Positions 1 through 64,000 of a DNA stretch of 64,000 bases are shown here, in pieces. Origin of the DNA: Eubacteriales bacterium (GTDB lineage Bacteria > Bacillota > Clostridia > Oscillospirales > CAG-272); contig JAZUQQ010000044.1 of assembly GCA_045605765.1 (NCBI GenBank), positions 12,466 to 76,465 on the forward strand, read 5' to 3'. The position numbers and the translations under genes are program-made. The notes beneath the pieces were generated by a model that saw only the letters and a program-made list of their open reading frames with translations, made no database searches and was not told where the DNA came from. The first letter of the stretch is position 1. Each line of letters begins with the position of its first letter.

Positions 1-1
1 T

Positions 2-220
2 TGGGTAGTTGACAACCTCACCGCTATTCAGATGGTTGAGGAAGGCGACGGACTTAAAATTCTCGACGAGAACATGACCGACGAGCCCTACGCGTTCTCT
101 TTCGCATTCGGTTCCGAGGACCTCGTTGCAGAGATCGACTCGATCCTCAAAGGTCTTATCGAGGACGGCACCGTTCAGGCTATCTTCGAGGCACACGGCG
201 AAACCTACGTTAAGCCCTAA
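2..220 (+). CDS. Polar amino-acid ABC transporter substrate-binding protein, C-terminal part (5' end outside window)
   Basis: Frame open from position 2; EPYAFSF...LVAEIDSILKGLIEDGTVQAIF is a typical SBP_bac_3 C-terminus; directly upstream of permease and ATPase. Confidence 0.85.
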   Translation, partial: WVVDNLTAIQMVEEGDGLKILDENMTDEPYAFSFAFGSEDLVAEIDSILKGLIEDGTVQAIFEAHGETYVKP

Positions 221-313
221 GGCTTAAAAACAACTTAAAATCGGCGGCTCCGCAAAATCTGCGGAGCTGCTATCTGCTTAAAAGAATAACTTTTTAAAGG
301 AATTTTAAACTAA

Positions 314-997
314 ATGAACTGGTTTGACAAGCTTCACCAGACCTTTATAGAGGGTAATCGCTACGAGTGGCTTCTCGAAGGTCTGTTAAACACACTTATA
401 ATAACGCTCGGCGCGCTTGTGATCGGTGTCGTCATCGGTACCGTTATCGCCGTTGCAAAATATTTCTGCGAAGGAAACAAAAAGCTTCGCTTCGTGACCT
501 GGATCTGCGATCTTTACACGACCGTTATCCGCGGAATACCGATGACCGTTCTTCTGCTCGTGTTCTTCTATATAGTCCTCGTTTCGACCGACGGCGTTAT
601 CGTTGCGGTCATCGCGTTCGGTATCAACTCGGGCGCTTATATGGCAGAGCTTATCAGAAGCGGTATCAACGCGGTTGACAAGGGACAGATGGAGGCGGCT
701 CGCTCTCTCGGACTTTCCAAGGGTCAGGCGATGGCAAAGATCATCTTCCCGCAGGCTATAAAGAACATTCTCCCCGCGATCGGAAACGAGTGCATCGCGC
801 TTCTCAAAGAAACGTCGGTCGCAGGATACGTCGCGGTCGTTGACCTCACCCGCGCGGCAACCAACATTCGAAACAAGACCTTTGACGCGGTAAACCCGAT
901 CATTCTTCTTGCTCTTATGTATCTCATTATGGTTATATTTATGACCAAACTTCTCTCCGCACTCGAAAGGAGGCTGCGCCGAAGCGATGGAAAATAA
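314..997 (+). CDS. Polar amino-acid ABC transporter permease (HisM/GlnP family)
   Basis: [16 protein letters not shown] and [10 protein letters not shown] (EAA) motifs, hydrophobic segments. Confidence 0.95.
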
Positions 998-1742
998 CAG
1001 CTACATATCAAACGAAACGATAATAAGCGTCAAGGGACTTAAAAAGAACTTTGACAAAAACGAGGTCCTGAAAGGGATCGACATCGACATAAACAAGGGC
1101 GACGTCGTCTGCGTTATCGGCGCGTCCGGATCGGGAAAATCGACCTTCCTGCGCTGCCTCAACCTTCTTGAAGAGCCGAGCGGCGGAAGCATTTTCTTCG
1201 AGGGCGCGGATCTGACAAATTCCAAGGTCGATCTCAATGCCCACCGTCAGAAGATGGGAATGGTTTTCCAGCAGTTCAATCTCTTCCCTCACCTGACAGT
1301 TCTCAAAAACCTTACCCTCGCTCCTGTGATGCTCAAAAAGTTTCCCAAGGAAGCGGCAGAGGCAAAGGCTCTTGCGCTTCTTGAAAGAGTAGGTCTTGCA
1401 GACAGAGCAGATTCTTACCCGAATCAGCTCTCGGGCGGTCAGAAGCAGAGAGTCGCTATCGTCCGCGCGCTCTGCATGGAGCCTGACGTAATGCTCTTCG
1501 ACGAGCCGACCTCGGCGCTCGACCCCGAAATGGTCGGGGAGGTTCTCGACGTTATGAAGGAGCTTGCTCACGAGGGAATGACGATGGTCGTCGTAACCCA
1601 CGAAATGGGATTTGCGCGCGAGGTATCAAACCGCGTTATCTTCCTTGACGAGGGCGTTATCGCCGAAGAAGGCGCACCTTCCGATCTTTTCGGAAACCCT
1701 CAGTGCGACCGTCTGCGCTCATTCTTGGCGAAAGTGTTATAA
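987..1742 (+). CDS. Polar amino-acid ABC transporter ATP-binding protein (GlnQ family)
   Basis: Walker [18 protein letters not shown] signature, [10 protein letters not shown]. Confidence 0.95.
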
Positions 1743-1745
1743 TTC

Positions 1746-1869
1746 CTGAAAAACCTTTTTTGAAAAAGGGTTTTCAGACTTCCCCAAAAACTTTACTAAA
1801 AAGATTTATATTTGTTTTATTAAAAGTTTTTGAGGGTTTTAGGGAACTTTTTTCAAAAAGTTCCCTAAG
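1746..1869. repeat. Palindromic REP/BIME-like repeat, copy A
   Basis: Two AAC(C/T)TTTT-loop-AAAAG(G/T)TT hairpins in inverted orientation flanking CAAAAACTTT...AAAGTTTTTG; same modules recur at eight other loci. Confidence 0.8.
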
Positions 1870-1881
1870 AAAGGAACAACT

Positions 1882-2865
1882 ATGAATTTAAAAAACAGAG
1901 ATTTTTTGAAGCTGCTTGACTTTACGAGCGAGGAGATAACGTATCTTATCGATCTCGCGGCAGAACTTAAAGCGAAGAAAAAGGCGGGGATTCCGCACAA
2001 GATGTGCGAGGGCAAGAACATCGCTCTGATATTCGAAAAAACGAGCACTCGCACGAGATGCGCGTTCGAGGTCGCGGCACACGATCTCGGAATGGGAGTG
2101 ACCTATCTCGACCCCACAGGCTCGCAGATCGGAAAAAAAGAGAGCATCGCAGACACCGCGCGCGTTCTCTCGCGTATGTACGACGGAATCGAGTATCGAG
2201 GATTTGGTCAGGAGATAGTCGAGGACCTTGCAAAATACTCGTCCTGCCCCGTTTGGAACGGTCTTACAAACGAGTTCCACCCCACGCAGATACTCGCCGA
2301 TTTCCTCACGATAAAGGAGCATTTCGGCGGACTTCGTGGTAAAAAGCTCATTTATATGGGTGACGCGCGATACAATATGGGCAACTCGCTTATGGTAGGC
2401 TGCGCGAAGATGGGTATGCACTTCGTTGCCTGCGCACCGAAGAAATATTTCCCGAGTGAAGAGCTTGTAAATGAGTGCAAGAAGGTCGCCGAAAAATCCG
2501 GAGCTATCCTTGAATTCATCGAAGATCCGATGATAGCAACCAAAGGAGCGGACGTCATTTACACCGACGTTTGGGTTTCGATGGGCGAAGCCGACAGCGT
2601 ATGGCAGGAGCGTATCGACGACCTTACGCCGTACCGCGTAACGAAAGCGCTTATGGACAATGCAGGCGAAAAATGCCGCTTTATGCACTGCCTGCCCGCA
2701 TTCCACGATCTGGGAACGGGAATCGGAAAGCAGATAAACGAAAAGTTCGGACTTGACTGTATGGAGGTCACGGACGAGGTGTTCGAGAGCGAGCAGTCGA
2801 TAGTCTTTGACGAAGCCGAAAACCGTATGCACACGATCAAGGCAGTCATGGCGGCAACTCTTTAA
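1882..2865 (+). CDS. argF: Ornithine carbamoyltransferase
   Basis: FEKTSTRTR carbamoyl-phosphate motif, HPTQ, DVWVSMG, FMHCLP, AENRMH. Confidence 0.97.
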
Positions 2866-2871
2866 CAACTC

Positions 2872-2899
2872 AAAAACAGACCTTGCGGTCTGTTTTTTT
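2872..2899 (+). terminator. Intrinsic terminator after argF
   Basis: AAAAACAGACC-ttgc-GGTCTGTTTTTTT. Confidence 0.85.
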
Positions 2900-2953
2900 C
2901 ATCGATAAATCCCCATTTCATACAATTATATATAATCCGAAACAATTTATGTA

Positions 2954-2982
2954 TTGACAAAAGCTCTGCTTGGAATTATAAT
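2954..2982 (+). promoter_or_regulatory. SigA-type promoter
   Basis: TTGACA-17 nt-TATAAT, perfect consensus. Confidence 0.85.
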
Positions 2983-3042
2983 CAAGGTAGGAAATGTTTT
3001 GATTTTTGAGCCTTTTCAGGCTTTTACTATACGGAGGATAAA

Positions 3043-5913
3043 ATGTTTACAAAGCTCCTTATACGAGGACTTGCACTTTTGCTTGTTCTCGTCACACTTC
3101 TCTCGCTTATGACCGCCTGTGTGCAAAACACCGACGGCAACACTGACACCGGCGAAGGTGACGGTACTCAGGACGACAACACAAGCGGCACCGATACTCA
3201 GACGCCGCCCGCTCCCGAGGCACCGGTAGTCGAGGAAAATCCCGCTATCAAGATAACCGAGCTTATGGTCGTAAATACCGTCGGCGCAGAGGACGCAAGC
3301 GGCAAGACCTCGCCTTGGATCGAATTTTTCAACGCGAGCGACGCTGAGGTCGATCTTTCACAGTATTCTATTCACGTGGACAAGAGCGCGGATGTTCCCC
3401 TGCCCGCTATAAAGATCGCTTCGGGTGAGTATGCTCTCGTTTTTGCTAACGGCGAAAGCACCGACAACTCTGTCGCACTCACGCTGGCCTCGAAGGGCGT
3501 CGTTACGCTCACACACGGCAAGGCGATATGCGAAACATTCCTTTACATCAACAAAACCGCAAATCACTCGTTCGTAAGAGCAAACGGAAGCGAAACTCCC
3601 TTTCCCACGCCCGGATACGAAAACGTGCGCGAGAAGGATAATCTTATAATCAGTGAGCTTATGTCCACGAATTCGCTGTTCCCGATAAACGGTGCGGACT
3701 GCGACTGGATCGAGCTCTACAACGGCTCGGACTACGCGATTGACCTATCAAACTACTATGCCGCGACAGACTCTACCGAACCCTACAAGGCAAGGCTGCC
3801 CGAAATCCTTCTCGAAAGCGGTCAGTACGTCGTTCTCGCCTGCGAGAAGGATCTTCCCTTCAAGCTCTCAAAGGACGGCGAGAGCATCTATATTACCCGT
3901 AACGACGGCGTTCTTGCCGCGTCCGTCACCTACGAAGCGATGGAAAAAAACACCGCTTGGACGCACGACAGAGGCATCGTTGACTACCCGTCGCCCGGAT
4001 ACGAAAACACCGAGAGCGGCTCGACTCTCGCCATAACCTCTCGCCGTGGACTCGTTATATCCGAGGTGGTTTCCTCGAACACGAAATATTCTCCGTTCAA
4101 CAGAAAATACTGCGATATGGTGGAGATATACAACGCTTCCGACGAGCCGATCGACCTTTCTAAATATTTCCTTTCGGACAAGGACAGCACACCTCTGCTC
4201 TACCGTCTGCCCGAGGTCACGCTTGAAAGCGGTTCGTACTATATTATCTACTGCGATACCGATGTCAGCAGCGCGGCTCCTATCGGAATTTCGTCTGACG
4301 GAGAGAACATCTGGCTCACCCGTGAAGACGGCTACGTTTCGGACGCGCTTGCCGTTCCCGACATTCCCGTAAACCGCGCATGGGGACGCTACGGCGACAG
4401 ACTTATCTATTTCGCGACTCCCACTCCCGGGAAGGCAAATCCCGACGGATACGAAACTATAACCAAAACGCCGCTCGCAAGCTCGCCGAGCGGCATTTAC
4501 ACTGAGACTCAGAGCGTAACGCTTTCGGGCGAGGGCACGATATATTACACCACCGACGGTACAAAGCCGTCAACTGCATCAGCGAAATACCATGGAGAAA
4601 CGATAACGGTCAGCAAAACGATGGCGATCCGCGCGATAGCCTACTCGGGTGATAAAATTCCCTCGTACTCTGTTACCTATAATTATTTCATCAAGATTCC
4701 CGAGTACACTCTGCCGGTTATCAAGATATCGATGTCGGAAAACGATCTGTTCGGCTCGAACGGAATATACACGAGATACAATTCCAAGATCGAAAGACAG
4801 GCAAACTGTGCCTTCTATGTAGACGGAAACGAAGAGTTTTCGATCGACTGCGGAATAAAGGTTTTCGGTGCGTTCAGCAGAAGATTTCCGAAAAAGAGCT
4901 TCCAGCTCGAATTCCGCGCAAGCTACGGCAAGGGACGTCTTGAATATCAGATCTTCGAAAATATGAACCTTGACAGCTTCAACAACATCGTTCTGAGAAG
5001 CGGCTCGCAGAACTGCTACGCCACCGACTCGATGATGGCAGACGAGTACGTCGCCTCACTCGCCGCATACAGCGGATATATGCCCGAGGTACTCGTTCAG
5101 GCGTACAGACCTTGCCACCTCTATCTCAACGGAGAATACTGGGGAATATATTTTATCCGCGAAAAGGTTGACGACGATTTTATCGCAGACCATTTCGACG
5201 TTCCCAAGGATAGCGTAACTATCATCGACTGGACGAACACTCTGAACACAGGCAGTACAAGTCAAGGTTGGAGCACGATCTGGAAGAACATCTATACCAA
5301 AAAGCTAAACTTTGCAAACGACGAAAATTACAAATGGCTTGCCGATCAGCTCGATCTCGAAAGCTTTTCGGATATGATGATAATGAGAATGTGGGCGGGC
5401 GACAAGGACCTTCTTAATATAAGAGCGTTCAAATCCCCCTACTACGACAACGGAAAATGGCATTTTATCCTGCACGACAACGATATGAGTCTACGTGCCA
5501 ACCGAACTCGCTTCAATATGTTTTTAAACGATAGCAGTACGAAAAAGACGCATGCTCTTTTCAGGGCTCTTATGGAAAACAAGCAGTACCGCATATATTT
5601 CCTCGATAGGCTCGCTTATCAACTGAGTACCACGCTTTCAGTGGAAAACGCTACGGCGCGTCTGGACGAGATGATCGCCGAGCTCGAAGCTGATATGCCC
5701 TATCAGATCGCGCGTTGGAAGAACGACAACAATTCTTATATGACTCACCTTCCGTCAATGACGCAGTGGAGAGAAAATCTCGATTATCTCTATTACTGTG
5801 TGGGAGAAGTCAAAATACAGAGATTCGTTCAGGACGCCGCGTATTCGCTATCTCTGAACAAGGAAGGAATTGCGAAATATATGGGCGAGGAATTTGCAAA
5901 ATATATGCCCTGA
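3043..5913 (+). CDS. Lipoprotein with three lamin-tail-like domains, chitobiase/beta-hexosaminidase C-terminal-like domain and CotH kinase domain
   Basis: Lipobox LMTAC; three I(T/S)E(L/V)..N...(W/M)(I/V)E..N repeats ending PTPG/PSPG; IYYTTDGTKP; KKSF, LNGEYWGIY...EK, WHFILHDND. Confidence 0.8.
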   Translation: MFTKLLIRGLALLLVLVTLLSLMTACVQNTDGNTDTGEGDGTQDDNTSGTDTQTPPAPEAPVVEENPAIKITELMVVNTVGAEDASGKTSPWIEFFNASDAEVDLSQYSIHVDKSADVPLPAIKIASGEYALVFANGESTDNSVALTLASKGVVTLTHGKAICETFLYINKTANHSFVRANGSETPFPTPGYENVREKDNLIISELMSTNSLFPINGADCDWIELYNGSDYAIDLSNYYAATDSTEPYKARLPEILLESGQYVVLACEKDLPFKLSKDGESIYITRNDGVLAASVTYEAMEKNTAWTHDRGIVDYPSPGYENTESGSTLAITSRRGLVISEVVSSNTKYSPFNRKYCDMVEIYNASDEPIDLSKYFLSDKDSTPLLYRLPEVTLESGSYYIIYCDTDVSSAAPIGISSDGENIWLTREDGYVSDALAVPDIPVNRAWGRYGDRLIYFATPTPGKANPDGYETITKTPLASSPSGIYTETQSVTLSGEGTIYYTTDGTKPSTASAKYHGETITVSKTMAIRAIAYSGDKIPSYSVTYNYFIKIPEYTLPVIKISMSENDLFGSNGIYTRYNSKIERQANCAFYVDGNEEFSIDCGIKVFGAFSRRFPKKSFQLEFRASYGKGRLEYQIFENMNLDSFNNIVLRSGSQNCYATDSMMADEYVASLAAYSGYMPEVLVQAYRPCHLYLNGEYWGIYFIREKVDDDFIADHFDVPKDSVTIIDWTNTLNTGSTSQGWSTIWKNIYTKKLNFANDENYKWLADQLDLESFSDMMIMRMWAGDKDLLNIRAFKSPYYDNGKWHFILHDNDMSLRANRTRFNMFLNDSSTKKTHALFRALMENKQYRIYFLDRLAYQLSTTLSVENATARLDEMIAELEADMPYQIARWKNDNNSYMTHLPSMTQWRENLDYLYYCVGEVKIQRFVQDAAYSLSLNKEGIAKYMGEEFAKYMP

Positions 5914-5938
5914 CCTTTAAGAAAGGATCAAAAGTTTT

Positions 5939-6151
5939 ATGCAAAGCTCAAAAAAGCTGCCCCAAAAGAAGCGGCGGCAGTCAAACTGTGAAAGCTGTGA
6001 ATTTTACGATTACGACGAATTTTACGAGTCCTACTCTTGCAGAGTAAATCTCGATCAGGACGACCAGATCCGTTTTATTTCGGGAGATAGTGCGTCCTGT
6101 CCTTACTATCGCTATTACGACGAATACAAGAGCGTTCAAAAACAAAATTAA
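5939..6151 (+). CDS. Small Cys-containing conserved hypothetical protein (DUF6472-like)
   Basis: CESC...C...CPYY pattern, RBS AAGGA upstream, stop overlaps next RBS. Confidence 0.65.
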   Translation: MQSSKKLPQKKRRQSNCESCEFYDYDEFYESYSCRVNLDQDDQIRFISGDSASCPYYRYYDEYKSVQKQN

Positions 6152-6161
6152 GGAGAAATTT

Positions 6162-6953
6162 ATGATACAGTTTAACGTTTTTCCGGAAGGCAAGAAAAGA
6201 ATTGTCACGTTCAGCTATGACGACGGTCATATAAACGACGTCCGCCTCACTAAGCTTTTCAACAAGTTCGGCGTAAAGGGCACCTTCCATTTAAACGACA
6301 AGCGAGCGGACTTTGACAAACGCAAGGACACGCTCCGTGAGCTCTACCGCGGTCACGAGATCTCCTGTCATACCTCGACTCACGGATTTCTCTCTAATAT
6401 GCCCGCGTCGAGCATTATAAACGAGGTCTTCCAAAACCGTCGCAAGCTCGAGGAGATAGCCGGATATCCGGTGACGGGTATGTCATATCCGTCGGGCGAC
6501 TTTTCAAAAGAGGTCGAAGCCTCGCTTACCGCCTGCGGCATAGTTTACAGCAGAACGGTAATTGCTACCGGAAAATTCGAATTTCCTCAAAACTTTCTTG
6601 AATGGCACCCGACCTGCCATCACAAAGACGCCGTTCCACTCTGTGAAAAGTTTATGGAAAGTCTTGACTCTCAGTGGACGCGTCCGCTTCTCTACATTTG
6701 GGGACACACTCACGAGCTGAGAAACGAGGACGACTGGGCGCATATGGAGAAGATCCTTTCTCTGGTTTCGGGAAGCGACAAGATCTGGTACGCTACGAAT
6801 ATAGAAATCTACCGTTACCGACAGGCGCAGAAGGCTCTCGTCGTATCGACGGACGAAAAAATCCTTTACAATCCCTCGTCGCTCGACGTCTGGGTTGAAA
6901 AAGACAAGACCGACATTATCCATATCCCGGCAGGGAAAACGGTAACTATCTAA
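6162..6953 (+). CDS. Polysaccharide deacetylase family protein
   Basis: TFSYDDG, HEISCHTSTH and YP motifs; AGGAG RBS before ATG 6162. Confidence 0.9.
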   Translation: MIQFNVFPEGKKRIVTFSYDDGHINDVRLTKLFNKFGVKGTFHLNDKRADFDKRKDTLRELYRGHEISCHTSTHGFLSNMPASSIINEVFQNRRKLEEIAGYPVTGMSYPSGDFSKEVEASLTACGIVYSRTVIATGKFEFPQNFLEWHPTCHHKDAVPLCEKFMESLDSQWTRPLLYIWGHTHELRNEDDWAHMEKILSLVSGSDKIWYATNIEIYRYRQAQKALVVSTDEKILYNPSSLDVWVEKDKTDIIHIPAGKTVTI

Positions 6954-6964
6954 TCACACAAAAC

Positions 6965-6999
6965 AAAAAAGCATAGAACCTTTCGTTCTATGCTTTTTT
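6965..6999. terminator. Bidirectional intrinsic terminator
   Basis: AAAAAAGCATAGAAC-cttt-cGTTCTATGCTTTTTT between convergent genes. Confidence 0.85.
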
Positions 7000-7013
7000 G
7001 ATTTTAACAGAAA

Positions 7014-7253
7014 TTAGTCGGCAAATACGGTAATTCTATTCTTGGTGATCTCGGTTACGAGGTCAACAACCCAAGCGATGAAGTTACCAATACCGGTAAC
7101 GAGAACGAGAATTCCTACTACGAGAGTAACGATGTTCTTGGTCTCAAAGTAACGAACGATACGGTAAATGCCTGCAATGAAGCCTCCGAAAAAGATTTGA
7201 AGAAGAATCTTAGCGATCTTCGGAAGGTTCTCATAAGTTTCAGTGATTTTCAT
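7014..7253 (-). CDS. Small membrane protein, unknown function
   Basis: 79 aa, hydrophobic segments, AAGGGG RBS, terminator downstream. Confidence 0.75.
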   Translation of the reverse strand: MKITETYENLPKIAKILLQIFFGGFIAGIYRIVRYFETKNIVTLVVGILVLVTGIGNFIAWVVDLVTEITKNRITVFAD

Positions 7254-7399
7254 TGGTATTACCCCTTTCTGTATTTTATATATTCATTATACACTCACGT
7301 TTGCTAAAAATCAATAGTTTATTGCAAAAAAATCCATTTTTCGTCATTTTCAAGTCCCGAAAATTCAAGGCTTCACAACATTATATTCGCGCGCGACGA

Positions 7400-9466
7400 T
7401 TATATTCCGCCGTTGGCGACCGATCTTGCTGCATCAAATGCACTATGCAGTATATCCATATCATCGCAAAGATCTGCCATACGGAAGTTGAGCGCACCGT
7501 GTTGACGCAGGTCTTTTCCGCGAGAGGCAAAGAAGTCACCAGGTCCGCGAAGGGCAAGGTCTGCCTCGGCTATGCGGTAGCCGTCATTTGTCTCGCAAAG
7601 CGAATCGAGACGCTTTTTGGACTGCTCAGCGGGGTTGTCGCTGACAAGTATGCACCACGATTTGTGCTGACCGCGTCCGACTCGTCCACGGAGCTGATGA
7701 AGCTGAGAAAGCCCGAAGCGTTCGGCGTTTTCGATGACCATAAGGGTGGCGTTCGGTACATTCACGCCGACTTCGATAACTGTCGTCGAGACGAGCACCG
7801 ATATTTCACCCGAAACGAAGCGTGACATCACCGCGTCCTTTTCACTGCTCGGCATTTTTCCGTGCAGGCATGCTATCTTGATATCGGGAAACTTGTCCGC
7901 GAGCTTCTGAGCATATTCGGTCGCGTTTTTGAGCTTTCCTGCACCTTCATTTATCGGATTTCCGAAATAGTCAACGAGAGACGAGGTGTCGGTCTCGCCG
8001 TCCTTCACGTCGCTTGCCTCAATAGACGGGCAAACTATATACACCTGCCGTCCTTCGAGCGCCTGCTTGTGAATAAAGCCGTTAAGCCTTTCTCTGTAAC
8101 TCTCGTCAACGAGGAAGGTCGAGACCTTCTGCCTGCCCGGCGGCAGAGCATCGACAGCGCTATGGTCAAGGTCGCCGTAGATTGACATCGCGAGCGTTCT
8201 CGGTATCGGCGTCGCGCTCATCGCAAGAACGTGCAAATTCTTTCCCTTTGCCGAAAGCATTTCGCGCTGATTTACGCCAAATCTATGCTGTTCGTCGGTA
8301 ACGGCAAGCGCAAGATCGGCAAACTCCACACCCTGCGAAAGAAGCGCGTGCGTTCCTATGACAACTCCCGCCTCGCCCGACGCTATCTCTGCGTAGGCGG
8401 CGTTTTTCTTTGCCTTCGTCATACTTCCGACAAGGAGCGTACACTTTATCCCAAGCCTTCCGAAAAGCTCGGAAAGGTCGTTATAATGCTGAGCTGCGAG
8501 TATCTCTGTGGGTGCCATAAACGCGCCCTGCTTTAAGTTTTTCGTGGTAAGATAAAGAGCTGCCGCCGCACAGAGCGTCTTTCCGCTTCCAACGTCGCCC
8601 GAAACCAGTCGGCTCATCGCCCTGCCCGACGCCATATCGGCGTATATCTCGCGGATAACTCTTGACTGTGCATCTGTGGGAGTAAACGGAAGCGCGTTCA
8701 AAAACTCTCGCTTATCACTATCAGAAAGGGTCAAAGCCACTCCCTGTTTATGCTCGCGCGTCTTTGCGTTTTGCATAATAGCAAGCGCAAACTCGAAAAG
8801 CTCCTCAAAAATGAAATATCTTCTCGCCCTATCAAGCTGAACGAGATTTTGCGGATTGTGTATGATCTTTATAGCCTCAAAAAGGCTGATTAGCGAATTT
8901 TCCTGCCTAATATTATCAGGTATGGTTTCCCCATCTATTTCGACGCCCTCAATGGCAAGCGATATCGCGTTTCTGACGATTTTCTGCGAAAGTCCCGCGG
9001 TTAATGGATAAATCGCGTAAAAATCGGGAAGAGTACGCGAAAGTGCGGTCGCTTCAAAATCGGGCGCGGACATACTCCACGAGTTTTTCGTCCTCGTCAC
9101 CTTGCCGTAAAAGCGGTATGTCTCCCCTGTGTGGAAAAGCTGTTTTATATAGCTCTGATTGAAAAACACGACCTGACATTTTCCGCTTTCGTCAAAGACG
9201 GTGAATTTGGTCAGATTCATTCCTCTTTTGACCGTGACCGACTTCGGTTCGCTTCCGACGGTCAGTATCATAGACGAGGTCTCGCCCGACATCGCCGCCT
9301 CGCAAAGAGTTTTGATGTCTCCTCTGTTCTGATATGCTCTTGGATAGAGGCGCAGAAGGTCTCCGACGCTGAAAACGCCAAGCGTTGCAAAAAGCTGGGC
9401 GCGCTTTTCTCCGATGCCCGCAAGCGCAGTTATCGGAGAGGTCATTGTTATCTTTTTGCCTGCCAC
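7400..9466 (-). CDS. recG: ATP-dependent DNA helicase RecG
   Basis: GDVGSGKT, DEQHRFG, SATPIPRT, QLRGRVGRG, DLALRGPG; GTG start with GGAGG RBS. Confidence 0.97.
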   Translation of the reverse strand: MAGKKITMTSPITALAGIGEKRAQLFATLGVFSVGDLLRLYPRAYQNRGDIKTLCEAAMSGETSSMILTVGSEPKSVTVKRGMNLTKFTVFDESGKCQVVFFNQSYIKQLFHTGETYRFYGKVTRTKNSWSMSAPDFEATALSRTLPDFYAIYPLTAGLSQKIVRNAISLAIEGVEIDGETIPDNIRQENSLISLFEAIKIIHNPQNLVQLDRARRYFIFEELFEFALAIMQNAKTREHKQGVALTLSDSDKREFLNALPFTPTDAQSRVIREIYADMASGRAMSRLVSGDVGSGKTLCAAAALYLTTKNLKQGAFMAPTEILAAQHYNDLSELFGRLGIKCTLLVGSMTKAKKNAAYAEIASGEAGVVIGTHALLSQGVEFADLALAVTDEQHRFGVNQREMLSAKGKNLHVLAMSATPIPRTLAMSIYGDLDHSAVDALPPGRQKVSTFLVDESYRERLNGFIHKQALEGRQVYIVCPSIEASDVKDGETDTSSLVDYFGNPINEGAGKLKNATEYAQKLADKFPDIKIACLHGKMPSSEKDAVMSRFVSGEISVLVSTTVIEVGVNVPNATLMVIENAERFGLSQLHQLRGRVGRGQHKSWCILVSDNPAEQSKKRLDSLCETNDGYRIAEADLALRGPGDFFASRGKDLRQHGALNFRMADLCDDMDILHSAFDAARSVANGGI

Positions 9467-9599
9467 TCGGACGTCCTCCTTTAAAGAAATTTCTTAATAA
9501 AATGATACCATAGCGAACAATATTTGTCAAGAACCCTTGAATAAGCCAAAAGTATTTGCTATAATAAGGAGTATAATACCGCCTACGAAGGGAGCCTCT

Positions 9600-10124
9600 A
9601 TGGAATTTGACAAAAGCGCAAGCTGCTGCTTTACCGGTCACCGCAACATATCCGATGACGAAAAGCAAAGGGCTTCCGACGAGATAAAAAGAATAGTCCG
9701 CACGCTTGTCCGACACGGAGTTCGTCATTTTATTGCAGGCGGTGCGCTCGGATTTGACACGGTAGCCGCTGTGACGGTCATAAATATGCGCGACAACGAG
9801 GTCCTGACCGATGCAGACGGAAACGAAGCCAAAATACACCTTACCATTGCCGTTCCCTGCCCTCAGCAGAGCGCACGATGGTCGTTTGCAGATCGAACAC
9901 TGTATAACAGCATACTCCACTCTGCCGACGAGGTGGTAACTTTGTCCGATCACTACACTGGCGAGTGTATGTTTATCCGTAACAGATATATGGTCGACAG
10001 ATCTACCTACTGCATCTCTTACGTCACACATCGGCGCGGCGGATCATATTATACTATGAGCTATGCTCAAAAATCGGGGCTTGGCGTTATCAACATCGCG
10101 CCCGATATAAATGGAGAAAAATGA
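9600..10124 (+). CDS. SLOG superfamily (YspA/DUF1273-like) protein
   Basis: CCFTGHR, GGALGFD, RNRYMVD, GGSYYT motifs. Confidence 0.8.
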   Translation: MEFDKSASCCFTGHRNISDDEKQRASDEIKRIVRTLVRHGVRHFIAGGALGFDTVAAVTVINMRDNEVLTDADGNEAKIHLTIAVPCPQQSARWSFADRTLYNSILHSADEVVTLSDHYTGECMFIRNRYMVDRSTYCISYVTHRRGGSYYTMSYAQKSGLGVINIAPDINGEK

Positions 10125-10858
10125 ACGAAAGAGAAATTATACTCGATTTTTACAAAAGCGACCCTGTCGGCGCAAAGGACGCGCTCGACCGCCTCGATAC
10201 GGGAGATTGCGCGGCGTACATAATCGGGGAGTGGTATTTCTGGCGGCACACCTTCAAGGTGAACCGCGCGTGTCTGATACCGCGACCGGACACCGAATGT
10301 CTGGTCGAGATATCCATACGCGACCTGCCGAAAAACGCGGTGTTCGTCGATTTCTGTACGGGAAGCGGCTGTATCGCCCTGTCGATTCTCTATGACCGAC
10401 CTGACCTTACAGCAATTGCCATTGACATATCGGGTGAGGCTCTTGAAGCGGCAAAGGAGAACGCGCGTTTGCTCGGGCTTTCGGACAGAATAACCTTTGT
10501 AAATGCCGATCTTCTTAATAAAGATCCTCTTGAAAACGGGGTTTTTAGCGCCATTATATCAAATCCGCCTTATATCAGGACGGCGGTGGTGAGCGAGTCC
10601 CCCGACCTTTTGCCCGAACCGAGAATCGCGCTTGACGGCGGAGATGACGGGCTTGTCTTTTATCGGCATTTCGTCAAAGCTTTTGCAAAAAATCTCGGAG
10701 ATGACGGAAAATTCATTTTTGAGATTGGATTTGATCAGCGCGAAGATATAATAAAAATCGCAAACGAGTGCGGTTTTTCCTGCAAGGTAACAAAGGACTA
10801 TGCTTCAAATGACCGTGTTGCAGTTTTGAGAAAACAGAAGATACAATCTTTTAATTAA
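10121..10858 (+). CDS. prmC: Release factor glutamine methyltransferase (short N-terminal domain)
   Basis: YIIG, LIPRPDTE, DFCTGSGCI, SNPPYI, ALDGGDDGL, EIGFDQ. Confidence 0.92.
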   Translation: MNEREIILDFYKSDPVGAKDALDRLDTGDCAAYIIGEWYFWRHTFKVNRACLIPRPDTECLVEISIRDLPKNAVFVDFCTGSGCIALSILYDRPDLTAIAIDISGEALEAAKENARLLGLSDRITFVNADLLNKDPLENGVFSAIISNPPYIRTAVVSESPDLLPEPRIALDGGDDGLVFYRHFVKAFAKNLGDDGKFIFEIGFDQREDIIKIANECGFSCKVTKDYASNDRVAVLRKQKIQSFN

Positions 10859-10915
10859 AGTTTCTAGGAAGGTTTGGAAACACTTTATACAATAAGGTTT
10901 CCAAGAAAACAAAAA

Positions 10916-11956
10916 ATGAAAAATGTTTGTTTGATCTTTGGAGGAAAATCCTCCGAATATGAGGTATCACTCAGAAGCGCGAGCGCAATACTTGGCGGTA
11001 TCGATCGCGAAAAATACTCCGTAATCCTTCTCGGCATAACCAAAGATGGAAAATGGTACGTCTTTGATGGCGACAGCACCAAAATAGCTAACGGAGATTG
11101 GGCCTCTGACGAAGCACATCTGACCAAGGCAACGTTGTCACAGTCTTTCGGTGATAGGACTCTCGTTCTTGCCGACGGCAGAAGCATATGCGTTGACGTT
11201 ATGTACCCTGCCGTTCACGGCGAAAACTGCGAAGATGGACGTCTGCAAGGACTTTTTGAGCTTGCGGGCATTCCCTTCGTTGGACCGTCCTGCCTCGCAT
11301 CTGCTATCTGTATGGACAAGAGCGTCACCAAAGCAATACTCAACGACATAGGTATCCCTCAGGCAAAAGCTTTCGTTGTACTCAACAGCGACAAAGAAAG
11401 CTCTTATGCCGATACCTTTGCGTGGGCAAGCAATATGGGATATCCTCTGTTCGTCAAGCCGACCTCGGCAGGCTCGTCTGTCGGAAGCTCCAAGGTATCG
11501 TGTGAGGCAGAGCTCGCAGCTGCTCTTGATAATGCACTCGCTTACGGCGGAAAGGCTCTTGTAGAGGAATACATTAAAGCTCGCGAGGTAGAGGTTGCCG
11601 TCCTTGGCAACGATGATCTGAAAATCTCGGTCTGCGGAGAGATTGAGCCGGGCGCCGATTTCTACGACTACGACACCAAATATAAGAACGACACTGCATC
11701 CTACTTTATTCCTGCGAGAATTTCGGAGAAAACTTCAGAAGATATCCGTAATTACGCAGAAAAAATATTCAAAGTGCTCGGATGCAAGGGACTTTCGCGC
11801 GTCGATTTCTTCGTCACCGAGGATGAGAAAATTTATTTCAACGAGATAAACACGCTTCCCGGATTCACATCAATAAGTATGTATCCCAAGCTTATGATGA
11901 ATGAAGGAATGTCTTTTTCCGAGTTAATCTCATCGCTTATCGAGCTTGCAAAATAA
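10916..11956 (+). CDS. ddl: D-alanine--D-alanine ligase
   Basis: GGKSSEYEVS, HGENCEDG, GSSVG, FYDYDTKY omega loop, NEINTLPGFT. Confidence 0.95.
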   Translation: MKNVCLIFGGKSSEYEVSLRSASAILGGIDREKYSVILLGITKDGKWYVFDGDSTKIANGDWASDEAHLTKATLSQSFGDRTLVLADGRSICVDVMYPAVHGENCEDGRLQGLFELAGIPFVGPSCLASAICMDKSVTKAILNDIGIPQAKAFVVLNSDKESSYADTFAWASNMGYPLFVKPTSAGSSVGSSKVSCEAELAAALDNALAYGGKALVEEYIKAREVEVAVLGNDDLKISVCGEIEPGADFYDYDTKYKNDTASYFIPARISEKTSEDIRNYAEKIFKVLGCKGLSRVDFFVTEDEKIYFNEINTLPGFTSISMYPKLMMNEGMSFSELISSLIELAK

Positions 11957-11959
11957 ACT

Positions 11960-13228
11960 ATGAAAAGCGCTAAAATAACTGAGATAGCCTGCTACGTCGG
12001 ATACGTCACGCAGGCTATCGTTTTGAACCTTACACCGCTCTTTTTCGTTATTTTTCAAAACGACTACGGGATTTCGAGCTCAAAGCTTTCGGTTATTATA
12101 TTTTTAACTTTTTTTGTGCAGATAGGCATTGACCTGCTTGTAGCGTACCTGGGAGAAAGAGTAAATCTTCGTTTGTTTGCAGTTCTTGCTCACGTCACCT
12201 CTGCCGCAGGACTCATTCTTCTTTCGCTTCTTCCTGCGATCATTGATCCCTTTATCGGGATAATTATAGCAGTCGTCACCTATTCGGTTGGAAGCGCGCT
12301 TCTCGAAGTTATGATAAACCCGCTTTTCGACCGACTTCCCAAAAAGGGCGATAAAGGCTTCTCGTTTGCTCATTCCTTTTACTGTTGGGGCCAGATGACG
12401 GTAATTCTCCTCAGTGCCTTAACACTTAAATTTCTCGGAAGCTTCTGGCAGCCGATTCCTCTCGTCTGGTCTGTAATTCCGATAACCAACGCTATCGTAC
12501 TCGCATTTGCTCCTATACCCGAAAAGGTCATGCCTTTGCGCGAAAATGCGAGCGAAAGTGCGACCAAAAGAACCTTCGGAAAATTCGCGATGCTTCTGTT
12601 TATCGTCGTTATGATCTGTGCAGGCGCGTCCGAGCAGGGTGTAGCTCAGTGGGCATCTTATTTTGCGGAAAAGGGTCTCGAAACCAGCAAGATAGTCGGA
12701 GACCTGCTCGGACCCTGTATGTTCGCCTTTTTTATGGCTATCAGCCGAACACTTTTCGGAATATTCGGAACGAGGATTAATATATCGAAGGCTCTCACAG
12801 TTTGCGCCGTGTCCTGCGCCGTATGTTATCTTGCAATAGCTTTTATTCCCTCTCCGCTTTTCTCGCTCGCCACATGCGCTATCAGCGGACTTGCCGTGAG
12901 CATAATGTGGCCCGCAACTCTCGACCTTGCATCGTCAACATTTTATTGCGGAACTGCCGCGTTTTCCCTGCTTTCGGTAGCGGGAGATATCGGTTGCACG
13001 GTCGGACCAAGCGTAAATGGCATCGTTTCTGACTTTTTTGCAAGCACAGGGCTTGCTGAACAACTTTCCGAAACCGTGCAAATTCCATCGGAACAGCTTG
13101 CGATACGCTTTGGTTTTGCACTCGACACGGTCTTCCCTCTCATAATGACCTTTTCCCTTATCTATATATCAAGAAAAATACTCCCGAACACTAGCGCACA
13201 TCCTGAGTTGTCTCGGGACGGGAAGTAA
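11960..13228 (+). CDS. MFS transporter
   Basis: About 12 hydrophobic segments, HSFYCWG and AGASE motifs seen in clostridial MFS sugar permeases. Confidence 0.85.
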   Translation: MKSAKITEIACYVGYVTQAIVLNLTPLFFVIFQNDYGISSSKLSVIIFLTFFVQIGIDLLVAYLGERVNLRLFAVLAHVTSAAGLILLSLLPAIIDPFIGIIIAVVTYSVGSALLEVMINPLFDRLPKKGDKGFSFAHSFYCWGQMTVILLSALTLKFLGSFWQPIPLVWSVIPITNAIVLAFAPIPEKVMPLRENASESATKRTFGKFAMLLFIVVMICAGASEQGVAQWASYFAEKGLETSKIVGDLLGPCMFAFFMAISRTLFGIFGTRINISKALTVCAVSCAVCYLAIAFIPSPLFSLATCAISGLAVSIMWPATLDLASSTFYCGTAAFSLLSVAGDIGCTVGPSVNGIVSDFFASTGLAEQLSETVQIPSEQLAIRFGFALDTVFPLIMTFSLIYISRKILPNTSAHPELSRDGK

Positions 13229-13688
13229 TATCCGCGGTCATATTCTTATAAACAAGTCTAAGAGGCTCGCCGCTTTGCGAATCGGTATATATGACTGTAC
13301 CGTCTGATGTCTCGAGAACACTAACGTCTCTACCGCTTATCCTTTCGTGAGAAACTACCGCGATGCTTTCGTGTGAGTCAAGTAAAAACTCAAAAATCTT
13401 TCTTACGTACTGGTTACTTACCTCGCTCTCTTCTCCGAGCGAGGTGAAATATTTTATGCTGTTATTTTCGGGATAGTAGATAAAATACCAATCGCAAAGC
13501 GAAGAATTCTTCGGAAAGGTAAGCTTTACCGATCCGTCTTCGTTCAAGACAAGATCTATATTATACTCATCGTCTCCGATAACACAGCTAAGACCGTACT
13601 CACCTGCTATCGGTGTGTACTTCTCGCGCAAATCGCATGATGTCAGCAACAGTATTGGCAAAATAAATAATATAGCAAATTTTCTCAT
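13191..13688 (-). CDS. Hypothetical lipoprotein
   Basis: MRKF-hydrophobic-LLTSC lipobox; 3' end overlaps convergent MFS gene. Confidence 0.65.
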   Translation of the reverse strand: MRKFAILFILPILLLTSCDLREKYTPIAGEYGLSCVIGDDEYNIDLVLNEDGSVKLTFPKNSSLCDWYFIYYPENNSIKYFTSLGEESEVSNQYVRKIFEFLLDSHESIAVVSHERISGRDVSVLETSDGTVIYTDSQSGEPLRLVYKNMTADITSRPETTQDVR

Positions 13689-13810
13689 AACGATCACTTT
13701 CTTCTTGATAAGTAAAATACTCTGTGATATAATTATATTGTAAATTTATTTTTGTTATTACATTGCCGACTTGATTTTGATATAAACGGCAACAGAAAGG
13801 AACACAACCT

Positions 13811-14527
13811 ATGAAAAACCATATTATTAAAGGACTTTCCGAGTTTTTCGGTACTGCTTTTCTCGTACTATTCGGATGCGGCTCCGCAGTTATTGTCGGG
13901 TGCAACTCCTCTCTCGGCAGCGGTTATCTTCTGACCTCACTCGCCTTCGGGTTGACCCTTACAGTACTTATCTGTATTATAGGGGGCGTTTCGGGATGCC
14001 ATGTAAATCCTGCCATCTCGCTCGCCCTGCTAATAAATGGGAAAATGAAGCTTTGCGAATTTATCTATTATATTACAGGACAGTTCCTCGGCGGAATTCT
14101 CGGAGGAGCGATACTCTTTCTGATCGTCAAGACAGGAAACGTGATCGATCTGTCGGGAGATTATCTCCAAGGCATCTTGGCACTCGGCGCAAACTCGATC
14201 TCAAGTGTCGGAGATAACGTCTGGCTCGCTATTCTGATTGAAGCTCTTCTTACCTTCTTTTTCGTGCTCTCGGTGATTAAGGTCACCGAAAAGCCGTCAA
14301 ACGGACTTTTCTCCGCTCTCATCATCGGTCTTTCGCTCACACTCGTACATATAGTCGGCATAGCGCTCACGGGAACGTCGGTAAATCCTGCTCGTAGTCT
14401 GGGAGTTGCCGTATTTGCAGGTGGAGAATTTCTTGCAAACATATGGGTGTTTATCGTCGGGCCCTTCATTGGGAGTCTGCTCGCAGCGTTTATTTATCCG
14501 GCAATTTCCGATAAAACCGCGAAGTGA
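13811..14527 (+). CDS. Aquaporin (MIP family, AqpZ-like)
   Basis: SGCHVNPA and GTSVNPARS NPA boxes, EFFGT. Confidence 0.93.
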   Translation: MKNHIIKGLSEFFGTAFLVLFGCGSAVIVGCNSSLGSGYLLTSLAFGLTLTVLICIIGGVSGCHVNPAISLALLINGKMKLCEFIYYITGQFLGGILGGAILFLIVKTGNVIDLSGDYLQGILALGANSISSVGDNVWLAILIEALLTFFFVLSVIKVTEKPSNGLFSALIIGLSLTLVHIVGIALTGTSVNPARSLGVAVFAGGEFLANIWVFIVGPFIGSLLAAFIYPAISDKTAK

Positions 14528-14538
14528 CAAGACAATAG

Positions 14539-14576
14539 AAAAAGCTCCAAGAAGCTTTAGGCTTCTTGGAGCTTTT
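14539..14576. terminator. Bidirectional intrinsic terminator
   Basis: AAAAGCTCCAAGAAGC-tttag-GCTTCTTGGAGCTTTT between convergent genes. Confidence 0.85.
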
Positions 14577-14589
14577 ATTTTAAAACAAA

Positions 14590-16035
14590 TTATTCCTCGT
14601 AATTTACCGCCTTATCGAAGAGCTCCTCGACCTCTTGGCTCGGTTTCTTCGTGCAAAGCGTAACTACGACTGCCGCGAGAACTCCTGCAACAAATCCGGG
14701 AAGTATCTCGTAAATTCCGGTTTCGGATAACAGTGCCAACCAAGCAACATCCACAACGGCTCCGACGAGTATTCCTGCGAGCGCGCCTTGGAAATTAAAG
14801 CGTTTCCAGAAAAGTGAGAGAAGTATAGCGGGTCCAAACGCCGCGCCGAATACACCCCAAGCGTTCGAAACGAGTGCCATTATCGAGCCTGCGTTCGGAT
14901 TTGCAGCAATAATTACCGCAACCACCGCGATAGCTATAACGACCGCGCGGCTTGCCCAGTTCATTTCTTTATCGCTCGCCTTGTTCTTTCGTATTATCGG
15001 CTTATAAACATCACTTGCAAACGCAGAGGATGCCGCAAGGAGCTGACTGTCTGCCGTACTCATCGAAGCAGCGAGAACTGCCGAAAGCAGAATTCCCGAA
15101 ATCAGCGGGGGAAATATTTTTCTTACCATATTTATAAAGACAAGCTCGCCCTCAACTACCGACTGGTCAAATCCGAGGAACATTCTTCCGACAATACCGA
15201 TAACAGCCGCAAACGAAACGATGATGGCAGTCCAAGCAATACCGATCTTTGCTGATTTTTTGAGTGATTTCTGCGACTCGATCGACATAAATCTTATAAT
15301 AATATGAGGCATTCCGAAATATCCGAGCCCCCAAGCAAGTCCGGAAACTATCGTTTTCCAATCTGAAAATGCATTCCAATATCCTGCATTTTCTATCGGC
15401 TGAGCAGAGCCGTTTCCGAGCGCAAACGCCGCAAATATGGGAGCTATGAGCATCGCGCCGAGAATGAGCATTCCTTGGAAAAAGTCGGTCCAACAGACCG
15501 CCGAAAATCCACCGAGAAAGGTGTAGCCGATGATAACGATAGCCGCTATGTACATGGCAACGGTGGGATCAATTCCGAGAACCGTGTTGAAGAGCGTTCC
15601 GCAAGCCTTGATGCTCGATGCCGAATAGATCGTGTAGGCAACGAGGAAAACTACCGCGCAGATTATTTGAAGAAGCTTAGATTTCGAGAGAAAACGGTTG
15701 GTCAGATACTGCGGAATAGTGATCGAATCGTTTGCAACTATCGAGAACTTGCGAAGTCTTGGAGCTTCTGCGAGCCAGCTTATCGTGTAACCGATAGCAA
15801 GCCCGAGAGATACCCAAACCTCACCGATACCCGCCGCGTAGATGGCGGTCGGAAGTCCCATAAGCACCCACGCGCTCATATCGGATGCGCCTGCCGAAAG
15901 CGCGGCAACCCACGCTCCCATTTTTCTTCCTCCAAGGAAGAAGGTCTTTTCTCCACCGTTCTTATCTTTAAAGAAGAAGAACACGCCTATTCCAAGCATA
16001 AAGAGGAGATATAGGATAAATACTGCTATTTCCAT
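14590..16035 (-). CDS. putP: Sodium:solute symporter, PutP-like
   Basis: ALSAGASDMSAW, GLP, WTDFFQG, GLGYFGMPHII, MSTADSQLL. Confidence 0.85.
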   Translation of the reverse strand: MEIAVFILYLLFMLGIGVFFFFKDKNGGEKTFFLGGRKMGAWVAALSAGASDMSAWVLMGLPTAIYAAGIGEVWVSLGLAIGYTISWLAEAPRLRKFSIVANDSITIPQYLTNRFLSKSKLLQIICAVVFLVAYTIYSASSIKACGTLFNTVLGIDPTVAMYIAAIVIIGYTFLGGFSAVCWTDFFQGMLILGAMLIAPIFAAFALGNGSAQPIENAGYWNAFSDWKTIVSGLAWGLGYFGMPHIIIRFMSIESQKSLKKSAKIGIAWTAIIVSFAAVIGIVGRMFLGFDQSVVEGELVFINMVRKIFPPLISGILLSAVLAASMSTADSQLLAASSAFASDVYKPIIRKNKASDKEMNWASRAVVIAIAVVAVIIAANPNAGSIMALVSNAWGVFGAAFGPAILLSLFWKRFNFQGALAGILVGAVVDVAWLALLSETGIYEILPGFVAGVLAAVVVTLCTKKPSQEVEELFDKAVNYEE

Positions 16036-16071
16036 ATTACATTCCTTTCTGTTACCTATCGGCAAAAAGTT

Positions 16072-16743
16072 TTACTTAGTCATTTTTTCCTGTTTTACTT
16101 TTTTATCTATAACGTGACGGGAAGCGAGCTCGTCGCGGATCTCGTCGAGAGATATTCCCATCTCAATCATAAGCACCATAACGTGATAGGTAAGGTCTGC
16201 GATCTCGTATATCGTTTCCTTCTTATCGTCTGCCTTGCCTGCGATTATGACCTCGGTGCACTCCTCTCCGACCTTTTTGAGAATTTTGTCAATTCCCTTT
16301 TCGAAAAGGTAGGTCGTATAGGAGCCCTCTTTTTTCTCGATCTTACGTCCCACAAGCATCTTCATAAGTCCTTCGAGAGAGAATTTGCTTTCGAGCTCTG
16401 CAACGTTCTCCTCGTTTTCATATATTTTGTCGTTGAAGCAGCTCTCCTTGCCCGTGTGGCAGGCAGGTCCGTCCTTGAGCACCTGAACCTCGATCGCGTC
16501 ACCGTCGCAGTCGGCGGTGATATTTACGATATGCTGATAATTTCCGCTCGTTTCGCCTTTGAGCCAAAGCTTCTGACGGGAACGGCTATAAAAGCAGGTA
16601 AGTCCCTTCTCCATAGAGATTTTAAGGCTTTCTCTCGACATATACGCCAGAGTAAGGAGCTTTTTCGTTTCGGCATCAATAACTACTGCAGGAATAAGTC
16701 CCTTTTCATCAAATTTAAGCTTTTCTATATCAAAATCAAACAT
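16072..16743 (-). CDS. hisIE: Bifunctional phosphoribosyl-AMP cyclohydrolase / phosphoribosyl-ATP diphosphatase
   Basis: [34 protein letters not shown]. Confidence 0.96.
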
Positions 16744-16770
16744 TTTTCTTCACCTTTCGTATTTTTACAG

Positions 16771-17529
16771 TTAAATCCTCATGCTTATTCCGCTTTCGGC
16801 AAGCTCTTTTTTGAGTTCGGGTATCTTTATCTGTCCGAAATGGAACACCGATGCTGCAAGTCCTGCATCGACCTTCGGGAGCGTTTTGAACAGAGTTTTG
16901 AAATCCTCTACCGATCCCGCTCCACCAGATGCGATAACCGGCACACTGACCGCCTCGCAGACAGCTTCGAGCATTTCAAGGTCAAATCCGCGCTTGACCC
17001 CGTCGGTATCTATTGAGTTTACGACTATTTCTCCCGCGCCGAGCTCTACTCCGCGCTTTATCCATGAAATAGCCTCTATTCCCGTATTCTCGCGTCCGCC
17101 TTTGGCAAAAACGCGGAATGTTCCGTCAACTCGCTTTACGTCAACCGAAAGCACAACGCACTGGCTTCCGTATTTCTCAGCTCCTTCTTTTATAAGAAGA
17201 GGATTTCTTATAGCACCAGAGTTTACGCTAACCTTGTCCGCTCCGCATTTGAGCACGCGATCGAAATCGTTTATTGTGTTTATTCCTCCGCCAACTGTCA
17301 GCGGTATGAATACCTTGCGCGCCGTTTCGCAGAGTATATCGGTAAATAGCGCCCTGCCCTCGGCAGATGCCGTTATATCGTAGAAAACAAGCTCGTCTGC
17401 ACCGTTTTCGCTGTAAAACTGTGCAAGCTCGACGGGCGAGGATACGTCAGACAGTCCGAGGAAATTTACACCCTTGACTACCCTTCCGTTCCTTACGTCA
17501 AGACACGGTATTATTCTTTTTGTAATCAT
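16771..17529 (-). CDS. hisF: Imidazole glycerol phosphate synthase cyclase subunit
   Basis: KRIIPCLDV, GADELVFYDITAS, IASGGAG. Confidence 0.97.
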   Translation of the reverse strand: MITKRIIPCLDVRNGRVVKGVNFLGLSDVSSPVELAQFYSENGADELVFYDITASAEGRALFTDILCETARKVFIPLTVGGGINTINDFDRVLKCGADKVSVNSGAIRNPLLIKEGAEKYGSQCVVLSVDVKRVDGTFRVFAKGGRENTGIEAISWIKRGVELGAGEIVVNSIDTDGVKRGFDLEMLEAVCEAVSVPVIASGGAGSVEDFKTLFKTLPKVDAGLAASVFHFGQIKIPELKKELAESGISMRI

Positions 17530-17537
17530 ATTTCTGT

Positions 17538-17640
17538 CGGAAAACCTTTTATTAAAAGGTTTTCCGTACCTTTCTAAAACTTTTTGTTGGGAAAACTTTT
17601 ACTAAAAATTAATGCTCTTTATTTAAAGTTTTTCAGACTC
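17538..17640. repeat. Palindromic REP/BIME-like repeat, copy B
   Basis: CGGAAAACCTTTT-att-AAAAGGTTTTCCG hairpin plus AAAACTTT/AAAGTTTTT modules, abutting hisA stop. Confidence 0.75.
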
Positions 17641-18357
17641 TTAAGCGCGTGCCCGAGCAATAGCCTCGCTGAGCTTTACAGCTCCTGTGTAGTAGGCTTT
17701 GCCGATTATTGCGCCGTAAACGTCCATTTCGCGAAGCGCGACGACGTCCGAGATAGTGGAAACTCCGCCCGAGGCGATAATGTTCATTTCGTATTTTTGG
17801 GAAAGCTCCTTGTAGAGTGCGAGATTTGTGCCGCGCATCGCGCCGTCACGTGATATGTCGGTGCAGATCACGGTTTTCACACCGATCTTCTGCATTTTAT
17901 CAAAGAAATCTTTGCTTTTTACTCCGCTTTTTTCGATCCAGCCTTTGACAGCTATCTCGCCGTCCTTGATGTCCGCTCCGACCGCTATTTTGTCGCCGTA
18001 TTTATTAACTGCGCGCTCAACGAAGCCCTCGCTTGACACCGCGGCAGTGCCGAGAATAACGCGCCCTACGCCGACGGATAGATATTTTTCAATGGTTTCC
18101 ATATCGCGGATACCGCCGCCGATCTCGATAAACATATCGGTAGAGGTCGCGATGCTTTTTACCGTTTCAAAGTTTGGCGTATTGCCGTCGCGTGCACCCT
18201 CGAGGTCAACCATATGAAGATGATCCGCTCCCTCAAAAATGAACTTTTTCGCGGTATTTATCGGGTTTTCATCGTATACGGTAAGCTGAGCGTAGTCGCC
18301 TTTATATAGCCTTACCGCCTTGCCCTCGTACAGATCTATTGCAGGGAAAATTATCAT
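17641..18357 (-). CDS. hisA: ProFAR isomerase
   Basis: PAIDL...AVRL, HMVDLEGA, GGGIR, TDISRDG, ASGGV. Confidence 0.97.
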   Translation of the reverse strand: MIIFPAIDLYEGKAVRLYKGDYAQLTVYDENPINTAKKFIFEGADHLHMVDLEGARDGNTPNFETVKSIATSTDMFIEIGGGIRDMETIEKYLSVGVGRVILGTAAVSSEGFVERAVNKYGDKIAVGADIKDGEIAVKGWIEKSGVKSKDFFDKMQKIGVKTVICTDISRDGAMRGTNLALYKELSQKYEMNIIASGGVSTISDVVALREMDVYGAIIGKAYYTGAVKLSEAIARARA

Positions 18358-18383
18358 TTTTTGTTCCTAAAACTATCCTTAAA

Positions 18384-19001
18384 TTATATTTCAGCAAACG
18401 CCTTGATGATCGAAAGTCCGACATTTCCGCTCTTTTCGGGATGGAACTGACAACCGTAAACGTTTCCCGACGCGACCGCCGCCGTAAGAGGTGCGCCGTA
18501 CGAGGTCGTCGCGATAACCGCCTCGTCGCAGTCACTTGCATAAAACGAGTGAACGAAATAAACGAAATCTCCCTCGTTTATATATTTGAATATCTCGTTT
18601 TTTGCCTTGTTTTCGGGAAAATTCAGGCAGTTCCAACCAATATGGGGAATTTTCAGGTCGTCTCCTATAACGTCCGCTATCGGTCTAACACTTCCTTTTA
18701 TAAGTCCGAGTCCTTTATATCTGCCGAATTCGTAGCTCTCATCGAAAAGAAGCTGCATTCCGAGGCAGATGCCCATTATCGGCTTGCCTTCTGCCGCAAG
18801 CTCTCTAAGCAGCTTATCAAAGCCCTTTTCTGCAAGCTTTTCGGACGCATCTCTGAATGCGCCGACACCCGGCAGAATTATCTTATCCGCCGCTCTTATC
18901 ACGCTCTCGTCATCGGTGACGACGGTTTCTATATCAAGCGATGCAAGCGACGAGGAAAGCGAAAAGAGATTTCCGACTCCGTAGTCAATTATTGCTATCA
19001 T
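18384..19001 (-). CDS. hisH: Imidazole glycerol phosphate synthase glutaminase subunit
   Basis: DYGVGNL, LPGVGAF, GICLGMQ, QFHPEKS. Confidence 0.97.
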   Translation of the reverse strand: MIAIIDYGVGNLFSLSSSLASLDIETVVTDDESVIRAADKIILPGVGAFRDASEKLAEKGFDKLLRELAAEGKPIMGICLGMQLLFDESYEFGRYKGLGLIKGSVRPIADVIGDDLKIPHIGWNCLNFPENKAKNEIFKYINEGDFVYFVHSFYASDCDEAVIATTSYGAPLTAAVASGNVYGCQFHPEKSGNVGLSIIKAFAEI

Positions 19002-19588
19002 CAGAGAACTCCCTTGGTTGAAGGTATCTCGCCTGCTCTTGCAGAGTCGATCGAAACCGCCGCGCGAAGTGCCGCCGCAAACGCCTTGAACATTCCCTCT
19101 ATTATGTGGTGCGTGTTCTCGCCTGCGATTTGTCTTATATGCAGGGTCATCTCGGCGTTTCTGACAAGCGCAAGGAAGAACTCCTTGACGAGCTCGGTAT
19201 CGAAATCGCCAACCTTTTCAGTGAGTCCTTCGATGGTATATGCCAGTGTCGATCTGCCCGAAAGGTCAATAGACACGAGCAGAAGTGCCTCGTCCATCGG
19301 GATTATCGCGTTTCCGTAGCGCGCGATCCCCATTTTGTCACCAAGTGCGGCCTTTATAGCGGCACCAAGACAAATTCCGACGTCCTCTACCGTGTGGTGA
19401 TAATCGACCTCGATGTCACCTTTACATTTGACATAAAGCGAGCATCTCGAATGCTTTGCAAAAAGCGTGAGCATATGATCGAGAAATCCACAGGACGTGT
19501 CTATCTCGCTCTCACCCTTGCCGTCAAGATCAATTCTCAGCTCAATATCTGTTTCCTTCGTTTTTCTAAGTATCTCGCTGTTTCTCAT
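19001..19588 (-). CDS. hisB: Imidazoleglycerol-phosphate dehydratase (monofunctional)
   Basis: RKTKETDI, FLDHML, HHTVED, PMDE, NTHHIIE, PSTKGVL. Confidence 0.97.
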   Translation of the reverse strand: MRNSEILRKTKETDIELRIDLDGKGESEIDTSCGFLDHMLTLFAKHSRCSLYVKCKGDIEVDYHHTVEDVGICLGAAIKAALGDKMGIARYGNAIIPMDEALLLVSIDLSGRSTLAYTIEGLTEKVGDFDTELVKEFFLALVRNAEMTLHIRQIAGENTHHIIEGMFKAFAAALRAAVSIDSARAGEIPSTKGVL

Positions 19589-19599
19589 TTTTTCTTTTC

Positions 19600-19834
19600 G
19601 GAACCTTTAAGAAAGGTTTCATACCTCCAAACGTTTTTTTGCGAGAGAACTTTTAAAAAAGTTTTCTCGCGCTCTTTCAAAAACTTTTATTAAGATCTTT
19701 TTAGTTAAGGTTTTCAGACTTTCCAAAAACTTTTGTTAAAGCTAATGGACTTGTTCTTTTAGTAAAGCTTTTATGAGCGCAAAACCCTTTTTGCCAAAAG
19801 GGTTTTGACGGATTCTTAGGGCAGAGCCCTAAGA
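19600..19834. repeat. Palindromic REP/BIME-like repeat, copy C (longest, multi-module)
   Basis: Hairpins at 19641-19670 and 19780-19807, CAAAAACTTT modules, terminal TCTTAGGG-caga-gCCCTAAGA that contains the hisC stop. Confidence 0.8.
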
Positions 19835-20896
19835 AAGTGCCGTTTCCTTTATCCTCTCCGCCGCAAACAGGAATGCCTCCATTTCGGCTCGAGTGCCGAT
19901 GGTTATACGGTTATATTTTTCAAGACGTTCGCCCGAAAAATGACGGATAAGTATTCCGCGCTTTTTCATCTCCTCGGCAAATTTCGAGCCCGAGATAGCG
20001 TCGTGCCCTGCAAGAACGAAGTTCGCCGCAGACTCGATGACCTCAAAGCCCATCGCGCGGAGCTTTTCGGTAACGAAAGCCCTCGTTTTGATGATCTTTT
20101 TAGCGTTATCATCGTAATATTTGCCGTTTTTGAGTGCCGCCTCGCCTGCAATCAGGGTGAGTCGGTTGATGCTGTACGGGTTAGTCGAGAATTTGATCTT
20201 GTTCAGATCCGCGATGATCTCTTTATCGGCGAAGGCAAATCCGAGTCGTGCGCCTGCAAGGCTTCTCGACTTAGAATATGTCCGTACGACAAGCAGGTTT
20301 TTGTAGCTATCGAGCATTTTTATTGCGCTCTCGCCGCCAAAATCTATATATGCCTCGTCAACGAGCACCACGCTATCGGGGTTTGCTTTCAGTATTCTTT
20401 CGATCTCGTTAAGACCTTTGAAAATTCCGGTCGGCGCGTTGGGATTGGCGAGAACGATGAGCTTACCGTTCTGATCAAGATAGTCCTCGGTCTTTATCGA
20501 AAAATCTTCGCAAAGCGGCTTTTTTTCGTAATTTGCGCCGTGAAGCTTTGCATAGACCTCGTAAAATCCGTAGGTAATATCGGGGAAAACCACGCCGTTT
20601 TCGGAAAACGCCATAAATGCAAAGTTCAGAATATCGTCCGAGCCGTTTGAAACGAACACCTCGTCGATAGCGCGACCGTAGAACTCTCCGAGTGCCGTGC
20701 GGAGTCCGAGGCAGTTCGGATCGGAGTACAGCCTGAGATCGGAGAGCTCTCCGTAACCGATCGACACGAGCACCTCGGGCGACGGCGGATAGGGCGATTC
20801 GTTTGTATTCAGCTTTATGTATTTTAAGCCTAGCGGTTGTTCTCCCGGCGTATATGCCGTAAGCCCCGCATATTTTTTGTTTATAAATCTACTCAT
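19829..20896 (-). CDS. hisC: Histidinol-phosphate aminotransferase
   Basis: KLNTNESPY, NGSDD, NPNAPTG, DEAYIDF, RTYSKSRSLAGARLG. Confidence 0.96.
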   Translation of the reverse strand: MSRFINKKYAGLTAYTPGEQPLGLKYIKLNTNESPYPPSPEVLVSIGYGELSDLRLYSDPNCLGLRTALGEFYGRAIDEVFVSNGSDDILNFAFMAFSENGVVFPDITYGFYEVYAKLHGANYEKKPLCEDFSIKTEDYLDQNGKLIVLANPNAPTGIFKGLNEIERILKANPDSVVLVDEAYIDFGGESAIKMLDSYKNLLVVRTYSKSRSLAGARLGFAFADKEIIADLNKIKFSTNPYSINRLTLIAGEAALKNGKYYDDNAKKIIKTRAFVTEKLRAMGFEVIESAANFVLAGHDAISGSKFAEEMKKRGILIRHFSGERLEKYNRITIGTRAEMEAFLFAAERIKETALS

Positions 20897-20905
20897 CGTT
20901 TTATC

Positions 20906-21057
20906 GAAAAAACCTCAAGGGCTTTTCTTACCTCTTCAAAAGCTTTACGTGAGACAACTTTTTGAAAAAAGTTGTCTCACACTCTTTCAAAAACTTTACT
21001 AATATATTTTCCCTTTTATTAAAGTTTTTGGCGGGTCCTTAGATCAGAGCCCTAAGA
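20906..21057. repeat. Palindromic REP/BIME-like repeat, copy D
   Basis: GTGAGACAACTTTTTGAAAAAAGTTGTCTCAC hairpin (20949-20980), near-identical to copy F; terminal module overlaps hisD stop. Confidence 0.8.
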
Positions 21058-22313
21058 CCTACGCTGCGGGCGTGTGCCGAAAGTCCTTCTTTTTCAGCGA
21101 AGGCGATAACGTCGTCTGCGACATGGGAAAGTGCGTCCTTTGTGAAATAGGTGTACTGCATCTTTTTAACGAAATCGTCTACCGACAAAGGACTTGAAAA
21201 ACGTGCCGTTCCGCTCGTCGGAAGGGTGTGGTTAGGTCCTGCGAAATAGTCGCCGAGTGCTTCGGGGCAATATCTTCCCATAAACACCGAGCCTGCATTC
21301 TTAACTCTGTCGAGAACCGAAAACGGATCGTCAAGGCAGAGCTCAAGGTGCTCGGGAGCGATGTCATTCGAAAGCTCGATTGCCTCGATAAGATCATCAG
21401 TAACGATTATTTTGCCGTTATCATCGACCGATGTGCGCGCAATCGCGGCTCTCGGAAGGAGCGGTATCATTCTTTCGAGTTCGCTCGACACCGCCTTTGC
21501 AAGATCAAGACTGTCGGTGATAAGCACTGCGGTCGAGTTCTTATCGTGCTCTGCCTGCGAGAGCATATCTGCAGCAACATAGGTGGGATTCGAGTTTTTA
21601 TCAGCAATCACGAGAATCTCGCTCGGTCCTGCGATCATATCGATCGCGACCTGTCCGTAAACCTGTCTTTTTGCCTCAGCAACGAACGCGTTGCCCGGTC
21701 CTACGATCTTATCTACCATAGGAACGCTCTCGGTTCCGTATGCAAGAGCGGCTACCGCCTGTGCTCCGCCGAGCGCAAAAACGCGGTCAACACCTGCGAC
21801 GTATGCCGCCGCGAGTATCGCGGGAGCTATTTTTCCGCCGCTTGCAGGCGAAACCATAACGATCTCGCCAACGCTTGCGATCTTTGCAGGTATTGCATTC
21901 ATAAGCACCGACGAGGGATATGCCGCCGTTCCGCCCGGAACGTAAAGTCCGACTCTAGCGAGCGGTATTACCTTTTGTCCGGTAACTACGCCGTTTTTCT
22001 CATTTATAATAAAGCTGTTTCTTACCTGTCTTTTATGAAAATTCTCGATATTTTCTGCCGCGCGGCGGAGAATTCCGACAAACTCCTCGCCGACCTCTTC
22101 CACCGCACGTTCGATCTCCTGTCTTGAAACCTCTATTGAGCTAAGCTTTGCGCGGTCGAAGCGCTCTGTGTACTCATAGAGTGCCGCGTCCCCTCTTTTT
22201 CGCACGTTTGCAATTATATCACTGACAATATCCTCGACACCCGACGCAGAAAGAGAACGGTTGAAGAGCGTCCTTTTGTCAATGTTTTTTATATCCTCAA
22301 ATATTTTTATCAT
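21039..22313 (-). CDS. hisD: Histidinol dehydrogenase
   Basis: GLYVPGG, GPGNAFV, DMIAGPSE, QAEHD, APEHLEL, GPNHTLPT. Confidence 0.97.
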   Translation of the reverse strand: MIKIFEDIKNIDKRTLFNRSLSASGVEDIVSDIIANVRKRGDAALYEYTERFDRAKLSSIEVSRQEIERAVEEVGEEFVGILRRAAENIENFHKRQVRNSFIINEKNGVVTGQKVIPLARVGLYVPGGTAAYPSSVLMNAIPAKIASVGEIVMVSPASGGKIAPAILAAAYVAGVDRVFALGGAQAVAALAYGTESVPMVDKIVGPGNAFVAEAKRQVYGQVAIDMIAGPSEILVIADKNSNPTYVAADMLSQAEHDKNSTAVLITDSLDLAKAVSSELERMIPLLPRAAIARTSVDDNGKIIVTDDLIEAIELSNDIAPEHLELCLDDPFSVLDRVKNAGSVFMGRYCPEALGDYFAGPNHTLPTSGTARFSSPLSVDDFVKKMQYTYFTKDALSHVADDVIAFAEKEGLSAHARSVGLRALI

Positions 22314-22324
22314 CGTAAGACCTC

Positions 22325-22954
22325 TTATTTTACTATCTCGGCAAGCGAGGAATATATCTTCTCGATTGCCTCGTTCTTGAACTTGAAGCTCGCCTTGTTT
22401 GCGATCAGACGCGCGCTTATATCAACTATTTTTTCGAACGGAGCAAGATGGTTTTCGTAAAGCGTCTTGCCTGTTTCGACGATGTCGACGATAACGTCCG
22501 AAAGTCCGAGAATGGGCGCTAGCTCTATCGAGCCGTTGAGCGAGATTATATCTATCTCTCTGCGCTGTCTGTCGTAGTATCCGCGAGCAATATTTGGAAA
22601 TTTCGTAGCAACGCGGAGAGTTTTGTCGGGATCTGCACGGTAGTCCTCCATAGCAGCGACCATCATTCGGCAAACTCCGACGTTCAGATCGAGAAGCTCA
22701 TAAACGTCAGGAGAGTATTCGAGCAGGATATCCTTGCCTGCGACTCCGATGTCGGCGGCTCCTCTCTCAACGTAGATCGAAACGTCAGACGGCTTTACCC
22801 AGAAATATCTGACTCCGACCTCGGGATTTTCATATATAAGCTTTCTGTTTTGCTCCTTGATCGAAGGACAGGGGTATCCCGCCGCCTCGAACATAGCGTA
22901 AACCTTTTCTCCAAGCCTCCCCTTGGGAAGTGCTATATTTACAAAATCAGACAT
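22325..22954 (-). CDS. hisG: ATP phosphoribosyltransferase, short form
   Basis: ALPKGRL, ATKFP, GSIELAP, DIVETGKTL; no C-terminal regulatory domain, consistent with adjacent hisZ. Confidence 0.95.
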   Translation of the reverse strand: MSDFVNIALPKGRLGEKVYAMFEAAGYPCPSIKEQNRKLIYENPEVGVRYFWVKPSDVSIYVERGAADIGVAGKDILLEYSPDVYELLDLNVGVCRMMVAAMEDYRADPDKTLRVATKFPNIARGYYDRQRREIDIISLNGSIELAPILGLSDVIVDIVETGKTLYENHLAPFEKIVDISARLIANKASFKFKNEAIEKIYSSLAEIVK

Positions 22955-22958
22955 CTTC

Positions 22959-24083
22959 TCATTCTCCAAGCTTTCTTATATCAACGACCTTCGAGCATCT
23001 TATTTCGCTCGGCTTTTCCCTGCCAGACATCACGCTTTCTCCGTTTGCGCTCAGCTTCCTTACCGCGTCAAATATTTCGGCGGGCGTGTTATTTTCCCCG
23101 TAAATAAGGAAAATATCGGCATCGTTATCGGCGCTTCTCTCGTCAAGACGTTCGAGCAGATCGAGATATACGGCAAAGCCGATAGCTTCGCCCTCACGTC
23201 CCATCTTTGACAGCAGACTGTCGTATCTTCCACCCGAAAGCACTCTGGTCGGGATCTTATCTATAAATCCTCTGAATGCTATTCCGCTGTAATAGTGCAT
23301 ATCGTTTATGCCCGAAAAATCTATCCAGACCTTGGACGCTTCTCCGCTCTTTTTGAGGGTTTCGCAGATAAACGTGAGCTCGGCAAGAGCCTGCTTTGCT
23401 CTGTCAGTCAGACATATTTCGGGAAGAAAAGGAAGGACGTCCTCTATTTTTCCGTAAGCAGAAACGAGCTTTGCAAATCTTTCTTTGAGCTCCTCGGAAA
23501 CACCTGCCTCTTCGCAAACGCTTGCCACGCCCGTGCGGTTTTTCTCTCCGATGCAGGAAAGCATCTTCACCTTGAGCGCACTCGAAAGTCCTGCCTCATC
23601 AAGAAGCGCAGAAAGAATTCCCATATGAGAAATATCAAGTATGTAATTATCGCTTATCTCTGCAAGACTGCGCGTTGCAAGCATAATGACCTCGCATACG
23701 TTATAGCTGTCAAGCTTTCCGAAGCATTCGAGTCCGGTCTGCATTATCTCTGCAAAATCCCCGTGTCCGCCGACCGCGGATGCGCGGTAAACGGTCTCGT
23801 TATAATAGATTTTATTTACTCCCATAGGAGATTCGGGCGTGTTCTTGATTATCGAAAGAGTTACGTCCGGTTTGAGAGCGAGGAGCTTGCCACTCTCTCC
23901 CGTAAAGGTGATAACTCTGTCACTCACGAGAAAGTCCTTATTACGAACGTAAAGGTCGTACTCCTCGAACTTACTCATCTTGTACGGCTTATAGCCGAAG
24001 GCTCTGTAAAGTCCGCGCAGAGAAAGCGACACCCTCTCCTGAGCTTTGAATATATTTTCGTTTGTACGGATAATACCGTCCAT
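22959..24083 (-). CDS. hisZ: ATP phosphoribosyltransferase regulatory subunit
   Basis: LKPDVTLSI, QTGLE, YYSGIAF, GGRYD (HisRS-like fold); first gene of his operon. Confidence 0.93.
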   Translation of the reverse strand: MDGIIRTNENIFKAQERVSLSLRGLYRAFGYKPYKMSKFEEYDLYVRNKDFLVSDRVITFTGESGKLLALKPDVTLSIIKNTPESPMGVNKIYYNETVYRASAVGGHGDFAEIMQTGLECFGKLDSYNVCEVIMLATRSLAEISDNYILDISHMGILSALLDEAGLSSALKVKMLSCIGEKNRTGVASVCEEAGVSEELKERFAKLVSAYGKIEDVLPFLPEICLTDRAKQALAELTFICETLKKSGEASKVWIDFSGINDMHYYSGIAFRGFIDKIPTRVLSGGRYDSLLSKMGREGEAIGFAVYLDLLERLDERSADNDADIFLIYGENNTPAEIFDAVRKLSANGESVMSGREKPSEIRCSKVVDIRKLGE

Positions 24084-24121
24084 TTTATTATCTGCCTTTC
24101 GCTTTTGTCTTTGATATTGGT

Positions 24122-24150
24122 ATTTTATCACTTTAAAGCGATAAAGTCAA
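24122..24150 (-). promoter_or_regulatory. his operon promoter with overlapping HisR-type operator
   Basis: Minus strand TTGACT-17 nt-TAAAAT with TGn extension; ACTTTA-N6-TAAAGT palindrome at 24130-24147 overlapping -35 and spacer. Confidence 0.75.
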
Positions 24151-24231
24151 TATGAATATTATACAAATTTTGAGCATTTTATATGTGAATTCATATAAAA
24201 CTCATAAAATCGGTAGGCTTTTCCGAAAATC

Positions 24232-24660
24232 CTACGCGTTCTCGCCCGATGCCGCGCTCTCGCAGTAGATACAGCGGTACTCTGCCTCATCTCTGTCTGT
24301 AAGGACGAATATCTGAGGAAGCTCCTGCTCCACGGTGGTTATGCATCTGGGGTTACGGCAAGCGACCACGTTCACAAGCCTTTCGGGCAGGGACGCCTTT
24401 TTCTTTTCGACAAGAATACCATCCCTAATTATATTTATAGTGGCGCCTGGGGTGATGTATCCGAGCATATCGGTATCAAGACTTATCGACTCGGCAATTT
24501 TAATGATGTCCTTTTTGCCCATTTTCGAGCTTGCGGCGTTCTTTATAATGGCGATGTGGCAATCGAACTTGTCAAGTCCGAGAAGACTATATACTTCCAT
24601 ACCCTTGCCCGCTCTTATATGGTCTATAACTATTCCGTTTTTGATAGAATCTATATTCAT
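24232..24660 (-). CDS. pyrI: Aspartate carbamoyltransferase regulatory chain
   Basis: IKNGIVIDHI, KDIIKI, CRNPRCIT and CIYC zinc ligands. Confidence 0.95.
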   Translation of the reverse strand: MNIDSIKNGIVIDHIRAGKGMEVYSLLGLDKFDCHIAIIKNAASSKMGKKDIIKIAESISLDTDMLGYITPGATINIIRDGILVEKKKASLPERLVNVVACRNPRCITTVEQELPQIFVLTDRDEAEYRCIYCESAASGENA

Positions 24661-25577
24661 TATTTATCTGCCTCCGAAAGAAGTTTGAGTATAAGCGCCA
24701 TTCTCATATATTTTCCGTTAAGAACCTGCTTGAAGTAGCACGCTCTCGGATCCTTGTCCACCGCAACGCTTATTTCGTTTACGCGCGGAAGGGGATGCAT
24801 TACTATCATATCGCTCTTTGCGGGAGCAAGCTTTTCGGGAGTGAGGATATAACTGTCTTTAAGTCTAAGATATTCCTCCTCGTTAAAGAATCTCTCCTGC
24901 TGAACTCTCGTCATATAGAGTATATCAAGCTCGGGCATTACCGACATAAGATCGGAAGTCTGCTTATAGGGAACTCCGTTTTTGTCAAGTTCTTTCGTGA
25001 CGTATTCGGGAACTCTCAGCTCGTCGGGAGAAACAAGGACGAATTTTACGCCCTTGTACCTTTCCATTGCCGCGATGAGCGAATGAACCGTTCTGCCGAA
25101 TTTGAGATCCCCGCAAAATCCTACGGTAAGGTTTTCAAAGGTTCCCTTTTCTCTCGAAATCGTGAGCAGGTCGGCAAGAGTCTGCGTGGGGTGATTGTGT
25201 CCACCGTCACCCGCGTTTATAACGGGAATGCTCGCGTTCATCGCCGCCACAAGAGGCGCACCTTCCTTCGGGTGGCGCATTGCAATTATATCCGCATAGC
25301 AGGATATTACCTGCGCTGTATCTGCAACGCTTTCGCCCTTTGCGGCAGAGCTTGAAGCCGCACTTGCCATACTGAGAACGTTTCCGCCAAGCTCGTACAT
25401 TGCCGCCTCAAATGAAAGACGGGTACGTGTGGACGGCTCGAAAAAGAGGGTCGCAAGCTTTTTGCCCTCGCATTTGTGCGCGTATTTTTCAGGGTTTGCG
25501 ATAATGTCCTTAGCAACAGAAACAAGCTCGTCTATTTCCGAGACCGAAAGCTCCTTTATGTCTATAACACTTCTCAT
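24660..25577 (-). CDS. pyrB: Aspartate carbamoyltransferase catalytic chain
   Basis: [33 protein letters not shown]. Confidence 0.97.
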
Positions 25578-25627
25578 TTTGTGACCTTACCTTTCGTTTT
25601 ATTGTAAAAGCGTGATTTTATTTCCTA

Positions 25628-26281
25628 TTATCTGGCACCATTCACTGCCAGATAATTCTTGATGCGCTCTACATTTTCTTTGTTCGACTCATCCTCTTCG
25701 AGGTACTCGATGATGTCGTAAACGTCAACTATCGAATATACAGGGAAGCCGAAGCTGTCTTCTATCTCCTGCATCGCGCCCTTCTCGGTCTGACCTTTTT
25801 CCTTACGGTCAACCATTATAAAGGTTGCGGCAACCTTCGTTCCTTCAAGGCGAGAAAGTATCTCCATACTCTCACGGATAGCCGTTCCTGCCGTGATAAC
25901 GTCCTCGATAATGACGATCTCCTCGCCGGCGGTGGGTACGTATCCGACGAAAACTCCGCCCTCGCCGTGATCCTTTACCTCTTTACGGTTAAAGAAGAAG
26001 GGAACGTTGAGGTGTTTTTTCGACAGCGCGACTGCCGCCGATACCGCGAGCGAAATGCCCTTGTATGCAGGTCCGTAAAGGACCGCCTTCTTTGCGCCGA
26101 GCTTTTCAAAGTACGCCTTTGCGTAGAACTCGCCGAGCTTTGCGATGTCATCGCCCGTCTTTATCATTCCCGCATTGATGAAATAGGGTATCTTTCTGCC
26201 GCTTTTTGCGGTAAAATCTCCGAATTTGAGCACTCCCGCGCTCTCTAAAAATTGTATAAACTCTCTCTTGTAGCCTTCCAT
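25628..26281 (-). CDS. pyrE: Orotate phosphoribosyltransferase
   Basis: FGDFTAKSGR, GPAYKGI, RKEVKDHGEGG, IEDVITAGTA. Confidence 0.96.
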   Translation of the reverse strand: MEGYKREFIQFLESAGVLKFGDFTAKSGRKIPYFINAGMIKTGDDIAKLGEFYAKAYFEKLGAKKAVLYGPAYKGISLAVSAAVALSKKHLNVPFFFNRKEVKDHGEGGVFVGYVPTAGEEIVIIEDVITAGTAIRESMEILSRLEGTKVAATFIMVDRKEKGQTEKGAMQEIEDSFGFPVYSIVDVYDIIEYLEEDESNKENVERIKNYLAVNGAR

Positions 26282-26314
26282 TTTATATTCCTCCGTTTAA
26301 ATATGTAATCCTGC

Positions 26315-28006
26315 TCATGCGTCCGTTTTCTGCGAACCTGTGGGGTTGAGTATGCTGTATCCGACGTTTACAAGGTGGTCTGCAACTCTTTCAAGTCCAA
26401 CGACCGCACTTGAAAAATAAGGACTGTGGTCAACCGAGCAGTGACCGTCAGCAAGGCGGGCAAAGTGGCTTGCGCTAAGCGCGCGCTTCATTTCATCGGT
26501 CTCCTCTTCAAGAGAGGTCAGCTCGGCAAGACGCTCGCTGTTAAGATTTTCAAACGCGTCCTTCGAGATATCGAACATCTTTTCAACGGTAGAGCAAAGC
26601 TCGGAAAGCTCCTTTACTGCCTCGTCCGAGAAGGTAAGCTCTTTTTCCTGCATTTCCGCGCCTATCTCGTAGAAGTTTTCGGCGTGGTCGCCTATTCTTT
26701 CAAGGTCGTTAAGCACGTGGAAGTACGAGCCGATCGCCGTTTCCTCACTTGCGCCGTTAACCTCACCCGAAAGCTTTATAAGGAATCTTGTAAGTGCTCC
26801 GTTGGTAAAGTCGATAATCGCTTCATTTTCTATTATCTTCTCTTTGCCTACACCGCTTCCGCTGCGCAGAGATTCAAAGGAAAGCACCGTGTTTTCATAG
26901 GCAAGGCTAAGCATATAATCCATTTCCTTCTTAACCTGACCGAGTGCGACAGAGGGAACTGCAAGCATATGCTCGTCCACGAATTTAAGAGAGCGTGTTT
27001 TCTGTGCATTTTTCTTGTCTTTGATAACAAGCTTTGAGAATCCAACGAGCTGTTTTACGAAGGGAAGCATTATAAGCGAGTTTGTAACGTTAAATATAAC
27101 GTGGAAGAGGGATACTCTCAGTTGTACCGACATAACGTCGTTGTCGTTAGGGAATATCGTGGTAAGAAATGTTACCATTTCGTCCTTGAATATCCACATA
27201 GTTGCGGTAAACAGCACCGCACCGACGGCGTTGAAGGTGAAGTGGATAAGAGCGACTCGCTTTGCATCAGTCTTTCCGCCCACAGCCGCAAGAAGTGCGG
27301 TCACGCAGGTGCCGACGTTGGCGCCGATAACCAGGAAAATGGCAAGATTAAGATTGATAGCGCCTGCTCCGACCATAGTGATGATAACACCCGTAGCGGC
27401 GGACGAGGACTGAATTAGCGCAGTAAAGAATACTCCGATAAACACGAGAAGAAGGGGCGCAATACCGCGAACACCGGGCGACATAACCGCCTCAGATGCC
27501 TTCTGGAACATATCGAGAACCTCTGCGCTTCTGAACGCCTGTTCAGATCCCATTATTTCAAGACCCACGAATATAAGTCCGAGACCGCCGATAAGACTGC
27601 CGAGCAGCTTTACCTTTTCCTTTTTGGCAAAGCCCATCATTATACCCGCGAAGGCAAAGAGGTACATCGCCATATTGAAATAGTCGTTTTTAAGAGAAAC
27701 GAGAAGTCCGGTTACGGTAGTACCGATCTTTGCGCCGAGCAGTATCGGAGTCGCCTGCACAAGAGACATAACGCCTGCACTGACAAGACCGATCACCATT
27801 ACCGAGGTGGCAGACGAGGACTGAATAATGGCGGTAACACCCGCACCTACTGTCAGACCCGAGAAGCGATTGTTGCTGATCTTTCCGAGAAATTTCTTCA
27901 TTCCGCTTCCCGCACTTCTTTCGAGCGCGTCACCCATAAAGTTCATACCTACGATGAATACGCCGACTCCTGCGAGGAGCCATATCAAACTGCTTATAAG
28001 TGCCAT
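26315..28006 (-). CDS. Na+/phosphate cotransporter family protein with C-terminal PhoU domains
   Basis: Two QSSSA motifs, GAKIGT/GANVGT, DLERIGDHA and LERVADH. Confidence 0.93.
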   Translation of the reverse strand: MALISSLIWLLAGVGVFIVGMNFMGDALERSAGSGMKKFLGKISNNRFSGLTVGAGVTAIIQSSSATSVMVIGLVSAGVMSLVQATPILLGAKIGTTVTGLLVSLKNDYFNMAMYLFAFAGIMMGFAKKEKVKLLGSLIGGLGLIFVGLEIMGSEQAFRSAEVLDMFQKASEAVMSPGVRGIAPLLLVFIGVFFTALIQSSSAATGVIITMVGAGAINLNLAIFLVIGANVGTCVTALLAAVGGKTDAKRVALIHFTFNAVGAVLFTATMWIFKDEMVTFLTTIFPNDNDVMSVQLRVSLFHVIFNVTNSLIMLPFVKQLVGFSKLVIKDKKNAQKTRSLKFVDEHMLAVPSVALGQVKKEMDYMLSLAYENTVLSFESLRSGSGVGKEKIIENEAIIDFTNGALTRFLIKLSGEVNGASEETAIGSYFHVLNDLERIGDHAENFYEIGAEMQEKELTFSDEAVKELSELCSTVEKMFDISKDAFENLNSERLAELTSLEEETDEMKRALSASHFARLADGHCSVDHSPYFSSAVVGLERVADHLVNVGYSILNPTGSQKTDA

Positions 28007-28074
28007 ATAATTTCCTTTCTTTTATGACGTCTGTTCTTCCTTGTGTTCTTTTAAAACCAAGTATATTCTTTTGT

Positions 28075-28151
28075 TTTTAAAGTTTTTGAGGTTCTTAGGA
28101 ACTTTTTTCAAAAAGTTCCTAAGCGGGGTCCTAAGGGTCGGCGCCCCTTAG
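28075..28151. repeat. Palindromic REP/BIME-like repeat, copy E
   Basis: AAAGTTTTTG + CTTAGGAACTTTTTTCAAAAAGTTCCTAAG hairpin + GGGTCCTAAGGG...CCCTTAG module overlapping pyrF stop. Confidence 0.8.
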
Positions 28152-28846
28152 TCGCAGAACTCCTTAATGCATCTCTCATATGCGGCAACCGGATCCTCTG
28201 CTGCGGTAATCGGGCGTCCGACGACAATATAGTCAGAGCCGATCTCCTTTGCCTGTGCGGGAGTCATAACTCTCTTTTGGTCGCCGATATCTCCGTCCGC
28301 AAATCTTACGCCGGGAGTTACGGTAACAAAATCCTTGCCGCAACGGTCGTGTACCTTGCCCGCTTCAAGAGGCGAGCAAACGACGCCGTCAAGACCTGCA
28401 AGCTTCGCATTGTGAGCGTAGTGCATAACGACCTCGTCTATCGGCTCTTTTATAAGAAGATCGTTTTCCATAGACGCCTGATCAGTAGAAGTAAGCTGAG
28501 TTACCGCGATAAGCATCGGTCTCGTGCCGTCCTCGCGGGTGAGTCCTTCGATAGCCGCCTCCATCATGCGGACAGTTCCGCCCGCGTGAAGATTAGTCAT
28601 ATCAACGTCAAGGCGAGAAAGGACTGCCATAGCCTTTTTTACCGTGTTGGGTATATCGTGAAGTTTAAGGTCGAGGAATATCTTATGTCCTCTTTTCTTT
28701 ATTTCCTTTACTATCGAGGGTCCCTCTGCGTAGTAAAGCTCCATTCCTATCTTGACAAACGGCTTTCTTCCCGTGAATTTATCAAGAAATGCAAATGTTT
28801 TTTCCGCGCTGTCAAAGTCACACGCGATGATTACGTCTTTTCCCAT
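28148..28846 (-). CDS. pyrF: Orotidine-5'-phosphate decarboxylase
   Basis: [28 protein letters not shown]. Confidence 0.97.
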
Positions 28847-29757
28847 TATCTTACTCCTCCTATTATATCTTTGAGATCATCTATTTTATATTTTTCCATT
28901 ACGCGAGGAAGCTCCTCGATAATGTCTCTACACGCATAAGGGTTTATAAGGTTTGCCGCGCCGACCTCGACCGCGCTCGCGCCCGCGAGCATCATTTCAA
29001 CAACGTCCTCTGCGCTCGAAACGCCGCCCATTCCGACGACCGGAATTTTAACCGCGTTTGCGACCTGATATACCATTCTCACTGCCACGGGGAAGATCGC
29101 CGCGCCCGAAAATCCACCCATTTTATTGGCGATCACAGGACGTCTTGTGCGAAGGTCTATTCTCATTCCGAGTAGGGTGTTTATAAGGCTGATGCCGTCT
29201 GCGCCCGCCTCCTCGCACGCCTTTGCTATCGAAACTATATCGGTGACGTTAGGCGAAAGCTTGATTATAACAGGCTTCGTAGTGACCTTCTTTACTGCCC
29301 TCGTGACCTCTGCCGCCGCCTCGGGCGAGGTTCCGAAGGACATTCCGCCTCCGTGTACGTTGGGACAGCTCACGTTGACTTCAAGCCAGCCGACCTGCTC
29401 GCATTTATCGAGCTTTTCGCAGGTATAGACGTACTCGTCGACAGAAAATCCCGATACGTTAGCCATAACCGGCTTATTAAAGCATTTTTTAAGCTTCGGG
29501 AGCTCCTCGGAAATTACCTTTTCAACTCCCGGATTTTGCAGTCCGACAGAGTTTATCATTCCCATCGGACACTCGGCAATTCGAGGTGTGGGATTTCCGA
29601 ATCTCGGATCCTTCGTCGTTCCCTTAAAGGAAAACGTACCTAGAATATTTATGTCGTAGAGCTCGGCAAATTCGTATCCAAAGCCGTAAGTTCCGCTTGC
29701 CGGAATTATCGGGTTATCGAGCTCGATACCGCAAAGATTTACGCTCATTTTTGCCAT
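28846..29757 (-). CDS. pyrD: Dihydroorotate dehydrogenase family 1B catalytic subunit
   Basis: [38 protein letters not shown]. Confidence 0.96.
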
Positions 29758-30485
29758 AATATTTCCTCCCTGCAAAGAATAGGTCCGTCCTTACATATAC
29801 GTTTATATCCGGTGACCGTTTTGCACGAGCATCCCATGCAAGCGCCAAATCCGCAGCCCATTCGCTCCTCAAAGCTGAACTGCGCAGGGCAGTCAGTTGC
29901 TTTGTAAAGTGCTTTAAGCATCGGCTCGGGACCGCAGGTCATTATCGAGGAATAGTCGCCGACGCTTTCGAGTGCATCGGTAACAAAGCCCTTTATTCCC
30001 AGGCTTCCGTCTACTGTGGTTACGGTAAAGCTCACGCCGAGATTTTCAAATTCGTCTTTATAAAAGACCTCGTCCGCGCTTCCGAACCCTGCGATGACCT
30101 TGACCTTTTTCCCTGCCTTAGATAGCTCTTTTGCGAGCAGATACATCGGGGGAAGTCCGACTCCTCCGCCGACAAGCAGAGGTCTGTCTCCGCTTTTTTC
30201 AAGGTCGTAGCCGTTTCCGAGTCCTGTGAGAATATCGAGGCTTTCTCCGCCGATCATTTCGGACATCTTATCAGTTCCCTTGCCGACCACCTTATAAATA
30301 AGCGTAAGAATATTTCCTTCGACGTCGCATACCGAGATAGGTCTGCGAAGATAAAATCCGTCGAGGCGAATATTTACAAACTGTCCGGGTGCGGTAATAT
30401 GCGAGTTATCGCCCGAAAGCTTCATTTCAAACGTGTTTTTCGCAACCATTCGGTTCGAAATCACTCTAAAAATCGACTGCTTCAT
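29745..30485 (-). CDS. pyrK: Dihydroorotate dehydrogenase electron transfer subunit
   Basis: LRRPIS, GGGVG, CGPEPM, EERMGCGFGACMGC [2Fe-2S] motif. Confidence 0.96.
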   Translation of the reverse strand: MKQSIFRVISNRMVAKNTFEMKLSGDNSHITAPGQFVNIRLDGFYLRRPISVCDVEGNILTLIYKVVGKGTDKMSEMIGGESLDILTGLGNGYDLEKSGDRPLLVGGGVGLPPMYLLAKELSKAGKKVKVIAGFGSADEVFYKDEFENLGVSFTVTTVDGSLGIKGFVTDALESVGDYSSIMTCGPEPMLKALYKATDCPAQFSFEERMGCGFGACMGCSCKTVTGYKRICKDGPILCREEILWQK

Positions 30486-30495
30486 TTTTTCTTTT

Positions 30496-30660
30496 GGAAA
30501 CCCTTTTGTGAAAAGGGTTTCCTTACCCTCCTAAAACATTTTGTGAGACAACTTTTTGAAAAAAGTTTTCTCACACTCTTTCAAAAACTTTACTAAAAGG
30601 TTTTGCTTGCTTGTGTGTACTTGTCAAATAAAGTTTTTGGCGAGTCGAAAACGATCTAAG
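30496..30660. repeat. Palindromic REP/BIME-like repeat, copy F
   Basis: Hairpins at 30496-30522 and 30543-30574 (near-identical to copy D), AAAGTTTTTGG module next to carB stop. Confidence 0.8.
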
Positions 30661-33600
30661 CGTCAATCGTTGAAACCTTAAAGGTTATCTCATCGAGGAC
30701 GTCGAGGAGAACCTTGACCGTATCGAGGTTGGTGAACATCGTCACATTGTTCTCGACTGCGTGGCGGCGGATCTGATAGCCGTCCTGCATTTGATCGACC
30801 GAGCCCGGATCACGGGTGTTGATAACGTACGCGATATAACCCTTACGGATAGCGTTCGGAATATCGTCGCTTCTCTCATCCCCGTCGGTGATCTTTGCCA
30901 TTACCTTCGTGCGAATTCCGTGCTCCTTAAGGAACTTTGCTGTTCCCTCGGTGGCCTGGATATTAAATCCGAGATTGTAGAAGCGCTGGATGAGAGGGAG
31001 CGCTTCTTCCTTGTCCTTGTCCGCGATAGTCGCAAGGACCGTTCCGTAGTTCTGTATCTGCATTCCTGCCGCTTGGAGCGCCTTATAGAGGGCGCGATTA
31101 AGCTTTGCATCATAACCGATAGCCTCACCCGTAGATTTCATTTCGGGCGAGAGGTAGGTGTCCATTCCGCGAAGCTTTGCGAACGAGAACACAGGTGCTT
31201 TTACGTAGTATCTGTTCTTCTCTGCGGGATAGAACTCGGTAATTCCCTGCTCACGGAGCGACTGACCGAGAATAGCCTTGGTCGCTATATCTGCAAGAGG
31301 GTATCCCGTAGCCTTCGACAGGAAGGGCACCGTTCTCGATGAACGAGGATTGACCTCTATAACGAAGACCTCGTCATTTTTATCAACGATGAATTGGATG
31401 TTGTAAAGTCCGACGATGCCCAGTCCGATTCCCAGCCTTTTTCCGTAATCGAGTATCTTCGCCTTGACCGCATCCGAAATACTGAACGAGGGGTAAACGC
31501 TGATACTGTCTCCGCTGTGAACGCCCGTACGCTCAACGAGCTCCATAATGCCGGGAACGAATACGTCCTTTCCATCGCATACCGCGTCGATCTCGACCTC
31601 TTTACCCATTATATATCTGTCAACGAGTACAGGCTTGTCCTTGTCGATCTCAACCGCGGTTTTGAGGTAGTGGCGAAGCTGAGTTTCGTTTGCGATTATC
31701 TGCATCGCACGGCCTCCGAGAACGAAGCTCGGACGAACGAGCACAGGATATCCGATCCTTGCCGCAGTCTCAACGCCCTCTTCAATATCGGTAACTGCCG
31801 CGCCGGTAGGCTGAGGAATGTGAAGCTCGGAAAGAATACGCTCAAAGGATTTTCTGTTCTCCGCTCTGTCGATAGCCTCAACGTCAGTACCAATGATCTT
31901 AACTCCTCGTTCGAGCAGAGGCGCGGCGAGGTTTATTGCCGTCTGTCCGCCAAGAGATGCGATTATCTCGTCAGAGCCCTCAAACGCTACGATATTCATA
32001 ACGTCCTCAACGGTGAGCGGCTCGAAGTAGAGCTTGTCTGCCGTCGTGTAGTCGGTCGAAACGGTCTCCGGGTTATTGTTTATGATAATTGCCTCATAGC
32101 CCGCGTTTCTTATCGTCTGAACCGCGTGAACCGAGGAGTAGTCAAACTCTACGCCCTGTCCGATACGGATAGGACCCGCTCCAAGGACGACCTTCTTTTC
32201 CTTGCTTGTCACGACCGACTTGTTTTCGCCCGTGTAGCTGGAATAGAAGTAAGGAATATAATGTCCCGTGTGCGCGGTATCTACCATTCTGTATATCGGA
32301 TATATGTTCTTGCCCGTACGGAACTTCCAAACATCGATCTCGCTCATATTCCAGAGCTTTGCGATATATTTATCGGAAAATCCGAGCTTTTTAGCTTCTC
32401 TGAGCACTTCCTCGTTCATTACGTTATCGATAAGCGTTTTCTCGCAGTCGGTAATATTTTTAAGCGCTTCAAGGAATAGCTCTGTGATCATCGTGATCTC
32501 GTGGAGCTTTTCGAGCGAAACTCCGCGACGGAGAAGCTCGCAGACCGCAAAGAGAGTGTCATCTCTAAAATCAGCCATATACTCGACTATCTCGTCAGTA
32601 GTCATCTTATCGAACTTCGCCATATGGAAGTGGCAAACGCCGATTTCAAGCGAGCGCACCGATTTGAGCAAACATTCTTCAAGAGAAGAACCGATTCCCA
32701 TTACCTCACCAGTTGCCTTCATCTGAGTTCCGAGCTTGTTGGTCGCGTCCGCGAACTTATCAAACGGGAATCTCGGAAGCTTTGCGATAATATAGTCAAG
32801 CGAGGGCTCGTATGCAGCGTTAGTATTGCCAAGTTTGATATCTTCAAGTGTCATACCGACCGCTATTTTCGCGGTAACTCTAGCTATCGGATATCCGCTC
32901 GCCTTGGAAGCAAGTGCCGACGAGCGTGAAACTCTCGGGTTGACCTCGATGAGATAATACTCCGAGGTCGTCGGGTGAAGGGCGAACTGTACGTTGCATC
33001 CGCCTTCTATTTTAAGCTCCTTGATGAGCTTTATTGCACTATCGTTGAGCATCTTTTCGTCTTCCTTCGAAAGGCTCATAATGGGCGCTACCACTACCGA
33101 GTCGCCCGTGTGAACGCCGACAGGGTCGACGTTTTCCATTCCGCAGATCGTGATCGCGTGACCGGTGCCGTCGCGCATAACCTCGAACTCGATCTCTTTA
33201 TATCCCTTGACGCTCTTCTCGATAAGAACCTGATGCACAGGAGAAAGCTTGAATGCGTTGAGACCGACCTCTTCGAGCTCCTTTTCGTCATTTGCAAAGC
33301 CGCCACCCGTTCCGCCAAGGGTAAATGCGGGACGTAGAACTACGGGGTATCCTATTCTTGCTGCCGCTTCCTTTGCCTGCTCGACCGAGTAGGTTATCTC
33401 CGAAGGAATTACAGGCTCTCCGATAGAGGTACACAGCTCCTTAAAAAGCTCTCTGTCCTCTGCTCTTTCGATACTATCACCCGATGTTCCGAGAAGCTCT
33501 ACCCCGCATTCTGCGAGTATTCCCTTCTTTTCGAGCTGCATCGCAAGGTTGAGACCTGTCTGTCCGCCGATACCCGGTATGATAGCGTCGGGACGCTCGT

Positions 33601-33838
33601 ATCTGATTATTCTTGAAACGTATTCCAAAGTAAGCGGCTCCATATACACCTTGTCCGCAATAGAGGTATCTGTCATTATCGTTGCGGGGTTGGAGTTCGC
33701 AAGCACGACCTCGTAGCCCTCCTCTTTAAGCGCTATACAAGCCTGTGTACCCGCATAGTCAAATTCTGCCGCCTGACCGATTACTATCGGACCGGAGCCT
33801 ATTATTAGTATCTTGTGAATGTCTGTTCTCTTAGGCAT
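30656..33838 (-). CDS. carB: Carbamoyl-phosphate synthase large subunit
   Basis: GSGPIVIGQAAEFDY, two ATP-grasp halves (EVNPR twice), C-terminal MGS domain. Confidence 0.98.
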   Translation of the reverse strand: MPKRTDIHKILIIGSGPIVIGQAAEFDYAGTQACIALKEEGYEVVLANSNPATIMTDTSIADKVYMEPLTLEYVSRIIRYERPDAIIPGIGGQTGLNLAMQLEKKGILAECGVELLGTSGDSIERAEDRELFKELCTSIGEPVIPSEITYSVEQAKEAAARIGYPVVLRPAFTLGGTGGGFANDEKELEEVGLNAFKLSPVHQVLIEKSVKGYKEIEFEVMRDGTGHAITICGMENVDPVGVHTGDSVVVAPIMSLSKEDEKMLNDSAIKLIKELKIEGGCNVQFALHPTTSEYYLIEVNPRVSRSSALASKASGYPIARVTAKIAVGMTLEDIKLGNTNAAYEPSLDYIIAKLPRFPFDKFADATNKLGTQMKATGEVMGIGSSLEECLLKSVRSLEIGVCHFHMAKFDKMTTDEIVEYMADFRDDTLFAVCELLRRGVSLEKLHEITMITELFLEALKNITDCEKTLIDNVMNEEVLREAKKLGFSDKYIAKLWNMSEIDVWKFRTGKNIYPIYRMVDTAHTGHYIPYFYSSYTGENKSVVTSKEKKVVLGAGPIRIGQGVEFDYSSVHAVQTIRNAGYEAIIINNNPETVSTDYTTADKLYFEPLTVEDVMNIVAFEGSDEIIASLGGQTAINLAAPLLERGVKIIGTDVEAIDRAENRKSFERILSELHIPQPTGAAVTDIEEGVETAARIGYPVLVRPSFVLGGRAMQIIANETQLRHYLKTAVEIDKDKPVLVDRYIMGKEVEIDAVCDGKDVFVPGIMELVERTGVHSGDSISVYPSFSISDAVKAKILDYGKRLGIGLGIVGLYNIQFIVDKNDEVFVIEVNPRSSRTVPFLSKATGYPLADIATKAILGQSLREQGITEFYPAEKNRYYVKAPVFSFAKLRGMDTYLSPEMKSTGEAIGYDAKLNRALYKALQAAGMQIQNYGTVLATIADKDKEEALPLIQRFYNLGFNIQATEGTAKFLKEHGIRTKVMAKITDGDERSDDIPNAIRKGYIAYVINTRDPGSVDQMQDGYQIRRHAVENNVTMFTNLDTVKVLLDVLDEITFKVSTIDA

Positions 33839-33881
33839 AATGCACCTCGTTATATATTAAGATTTTTATTTTCCTTGACTT

Positions 33882-35159
33882 TTAAAGATTTTCAAAAGCG
33901 CTGTAAACGACCTTGCCGTCATAGACTGTCAAAAGGCATTTTCCAAACACCTTTTTGCCGCCAAACGGCGTGTTTTTTCCCATAGACTTAAAGCTATCGG
34001 GATCTATTTCGTACTCGCTACCGAGATCGAACACTGTAAAGCTTGGCTTTTTTCCGAGCATTTCGCCTCTGTCTATTCCAAAGCGTTCGCTTGGAGCATC
34101 GCTCATTGCCTCGGCAAGTCTTTCGAGGGTCATAACCCTATTTTTCACAAGCTCGGTATACAGTATCGGAAACGCCGTTTCAAGTCCGACGATACCCATA
34201 AGGCTCTTTTCTAGTCCTTTCGACTTTTCCTCTGCGCTGTGCGGAGCGTGGTCGGTGGCAATCATGTCTATCGTGCCGTCCTTTATGCCCTCGACAAGCG
34301 CCCGCCTGTCCTGACTCGAGCGAAGCGGAGGATTCATTTTAAAGTTTCCGTCGTCTACAAGATCGTCCTCGTCCATCACGAGATAGTGCGGTCCTGTCTC
34401 ACAGCTGACGTCAAGCCCTTCGGCCTTCGCCTTTCTTATCAGATCAACACCTTCTTTTGTCGAGATATGGCAAACGTGGTATGCGCACCCGATTTCCCGT
34501 GCAATGGATATATCTCTTTCTATCTGTTTCCATTCTGACTCGGACGAGATCCCTGCAATATTATGCTCTTTTGCATATTTTCCCGCGTGTATCGCGCCAC
34601 CGTTTCTCAGCACATCATCCTCACAGTGAGCTGCGATTATCTTTCCAAGGCGCTTTGCCTCTGTCATAGCTTCTCTCATAACGTCGGCTGTCTGTACCCC
34701 GACTCCGTCGTCCGAAAAGGCAACAACGCTCGACGAGAGCGCTTCCATATCCGCAAGGGTTTCTCCGTCCCTCGTTATTCTGCCATAAGGTATCACCTTG
34801 ATAACGGCATCTCGCTCAATAATATCGGTCTGTTTTTTAAGATTTTCCGCATCGTAGGGCGAAGGACTCAGATTTGGCATCGAGCACACTGTCGTGTATC
34901 CGCCTGCCGCAGCCGCCTGGGTACCGCTCTTAACCGTCTCCTTATAAGAAAAGCCCGGCTCTCGAAGATGAACATGAACATCAACGAAACCGGGAAAGAC
35001 AGCACAATTTTTGAAAACAGAAAACTCTTCCCCCATAACGGAGGAGTCGTCATCACAGGAAAGAGAAATACGCACCGATTTATCATTGGAAACAGTTATC
35101 CCGACATCAGTGTTTTTCGCCGCGCCGTACACGTAAGCATTAATAAGTCTGAAACGCAT
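33882..35159 (-). CDS. pyrC: Dihydroorotase (type I)
   Basis: PGFVDVHVHLREPG, MPN, KMNPPLR, ATDHAPH. Confidence 0.96.
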   Translation of the reverse strand: MRFRLINAYVYGAAKNTDVGITVSNDKSVRISLSCDDDSSVMGEEFSVFKNCAVFPGFVDVHVHLREPGFSYKETVKSGTQAAAAGGYTTVCSMPNLSPSPYDAENLKKQTDIIERDAVIKVIPYGRITRDGETLADMEALSSSVVAFSDDGVGVQTADVMREAMTEAKRLGKIIAAHCEDDVLRNGGAIHAGKYAKEHNIAGISSESEWKQIERDISIAREIGCAYHVCHISTKEGVDLIRKAKAEGLDVSCETGPHYLVMDEDDLVDDGNFKMNPPLRSSQDRRALVEGIKDGTIDMIATDHAPHSAEEKSKGLEKSLMGIVGLETAFPILYTELVKNRVMTLERLAEAMSDAPSERFGIDRGEMLGKKPSFTVFDLGSEYEIDPDSFKSMGKNTPFGGKKVFGKCLLTVYDGKVVYSAFENL

Positions 35160-35221
35160 TTTCTACTCCTTTTATATGTTAATATTATTATAAATACATA
35201 CTAAAATCTTCTCTGCCCGAA

Positions 35222-35250
35222 ATTATACCACTTTTTTCTCTTCTTGTCAA
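35222..35250 (-). promoter_or_regulatory. pyr operon SigA promoter
   Basis: Minus strand TTGACA-17 nt-TATAAT with TG extension. Confidence 0.85.
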
Positions 35251-35376
35251 TAACTATTATGTACTATACTTATATTTCTTTTAAAAACTTTTTGTACGAT
35301 TTCCCGATTTTTCGCATAACACCGATCTGTGCCGTCAAAAATATATCCGTAATAAAACGAAAGGACTTTTGTTTAT

Positions 35377-35622
35377 ATGACGAAATTTTTCAAATTTTCC
35401 GATAAAATCAAAACTTATTCGCGCTGTATTTTCGCATGCTTTCTTGCATCTCTTATAATCGCCGCATCACTCTGTTTTCTCGCACACAGTTTCGAGATAA
35501 ACGAAATATCCTTCTCGCCCTCACAAATCTACGAGCTCACGGGAAGCGAGGGAAAACAACCCGAGATTTCGAGCAAAATCTCAGAGGAGATCTCCGATCT
35601 TTTCGGTAAAAAAGAGAATTAA
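35377..35622 (+). CDS. Small hypothetical membrane protein
   Basis: One hydrophobic segment, AAGGA RBS. Confidence 0.55.
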   Translation: MTKFFKFSDKIKTYSRCIFACFLASLIIAASLCFLAHSFEINEISFSPSQIYELTGSEGKQPEISSKISEEISDLFGKKEN

Positions 35623-35636
35623 AAGGAGACTGTACT

Positions 35637-35894
35637 ATGTATAAGGGCTACAAACGCAAGGTAATAGTCGTAAAGGACACCGGCAGTCGCCTTTTTGACT
35701 CCGCTTATTTCATTGTACGCGAGGGCGCAGACGAGGGCGGCATCAAGGATATGGTCGAGGAAGCATCGCGTATAATAAATGAAAAAACGGCGGAAAACGC
35801 CTGTCCGAACTCCTATAAGCGTTTTTTTTCCTTCTCACTAGGCGCGGCATTCTGCTCGGTTATATTCGCCGCTATGGTTCTGCTTCTCGGCTAA
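35637..35894 (+). CDS. Small hypothetical protein with C-terminal TM helix
   Basis: AGGAG RBS; KG..RKVIVV....SRLFDSAYFIVR resembles a small clostridial protein family. Confidence 0.7.
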   Translation: MYKGYKRKVIVVKDTGSRLFDSAYFIVREGADEGGIKDMVEEASRIINEKTAENACPNSYKRFFSFSLGAAFCSVIFAAMVLLLG

Positions 35895-36218
35895 CGCATC
35901 TAAATTGTTTACAAATAGGAAAAATTCCGTTCATTTGTATGTGTTAGCATAGGATGAATTATTTTGTGCGTATAAAAAGACGGACGCCGTCATACTCGGG
36001 GCGTTTTGTGTATGTTTCCCGCGTCCGTCGCATACATAATTTTATAGACCGGGAGCACCTTACTGCCTTTTGCAAAGGAGTCGTGGTTTTTTGCAGAGGT
36101 GTCAAACAAAGCTCTATTGTCTCTCACTAACCCGTGTATATTTCTGCCCGCACGGTCCTTTTGGCGTGTTTGGGAAAAGTATACCATTTTTCAATCATTT
36201 TAAAGTAAAGGAGTTTTT

Positions 36219-37892
36219 ATGGCAAAAAAGTCAAACAAAAAGCTTAAAATAACCGCTCTGGGCGGTCTCGGTGAGATCGGCAAAAACCTCACCGTACTCG
36301 AATACGGCGAGGACATCATAATAATAGACTGCGGTATGGGATTTCCCGACGACGATATGCTCGGAGTCGATCTCGTTATTCCCGATTTTTCATATCTGAA
36401 AGCCAACGCGGGCAAAATTCGCGGAGTTTTTCTTACACACGGTCACGAGGACCACATCGGAGCTATCCCCTACCTTCTCGACGAAATAGACGTCCCGATT
36501 TACGGAACCCGCCTGACCATCGGCATTATAAAATACAAGCTCGAAGAGCATAAGACTGCGTTCAAGCCTCGCCTTAACTGCGTAAAATCAGGAGACGTTA
36601 TCAGTGCAGGCGCGCTCTCGGTCGAATTTATCCACGTCAATCACTCTATCGCAGATGCCTGCGCACTTGCGATATTCACACCACTTGGAACGGTCGTCCA
36701 TACAGGCGACTTCAAGCTCGACCTCACGCCCATTGACGGCGAGGTAATGGACCTCACCCGCTTCGGAGAGCTTGGCAGAGAAGGCGTTCTGCTTATGATG
36801 TGCGAATCTACCAACGCAGAGCGCTCAGGCTTTACTCCGTCCGAAAAAACGGTCGGGGAATCGCTCAAATCAATATTTATGCGTCATCACAAAAAGCGCA
36901 TAGTTATCACAACTTTTTCGTCTAACGTACATCGCGTCCAGCAGATAATCGATATAAGCGTTGCACATAAACGCAAGGTAGCGGTCATCGGCAGAAGCAT
37001 GCAGAGCATAGTAAACGCGGCGATCGAGCTAGGTTATATGCATGTTCCAAATGGCGCTATAATCGACATCGGAGACGTAAAAAATTACAACCCCGAAAAC
37101 GTCACTGTCATCACCACAGGAAGTCAGGGAGAACCTATGAGCGCACTCTACCGTATGGCGTTTGCCGACAGAGCCAAGCTTAGTCTCGGACACGACGACC
37201 TCGTGGTCATAAGCGCAAACCCCATTCCCGGAAATGAGAAGATGGTGGATAAGATAATCAATGAGTTTACTAAGAACAACATCTCGGTTTTCCGCGACAA
37301 TTCGGTAGAAACTCACGTTTCCGGTCACGCTTGCCAAGGAGAGATAAAGCTCCTGCACGCGCTCGTGAAGCCTAAATATTTTATGCCGATCCACGGCGAG
37401 CATAAGCACCTAGCGGCAAACCGAGACGTAGCTCGTTCTATGGGTCAGGATGCAAATACGATATTCGTGGGGGAGACGGGAAAGATCCTTGAAATCACGG
37501 CAAAGAGTGCGAAATTCAATGGAAGTATTCCGTCGGGTGCGCTCTTTGTTGACGGCTCAGGGGTAGGCGACGTAGGAAACATCGTCCTGCGCGACAGAAA
37601 GCACCTTTCAGAAGAAGGCATCATAGTCGTAGTGGCTTCGGTCTCGCTCGACGAGCAGCTTCTCTTGTCAGGTCCCGAAATCATCACACGCGGATTCGTG
37701 TACATGCGCGAATCAGAGGAGCTCCTGTCCGAGCTTCGCCGTCTTGCCTATGAAACTCTTTACGATGCTCTCGATAAAGGCATCACCGATTGGTCGCGCC
37801 TTAAAAATATTATTAAGGACGACCTTGCGCGTTATATTTATTCCAAAACCAAGCGGCGTCCGATGATACTCCCCGTTTTGCTTGATGAATAA
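36219..37892 (+). CDS. rnj: Ribonuclease J
   Basis: LGGLGEIGKN, THGHEDHIG, HTGDFK, GSQGEP, HVSGH, PIHGE. Confidence 0.97.
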   Translation: MAKKSNKKLKITALGGLGEIGKNLTVLEYGEDIIIIDCGMGFPDDDMLGVDLVIPDFSYLKANAGKIRGVFLTHGHEDHIGAIPYLLDEIDVPIYGTRLTIGIIKYKLEEHKTAFKPRLNCVKSGDVISAGALSVEFIHVNHSIADACALAIFTPLGTVVHTGDFKLDLTPIDGEVMDLTRFGELGREGVLLMMCESTNAERSGFTPSEKTVGESLKSIFMRHHKKRIVITTFSSNVHRVQQIIDISVAHKRKVAVIGRSMQSIVNAAIELGYMHVPNGAIIDIGDVKNYNPENVTVITTGSQGEPMSALYRMAFADRAKLSLGHDDLVVISANPIPGNEKMVDKIINEFTKNNISVFRDNSVETHVSGHACQGEIKLLHALVKPKYFMPIHGEHKHLAANRDVARSMGQDANTIFVGETGKILEITAKSAKFNGSIPSGALFVDGSGVGDVGNIVLRDRKHLSEEGIIVVVASVSLDEQLLLSGPEIITRGFVYMRESEELLSELRRLAYETLYDALDKGITDWSRLKNIIKDDLARYIYSKTKRRPMILPVLLDE

Positions 37893-37912
37893 AACGCGAC
37901 TCCCCGCGCCCT

Positions 37913-38046
37913 TGATATAAATCTGCAAAGCAGATTTATATCATATCGAGTTCGACCGAAGGGAGAACATATCGAATTTACCGAAAGGCAAATATATCGT
38001 GCCGAATACAAAGACGCAAAGCGACTTTGTCGGCATATCGACAAAA
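37913..38046. repeat. Multi-hairpin element with ATATCG linkers
   Basis: Four hairpins separated by ATATCG at 37943, 37969, 37994 and 38035. Confidence 0.6.
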
Positions 38047-38050
38047 TTAA

Positions 38051-38074
38051 AAAACTCCCGAATTCGGGAGTTTT
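38051..38074. terminator. Bidirectional intrinsic terminator
   Basis: AAAACTCCCGAATTCGGGAGTTTT. Confidence 0.8.
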
Positions 38075-38096
38075 ATTTGTTTAATAATGTTTAGTA

Positions 38097-38510
38097 TCAA
38101 CCGCCGGGAATAAATTTCAATTCCATATTCACGGTCTTGCCCGACTCGTCGAAATAAACGAAAAGTCTGTACGGATCGGCGGGGTCTATATATCTGTAAA
38201 TTTCATATACCCACTCCACAGTATCTTTATCAAAGAGAGCATTTTCATAGTTTTCTTTTTCGGCGTGGGAAAAGAAAACGGCTTAATCCGACTTATCTGC
38301 ATAATAGTGCGGATACCCGAATTTTTCAAAAATTTCTTTCTTAGTTTACGATCTGCCTCTTCCTACCCGTTTGCAGATCTTTTCCGTCTGCTCGTAAGTT
38401 TCTGTCGTTACCATATCCTCAATTATTCTGTCAAGAGCAAAAAGACTGAGAGCGGCGAGTAAAATGAGCACAAATATGACCAAAAGCACATTTTTTATCT
38501 TTCTCAGCAC
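38097..38510 (-). pseudogene. Membrane-anchored hypothetical protein pseudogene with two in-frame TAA stops
   Basis: Single frame from GTG 38510 to TGA 38097 reads (M)LRKIKNVLLVIFV...*TKKEIFEKFGYP...*...EWVY...LKFIPGG; stops at 38348-38346 and 38285-38283. Confidence 0.65.
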
Positions 38511-38527
38511 ACCATCACACATTTTTC

Positions 38528-38612
38528 TTTTAATTGAAGTTTTTGGAGTTCCGAGAACCTTTTTTCAAAAAGGTTCTTGGTGGGGCTTCCAAAGGGGCAA
38601 AGCTGCCTTTGG
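38528..38612. repeat. Palindromic REP/BIME-like repeat, copy G
   Basis: AAGTTTTTGG + CCGAGAACCTTTTTTCAAAAAGGTTCTTGG hairpin + CCAAAGG...CCTTTGG module abutting galE stop. Confidence 0.8.
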
Positions 38613-39611
38613 TTATCTATTCTTAACGATAAAATTCCAGCTGTCGCGGCACATCGAGTCGAGGTCAAGCTTTGCTTCCCAGTCAAGAACATCCTTTGCC
38701 TTATCGGTCGACGCGTAACAGGTCGCGATGTCGCCCGGACGGCGGTCGCCGATCTTGTAATTCACCTTAACTCCGTTCACTCTCTCGAAAGCGTTTACAA
38801 CGTCGAGAACGCTGCTTCCCTTGCCCGTACCCAGGTTAACGGTAAGAACTCCCTTGTTTGCTTCAAGATGCTTGAGAGCCGCAATGTGTCCGATAGCAAG
38901 GTCAACGACGTGGATATAGTCACGTACACCCGTTCCATCGGGTGTATCGTAGTCGTTACCATAAACGGTCAGACAAGCGAGACGTCCATCTGCAACGCGG
39001 CATATGTAAGGCATAAGGTTGTTCGGTATTCCGTTGGGATCCTCGCCGAGAAGTCCGCTTTCGTGTGCGCCGATAGGATTGAAGTACCGAAGGAGGGCTA
39101 CCGACATATCGGGATTTGCAAAAGCGATGTCTTTTAGCATTATCTCCTGCATAAACTTAGTCTGTCCGTAAGGGTTTGTTGCCGACGTGGGCATCTCCTC
39201 GGTGTACGGAGCAATATTGTTCATTCCGTAGACGGTTGCGGAGGAGGAGAACACGATCTTCGAGCAACCGTATTTCTTCATGACCTTGCAGAGAACGAGA
39301 GTTCCGAAGATGTTGTTCGAGTAATATTCGAGCGGTTTTGCAACGCTTTCACCGACCGCTTTGAGTCCTGCGAAGTGAATAACTGCGCCGATCTCGTTTT
39401 CGGAGAATATCTTTTCGAGAGCCGCCTCGTCGCAAACGTCGTCCTTGTAGAACTTCGGACGTACGCCGCAGACTGCCTCGATGTTATCGAGAACGCTCTC
39501 CTTGGAGTTTATAAGGTTGTCAACGATAATGGGCTCGTATCCGTTCTTTACGAGCTCAACGACTGTGTGAGAACCGATATATCCGGTTCCGCCTGTTACG
39601 AGAATTTTCAT
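38613..39611 (-). CDS. galE: UDP-glucose 4-epimerase
   Basis: GGTGYIGSH, FAGLKAVGES, YGQTK, LRYFNPIGAH, PNNL. Confidence 0.97.
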   Translation of the reverse strand: MKILVTGGTGYIGSHTVVELVKNGYEPIIVDNLINSKESVLDNIEAVCGVRPKFYKDDVCDEAALEKIFSENEIGAVIHFAGLKAVGESVAKPLEYYSNNIFGTLVLCKVMKKYGCSKIVFSSSATVYGMNNIAPYTEEMPTSATNPYGQTKFMQEIMLKDIAFANPDMSVALLRYFNPIGAHESGLLGEDPNGIPNNLMPYICRVADGRLACLTVYGNDYDTPDGTGVRDYIHVVDLAIGHIAALKHLEANKGVLTVNLGTGKGSSVLDVVNAFERVNGVKVNYKIGDRRPGDIATCYASTDKAKDVLDWEAKLDLDSMCRDSWNFIVKNR

Positions 39612-39656
39612 TTTATTTTTCCTTTCATTTGGGGAATTATTTACTTGCTTTTACCC

Positions 39657-40040
39657 GAAACCGAGCCTGTAAGCCGGGTTCTGTCGGAGTCGGCGGGACT
39701 CTGCCGACCCTACACTGTCATCTATCTTGTCCGTACGTTGCCGTACGGCTCTGCGCCGCCCGAAAAAACACGCCGTGCAAGCGCCGCCGCAAGCGGCGAT
39801 CTTCGGGTGTTGCACCGGATAGGGTTTACATTGACGCACAAAGTTACCAGTGTGCCGGTGAGCTCTTACCTCGCCTTTCCATCCTTGCCCTCTCAAAAAG
39901 AGAAGGCGGTTTATTTCTGTTGCACTTTCCCTGAGGTCACCCTCGGCGGACGTTATCCGTTATCCCGCACTACGGTGCCCGGACTTTCCTCACGGTAATA
40001 CCTTACGGCGACATACCGCGCGACAGCACAGCTCGGTTTC
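39657..40040 (-). ncRNA. rnpB: RNase P RNA, bacterial type A
   Basis: Minus strand GAGGAAAGTCCGGGC, GGAAAGTGCAACAGAA and ACAGAACCCGGCTTAC conserved regions; P1 GAAACCGAGC/GCTCGGTTTC; TTGACA-17-TATAAT promoter at 40077-40049. Confidence 0.96.
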
Positions 40041-40244
40041 CGCTAGATATTATATATCACATTTTCCCGTTTGTCAAATAAATTTTAAACAAATTATGAT
40101 TATTTTTCACGGAAATTCCGACGTTTTGAGCATGAACGGATAAAATTTGCGAAAAATAGGCAAAAAATTTAATACATTGTTCATATCGAGGGGGTAATAT
40201 ATAATATATAATTCTTTTGACTACAATCAAAATCGGAGATTTTT

Positions 40245-41105
40245 ATGTTTTCATCACACGAAAAGACCGACGCGGCGTATACAAGAGAGAATTTTCTTAT
40301 CGCCTTCATTCGTGCCATCGGATTTTTCCTCTTTTATTACACTGTGAGAACGGTCGTTTTCACCTCCGCGAGCATCTTTTTCACTATAAAATATCAGGAT
40401 ATAGACGATGCCCTTGCGGTGTATATGGAAAGCGCAAACGCGCTCTCCTTTTTCTGCGCGATACTAATCATTCTCGGACTGTGCGCCTTTTTTAAGTATC
40501 AAAAAAAGAGTGTATCGACGTCACTCTATATCGGAAATCCCGATATATCGACCATAGCACTCTGCTTTATCGCGGGTATCTCGCTTAATTTTTCAACGAC
40601 ATATATAATGTCATTTCTCCCGAAGAGTCTGCTCGAATCTTACAGCGAGACTTCGTCGGGTCTTAGTGAAGGAAGTCTTCTCTGGTATATCCTTGCGGCT
40701 GTGATAATGGCTCCCATTCTCGAAGAACTTATTTTCCGCTCAATGATGATCTCCCGACTGTCAAGTGCAACGGGTAACACGCTGGCAGTTATTCTCTCCT
40801 CTGCCGTTTTCGGCGCGGTCCACGGACATATCGTATGGTCAACCTACGCATTCCTGCTTGGACTGCTTCTTGGATTTGTATTCGTACGTACTCGCTCGGT
40901 TACCGTCAGCATAGCGATGCATCTTGGATTCAATCTCGTTTCTCTTATCTCGCGCATCGACACCTTTCCTGAAACGCTTATAAACATTCTTTCGCTGTGT
41001 TATCTCGTATCCCTTCCGATTTCCGCACTTCTCATATTGATTTTTATAAAGAAAACCTCGTCCTACGCAAGTAAAACTCCCATAGGCATCGAGGAAATTT
41101 TATAA
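40245..41105 (+). CDS. CPBP (CAAX/Abi) family intramembrane metalloprotease
   Basis: APILEELIFR, FGAVH and H...N (AMHLGFN) motifs. Confidence 0.92.
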   Translation: MFSSHEKTDAAYTRENFLIAFIRAIGFFLFYYTVRTVVFTSASIFFTIKYQDIDDALAVYMESANALSFFCAILIILGLCAFFKYQKKSVSTSLYIGNPDISTIALCFIAGISLNFSTTYIMSFLPKSLLESYSETSSGLSEGSLLWYILAAVIMAPILEELIFRSMMISRLSSATGNTLAVILSSAVFGAVHGHIVWSTYAFLLGLLLGFVFVRTRSVTVSIAMHLGFNLVSLISRIDTFPETLINILSLCYLVSLPISALLILIFIKKTSSYASKTPIGIEEIL

Positions 41106-41120
41106 CAAAGGATTTTTGGT

Positions 41121-41618
41121 ATGTCTCACGATCTCGTCGCCGAAAGGCGCGCTTTTCTCAAAAAACGCTTTATATCCAGTATAATTCAGCTTTCTGTGGT
41201 TTTCGCATGGACTCTCTACAACTGCATAGCCGAGATATTTTTCCCTGCCTCGGTTCTCCCGATATCCTTTTATCTTCCGCAGTTTGTCGTTGCCATAGCA
41301 AGCGCGGCGGTGGAAAACAGGGTGAAATTCATTCTTTTACTTATTCTCGCAGTTATAGTTTTGTTACTCCTCGCGGCGTGTCTGATAATGTCTCGAAGAA
41401 ATTATAGGCTTGTCGGACTGCTAAACATCGTCGTATCAATTGACATGATTTTACTTATTTATATCAGCCTACAAAGCCTTGCGGCAAAGAGCTTCAACCT
41501 TGCGTTTGTCGTTAATCTACTCGTCCATATATGGATGCTCGCGCTTGTGATACGGCTTCGCAGAGCCTCCGAGGGACTTGAAGTTTTGCCCGAACTCACC
41601 GAAAAAAACGAACAATGA
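41121..41618 (+). CDS. Hypothetical membrane protein
   Basis: Four hydrophobic segments, AAGGA RBS, terminator after stop. Confidence 0.75.
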   Translation: MSHDLVAERRAFLKKRFISSIIQLSVVFAWTLYNCIAEIFFPASVLPISFYLPQFVVAIASAAVENRVKFILLLILAVIVLLLLAACLIMSRRNYRLVGLLNIVVSIDMILLIYISLQSLAAKSFNLAFVVNLLVHIWMLALVIRLRRASEGLEVLPELTEKNEQ

Positions 41619-41654
41619 AAAGCGAGACGGATATCAAATTCCGCCTCGCTTTTT
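41618..41654. terminator. Bidirectional intrinsic terminator
   Basis: AAAAGCGAGaCGGA...TCCGcCTCGCTTTTT between convergent genes. Confidence 0.7.
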
Positions 41655-41692
41655 AATTAAAGTTTTTGAGGATCCAAAGTCAGAGTCCTTGG
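41651..41692. repeat. Partial REP/BIME-like repeat, copy H
   Basis: TAAAGTTTTTGAGG + CCAAAG-tcagagt-CCTTGG module abutting oadA stop. Confidence 0.6.
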
Positions 41693-43090
41693 TCAAACGC
41701 TGTGTATTTTACCATTCGGATCTGCGTTCTCGGTATCGAGGGCGAGCTGAGTTTCGCGGCGTTTTTCGAAGAACTTCTCTGCTACCTGCTCAAAGAGAGC
41801 ATAGGAAAGAACGTCCTCTTCCTGCTGGATATAATCCGAAGCCTTCTTTTTGAGGTTTTCAAGCTCGGGAGCAATATTGTCCGCAGGACGGCAGGTGATC
41901 GGCTCTTCATCACCGATGATCTGCTTTCTGAATTCGGGATCGATCTCCATCGGAGCCTGACCGTATTCGCCCTTGATAAGTCCCTTGAATTCCTTGGTTA
42001 CGTTCTTATAACGTCCTGCGATCACGTTGAACACTGCCTGTGTTCCGACGATCTGCGAGGAGGGAGTAACGAGTGGAGGATATCCCGCATCTGCACGGAC
42101 TCTCGGCACCTCTTCAAGCACCTCGGTGAGCTTATCGCTCTTTCCGAGATTTTTAAGCTGAGAAATGAGATTCGAGAGCATTCCGCCGGGAACCTGATAA
42201 AGAAGTGCGTTTACGTCAACTTTAAGAACCTTCGGGTTAAGAAGTCCGTTTTCAAGATACTTTTCACGAAGCGCTTCGAAATGCTTTCCGACGACGTTGA
42301 GCTTTTCAAGATCAAGTCCCGTATCGTAAGGCGTTCCCTGAAGAGCAGCTACGATCGGCTCTGTCGGAGGCTGAGATGTTCCGAGTGCGAGCGGAGAAAT
42401 TGCGGTATCGATAATATCACAGCCTGCCTCGATAGCTTTGAGAGCGGTCATCGATGCAAGACCTGCAGTATAGTGCGTGTGAAGCTCTACGGGGAGACTG
42501 GGGATCTCAGATTTGAGAGCCTTTACGAGCTCCTCTGCCGCGTAGGGTTTAAGAAGTCCTGCCATATCCTTGATACAGATCGAGTCAACGCCCATATCAA
42601 CGAGGCGCTTGGTGTAATCAACGAAATACTCGGTAGTATAGCAGGGACCTGTCGTATAGGAGAAAGCGACCTGAACGTGTCCCTTTTCCTTTTTGGTCGC
42701 GTTTATCGCGGTGCGAAGGTTACGCTCGTCGTTAAGAGCGTCGAATATACGAATGATGTCAATTCCGTTAGCTATCGATTTCTGAACGAAATACTCAACA
42801 ACATCGTCCGCATAGTGACGGTATCCGAGGATATTCTGTCCTCTGAAAAGCATTTGAAGCTTGGTATTCTTTACGTTCTCGCGGATCGTACGGAGTCGCT
42901 GCCACGGATCCTCGTTAAGGAAACGGAGGCAGGAGTCGAAGGTCGCGCCGCCCCACGCTTCAAGCGAATGGTATCCGACCTCGTCGAGAGCTTTCAGTAT
43001 GGGAAGCATCTCTTCGGTAGTCATACGGGTCGCAATAAGCGACTGATGCGAGTCACGCAGGACTGTTTCACAAATTTTTACTTTTGCCAT
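41693..43090 (-). CDS. oadA: Oxaloacetate decarboxylase alpha / pyruvate carboxyltransferase subunit (no fused biotin domain)
   Basis: LRDSHQSL, WGGATFD, QMLFRGQN, IKDMAG, HTH, VPGGM, LVTPSSQ. Confidence 0.9.
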   Translation of the reverse strand: MAKVKICETVLRDSHQSLIATRMTTEEMLPILKALDEVGYHSLEAWGGATFDSCLRFLNEDPWQRLRTIRENVKNTKLQMLFRGQNILGYRHYADDVVEYFVQKSIANGIDIIRIFDALNDERNLRTAINATKKEKGHVQVAFSYTTGPCYTTEYFVDYTKRLVDMGVDSICIKDMAGLLKPYAAEELVKALKSEIPSLPVELHTHYTAGLASMTALKAIEAGCDIIDTAISPLALGTSQPPTEPIVAALQGTPYDTGLDLEKLNVVGKHFEALREKYLENGLLNPKVLKVDVNALLYQVPGGMLSNLISQLKNLGKSDKLTEVLEEVPRVRADAGYPPLVTPSSQIVGTQAVFNVIAGRYKNVTKEFKGLIKGEYGQAPMEIDPEFRKQIIGDEEPITCRPADNIAPELENLKKKASDYIQQEEDVLSYALFEQVAEKFFEKRRETQLALDTENADPNGKIHSV

Positions 43091-43135
43091 TTTATATCTC
43101 ACTTTCCGATTCTGTGTTAAGAAATCTAAACTAAC

Positions 43136-44329
43136 TTATAATCTGAACATCGAGAGGAACACGCCTGCCGCAACCGCAGAGCCGATAACTCCCGCAACGT
43201 TCGGTCCCATCGCGTGCATGAGCAGGAAGTTCGAGGGATCTTCCTTCTGTCCTTCGATCTGTGCAACGCGTGCCGCCATAGGAACTGCCGAAACGCCTGC
43301 CGAGCCGATAAGAGGATTGATCTTTCCGCCCGAGAGAACGTTCATTATCTTTGCGGTGATAAGTCCGCCGCAGGTTGAAATAGCAAAAGCTACGAGTCCA
43401 AGACAGATTATCAGGATCGTTTCAAAGCGCAGGAAGTTTTCCGCACTTGCCGTCGCGCCTACGCTGATACCGAGACAGATGGTAACGATGTTCATAAGCT
43501 CGTTTTGCGCGGTCTTGGAAAGACGGTCTGTAACTCCGCATACGTTAAGTATGTTACCGAACATAAGACATCCGATAAGTGCAAGTGCATCCGGAACGAT
43601 AAGTCCGACGACGACCGTAACTATTATCGGGAAGAGGATCTTCTCGGCGAAGGATACCGGACGGAGTGTGGTCATTCTGATCTTACGCTCTTTTTTGGTC
43701 GTCAGAAGCTTCATTATCGGAGGCTGGATCATCGGGATAAGCGCCATATAGCTATACGCCGCGATCGCGATAGCCCCGAGAAGCTGTGGGGCAAGAGTTT
43801 TTGTGACGAGTATTGCCGTAGGTCCGTCCGCACCGCCTATAATACCGATAGATGCCGCCTCGGAGAGCGAAAACGTACCCGAAATGATCGCGCCCGCAAA
43901 GGCAACGAAAACTCCGAACTGTGCGCCTGCTCCCATAAGCAAGCTCTTAGGATTTGCAATAAGCGGCGAGAAGTCGGTCATCGCGCCTATTCCTATAAAG
44001 ATTATACAGGGGTAGATACCGAGCTTAACGCCCATATACAGAAGGTCGAGAAATCCGCCTTCATTTACTACCATTCTGATAGACTCGGAAACCTTAATGC
44101 TACTATCCATCCACATTTCAAGGTGGAAAAGACCTGCGCCCGGAAGGTTAGTAAGAAGCATTCCGATAGCTATCGGGAGCAGGAGAAGCGGCTCGTATTT
44201 CTTGACTATTGCAAGATATATAAGTACGAAGGAAATCGCAAGCATTACAAGCGTTTTCCACCAGCCGTCCGTTCCCATAAGCTGAGAAATGCCCGTAGTT
44301 TCCAAGAATTTTAAAATACTATCAAGCAT
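43136..44329 (-). CDS. oadB: Na+-translocating decarboxylase beta subunit
   Basis: EPLLLLPI, IGIIGGADGPTA, AYSYMAL, GVSAVPMAARV, HAMGPNVAGV. Confidence 0.95.
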   Translation of the reverse strand: MLDSILKFLETTGISQLMGTDGWWKTLVMLAISFVLIYLAIVKKYEPLLLLPIAIGMLLTNLPGAGLFHLEMWMDSSIKVSESIRMVVNEGGFLDLLYMGVKLGIYPCIIFIGIGAMTDFSPLIANPKSLLMGAGAQFGVFVAFAGAIISGTFSLSEAASIGIIGGADGPTAILVTKTLAPQLLGAIAIAAYSYMALIPMIQPPIMKLLTTKKERKIRMTTLRPVSFAEKILFPIIVTVVVGLIVPDALALIGCLMFGNILNVCGVTDRLSKTAQNELMNIVTICLGISVGATASAENFLRFETILIICLGLVAFAISTCGGLITAKIMNVLSGGKINPLIGSAGVSAVPMAARVAQIEGQKEDPSNFLLMHAMGPNVAGVIGSAVAAGVFLSMFRL

Positions 44330-44371
44330 ATTTATAAAGTCCTTTCGTTAAACTGCAAAGCAAGACTTTTC

Positions 44372-44773
44372 TCAGGCGATGGTGAGAAGAAGGTCGTCGG
44401 TATTTACCGAGTCCCCGCCCTTTACGATGACAGAAGCAACCGTTCCGTCGCAGGGAGCGCAGATGTCGCTCTCCATCTTCATAGCCTCGATAACGCAGAC
44501 TACGTCGCCGTTTTTAACTGCCTGACCTGCGGAGACCTTTACCTTAACGATGGTTCCGGGCATCGGAGCTTTGACGGGAGTTCCGTTTGCAGGTGCCGCT
44601 GCGGGTGCAGGTGCCGCTGCGGGTGCAGGAGCTGCTGCGGGTGCAGGAGCTGCTGCGACTGCGGGAGCTGCCACCACTGCGGGTGTTGCAACGGGCGCAG
44701 AAGCGTATGTGCCGAGCTCCTCAACTTCAACTTCATATACTTTACCGTTTACAGTAACGCTGAATTTTCTCAT
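44372..44773 (-). CDS. Biotin carboxyl carrier protein
   Basis: Ala/Pro linker, APMPG, EAMKME biotinylation motif. Confidence 0.95.
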   Translation of the reverse strand: MRKFSVTVNGKVYEVEVEELGTYASAPVATPAVVAAPAVAAAPAPAAAPAPAAAPAPAAAPANGTPVKAPMPGTIVKVKVSAGQAVKNGDVVCVIEAMKMESDICAPCDGTVASVIVKGGDSVNTDDLLLTIA

Positions 44774-44806
44774 TATATTAAACCTTCTCTTTCTGAAATT
44801 TAGTTT

Positions 44807-45217
44807 TTACTTGGAATTGTTTCTGCGGAACGCCTCGCGCGAGGTCTGTCTGAAAGAAACTACGCGGAACGCGCTCTGAGGCTTATCTAACATAACCGAT
44901 ATTGCCGCTGTTATTGCCGCAACGATCTCCTCGTCGTCCGACACAGGTGCCACGGGTGCGGCTACGGGCGCAGGAGCTGCCTGTACCGTCGGTACCGCAG
45001 GAGCAGAGGTCGCTTTACTTTCCGACACATCTCTCGAAAGGAGCTTTCCTGCTATTGCAAGAACGATCCAGAGTACCGCCAGAACCGCAAAGATCGCCGC
45101 CATTCCGAGGAGCAGTGTCTGTCCTGCCACGAGAAGTCTGTCGCCCATATTTTCAATAGGGGTAGTAACGTCCTCTTTGGTCAGGTTAGACAGGTCTATG
45201 AGTACGGGAATATTCAT
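44807..45217 (-). CDS. oadG: OadG/MmdD-family decarboxylase membrane subunit
   Basis: GM..IF.VL..L TM segment, Ala/Pro linker, EIVAAITAAI. Confidence 0.85.
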   Translation of the reverse strand: MNIPVLIDLSNLTKEDVTTPIENMGDRLLVAGQTLLLGMAAIFAVLAVLWIVLAIAGKLLSRDVSESKATSAPAVPTVQAAPAPVAAPVAPVSDDEEIVAAITAAISVMLDKPQSAFRVVSFRQTSREAFRRNNSK

Positions 45218-45268
45218 ATCCTAATTTACCCTTTCTTTTTATCTTGTCTTGTCCGAGTATAAATAAAC

Positions 45269-46633
45269 TCAGAAAGGAAGCTTGGAGTGCTTCTTTGCAG
45301 GATTTCCTGCGATCTTCGCAAAAAGCATTTCGACTGCCGAAATAATTCTTGCCCTGGCTTCGCTGTAAGCTATAATGTCGTCTATAGCTCCGAGTGCCGC
45401 CGCCTTTTCGGGGGACGCCTTGCCGCTCTTCCATTCACTAACAAGCTCTGCTCTCTTTGCCGCGCCGTCCTCGGCTTCCTTGATCTCATCACCGTAGAAG
45501 AACTGGACAGAAGCCTCGGGAGAAAGAACGCTTATTTCCGCCTTGGGAGCTGCATAAACGATGTCCGCTCCGAGTGCCTTTGCACCAACGAGCGTAAAGG
45601 AGGCGCCGTAAGCCTTGCCGAGTATATAGGTGATTTTGGGGCAGGAAGCTCCTGCATATGCAGACGCGAGCTTTGCAAGCTCTCCTGCAAGTCCCGCGTC
45701 GCCCGACTCGTGGTCTGCACCGCAGCTGTCAACGATAGTGATTATAGGCATAGAGAAATTATCACAGAAGGAAATAAAGGGCGCGATCTTCTTTGCCTCA
45801 CGAGCACCGAGCGCTCCGCCGAGTCCGCAAATACCGACCGTTATCTGTCCGAGAGATGCGATAGCGGTAAGAGCTTTCGGAGCGAAATCTCCTTTAAGCT
45901 CGGTGTAATGACCGTTATCTGCGATCATTGCCGCCGCTTCTCTTACATCCTTTGCATTTTCAAGCTCTGCCGTCGCTCTGCAAGAGTCGTCATTTGCCTC
46001 TGCATAAGCGTAGCCCTGAGCAGAGTTCTGAGGAAGCACCGAAGCCATCTCGCGAGCTTTTGCAAGAGATGCTTCCTTGCTATCGCAGAGAACGTCGATG
46101 TTTCCGTTTGCGAAAGCGTAAGCCGCGCTTCCCGCGTCTGCGATGCCGTTTGCCTTGGCAACGCTCGGAGGAGTAATATAAAGCTTAGACTCAGTATCTG
46201 CGATAACTATATCGAACATAGCCGCCGCAGTTGCTGAAAGTCCCGCGCAGGTCTGATCTATGACCGCAATCTGAGGAATAACTCCCGAAGCCGCGTTTAT
46301 TTTGGAAAGAAGCTTTCCGTAAGCCGCAAGAACTGCGCTTCCCTCGTTTACTCTGACTCCTGCACTGCTGAAAACTCCGATAACAGGAGCGCCGTTGGCT
46401 ATTGCCATATCATACAGAGCGCAGATCTTCTCTGCCTGTGCTCTTCCGAGAGCTCCCTTTTCGACCGAAAAGTCCTGCGCGAACGCAAAGACAAGCGCTC
46501 CGTTGACAGCGCCGTAACCACATGTAGCGCCCGATGCCTTCGCATCGTCGTTTCCTACCGTGATATAGGCTCCGGTCTCAACGAACGTGCCTTCGTCGAA
46601 GAGCAGGGATATACTTTTGCTGGTATTATTCAT
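45269..46633 (-). CDS. Acyl-CoA carboxyltransferase (MmdA/PccB-like), divergent
   Basis: LFDEGTFVE, GYGAVNG, QDFSVEKGALG, SGVIPQI, FCDNFSMP, KKHSKLP; several signature motifs altered. Confidence 0.85.
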   Translation of the reverse strand: MNNTSKSISLLFDEGTFVETGAYITVGNDDAKASGATCGYGAVNGALVFAFAQDFSVEKGALGRAQAEKICALYDMAIANGAPVIGVFSSAGVRVNEGSAVLAAYGKLLSKINAASGVIPQIAVIDQTCAGLSATAAAMFDIVIADTESKLYITPPSVAKANGIADAGSAAYAFANGNIDVLCDSKEASLAKAREMASVLPQNSAQGYAYAEANDDSCRATAELENAKDVREAAAMIADNGHYTELKGDFAPKALTAIASLGQITVGICGLGGALGAREAKKIAPFISFCDNFSMPIITIVDSCGADHESGDAGLAGELAKLASAYAGASCPKITYILGKAYGASFTLVGAKALGADIVYAAPKAEISVLSPEASVQFFYGDEIKEAEDGAAKRAELVSEWKSGKASPEKAAALGAIDDIIAYSEARARIISAVEMLFAKIAGNPAKKHSKLPF

Positions 46634-46968
46634 ATAACTGAACCACCTTGCCGTTCACTTTACCGTGAACAAGACCCTTTCTCACTTTTTCTTTGAACGT
46701 TTCGTTCTTTTTTACTTTTTTCTACAAGGAAATCTCTTCCCTGCCGTTTAAACGGGAGCGCGCGTTTGAAAACCCACATCTTTCCCCATTCTAAATTTGA
46801 TTATATCATATTTTTACGAAAATTCAAGTGGGATTTCAGAATTTCTTTGCTTTTTCGTTACTTTTTTATCAAAGAGGAAAATTTATCCGACGGTGCTTGA
46901 AAAATCGTCCGAAAGGTTATATAATGATCGATGTCATTATATAGTCATTAAATAAGGGAGAATAATTT

Positions 46969-47487
46969 ATGAAAAACGTACTTCTTGTAATCGATATGCA
47001 AAACGATTTTATCGACGGTTCACTCGGAACAAAGGAAGCCGTCGCGATAGTTGACAAGGTCAAAATCAAAATAAAAGACTTTGACGGCGAGGTCATTTTC
47101 ACGCGCGACACTCACGAGACAAATTATATGCAGACTCTCGAAGGCAAAAATCTGCCTGTCGAGCACTGTATCCGCGGCAGTAAGGGCTGGGAGATCCGCG
47201 CAGAGCTTGAAGAGCTCAGAAAAACTCCCGTTATAGACAAGCCGACATTCGGCTCGACCGCACTTGCCGATATGCTCGTGCAGATGCACTCGCGCGAGGG
47301 CATAGGCGAGATCACACTTGTCGGTCTGTGCACAGATATATGCGTAATATCGAACGCGCTTCTTATCAAAGCTTCTTTGCCCGAAGTAAATATAAAAGTA
47401 GACTCCGCCTGCTGTGCAGGAGTTACTCCCGAAAGCCACAAAAACGCACTTTCTGCCATGAAAATGTGTCAGATAGAGGTCTTTTGA
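46969..47487 (+). CDS. Isochorismatase-family cysteine hydrolase (nicotinamidase-like)
   Basis: IDMQNDF, DTH, HC, K, GLCTDICV. Confidence 0.9.
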   Translation: MKNVLLVIDMQNDFIDGSLGTKEAVAIVDKVKIKIKDFDGEVIFTRDTHETNYMQTLEGKNLPVEHCIRGSKGWEIRAELEELRKTPVIDKPTFGSTALADMLVQMHSREGIGEITLVGLCTDICVISNALLIKASLPEVNIKVDSACCAGVTPESHKNALSAMKMCQIEVF

Positions 47488-47622
47488 CATAAAAGTCTGT
47501 TATTTTACAAATAAAATTACTAATAATGCCCGTTTGCCCTTGACAAAGCAGGAGAAATGTAGTATTATTAAGGATAATTGTTGCTTCACCTTGGTAAAGC
47601 ATTAAAAGAAAGGAAAAATATT

Positions 47623-48453
47623 ATGAAACGCATAACAACACTTTTTCTCGCACTTATTATGTCTCTTAGCTGTATGCTTGGATTTTCGTCCTGCAACACC
47701 ACTGAAAAATCCGATTGGGAGATTATTAAAGAAAGAGGATATTTCACCTGCGGAATAACCGTTTACGCTCCTATGAATTATTTCGACAATGACGATAACC
47801 TCACCGGCTTTGACACAGAATTTGCCGAAGCAGTTGCAGAACATCTCGGCGTTGAGGCTAAATTCCAGATCATCAAGTGGCCGAACAAATATCTCGAGCT
47901 CAACAGCGGCGCTATCGACCTTATCTGGAACGGATTTACCTACGGTCTTGAATCGGACGGCGTTTCACGTACCGAATACGTTGATTTCACCTATTCCTAT
48001 CTTGAAAACCGTCAGTGCGTCATCACCAAGACCAGTGCGCTCGAAACTCTGAAGACCAAAGCAGACTTTGCAGGCAAGCGCGGCGTTGCTGAGGGCGGTT
48101 CCTCGGGACAGGGCGTTGCAGAAGAGCTCGCAGGAAGCGCGGACAAGGTGACCACCTTCGATTCTCAGGTATCTGCTCTTATGGAGCTTATCTCGGGCAC
48201 GGCTGACTTCGCAGTCATTGACTATCAGATGGCTCGCGCTATGGTTGGTAAGGGCGACTACGATTCCCTTTCGATAAATAGTGCCTTTGAGCCCGAGAGC
48301 GAGGTTTACGCTATCGGTTGCCGCAAGGGCAGTGACCTCACCGCAAAGATCAACGAGGCTATCCTTGCACTTTCCGAGAACGGCACTCTTGCAGCTCTTG
48401 CAGAAAAATACGGCCTTACGAACGATCTTATTTCTGACATCGGTAACAAATAA
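47623..48453 (+). CDS. Polar amino-acid ABC transporter substrate-binding lipoprotein
   Basis: Lipobox FSSC, GFDTE, ELNSGAIDLIWNG; TTGACA-17-TATTAT promoter at 47540-47568. Confidence 0.92.
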   Translation: MKRITTLFLALIMSLSCMLGFSSCNTTEKSDWEIIKERGYFTCGITVYAPMNYFDNDDNLTGFDTEFAEAVAEHLGVEAKFQIIKWPNKYLELNSGAIDLIWNGFTYGLESDGVSRTEYVDFTYSYLENRQCVITKTSALETLKTKADFAGKRGVAEGGSSGQGVAEELAGSADKVTTFDSQVSALMELISGTADFAVIDYQMARAMVGKGDYDSLSINSAFEPESEVYAIGCRKGSDLTAKINEAILALSENGTLAALAEKYGLTNDLISDIGNK

Positions 48454-49112
48454 TGGGCTTTTGGCAAGTAACCGAGAAGCTTTTTGAGGGCTTTGAAACT
48501 ACCTGCCTGCTGTTTATCCTCACACTCGTTCTTTCACTTCCCCTCGGGCTTGTTATAGCCTTTGGCTCAATGTCGAAGTTCAAACCGCTCGCATGGCTTA
48601 GCAGAACCGTGGTCTGGATAATACGCGGAACCCCTCTTATGCTTCAATTATTCGTAGTCTTTTACGTTCCCGGAATGCTTTTCAACATTCAACTCTTCAC
48701 GGGTGACAACGGCAGATTTACGGCAGCACTCGTGGCGTTCGTCATAAACTACGCCTGCTATTTCTCGGAGATCTACCGAGGCGGGATCGAAAGTATCCCT
48801 AAAGGACAGTACGAGGCGGCGCAGGTGCTCGGCATGACTGCAAAGGAAACCTTCTTCACGGTCGTGCTTATCCAGGTCATAAAAAGAATTCTCGCTCCTA
48901 TGAGCAACGAGGTGATAACTCTCGTAAAGGATACCTCTCTTGCGCGCGCCATCTCGGTCGCAGAGATCTTCTTCGTAAACGAAATGGACCTTATCTCCAA
49001 GGGACTCGTATGGCCGATGTTCTACATAGCGGTATTCTTCCTCATATTCGTAGGAGGTCTTACCGTTCTCTTCCGCTTCCTTGAAAAGAAGCTTGACTAT
49101 TACAAGGTTTAA
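48453..49112 (+). CDS. Polar amino-acid ABC transporter permease
   Basis: [32 protein letters not shown]. Confidence 0.95.
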
Positions 49113-49126
49113 GGAGGAAGAGGACA

Positions 49127-49930
49127 ATGGCTTTTCTTGAAATAAAAAAATTAAAAAAGCAATTCGGAAGCACAAGAGTCCTGCACGGCATCGACTTTTC
49201 AATGGAAAAGGGCGAGGTCGTCGCGGTGATCGGATCGTCAGGTGGCGGAAAGACCACCTTCCTGCGGTGTCTCAACTTTCTCGAAATGGCAAACGAGGGA
49301 ACGATAGAGATAAAAGACGGCTTTTTCTTCGATGCGACAAAATCTTACAACTCGGCAGAAATCAGAAATATGCGCCTCAAGCTCGGGCTCGTATTTCAGT
49401 CGTTTAATCTTTTCCCGCAGTACACCGCACTTGAAAACGTGTATCTCCCCTTACAGCTGCGCACGAAGGAATATATTCGCGCCACTCTCCCCTTCGGAAA
49501 GCGACGCCCTGCTATACAGAAGGCGCTTGCCGAAAACAAAGAGAGAGCAAGCGAGCTTCTTTGCAGTGTCGGACTTGCCGACAAGATGTCGAACTATCCC
49601 TGTCAGCTCTCGGGCGGTCAACAACAGAGAGTTGCAATAGCGAGAGCGCTTGCGCAGGAGCCTGCGGTACTCTGCTTCGACGAGCCCACCTCTGCACTCG
49701 ACCCAGAACTTACGGGCGAGGTTTTGAGAGTTATAAAAGAGCTCAAAGAGCAAGGCAGAACGATGCTCGTCGTAACTCACGAAATGGAGTTTGCGAGAAA
49801 TGTGGCCGACCGCGTGGTCTTCTTTGCGGATGGACTTATCGAAGAATCGGGAACGCCCGAGGAAATATTCGGAAGCCCCAAATCCCCTAAAACTGCGGCG
49901 TTTTTACATCATTCGCTCAACAATAATTAA
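49127..49930 (+). CDS. Polar amino-acid ABC transporter ATP-binding protein
   Basis: [27 protein letters not shown]. Confidence 0.95.
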
Positions 49931-49949
49931 GACAAACTCATCTGCGGTA

Positions 49950-50097
49950 TGGTATGCACCCCAAAAGTTAGCCACTTTTGGAGGTGCATATTTTCATGTC
50001 AAAAAAATCCCAGATATTTAAAACTTACTCGACAGAATTTAAAATAGGTGTTATAACGGATATGCGTAACAACCATTTATCTCATATTCGGGCATGA
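49950..50097 (+). mobile_element. IS3/IS150-like insertion sequence left-end remnant
   Basis: 5'-TG end with TATGCACC-CCAAAAGT...ACTTTTGG-a-GGTGCATA hairpin, then 33-aa MSKKSQIFKTYSTEFKIGVITDMRNNHLS resembling an OrfA N-terminus (YS.EFK..V); truncated. Confidence 0.65.
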
Positions 50098-50113
50098 TCC
50101 TTCTCCTTTAAAT

Positions 50114-50294
50114 AAAAAAGTGCGTCCCGAGAGGCGCACCGAAAAATGCACTCTTAGTGTTGCGACGCTCTTTCCCACAAAAGAGAATTAAGAGAATACA
50201 TTTTTACCAAAATTAGTATTCTCGTTTTGTGGGCCAATAATATTCAGTTGTGCATCGTAAATATAATATAACAAATTTTTTTCAGATTTGTCAA
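50114..50294 (-). promoter_or_regulatory. Promoter plus structured leader with terminator (riboswitch-like, family unassigned)
   Basis: TTGACA (50294-50289) and TGtTATATT -10; nested stems CGATGC/GCGTCG, CCCACAAAA/TTTTGTGGG, GAGAATAC/GTATTCTC; terminator GTGCGcC-tctcg-GGaCGCAC-T6; then AAAGGAG RBS. Confidence 0.6.
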
Positions 50295-50435
50295 TCGACC
50301 TTGCATTTTTATAATGCAAATTCATCTGAACATTTTAGGCTTCCCCTTGTTTTCATACCAAAAGCGCGGATTTTATTGACATATTGGGAAAACTATTGTA
50401 TAATCTAAATACTATTTATTTCAAGGAGAAAACTA

Positions 50436-52202
50436 ATGAATACTTGGGATCTTTCCTACTTTTATAAAAATGACGAGGAGTTCACAAAGGATTTTGAATC
50501 TATAGGCGGCTATCTTCCCCAACTCGGAGCATACAAGGGAGAACTTTCCGACGAAGCAAAGCTCAAAGAGTATTTTCTTCTTTCCGAGAACATTGAAAAG
50601 AAGCTTTTTAAGGTTTATCAGTATGCATCGCTGAAAAGCGACCTCAATAAAAAGGACACCGCAAGCGCGGCGACTGTCGCAAGAGTTATGATGCTCCTTG
50701 CAAATCTCGAAGAGGTTACCTCGTTCGAGGCTCCCGAGATCCTTTCGCTCGGCAGAAAAAAGGTGTTTGACTTCATCGACAAAAATCCCGAATTCGAGTC
50801 CTACCGCTTCATTATGGAAAAGCTTTTCAGAGGCAACAAGCACGTGCTCAAAGAAGGTCAGGAAAAGCTCCTTTCATACTACTCGCCCGTGGCAAACGAG
50901 GGCTCCGAGCTCTACTCGAAGCTTGCGGTCGCGGACGCCAAAAACAAAACGGTAAAACTGAGCAGTGGTGAAAAAGTTACCGTAACTCAGGGAAATTGGC
51001 GAGCACTTATCGCGGATGCTCCCGTCGCCGCCGACAGAAAAAAGATATTCGAGGCGGTGTTCTCTGCATACGATGAGACCAAAAACACCTACGCCGAAAT
51101 ATATAACCTCGTTATGAAAAGCTGTCTTGCAAACGTAAAATCAAGAGGCTACTCGTCCATACTTTCCTCGCATCTCTTCGGCAACAACATTCCTGAATCG
51201 GTGTTCATGACTCTCATCACAGTCGCAGGAAAACACACGAAATCGCTTAAAAAATACTATAAGATCAGAAAAAAACATCTCGGTCTAAAAGCGCATAGGT
51301 CTTACGATCGCTTTATCGAGCTTGCTCATTCGGATAAGAAATATTCCTACGAGGAAGCAAAGGAGCTGTTCTTTAAATCCATCGAAAACACTCCCGCCGA
51401 TTTTCAGGCAAAGGCTCACGAAGTGCTCCGCGAGGGATTCATCGACGTTTACGAGCAGGACGGCAAGAGAAGTGGCGCGTATTCTTCGAGCATCGCGGAC
51501 GCTCATCCCTTCATTCTGCTCAACTACACAGACACTCTCGACGACGTTTTTACGGTAGTCCACGAGGCAGGACACTCGATCCACACTCTCTATTCGCACG
51601 AGGCTCAACCGACGAAGCTTCAACAGTACACGATATTCGTCGCTGAGATCGCATCGACCTTCAACGAACATATGCTCCTCGATTATCTGATAAAATCGGG
51701 CAATACGTCGCGCGAGGAGAAAATCATGCTCCTTCAAAAGGCTATAGACGAGATAGTCGCGACCTTCTACCGTCAGAGCCTTTTTGCGACCTACGAGTAT
51801 GAGGTCAGCCGTATGATCGAAGACGATAAGCCAATCGACCACGAGGTGCTATCGACCCTTATGATAGACCTTTACAAAAAATATTACGGTATCGACATCT
51901 CGAAAGAAAGGGTGAAGCAGTACGTCTGGGCGTACATTCCGCATCTTTTCTATACACCCTTCTACGTTTACCAGTACGCGACGAGCTTCGCGGCAAGCTT
52001 TGCGCTCTACTCGGCAGTGAAAGAAAATAAAGAGGGCGCGTTTGAGAATTATATAAATCTCCTGAAATCGGGAGGAAGCAAATATCCTATGGATCAGGCA
52101 CGCGAGGCGGGCATAGACTTTAATGAGAAGGAGACCTTTATGGCAGTCGTCCGCCGTCTTGACGAGCTTGTGGATTTGCTGGAAAAGGAATTGTTTAAAT
52201 AA
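50436..52202 (+). CDS. pepF: Oligoendopeptidase F (M3B)
   Basis: WDLS, KRSGAYS, HEAGHSIH, AEIAS, HLFYTPFYVYQYA; TTGACA-17-TATAAT promoter at 50376-50404. Confidence 0.95.
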   Translation: MNTWDLSYFYKNDEEFTKDFESIGGYLPQLGAYKGELSDEAKLKEYFLLSENIEKKLFKVYQYASLKSDLNKKDTASAATVARVMMLLANLEEVTSFEAPEILSLGRKKVFDFIDKNPEFESYRFIMEKLFRGNKHVLKEGQEKLLSYYSPVANEGSELYSKLAVADAKNKTVKLSSGEKVTVTQGNWRALIADAPVAADRKKIFEAVFSAYDETKNTYAEIYNLVMKSCLANVKSRGYSSILSSHLFGNNIPESVFMTLITVAGKHTKSLKKYYKIRKKHLGLKAHRSYDRFIELAHSDKKYSYEEAKELFFKSIENTPADFQAKAHEVLREGFIDVYEQDGKRSGAYSSSIADAHPFILLNYTDTLDDVFTVVHEAGHSIHTLYSHEAQPTKLQQYTIFVAEIASTFNEHMLLDYLIKSGNTSREEKIMLLQKAIDEIVATFYRQSLFATYEYEVSRMIEDDKPIDHEVLSTLMIDLYKKYYGIDISKERVKQYVWAYIPHLFYTPFYVYQYATSFAASFALYSAVKENKEGAFENYINLLKSGGSKYPMDQAREAGIDFNEKETFMAVVRRLDELVDLLEKELFK

Positions 52203-52288
52203 TATTTTCATTTTTTACACCAAAGCACTAATAAAGCTAAATAAAAGTTGTCTTTATGTATGAAAAAGAAAAACAGGAGGAATGAATT

Positions 52289-52771
52289 ATGAAAAACTGC
52301 ATTATTTCGGTATTCATCGTGCTTTCCCTGCTTGTCTTGGCGTTTGCCGGCTGCACCGCAAATAAGCCCGACGACAAGGACGGAGATAGTACCATACCCG
52401 ACGAAAACGGCGAAAACACGGAAGGCGACCGTACCACGCCCGACGAAAACGGCGAAAACGACGAAACCGGCGATAACAACGAAATTGTTAAGGTCGTGGA
52501 CAACGCATACGGTCAAGGCTCGTTTGTCCTCGACGAAGAAGAAGCCGAAGCTCTTCGCAGCGCCCTCAACTCCCTCGAATGGGTTGACACGGGCGGCGTT
52601 TGTGATTGCGATCCGAATTTCTGTATCTGCATTGGCGAAGCAATATATCACTATCACTCTCCCTATCACTCTTCACACGGAAGTTGGCGTCAAGGCACAA
52701 AAGAAGCGCAAGATGTTGACCGAACGGTAGAAGATATTATTAAAAAATATCTTCCGATGTATTGGGATTAA
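52289..52771 (+). CDS. Hypothetical lipoprotein with acidic internal repeat
   Basis: AGGAGG RBS, FAGC lipobox, duplicated T.PDENGEN, CDC...C motif. Confidence 0.7.
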   Translation: MKNCIISVFIVLSLLVLAFAGCTANKPDDKDGDSTIPDENGENTEGDRTTPDENGENDETGDNNEIVKVVDNAYGQGSFVLDEEEAEALRSALNSLEWVDTGGVCDCDPNFCICIGEAIYHYHSPYHSSHGSWRQGTKEAQDVDRTVEDIIKKYLPMYWD

Positions 52772-52792
52772 CCCGAAGAATATCCATAAAAC

Positions 52793-52824
52793 AAAAAAGC
52801 AAACTCGAATCGAGTTTGCTTTTT
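52793..52824. terminator. Bidirectional intrinsic terminator
   Basis: AAAAAAGCAAACTCGA-a-TCGAGTTTGCTTTTT. Confidence 0.85.
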
Positions 52825-52827
52825 ATT

Positions 52828-53295
52828 TTACAAGCTTTTTGCTCTCTCGGATACCGCGCGGCGGAAATTGGGCAGGTCGTGCGAATACTCGCCCGACATA
52901 TACGGGCTCGTGATGATAAAATCGGCGGTCGCGCGGTTGTTCGCTATCGGAATGTCGTAAACCTGCGCGATGCGAAGAAGCGCCTTTACGTCGGGGTCGT
53001 GCGGCTGAGCTGTAAGCGGGTCGGAAAAGAAGATAACGACGTCCACCTTGCCATCAACGATACGCGCACCTATCTGCTGATCGCCGCCCAGAGGCCCACT
53101 GTTGTATCCTCTCACAGGCAGCCCCGTATATTCTGCGACCATCTTCGCGGTAGTTCCCGTTCCGCAAAGAAAATGGTGTTCGAGTATCTCCTTGTTTTCC
53201 CTGCACCAAGCGATAAGGTCGTGCTTTTTGTTATCGTGCGCAATAAGCGCGATGTTCTTCTGATGCTCCATCGTAAGGTTTATATTTTCACTCAT
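52828..53295 (-). CDS. mgsA: Methylglyoxal synthase
   Basis: IALIAHD.KK, TGTT, SGPLGGDQQIG, DPL..QPHDPDV. Confidence 0.96.
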   Translation of the reverse strand: MSENINLTMEHQKNIALIAHDNKKHDLIAWCRENKEILEHHFLCGTGTTAKMVAEYTGLPVRGYNSGPLGGDQQIGARIVDGKVDVVIFFSDPLTAQPHDPDVKALLRIAQVYDIPIANNRATADFIITSPYMSGEYSHDLPNFRRAVSERAKSL

Positions 53296-53487
53296 TTATA
53301 TGTACTCCGTTTTGTTTTTTACCATTATACTACTTTTTAGCAAATAAATCAACACTTTCAACAAGTTTTTCATTTTGTCCTCGAAACTTTTTTACAATTA
53401 ACTTTAAGTCTTGTTTTTCGTCAAAATATGTGTTATAATGACAAAAAGAAGGCGAAGACAAATAAACCAAATATGGAGAACACTCTT

Positions 53488-54801
53488 ATGGAAAACGAAA
53501 CCGTTTACAGCGAGATCCCCTACGCCAAAAAGGTAAAGCATTACGATACGTCTAAAATGCCCAAACACCAGCTTGGAATTTTCACCTTTCTAATCTACGC
53601 ACTCAGCAAAACACTTATGATGGGCAAAAAGTATAAGATCGAAAAGATCGACATGGACGGATTAAAGACCCCCTATATCCTGCTTAGCAATCATATGTAT
53701 TTCGTCGATTTCTATTTAAACGCAATAGCGACATTTCCCAAAAAGGTATACAACATCGCCACAGTGGACGGCTATTACCGCAGGCCCTTTCTTATGGAAA
53801 TAATCGGCTGTATGTGCAAACGCAAATTCACGACCGATCCCGAGCTTGTAAAATCGGTCGAAAACGTCCTTTTCAAGAAAAAGGGCATAATGTCAATGTA
53901 CCCCGAAGCAAGGTATACACCCGTTGGCACGACCGCTATTCTGCCCGACTCGCTCGGTCAGCTTATAAAGCGTATGGGAGTTCCTGTAGTGGTTATGCTC
54001 CATCACGGAAACCATTTGCACACACCCTTTTGGAACTACCGCAAGCCCAGAAAGGTACCGCTTCACACCACTATGCGCTGTGTGCTTCGCCCCGAGGATA
54101 TTGAGAAAATGACCGTATCCGAGATTCAGGAGTATATTACCGAGGCAATGCAGTACGACGAGTACAAGTGGCAAAAGGAAAATGGTATCGAGATAAGCGA
54201 GCCCTTCCGTGCAGAGGGTCTTAACAAAATACTTTATCAGTGTCCGAGCTGTCTTGCCGAGCATAAAATGGCAAGTGAAGGAACAATTCTTTACTGCAAG
54301 CACTGCGGCAAAAAATGGGAGCTTACCACGCTCGGAGAGCTCCGCGCACTTGACGGAGAAACCGAATTCTCGCACATTCCCGACTGGTTCGAGTGGGAAA
54401 GAGCAAATGTGCGCAAAGAGATAGAAGATGGAAATTATTATTTTGAGGACGACGTAGACGTATTCTCTCTCCCCTCTTGTATGAAATTTCAGAACGTTGG
54501 CAAGGCAAAGCTAACTCACTCGTCCGACGGATTTGTCATCGAGGGCGAGTACGATGGCAAAAAATACCGCATCCGACGAGGAGTTTCGGGAATGTACGGA
54601 GTACACGTCGAGTACGATTATTGCTACGTGCGCCCAGAGGACTGTATAGACATCTCAACGTCGAAGGATTCGCTCTATTGCTATCCCACCAAAAAGGACG
54701 TGGTTACGAAGCTTTCCTTTGCTACCGAGGAGCTTTACAAGATCAAGATGGAAAAGCGTATGGAGAGACGCAGAGCAGCCCAAGCTTTAAAAAATCAATA
54801 G
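53488..54801 (+). CDS. PlsC-like acyltransferase domain protein with C-terminal zinc ribbon
   Basis: SNHMYFVD (NHxxxxD), YPE, CPSC and CKHCG. Confidence 0.8.
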   Translation: MENETVYSEIPYAKKVKHYDTSKMPKHQLGIFTFLIYALSKTLMMGKKYKIEKIDMDGLKTPYILLSNHMYFVDFYLNAIATFPKKVYNIATVDGYYRRPFLMEIIGCMCKRKFTTDPELVKSVENVLFKKKGIMSMYPEARYTPVGTTAILPDSLGQLIKRMGVPVVVMLHHGNHLHTPFWNYRKPRKVPLHTTMRCVLRPEDIEKMTVSEIQEYITEAMQYDEYKWQKENGIEISEPFRAEGLNKILYQCPSCLAEHKMASEGTILYCKHCGKKWELTTLGELRALDGETEFSHIPDWFEWERANVRKEIEDGNYYFEDDVDVFSLPSCMKFQNVGKAKLTHSSDGFVIEGEYDGKKYRIRRGVSGMYGVHVEYDYCYVRPEDCIDISTSKDSLYCYPTKKDVVTKLSFATEELYKIKMEKRMERRRAAQALKNQ

Positions 54802-54808
54802 TTTTATT

Positions 54809-54870
54809 GAAACCCCTTTTTGAGAAAGGGGTTTCGCACTTTCCCGGAACTTTACTAAAAGAGTTTTTTT
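54809..54870. repeat. Palindromic REP/BIME-like repeat, copy I
   Basis: GAAACCCCTTT-ttgag-AAAGGGGTTTC hairpin + AACTTTACTAAAA module, 7 nt after stop codon. Confidence 0.7.
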
Positions 54871-55006
54871 ATTTTCTCTTTGTGCAAATTTTCATCATGC
54901 CGACACTATCCGTGTTGACAAGAGAAAAAAATTGTGCTATACTCCATTAAAGAGTAGTTTTAACGCATATTCAAGGCATTTTGCCGATCACGAAAGGTTT
55001 ATAGAT

Positions 55007-56428
55007 ATGAAGCTTTACAACAGTCTTACAAGAAGCCGCGACGAGTTCGTGGCAAACGAGGCCGACAAGGTGAAAATGTATACCTGCGGACCTACCGTAT
55101 ATCACTATGCACACATCGGAAATCTCCGCACCTATATTATGGAGGATGTTCTCGATAAATATTTCCGTTACAGCGGATACGAGGTCACTCGCGTTATGAA
55201 CATAACCGACGTCGGACACCTTTCCTCTGACGGAGATACCGGCGAGGATAAAATGCTCAAAGGAGCAAAAAGAGAAAACAAGACCGTTCTTCAAATCGCA
55301 AAATTCTATACTGACGCCTTTTTCGCGGATTGCGAAAAGCTCAAAATAAAGACCCCCGAAGTCGTCGCTCCCGCGACTACCTGCATTGACGATTTTATCG
55401 CGGTCATCTCCTCTCTTATCGAAAAAGGATACGCGTACGAGGCAGGCGGAAACATCTATTTTGATACCTCAAAGCTCGAAAATTATTACGTTTTCAACGA
55501 CTTTTCCGAGGAAGATCTTGCGATCGGAGTTCGCGAGGGCGTTGAGGAGGACTCCTTTAAAAAGAATAAGACCGACTTCGTTCTCTGGTTCACTCGCTCA
55601 AAATTCGAGGATCAGGAGCTTAAATGGGATTCCCCTTGGGGCATAGGATATCCCGGATGGCACATCGAGTGCTCCTGCATCTCGATGAAACATCTCGGCG
55701 AAACACTCGATATCCACTGCGGCGGCATTGACAACGCATTCCCGCATCACACCAACGAGATCGCGCAGAGTGAGGCTTATCTCGGTCACAAATGGTGTAA
55801 CTATTGGTTTCACGTCCGTCATCTCAACACAAACAGCGGAAAGATGAGTAAGTCTAAGGGCGAGTTCCTGACCGTATCCCTTCTCGAAGAAAAGGGATAC
55901 GATCCGCTGGTTTACAGATTTTTCTGCCTCCAATCGCACTACCGCAAATCCCTCGTTTTCTCTTGGGAAAACCTCGACAACGCGGCAGCGGCGTACAACA
56001 AGCTAATCGCGCGCATCGCATCGCTTGACGCGTCGGGCGAGATAAACGACGACGATTTCGCAAAATACAAGAAGGTATTTACAGACGCCCTTGACAACGA
56101 TCTCAACACATCTCTTGCCGTCACGGCGGTGTATGACGTTATAAAAGCAAACGTCTCGAACGCGACCAAGCTCGCGCTCATCGCAGATTTCGACAAAGTC
56201 CTCTCGATCGGACTTATCGAAGCAGCAGAAAAGCTTAGAAGCGAGCAGAGAGAGGCAAAGGCTTCGGACGATCCCGAGGCAGAGCGCATAGAGGATCTTC
56301 TTGCCGAGCGGGCAGAGGCTAAAAAAGCCAAAAACTACGCAAGAGCGGACGAGATCCGCGCGCAGCTCCTCAGCGAGGGAATAGTTATTACGGACACTCC
56401 CCAGGGCGCAAAGTGGGAAAGAAAGTAA
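55007..56428 (+). CDS. cysS: Cysteine--tRNA ligase
   Basis: CGPTVY, HIGN, PGWHIEC, HHTNEIAQ, KMSKS; TTGACA-17-TATACT promoter at 54915-54943. Confidence 0.97.
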   Translation: MKLYNSLTRSRDEFVANEADKVKMYTCGPTVYHYAHIGNLRTYIMEDVLDKYFRYSGYEVTRVMNITDVGHLSSDGDTGEDKMLKGAKRENKTVLQIAKFYTDAFFADCEKLKIKTPEVVAPATTCIDDFIAVISSLIEKGYAYEAGGNIYFDTSKLENYYVFNDFSEEDLAIGVREGVEEDSFKKNKTDFVLWFTRSKFEDQELKWDSPWGIGYPGWHIECSCISMKHLGETLDIHCGGIDNAFPHHTNEIAQSEAYLGHKWCNYWFHVRHLNTNSGKMSKSKGEFLTVSLLEEKGYDPLVYRFFCLQSHYRKSLVFSWENLDNAAAAYNKLIARIASLDASGEINDDDFAKYKKVFTDALDNDLNTSLAVTAVYDVIKANVSNATKLALIADFDKVLSIGLIEAAEKLRSEQREAKASDDPEAERIEDLLAERAEAKKAKNYARADEIRAQLLSEGIVITDTPQGAKWERK

Positions 56429-56652
56429 AAATAAAACAAAAACGAACACCCTTGTACCACCTGCGACACGGCGGGTGATGCAATGGTGTTTTTAATTAAG
56501 CAATCACACAAAAAAGCATTGAGGTTTTTTGTTTTAAGCAATTACAATTTAAAGCCTTTGAACGATGAAATTCAATTTTAAAATTCATTTGACATATAAC
56601 ACAAAATGTGATATAATTTTCTCGTAAATCACGGAAAGGATAGGTAAGCCTT

Positions 56653-57279
56653 ATGAAATACAGCATAGTTACTATAAGCCGCGAGTTCGGAAGCGGAGGA
56701 CGCACGATAGGTCGTCTGGTTGCCCAAAAGCTCGGCATTCCCTTCTACGATAGGGATCTTGTCAACAAGGTCGCTCTTGAAACAGGCTTTACTCACGAGT
56801 ATATTGCAGATGCAGGGGAATATGCTCCCGTAAAGAACAAATTTGCATATGCGCTCTCGCTCGGACACAGTAATCATATGCACGGGCACACCACCCCCGC
56901 GGATTATATATGGGCGACACAAAGCCGTGTCATAAAGTCGCTTGCCGATCAGGGTCCGTGCGTGATCGTTGGACGTTGTGCCGACTATATTCTCAGAGAC
57001 CGCACAGATGTCCTTCACGTATTTATCCACGCTCCCAAAGAGGCAAGAGCCGAAAGAATAGTCCGTATTTATGGGGAAAATTCCAGCAAACCCCTAAAAC
57101 GCCTCGACGAAAAGGACAAAAAGCGCAAGGTACACTACAACCATTTCACAGGTCGCGAGTGGGGTATGTCTCAAAATTACAACCTGAGTCTGGACAGCGA
57201 AATCGTTGGTGTGGAAAAATGTGCCAATATTATCGCGGATATAATGGTCAATAACGCCGCGGACGGCGTAGTAAGTTAA
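56653..57279 (+). CDS. Cytidylate kinase-like family protein
   Basis: ITISREFGSGG-type P-loop, VIVGRCADY, D.KR; TTGACA-17-TATAAT promoter at 56589-56617. Confidence 0.88.
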   Translation: MKYSIVTISREFGSGGRTIGRLVAQKLGIPFYDRDLVNKVALETGFTHEYIADAGEYAPVKNKFAYALSLGHSNHMHGHTTPADYIWATQSRVIKSLADQGPCVIVGRCADYILRDRTDVLHVFIHAPKEARAERIVRIYGENSSKPLKRLDEKDKKRKVHYNHFTGREWGMSQNYNLSLDSEIVGVEKCANIIADIMVNNAADGVVS

Positions 57280-57288
57280 TGATGTTAG

Positions 57289-57322
57289 AATACCTCGCAG
57301 ATAACTCTGCGAGGTATTTTTT
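57289..57322 (+). terminator. Intrinsic terminator
   Basis: AATACCTCGCAGA-taac-TCTGCGAGGTATTTTTT. Confidence 0.85.
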
Positions 57323-57376
57323 GTACAGCATTTTGCAAAAAAGATAAAAAACTCATACAAAAAATCGCAACGACCC

Positions 57377-57405
57377 TTGACATTGTCGATTCTCTGTGGT
57401 ATTAT
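57377..57405 (+). promoter_or_regulatory. SigA promoter driving the tRNA-Ser locus
   Basis: TTGACA-17 nt-TATTAT with TGn extension, 30 nt before first tRNA half. Confidence 0.75.
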
Positions 57406-57434
57406 AATAGCGTTGCGAACGCAAAACCGAACAC

Positions 57435-57473
57435 GAAGGTTATCGAAGCGGTCATAACGAGGCGGTCTTGAAA
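57435..57473 (+). repeat. tRNA-Ser(UGA) 5' half, degenerate copy 1
   Basis: GAAGGTTATCGAAGCGGTCATAACGAGGCGGTCTTGAAA; ends at anticodon loop. Confidence 0.9.
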
Positions 57474-57630
57474 TTTCAGTCTGCCGCGCGATGATGCAAG
57501 ACGGCGACCTCCGAAAGAGGTTCAAAACGCGCCGTTTTTCAGACGGTAAAATACTTGCCCGAAATGATCTCTATCGAGAATTCTAAAGGCGAGAAAAAAT
57601 ACAGAAAAGGCACAATTAAATAGTCAACAC

Positions 57631-57671
57631 GGAGGGTTATCGAAGTGGTCATAACGAGGCGGTCTTGAAAA
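57631..57671 (+). repeat. tRNA-Ser(UGA) 5' half, copy 2
   Basis: GGAGGGTTATCGAAGTGGTCATAACGAGGCGGTCTTGAAAA; one mismatch to intact tRNA; ends just past anticodon loop. Confidence 0.92.
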
Positions 57672-57821
57672 TTTGCGAGCATATCGGTCGCAAAAACGCA
57701 AAAAAGCCTTGTAAACACTGACTTTTCGGGCACTCCGAAAGCAGCCGAAAACAGCATTTCTAAAAATATTTCTAAAAAAATTGAATATCCGATGATATCT
57801 GCCTGACGGCAGTTCATATAC

Positions 57822-57910
57822 GGAGGGATATCGAAGTGGTCATAACGAGGCGGTCTTGAAAACCGTTTGGGCACCCGCCCACAAGGGTTCGAATCCCTTT
57901 CCCTCCGCCA
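57822..57910 (+). tRNA. tRNA-Ser (anticodon TGA)
   Basis: Acceptor GGAGGGA/TCCCTCC, anticodon arm GCGGT-CTTGAAA-ACCGT, long variable arm TGGGC-accc-GCCCA, GGTTCGAATCC, discriminator G, encoded CCA. Confidence 0.95.
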
Positions 57911-58410
57911 TAAAAAGCCTTGAAAACACTACGTTTTTGAGGCTTTTCTCTTTTTACCGCTTCCCGAATTTGAGCGTATTTCGCTTAATTTCTCGCATTT
58001 TTCTCGCAACTTTCATTCAAATTAAAAATCCCGAAAACCCTTGCTACATAAGGTTTTTCGGGACTTTGACTTTAGACATTGTTTTAGAAATCGTCTTCGT
58101 TTGTGTAGCTTATTTCAAGTTAGGAGCTTAAATTGAAATAACAACACGAAATTTTGATGCCTTATTTCAATTTCGTAGCTGAACCTAAAACAACTCGCTA
58201 CATAGATCAAGATAACAAGAGTCAATTTGATAAACTCTCACTCTTTATCAGAGTTTTATTTGATTAACAAAGATCTATATTGGATAAAATAATTTCACAT
58301 TTGAATGCAAATAATCAATTATTGTCGAAAATAATTGATAGTATACTTATAATAATTCTTGACAAAAATTAATTTTTGTGCTATAATGCTTACAAAAGGA
58401 GGGCTTTAAT

Positions 58411-59859
58411 ATGGCTATTACTTCAAAAGACGGCATCTTGAAGGTATTAACCGCCTATAATCCGTGGTGGAAAACCGGTGTTGTAAACCCAAAGATGACA
58501 AAAACCTATAAAAGATTTGCTTTTCATGAAGCAATGAAGCGCTTAAATGAACCCAGCATTCGTCGTACTGTTGTGCTAACGGGAACACGAAGAGTCGGAA
58601 AAACTACAATTCAATATCAGATGATCGATGCTTTGCTGAAAGAAGGAGTATCTCCGCAGAAAATTGTTTTCATTTCTATGGATCATCCCATGCTTAAATT
58701 GAGTCAGTTTCAGGAAGTTTTAGAGTGTTATCACGAAAACATATATGCCGACCAAGATGTTTACTATTTCTTTGATGAAATACAGTATGCTTCCGATTGG
58801 GATCGTTGGCTTAAGATCATATATGACAATCAGCCAGACACCCGAGTTGTCGCAACAGGATCGGCAAGTCCTGCCCTGATGAAGGGTAGTCGCGAAAGCG
58901 GTGCAGGTCGTTGGTCTGTTATTCAAGTACCAACCTTGTCCTTCTATGAATATTGTGAACTGCTTGAACTTGACAGACCCGATATTCCAGAAGATCTCAA
59001 AGCTACTGATCTGTTGCACAAAACTCAGATTGAGCGCACTCAGATTATGATGCAACTTTCAAAGGTTCAGAATCATTTTATGAGATACCTGCAAGTAGGT
59101 GGATTTCCTGAACTTGCACTTGCTGATAATGATTTGATGGCTCAGCAAATCATGAGAGAAGACGTTGTGGACAAGGTATTAAAGCGCGATTTGCCATCCC
59201 TTTATAACATTCGAAATGCAACAGAGCTTGAACGTATCTTCTTGTATTTATGTAATGTATCGTCAGAAATCATCTCTATTGATGCTATTACAAAAGAATT
59301 GAATGGAGTATCACGTACTACCGTAGAAAACTATATTCAATACTTGGAGAGTGCGAATCTGATATATCAAAGTTGGCCTGTAGATATGGCAGGTAAGAAA
59401 ATATTGAAGGCAAGACCTAAAGTTTATATTGCAGATGCGGCCATTCGCAACGCTGTATTGATGGATGAAACAATCATGACTGATCCTGTCGGTATGGGTA
59501 AGGTTGTAGAAACTGCAGTATACAAGCATGTTACGGCATTCTATTATAAGTTTGCAACCTCTGTTGGATATTTCCGAGGCGGAAAGAAGAACAAGGAAAT
59601 CGATGTCGTAGTGGATTATCCGAAGATTAAAAATATTCTAATTGAGGTGAAATATCGCGAGGGAGCTCCGATTGCCGATGATGATGCAATTATTGAATTT
59701 TGTGACGAGGCTTCCGCTGCAATCATTATCACTAAAACACCTAACGATTTTGGTGTACACAACACTCCCAGTGGTAGAGAATTATTAAGGATCCCTGCGT
59801 TTGCATTTCTTTACTTATTAGGTAATGCAGAAAAGCATGGATATCATGGAATAGAGTGA
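58411..59859 (+). CDS. AAA+ ATPase (AAA_14/DUF4143-type) with C-terminal PD-(D/E)XK-like motif
   Basis: NPWW, GTRRVGKT, FFDEIQ, ATGS, GGFP, KVYIAD, EIDVV...IEVKY; own TTGACA-17-TATAAT promoter at 58359-58387. Confidence 0.88.
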   Translation: MAITSKDGILKVLTAYNPWWKTGVVNPKMTKTYKRFAFHEAMKRLNEPSIRRTVVLTGTRRVGKTTIQYQMIDALLKEGVSPQKIVFISMDHPMLKLSQFQEVLECYHENIYADQDVYYFFDEIQYASDWDRWLKIIYDNQPDTRVVATGSASPALMKGSRESGAGRWSVIQVPTLSFYEYCELLELDRPDIPEDLKATDLLHKTQIERTQIMMQLSKVQNHFMRYLQVGGFPELALADNDLMAQQIMREDVVDKVLKRDLPSLYNIRNATELERIFLYLCNVSSEIISIDAITKELNGVSRTTVENYIQYLESANLIYQSWPVDMAGKKILKARPKVYIADAAIRNAVLMDETIMTDPVGMGKVVETAVYKHVTAFYYKFATSVGYFRGGKKNKEIDVVVDYPKIKNILIEVKYREGAPIADDDAIIEFCDEASAAIIITKTPNDFGVHNTPSGRELLRIPAFAFLYLLGNAEKHGYHGIE

Positions 59860-59865
59860 TGCTTA

Positions 59866-59902
59866 AAAACACAGCCCCACCGCAATGGTGAGGCTGTGTT
59901 TT
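59866..59902. terminator. Bidirectional intrinsic terminator
   Basis: AAAACACAGCC-CCACC gcaat GGTG-AGGCTGTGTTTT between convergent genes. Confidence 0.8.
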
Positions 59903-59905
59903 GCT

Positions 59906-60490
59906 TTACTCCTTCTCCACAAAGAGCAGGATGGTATTCATATGCCACGTCGACTTATGGACAATCTCGAATGCAAAGTCGCCGACGAGAAATTCCACGA
60001 GTGCGCTCTTGGGCACGATATACTTTCCGCTGATCTGAACAGCGAATATCCGCTTCTGCTGAATATATGCGAGTACCGTGCTTTTGGCGTACCCCATAAT
60101 GTCAGCCGCTTTATCTGCGGTGAATGAGTCGGGAAAGTACCGAAGCCGCTTCTCAACGTGGTCTCTGAATGCATCCTTGCACTCGTCCGCGATGGTAACG
60201 TAGCACTCGGATATTCTCACGGTATCCACCGGATGATGATTGTGGATCACCACCGTTTGCTTGGTCGGCTTGGCGTTGAAGATCCCAATGGGAATCTCCT
60301 TGCGCCGTTCCGATCGTTTCTTTTGCAGATAGGCTTCCACATCCTCAAGCCTTATGGCATATCGGTGTGTCTTGGTTGGACGGATTCTGCACGGAATAAT
60401 TCCGTTCTGCAGCATCCACGCCGCTTTCCGTTTGCTGATATGAAGCATCTTGTAGAGCTGTTCCAAGGACATTTCTCCCTCTTTCAGCAT
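59906..60490 (-). CDS. Protein with two excisionase-like (HTH_17) domains
   Basis: MSLEQLYKMLHISKR...GIIPC and YFPDSFTADKAADIMG...FAVQISGKYIVPKSAL; coupled to integrase stop. Confidence 0.75.
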   Translation of the reverse strand: MLKEGEMSLEQLYKMLHISKRKAAWMLQNGIIPCRIRPTKTHRYAIRLEDVEAYLQKKRSERRKEIPIGIFNAKPTKQTVVIHNHHPVDTVRISECYVTIADECKDAFRDHVEKRLRYFPDSFTADKAADIMGYAKSTVLAYIQQKRIFAVQISGKYIVPKSALVEFLVGDFAFEIVHKSTWHMNTILLFVEKE

Positions 60491-60491
60491 A

Positions 60492-61707
60492 TCAGCTCAC
60501 CTCTCCTTCGTCATCGTCGGCAAGGAGCTTGCCGAGCTTCATACCTGCCTCACCCGTTGCGTTGGCATCGAGGTGTGAATAAATGTCGGCTGTTGTACTC
60601 ATGTTGCTGTGGCCAAGGTATCTCTGAATGACTTTCATATTCACGTCCAGCGAGACCAGAAGCGATGCACAGGTGTGTCGGAGGTCGTGGAATCGGATGT
60701 CTCTCAGGCCGTTCTGTCGGAGAAGCGTTGGGAAGTGCGCCGTGATATAACTCGGCTTGATCAGCTCACCGAGGGGATTGACGCAGACCATGTCCGCATA
60801 TTTTTTGCTGTAGGACTTGCGGAACTGCTTGCGGTAAAGCTCCTGACGCTCTCGGTGTTCAAGGAGGATTTCCTTGACCTCGGGAATCATTTTGAAGCTT
60901 CTGCGCGAGCTTTCGGTCTTCATCTCATCGCTGATTACCTGCACCATCTTACCGTCACGGACGACTTCCAGCACCTTTTGTCCTATGAATATCTTATCGT
61001 TTTCAAAGTCGATGTTACTCCATGACAGTCCGAGGGCTTCGCTACGGCGCAGACCGCAGTAGACGGCGAGTACGATGGGAATATAGATGACGTCCTCCTT
61101 GGCTTTTTCAAGAAGCACCTTGACCTCGTCCACCGAGTAGAACGCGCCGACAAACTTTTTTCACCTGCGGACGCTCCACTCTGTCCATGGGATTATACTC
61201 AAGGATCTCCTGTCGGATGGCATACTCGAAGGCGGTGTGAAGCAGATTGTGATAGTGAAGCACCGTCTGCTCGCTGTCGCCGTCCTCACGCAGGTAATCG
61301 TAGAAGCCGTGTATCAGCCTCGGCTTGCAATCAGCAAGGGTGATCTTTGTGTCGAAGTATTTCTTCATCTTTCCGTTGACTCGGCTCTTGTAACCGTAAT
61401 ATGTTGACTCTTGGATCTTGTGCTTATGAACCTTGTCGAGCCAGTCGTTAAGGAATTCCAGAAGAGGATATTGTGTGGGATCGTCGTAGCCGTCGAGATA
61501 ACGCTTGTACTGCGCTTCGAATTGATTCTTCGCCTCTCGCTCGGCTTTGTTGATAACCGACTTGGGAGAGCCCGAAGGCACGCCCATGCCCACCCATTTG
61601 GTTTTGTGTTTTTGCGTGATGGGGTCCTTGTAGCTGACCACCAGATACAGCATGCCGCGCTTTTCTTGAACGCTGCCCGAGATGTCTTTATCGAGTTTCT
61701 TTGCCAT
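60492..61707 (-). pseudogene. Tyrosine integrase, frameshifted by one extra A in an A6 run (61156-61161)
   Basis: N-half (arm-binding and SAM-like, NPMDRVERP) and C-half (GLRRSE, FHDLRHT, LGHS, TADIYSH) join as QVKKFVGAFYSVDEV, 404 aa, if one A is removed. Confidence 0.85.
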
Positions 61708-61708
61708 A

Positions 61709-62034
61709 TCAGCTTACCTCCTTTTGATTTTTGGCAACACAAACAATATCACAAGGAGTAGCCAAAGTCCAGTGCTGTGGGTTCGAAGTTACATTTACAA
61801 CACAATTTTCTCCATTGAGTTTTCTTTCACCTCGAACGTATTCCATCAAGGATTTTTTCGAAACTCGATATTCTCGCCCGACTTTTTTGCATAAAACTTT
61901 CCGTCGTGAATCAATTTTGAGGTAAGCTTGGTGCTGACATTCAAATATTCTGCGGCTTGTGCGAGTGTCATAGCGTCGGGATAACGGCGAGCGTCACCGC
62001 GCATGGGCTGATGAAAAGTACAATTTGCGTTCAT
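61709..62034 (-). CDS. Excisionase-like HTH protein needing a -1 shift at A_AAA_AAG (61888-61882)
   Basis: GGAGG RBS; YPDAMTLAQAAEYLNVS; -1 frame continues KVGREYRVSKKSLMEYV and stops 1 nt before integrase ATG (108 aa). Confidence 0.75.
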
Positions 62035-62050
62035 TCCGATACCTCCTTCA

Positions 62051-62458
62051 TTACGACTGCCATCTGACAGCTTCATCAAAACTGATAATGCCATTGATCT
62101 TTTTGACCTCATTGACACAGATACCGCGCACTCTTTCAAGTGTGGCCTGATCAATTTGCGTGTTCGCCGCGACGATATTTTGAAGAACCGTCAGCTCCAC
62201 GGCGATCTTAAAGAGCAACGTACCCTGCTTTCTTGTGAAGGGATCCATCACCTTCGTCATGGAATCAGCGACCGCGTCGGGCAAAAATGACGTATCGTTT
62301 TGATTGGAAAGGAATCCGGAATAGAATTCGATCGCTTCCGCAATGAACTCACTGGTGCCGCAATTTCTTTTCTTTGCGAAGTCGACTGCCTTATCGATCG
62401 TGGACTGGTGGGTGTAGAGAGAAAATCTCTGCTTAGATTCTTTATTATCAATTTTCAT
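62051..62458 (-). CDS. RHH-like DNA-binding protein resembling relaxosome accessory proteins of Firmicute mobile elements
   Basis: RFSLY...SEFIAEAIEFYSGFL, LFKIAVEL, RGICVNEVKKINGIISF; GAGG RBS. Confidence 0.6.
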   Translation of the reverse strand: MKIDNKESKQRFSLYTHQSTIDKAVDFAKKRNCGTSEFIAEAIEFYSGFLSNQNDTSFLPDAVADSMTKVMDPFTRKQGTLLFKIAVELTVLQNIVAANTQIDQATLERVRGICVNEVKKINGIISFDEAVRWQS

Positions 62459-62926
62459 GTTAATTACCTCGTTAAATTCGATTATATGGTTGAATTTCGG
62501 TGATCACACAATCCTTGAGCGCGAAAAAAGCCCGGCCGTTCCGTGATTTTTGCGTTTTTTGAGCGCACAATCACACAACCGAACCAAATTGTCACACACC
62601 AAACCGCGCACAACACAATTTGGACATCTCCCGAAAGCTCGCAAAAGCTCGGTTTATCTTGCAAATCCTCGGTCGGCGTTGCCGTCCGATGTGTGTAGGC
62701 GAAAGCCGGCGGCATACGCCTTTAACCTGCTTTCCAATCGAAAACCGAAATCTCGATTTTCGACTCCGCGATCTGTGTGATACTAACAATTCGAAAAAAT
62801 CGGAGTGACAGCGTGACAAGTGAAATGGTTCACGTATTTGTCACACGTTAGTGGCTTGGAAATATAGAAAATATCCAGCCGTGGTAGCCTTTTTGAGCCC
62901 TGTCATATTGTCACACGCTTTGAATT

Positions 62927-64000
62927 TTACTCACCGTATATATTGTTTACCTCTGATTTTTTGACAAGCATAACGTGACGACGCACGTTACCTTTGAACC
63001 GTTTTAAGAAAGAATTCTTACCGTTGCGTTGTTCAACGATTCCTTCTTCGACAAGAGCTTTCGATAATGCCTGAAGAGAGATCGTAAAGTTTACGTTCTG
63101 CCCCTCGCAGAATTTCATTACTCGTCTGTACGATTCATCGAAAAATATTTCATAATATTCTTCGCTCTCGTAGCCCACGCAACCTGACATGGGATCTCCA
63201 GACGCATTCGACCGCATCAGCCACACCTCACCGCACTCGATCATCGCCATAAGCTTGCGGACAAATAAGTGCGTCGGTCTGTCTTGCTCGGTATAATTTC
63301 CTTGTTCTTCTGCTAATTTGAGAATGATTTTTTCGAATTCCTCACGGTAGATTTCGAGGTCTACGCTTGGAAAGCAGAAGGAAAGAAATCGAATACAGTA
63401 GTCGAACCCGATGCGAAAGCACGCCACGGTGTCTGCCACTCTTGCATGAACCTTGCTCCCAATCTGCTCGCGGCATTGCAAGCGGTATCGGTCATAGGTA
63501 CGTTGAAGGTCTTGGACAAACGCCTTTTCGTTCGTAAGGACCGTATCGGCAAGCCAATCGGTATAGGCCGAAAGGCATCGTCGGAACACACCGTCGCTTG
63601 CGAATTTTTGAACGTCAGAAAACAATTTCAGGTCAAGACAATTCGGATTCATTTCCAGAAAGAAGAGTCTTGCCGTGGTAGATTCTCCGATGTTCGGTGT
63701 GCTTTCAGCGGTGATGATGGCGTTGCCCCTCGGAGGGGAAGCATCCATCAGTTGCGCTTGGCTGTTCATTCTGCTTCGGCCTGCTCGGTCACCGTAGCCT
63801 CGACAGATCACCTGCATGACCGAGCGCATGGTCGCTTCATCTCCTTTTGTGGAGGGATGATAATCGTCCACGCAGGTCAGCACGTCCTTCAGCGCGTTGC
63901 TGTTCTCGATGATACTGTTGGCAGTATCCCGAAAGGACATGGGCATATCCGTTGAGGAAAAGTTGCCGAAGAAGGACAGAAGGAAGGCTGCGTATGAGGT
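62927..64000 (-). CDS. C-terminal part of helicase-type replication protein (DUF927/primase-associated), 5' end outside window
   Basis: SFRDTANS, CVDDY (Walker B-like), GDRAGRSR, IITAE, STTAR; followed by GTGACA/TGTCAC repeats. Confidence 0.7.
   Translation of the reverse strand, partial: TSYAAFLLSFFGNFSSTDMPMSFRDTANSIIENSNALKDVLTCVDDYHPSTKGDEATMRSVMQVICRGYGDRAGRSRMNSQAQLMDASPPRGNAIITAESTPNIGESTTARLFFLEMNPNCLDLKLFSDVQKFASDGVFRRCLSAYTDWLADTVLTNEKAFVQDLQRTYDRYRLQCREQIGSKVHARVADTVACFRIGFDYCIRFLSFCFPSVDLEIYREEFEKIILKLAEEQGNYTEQDRPTHLFVRKLMAMIECGEVWLMRSNASGDPMSGCVGYESEEYYEIFFDESYRRVMKFCEGQNVNFTISLQALSKALVEEGIVEQRNGKNSFLKRFKGNVRRHVMLVKKSEVNNIYGE

What the first reader, a model, noticed from the sequence alone, without database searches (positions are those of the whole stretch)
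57377..57910. Polar array of tRNA-Ser 5' halves with ~150-nt unique spacers upstream of the intact tRNA
Seen: one promoter (57377-57405), then half-tRNA 1 (57435), spacer, half-tRNA 2 (57631), spacer, intact tRNA-Ser (57822). Periods are 196 and 191 bp. Both halves stop at the anticodon loop (CTTGAAA) and continue TTT; degeneracy falls with distance from the promoter; spacers are different from each other, non-coding and hairpin-rich. Known: tyrosine integrases often cross over in the anticodon loop, but most elements restore the 3' part of the tRNA, not the 5' part. Inference: repeated integration of ~190-bp gene-less units, each donating a new 5' half, gives a chronological cassette-like array (attP-only mini-elements mobilised in trans, or identically sized scars). 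Alternative: the transcript yields 5' tRNA halves or decoy att/anticodon targets that protect the real tRNA. I know of no description of this architecture.
Basis: partly seen in the sequence, partly recalled or inferred. Interest (0 to 1): 0.85.

Follow-up and report, generated by a model that had tools for sequence, protein, structure and literature searches.

The report
Stacked scars of tRNA-replacing genomic islands
The repeated front halves of a serine tRNA gene are leftovers of successive mobile islands that each cut the tRNA gene in its anticodon loop and brought a whole new copy, so the array is a fossil record of island arrivals.

Summary
A strong promoter (57377-57405) is followed by two orphan 5' halves of tRNA-Ser(TGA) (57435-57473, 57631-57671) and the intact gene (57822-57910). 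Both halves end at the anticodon loop.

It is not a set of 190-bp mini-elements. The tRNA is followed by a ~20.8-kb integrase-bearing island that runs onto the next contig. The island ends at an orphan, decayed 3' half that starts at the same anticodon-loop core and matches half 1.

In relatives:
- Orphan 5' and 3' halves pair with each other and not with the intact tRNA between them, with three compensated positions each in two genomes.
- One island sits behind three different orphan halves.
- A virome contig shows the joined form: arm, core, spacer, whole tRNA, integrase.

So islands of this tyrosine-integrase clade carry a P' arm (the "spacer") plus a complete replacement tRNA. Each integration into the current tRNA orphans its 5' half under the host promoter.

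Of 52 integrase-adjacent tRNAs (Ser, Gln, Lys, Leu), 41 show such a copy. In the window's own genome 2 of 38 tRNAs do.

This is a new variant of a known kind. Whether unit 2 is the live attL of the resident island or an older scar stays open.

The parts
57377..57405 (+). Host sigma-70-type promoter of the tRNA-Ser(TGA) locus (TTGACA-17-TATTAT, TG extension). It is conserved in the genus upstream of this tRNA.
   Evidence: 11 of 12. Searches show similar promoter plus leader in G002, G004, G005 and G006.
57410..57422 (+). Short leader hairpin (5-bp stem) between the promoter and half 1.
   Evidence: Read. Folded.
57435..57473 (+). Orphan 5' half 1. This is the 5' half of the host's original tRNA-Ser(TGA), of the genus-type acceptor GGAAGGA. 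It is decayed (first base lost, position 7 changed) and ends with the loop CTTGAAA.
   Evidence: Its partner is the 3' half on contig C32.
57474..57630 (+). Spacer 1, the fossil P' arm of an older island. Bases 57486-57503 are an inverted copy (16 of 18) of C32:10111-10128 in the distal arm. It also holds a degenerate pair of TTCTAA-like sites at about 57567-57587.
   Evidence: A contig from another sample covers 57450-57658.
57631..57671 (+). Orphan 5' half 2 (acceptor GGAGGGT), ending in the core CTTGAAAA. It is the 5' half of an earlier island-borne tRNA. An intact tRNA of this lineage (GGAGGGT/ACCCTCC) exists in metagenome contig L178.
57672..57821 (+). Spacer 2, a P' arm homologous over its whole length to the spacers of the islands in L067-L085, L131 and L132. 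It has direct repeats ATTTCTAA at 57756-57763 and 57768-57775, read as arm-type sites. A leader hairpin at 57799-57812 lies just 5' of the tRNA.
57822..57910 (+). Intact tRNA-Ser(TGA), acceptor GGAGGGA/TCCCTCC, anticodon loop at 57855-57861. It is the only gene for this isoacceptor in the genome and is read as island-borne.
57913..57947 (+). Intrinsic terminator after the tRNA.
58071..58110 (.). Inverted copy of the distal-arm segment C32:9954-9994, including two TTTAGA(A/C) sites (the inverted form of TTTCTAA).
   Evidence: (I3, I8).
58411..59859 (+). Island cargo: AAA_14 / DUF4143 ATPase.
59906..60490 (-). HTH_17 protein in the position of an excisionase.
   Evidence: Homologues lie beside integrases in other loci.
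60492..61707 (-). Tyrosine integrase in two overlapping frames (60492-61133 catalytic domain, 61108-61707 SAM-like N-terminal part). This is a frameshift or an assembly error. The gene converges on the tRNA.
61708..64000 (.). Rest of the island inside the window. The island runs on for 4.4 kb of contig C44 and about 10 kb of contig C32 (141-nt contig overlap). It ends at C32:~10160 with the arm (four TTTCTAA/TTAGAAA sites at C32:9975-10019), the core CTTGAAAA, and the orphan decayed 3' half at C32:10161-10213.

Best explanation
The array is a stack of left-end (attL-type) junctions left by serial integration of genomic islands of one tyrosine-integrase clade.

These islands cross over in the anticodon loop of a tRNA gene. 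They do not carry only the tRNA fragment needed to mend the cut gene. On the P' side of the core they carry an arm of about 150 nt with arm-type repeats, followed by a complete tRNA gene, then excisionase- and integrase-type genes and cargo.

Integration has three effects:
- The host 5' half stays under the host promoter.
- The island's arm and whole tRNA are placed right behind that half.
- The host 3' half is pushed to the far end of the island.

The next island can only use an intact anticodon arm. It therefore enters the newest tRNA and orphans its 5' half, and the array grows at the tRNA-proximal end. Island bodies can be lost later by recombination between the repeated 3' parts. That leaves a half-plus-spacer scar.

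In the window:
- Half 1 and the C32 3' half are the two parts of the host's original gene.
- Spacer 1 plus half 2 is the remnant of a first island.
- Spacer 2, the intact tRNA and the ~20.8-kb island are the latest arrival, or spacer 2 is a second scar in front of an ordinary island.

Shown: the anatomy, the boundaries, the foreign origin of whole tRNAs in relatives, and the joined (attP-type) form. Inferred: integrase binding to the repeats, transcription of the tRNA from the host promoter through the array, and loss of island bodies by homologous deletion.
For: 1. Own genome. The end of C44 overlaps the start of C32 by 141 nt. The stretch from the half-2 core to C32:10161 is about 20.8 kb. 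It carries two integrases, an HTH_17 protein, an S24 repressor-like protein and defence-type cargo. It ends in arm, CTTGAAAA and a tRNA-Ser 3' half with acceptor TCCTTCC. That acceptor pairs with the GAAGG of half 1, position 4-69 being A-T. In the intact tRNA that pair is G-C.

2. Compensated orphans. In G042 and in G004, orphan 5' half against orphan 3' half pairs 12 of 12 in the acceptor and anticodon stems. Each crosswise combination with the intact tRNA between them has 3 non-pairs, or 2 non-pairs plus a G-U. The whole tRNA there is therefore foreign.

3. Same island, three contexts. L128, L131 and L132 agree in 16-20 of 20 positions per window (mostly 18-20) from the half through spacer, tRNA and integrase to +1340. 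They are unrelated upstream. The halves in front differ.

4. Joined form. Virome contig L173 has an arm with 2 repeats, the core CTCGAAAT with no 5' half before it, a ~150-nt spacer with 2 repeats of the same consensus, a complete tRNA-Ser, and an integrase 73 nt on.

5. Arm repeats co-vary between the spacer and the distal arm. They are TTTCTAA in spacer 2 and C32, TTCTCGCA in the G004 spacer and G004:C40, and GTTCT(A/C)(T/C)CC in L173.

6. Clade-wide pattern. Of 79 integrase loci, 55 have a convergent tRNA. Of the 52 with at least 250 nt upstream, 41 have a 5' partial copy. The copy lies at a distance typical of the tRNA: Ser-CGA about 193, Ser-TGA about 201 with up to 3 units, Gln 166, Lys 73, Leu 167 or 214. 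Control: 2 of 38 tRNAs of the window's genome, both tRNA-Ser.

7. A complete F. prausnitzii genome shows half, spacer, tRNA, integrase and a 59-nt orphan 3' part 84.7 kb downstream.
Against: - For the window's last event the tRNA-carrying reading is not proven. The intact 5' half also pairs 12 of 12 (one G-U) with the C32 3' half. Arm-like sites also lie downstream of the tRNA at 58071-58091. The resident island could therefore be an ordinary 3'-half-restoring one behind two older scars.
- Ordinary islands of related integrases without any half exist: G006:C46, L082, L076, and 11 of the 52 loci.
- The 3' partner of half 2 was not found in the genome. A deletion has to be assumed.
- The C44-C32 join rests on a 141-nt assembly overlap in a metagenome-assembled genome.
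- L173 could be a junction between tandem copies and not a circle. Either way both sides of the core are element DNA.
- No binding, excision or transcription experiment exists.
- Halves identical to the local tRNA in many genomes require repeated hits by like islands or gene conversion.
Confidence: 0.8

Rival explanations
1. Autonomous gene-less circles of about 190 bp (attP only) are mobilised in trans by an integrase. Each integrates into the tRNA and donates just a new 5' half.
For: The unit length is nearly constant at 187-201 bp in many genomes. Some loci have a unit but no integrase of this clade within 7 kb downstream (G020). Spacers carry arm-like repeats.
Against: In G042 and G004 the 3' half of the intact tRNA is foreign too, and the host 3' half lies at the far end of a large island. 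A donor of a 5' half alone cannot produce that. The same spacers are the left ends of integrase-bearing islands. The joined form L173 is contiguous with island genes on both sides. No 190-bp circle junction was seen. The viral-contig scan for a stretch of spacer 2 found nothing, and the metagenome scan gave 3 integrated forms.
Confidence: 0.05
2. An ordinary island that restores the 3' half sits behind the tRNA. The upstream halves come from local tandem duplication or unequal crossing-over of a conserved tRNA leader and have nothing to do with integration.
For: Ordinary islands exist in the clade. In G034 two neighbouring units have the same spacer. In G005 the repeat extends 52 nt upstream of the tRNA. 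Both fit unequal crossing-over or gene conversion acting on existing arrays.
Against: The copies end at the anticodon-loop core, the same point where the distal orphan 3' halves begin. Spacers within one array differ and match the arms of different island types. Halves in one array can belong to different tRNA lineages (L171, L174, G004). 41 of 52 integrase-adjacent tRNAs of four amino-acid types have a copy, against 2 of 38 tRNAs in the control genome.
Confidence: 0.08
3. The array is kept for a function of its RNA. The long leader would yield 5' tRNA halves or anticodon-arm decoys, or it would be a structured regulatory leader for tRNA-Ser.
For: The only strong promoter lies upstream of the whole array, so the halves are probably co-transcribed. 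Contigs of a metatranscriptome run cover 57450-57658 and 57631-57795 (DNA carry-over not excluded). The hairpin just 5' of the tRNA keeps pairing through double changes in 5 of 5 pairs across 12 spacers.
Against: No other helix of the spacer covaries. Rfam gives no family for the leader at E up to 10. Older halves decay: half 1 is 86% identical and has lost its first base. Unit number ranges from 0 to 4 among relatives. Spacer type follows island type and not the tRNA.
Confidence: 0.05

Closest known systems
tRNA/tmRNA-targeting genomic islands with tyrosine integrases (Islander/TIGER-type islands; anticodon-loop 'A' sublocation)
   Same: A tyrosine integrase converges on a tRNA gene. The crossover is in the anticodon loop. 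A displaced tRNA fragment marks the distal end. Both arms carry arm-type repeats. Cargo is defence and accessory genes. The Islander paper (PMC4383910; I read passages of it) counts 2083 of 3919 islands with an anticodon-centred site, 3760 with a 3' fragment and 159 with a 5' fragment.
   Different: [quoted passage not shown] Here the island brings a complete tRNA behind an arm of about 150 nt (as short as 32 nt for Lys). Both halves of the target are orphaned, and the 5' half lies only 70-240 nt upstream of the new gene. Islander's 2-kb length filter, as stated in the paper, would discard such a 5' fragment and place the island boundary at the intact tRNA.
Tandem arrays and accretion of islands at one att site, and decayed att-flanked remnants (CIMEs) in Firmicutes
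   Same: Repeated use of one target gives ordered arrays of att-site copies. Remnants without recombination genes persist. Islander reports 125 tandems of at least 2 islands. Papers on streptococcal ICEs/IMEs with accretion and decayed elements appeared in a search listing only. I recall, without a call, that CIMEs and the ssrA-linked island arrays of Dehalococcoides are such cases.
   Different: Known arrays repeat the distal (usually 3') fragment between full islands. Here the record is a compact stack of 5' halves, each with one arm only, all between the promoter and the live gene and probably inside its primary transcript.
5'-fragment elements and tRNA gene disruption in Archaea (Caldiarchaeum tRNA-Thr; Pyrococcus PYG1)
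   Same: A 5' tRNA fragment lies upstream of a full gene after integration of a mobile element. For PMC3293823 I read the abstract. For PMC9897764 I read passages.
   Different: In those cases the element body (1.8 kb and 21.4 kb) lies between the fragment and the gene. Here only an arm lies between them, and the body lies beyond the gene.
Split tRNA genes of Nanoarchaeota (recalled, no call)
   Same: Separate 5' and 3' halves are divided at the anticodon loop and lie far apart in the genome.
   Different: The halves here are decayed. An intact gene lies between them. Complementarity between the trailer of half 1 and the leader of the C32 half is modest and not adjacent to the halves. It is explained as inverted arm sites.

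Membership tests
tRNA-targeting tyrosine-integrase genomic island | A tyrosine recombinase (Phage_integrase, PF00589) is encoded inside the element. | tested here: met
   Window 60492-61133 scores 87.8 bits, in two frames with 61108-61707. A second integrase lies at C32:4395-5408 (112 bits).
tRNA-targeting tyrosine-integrase genomic island | The target is a tRNA gene, with the crossover at a defined sublocation (anticodon loop). | tested here: met
   Both 5' halves end at CTTGAAA(A), and the distal 3' half begins there. The same holds in G042, G043 and G041.
tRNA-targeting tyrosine-integrase genomic island | A displaced fragment of the target, in the same orientation, marks the far end. | tested here: met
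   C32:10161-10213, reached through a 141-nt contig overlap. In F. prausnitzii a 59-nt copy at 100% identity lies 84.7 kb away.
tRNA-targeting tyrosine-integrase genomic island | attP carries only a fragment of the tRNA gene, so that integration regenerates a hybrid gene. | tested here: not met
   G042 and G004 have a whole foreign tRNA between two mutually pairing orphans. L173 has core-spacer-complete tRNA. For the window's own last event this test is inconclusive.
tRNA-targeting tyrosine-integrase genomic island | The integrase binds arm-type sites, and the element excises and integrates. | not testable with these tools
   Only repeats that co-vary between the two arms were seen. The window integrase is in two frames.
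Decayed att-flanked remnant (CIME-like) | A short element without recombination genes, flanked by attL and attR, that an integrase can still use. | tested here: inconclusive
   The units have an attL-type junction (half, core, P' arm) but no P arm and no second complete core with both stem strands. No circle junction was found.
Split tRNA gene (trans-joined halves) | Intact halves whose flanking sequences pair directly next to the halves to bring them together. | tested here: not met
   The halves are decayed. Best duplex: -33.2 kcal/mol against -22.7 +/- 3.7 in shuffles, with 2 of 300 shuffles as good. It lies 12-29 nt after half 1 and 33-50 nt before the 3' half.
Known structured RNA family (Rfam) | A match to a curated covariance model. 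| tested here: not met
   Between 57250 and 58450 only the tRNA reaches its gathering score. All other matches are far below theirs.

The most novel reading that the evidence does not exclude
The orphan 5' halves are not inert. They lie between the only strong promoter and an essential single-copy tRNA gene, so they are made in every primary transcript. They may have been put to use, for example as anticodon-arm decoys against tRNA-Ser-cleaving nucleases of phages or toxins. They could also act as competitors that tune folding and RNase P processing of the island-borne tRNA. Either use would give islands of this clade a selectable benefit beyond their cargo.
Probability: 0.07. Interest if true: 0.8.

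Novelty: new variant of a known kind. Interest (0 to 1): 0.55.

Why it matters
1. It defines an integration strategy of a widespread integrase clade of gut Clostridia. The target tRNA is replaced whole and the host promoter is taken over. The usual strategy mends the cut gene with a fragment.

2. Core tRNA genes are thereby exchanged horizontally. Near-identical tRNA-Ser genes with their leaders sit in hosts with unrelated flanks.

3. Once the orphan halves decay, as in this window, the island's tRNA is the only copy and the island can no longer leave without cost. This is a simple route to fixation.

4. The compact stack of 5' halves is an ordered record of past integrations. It could be used to count and order island turnover at one locus.

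5. Island finders that pair an intact tRNA with one displaced fragment, and that discard candidates under 2 kb, will set the left boundary about 190 nt too far in and miss these scars.

My searches of the held library found no description of this arrangement. That is not proof that none exists. Williams 2002 is not held, and supplements were not consulted.

Tried and rejected
- **Rfam.** At gathering score and at E up to 10, the leader matched nothing but the tRNA. The D-loop inserts of relatives gave nothing either.
- **RNA structure.** RNAalifold on 12 homologous spacers found only two helices, one of which covaries. I rejected a structured non-coding RNA as the main explanation.
- **Split-tRNA reading.** Tested by duplex energy and rejected in favour of inverted arm sites.
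- **3' partner of half 2 and internal att remnants.** None were found in the 20.9-kb joined stretch.
- **Contig overlaps for the second array.** None were found for contig C19.
- **Public runs.** No run holds more than 0.38 of the sampled words. The laid contigs are short. The host promoter region 57200-57419 had no cover in the four runs, which says nothing. Joints reported have sides of 21-29 letters inside the repeated halves and were not used.
- **Free form of the window's own island type.** The viral-contig scan for a 30-nt stretch of spacer 2 found 0. The metagenome scan found 3 contigs, all integrated or mosaic forms.
- **Close relatives of the window's integrase.** None are in the 79 loci; the best is 52-56% identity over the catalytic part.

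Full report
**1. The observation**

The window holds one tRNA gene, tRNA-Ser(TGA) at 57822-57910. The repeat finder gives a three-member family of 43 nt at 57432-57474, 57629-57671 and 57820-57862, with 86%, 100% (the reference copy) and 98% identity and spacing of 197 and 191.

Read, both upstream copies run from tRNA position 1 (half 1 has lost its first base) to the anticodon loop CTTGAAA(A) and then diverge. A promoter scoring 11 of 12 with a TG extension lies at 57377-57405. The only terminator-like site of the region follows the tRNA at 57913-57947. The two spacers are nearly unrelated to each other.

Contigs from other samples bridge both junction types, and a genome contig repeats the order half-spacer 2-half.

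**2. The same anatomy is common in relatives**

A search of 41 related genomes with self-comparison of 36 tRNA-Ser(TGA/CGA) loci found upstream 5' copies in 16 of the 36. These include the window's locus and a second locus in the same genome, on contig C19. Typical distances are 187-198 nt, and there are up to four units (G034).

Copies usually stop at tRNA position 40-43. Many are identical to the local tRNA although the tRNAs differ between genomes. Spacers fall into families conserved between genera. So the spacers are not random remnants.

**3. What lies downstream**

The last 141 nt of contig C44 equal the first 141 nt of contig C32. Read through, the tRNA is followed by:
- an AAA_14/DUF4143 ATPase;
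- an HTH_17 protein;
- a tyrosine integrase in two frames, convergent with the tRNA;
- an S24 LexA-like protein and a DUF6809 protein;
- a T5orf172/ResIII protein and an Eco57I-type methylase;
- a second integrase;
- a YobI-like NTPase.

At C32:9954-10160 comes an arm with two direct and two inverted TTTCTAA sites. Then come the core CTTGAAAA and a tRNA-Ser(TGA) 3' half at C32:10161-10213.

That 3' half is decayed, with changes in the T loop and T stem. It is of the lineage found as the intact gene in other species of the genus, with acceptor 3' strand TCCTTCC. Half 1 carries the matching GAAGG. The pair at position 4-69 is A-T in the orphans and G-C in the intact tRNA. Half 1 and the C32 fragment are thus the two parts of the host's original gene, now about 21 kb apart.

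**4. Which side of the core do spacer and tRNA belong to?**

Four independent lines say the element side.

(a) *Compensated orphans.* In G042 the orphan 5' half and the orphan 3' half 26 kb downstream pair 12 of 12 in the acceptor and anticodon stems. Either one combined with the intact tRNA between them gives three non-pairs. In G004 the pattern is the same, with three positions again.

(b) *One island in three contexts.* L128, L131 and L132 agree in 16-20 of 20 positions per window (mostly 18-20) from the half through spacer, tRNA and integrase to +1340. Upstream they are unrelated. The preceding halves differ in their acceptor and D-arm bases.

(c) *The joined form.* A virome contig (L173) has, in order, an arm with two repeats, the core with no 5' half before it, a ~150-nt spacer with two repeats of the same consensus, a complete tRNA-Ser(CGA), and a convergent integrase 73 nt on. 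Whether this is a circle or a junction between tandem copies, both sides of the core are element DNA.

(d) *Arm repeats co-vary.* The short direct repeats of the spacer change together with those of the distal arm.

**5. A property of an integrase clade, not of tRNA-Ser**

I searched one genome per species with an alignment of three integrases that lie behind such tRNAs. This gave 79 loci.
- 55 have a convergent tRNA next to the integrase: Ser-CGA, Ser-TGA, one Ser-GCT, Gln-CTG, Lys-CTT and Leu.
- Of the 52 with at least 250 nt of upstream sequence, 41 have a 5' partial copy and 11 have none.
- In the Gln, Lys and Leu cases the copy also runs to the anticodon loop and is followed by a spacer with paired short repeats.

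As a control, only the two tRNA-Ser loci among the 38 tRNAs of the window's genome show such a copy. Two further hits, at the Gly and Phe genes of a tRNA cluster, I read as matches to neighbouring tRNA genes.

A complete F. prausnitzii genome shows the full set on one molecule. It has promoter, half, spacer, tRNA and integrase, and 84.7 kb on a 59-nt copy of tRNA positions 33-91 behind an arm whose repeats differ from those of the spacer. There the spacer is the scar of an earlier, different island.

**6. Mechanism**

Islands of this clade recombine in the anticodon loop and carry their P' arm plus a whole tRNA.
- Integration orphans both halves of the target and puts the new gene behind the host promoter.
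- A further island can only use an intact anticodon arm. It enters the newest gene, which makes the array polar, with the oldest and most decayed half next to the promoter.
- Island bodies can be lost by recombination between the repeated 3' parts. This would leave half-spacer-tRNA without an island, as in G020, where no integrase of the clade lies within 7 kb. This step is inferred.
- Composite or nested islands may move as one. Half 2-like, spacer 2-like and GGAGGGA-type units occur together in L132, and an intact tRNA of the half-2 lineage exists (L178).
- Unequal crossing-over and gene conversion probably also act on arrays. G034 has identical neighbouring spacers, and in G005 the repeat extends into the leader.

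**7. What stays open for the window itself**

The intact 5' half also pairs 12 of 12 (one G-U) with the C32 3' half. Inverted arm sites lie 160-180 nt downstream of the tRNA. The resident island could therefore be an ordinary 3'-half-restoring island sitting behind two older scars. Such islands exist in the clade.

Spacer 2 is homologous along its length to the P' arms of tRNA-carrying islands. It shares a 39-43-nt inverted segment with the C32 arm. I therefore prefer the reading that spacer 2 and the tRNA came with the resident island.

The 3' partner of half 2 is missing. The integrase next to the tRNA is in two frames and the distal 3' half is decayed. The island now looks fixed, and its tRNA is the only tRNA-Ser(TGA) gene of the genome.

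**8. Function of the array as RNA**

No second promoter of at least 10 of 12 lies between 57405 and the tRNA, so the tRNA is probably transcribed through the array. Metatranscriptome contigs cover both units, which is weak support.

Across 12 homologous spacers only the hairpin directly 5' of the tRNA keeps its pairs through double changes, in 5 of 5 pairs. The rest is conserved as sequence, not as structure. I see no evidence that the halves themselves are selected.

**9. Comparison with what is known**

The parts are those of tRNA-targeting tyrosine-integrase islands. [quoted passage not shown] It counts 3760 islands with a 3' fragment and 159 with a 5' fragment, and it rejects candidates under 2 kb (passages read).

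Archaeal cases with a 5' fragment have the element between the fragment and the gene. Four full-text searches found no description of islands that carry the whole tRNA behind their arm and leave stacked 5' halves. I rate this a new variant of a known kind.

Noticed in passing
window 39654-40039 (-): Bacterial RNase P RNA class A, 245.7 bits, full length.
   Followed up: no
window 60492-61707 (-): The island integrase next to the tRNA is split into two overlapping reading frames (26-nt overlap). This is a frameshift or an assembly error. A second, intact integrase of another subfamily lies at C32:4395-5408.
   Followed up: partly
window 58411-64000, then G000:C44 to its end and C32:1-9271: The island cargo looks like a defence set: an AAA_14/DUF4143 ATPase, a 967-aa T5orf172 + ResIII-like protein, an Eco57I-type methylase, a 1227-aa YobI-like P-loop NTPase and an S24 LexA-like repressor. 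Several ORFs have no Pfam family (135, 586, 121, 113 and 101 aa).
   Followed up: partly
G000:C19:951-1407 (L002): The genome's tRNA-Ser(CGA) has its own orphan 5' half (positions 1-40, 97.5%) 368 nt upstream, with a spacer of another family plus an extra ~164-nt segment. The contig ends 950 nt downstream, so no island could be seen.
   Followed up: partly
L020 about 1308-1500; L067/L045, L069, L023 and L178 upstream of their arrays: In several relatives a 5' piece of tRNA-Ser stops at position 18 in the D loop. It is followed by a GC-rich insert of about 90-115 nt that starts GGGACG, before tRNA-like sequence resumes. There is no Rfam match. This may be a second crossover sublocation or another element.
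   Followed up: partly
alignment A4 columns 129-142 (window 57799-57812): A 5-bp hairpin ending 9-10 nt before the mature 5' end of the tRNA is kept through compensatory changes in all 5 pairs across 12 spacers. Host leaders next to promoters carry a similar hairpin. Its role (processing, stability or a DNA site) is unknown.
   Followed up: partly
L041 (G002:C62), about 150-250 nt downstream of its tRNA-Ser: A T-arm-to-3'-end fragment of tRNA-Ser, with its terminator and the conserved downstream motif, is repeated shortly after the intact gene. This looks like an old 3'-side scar at the ancestral locus of the genus.
   Followed up: no
L169 and L042: The sequence that follows the orphan 3' half in G042 is the same as the one that follows the intact tRNA-Ser(TGA) in G006:C46. 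A further island shared between these genomes probably starts there (tandem islands).
   Followed up: no
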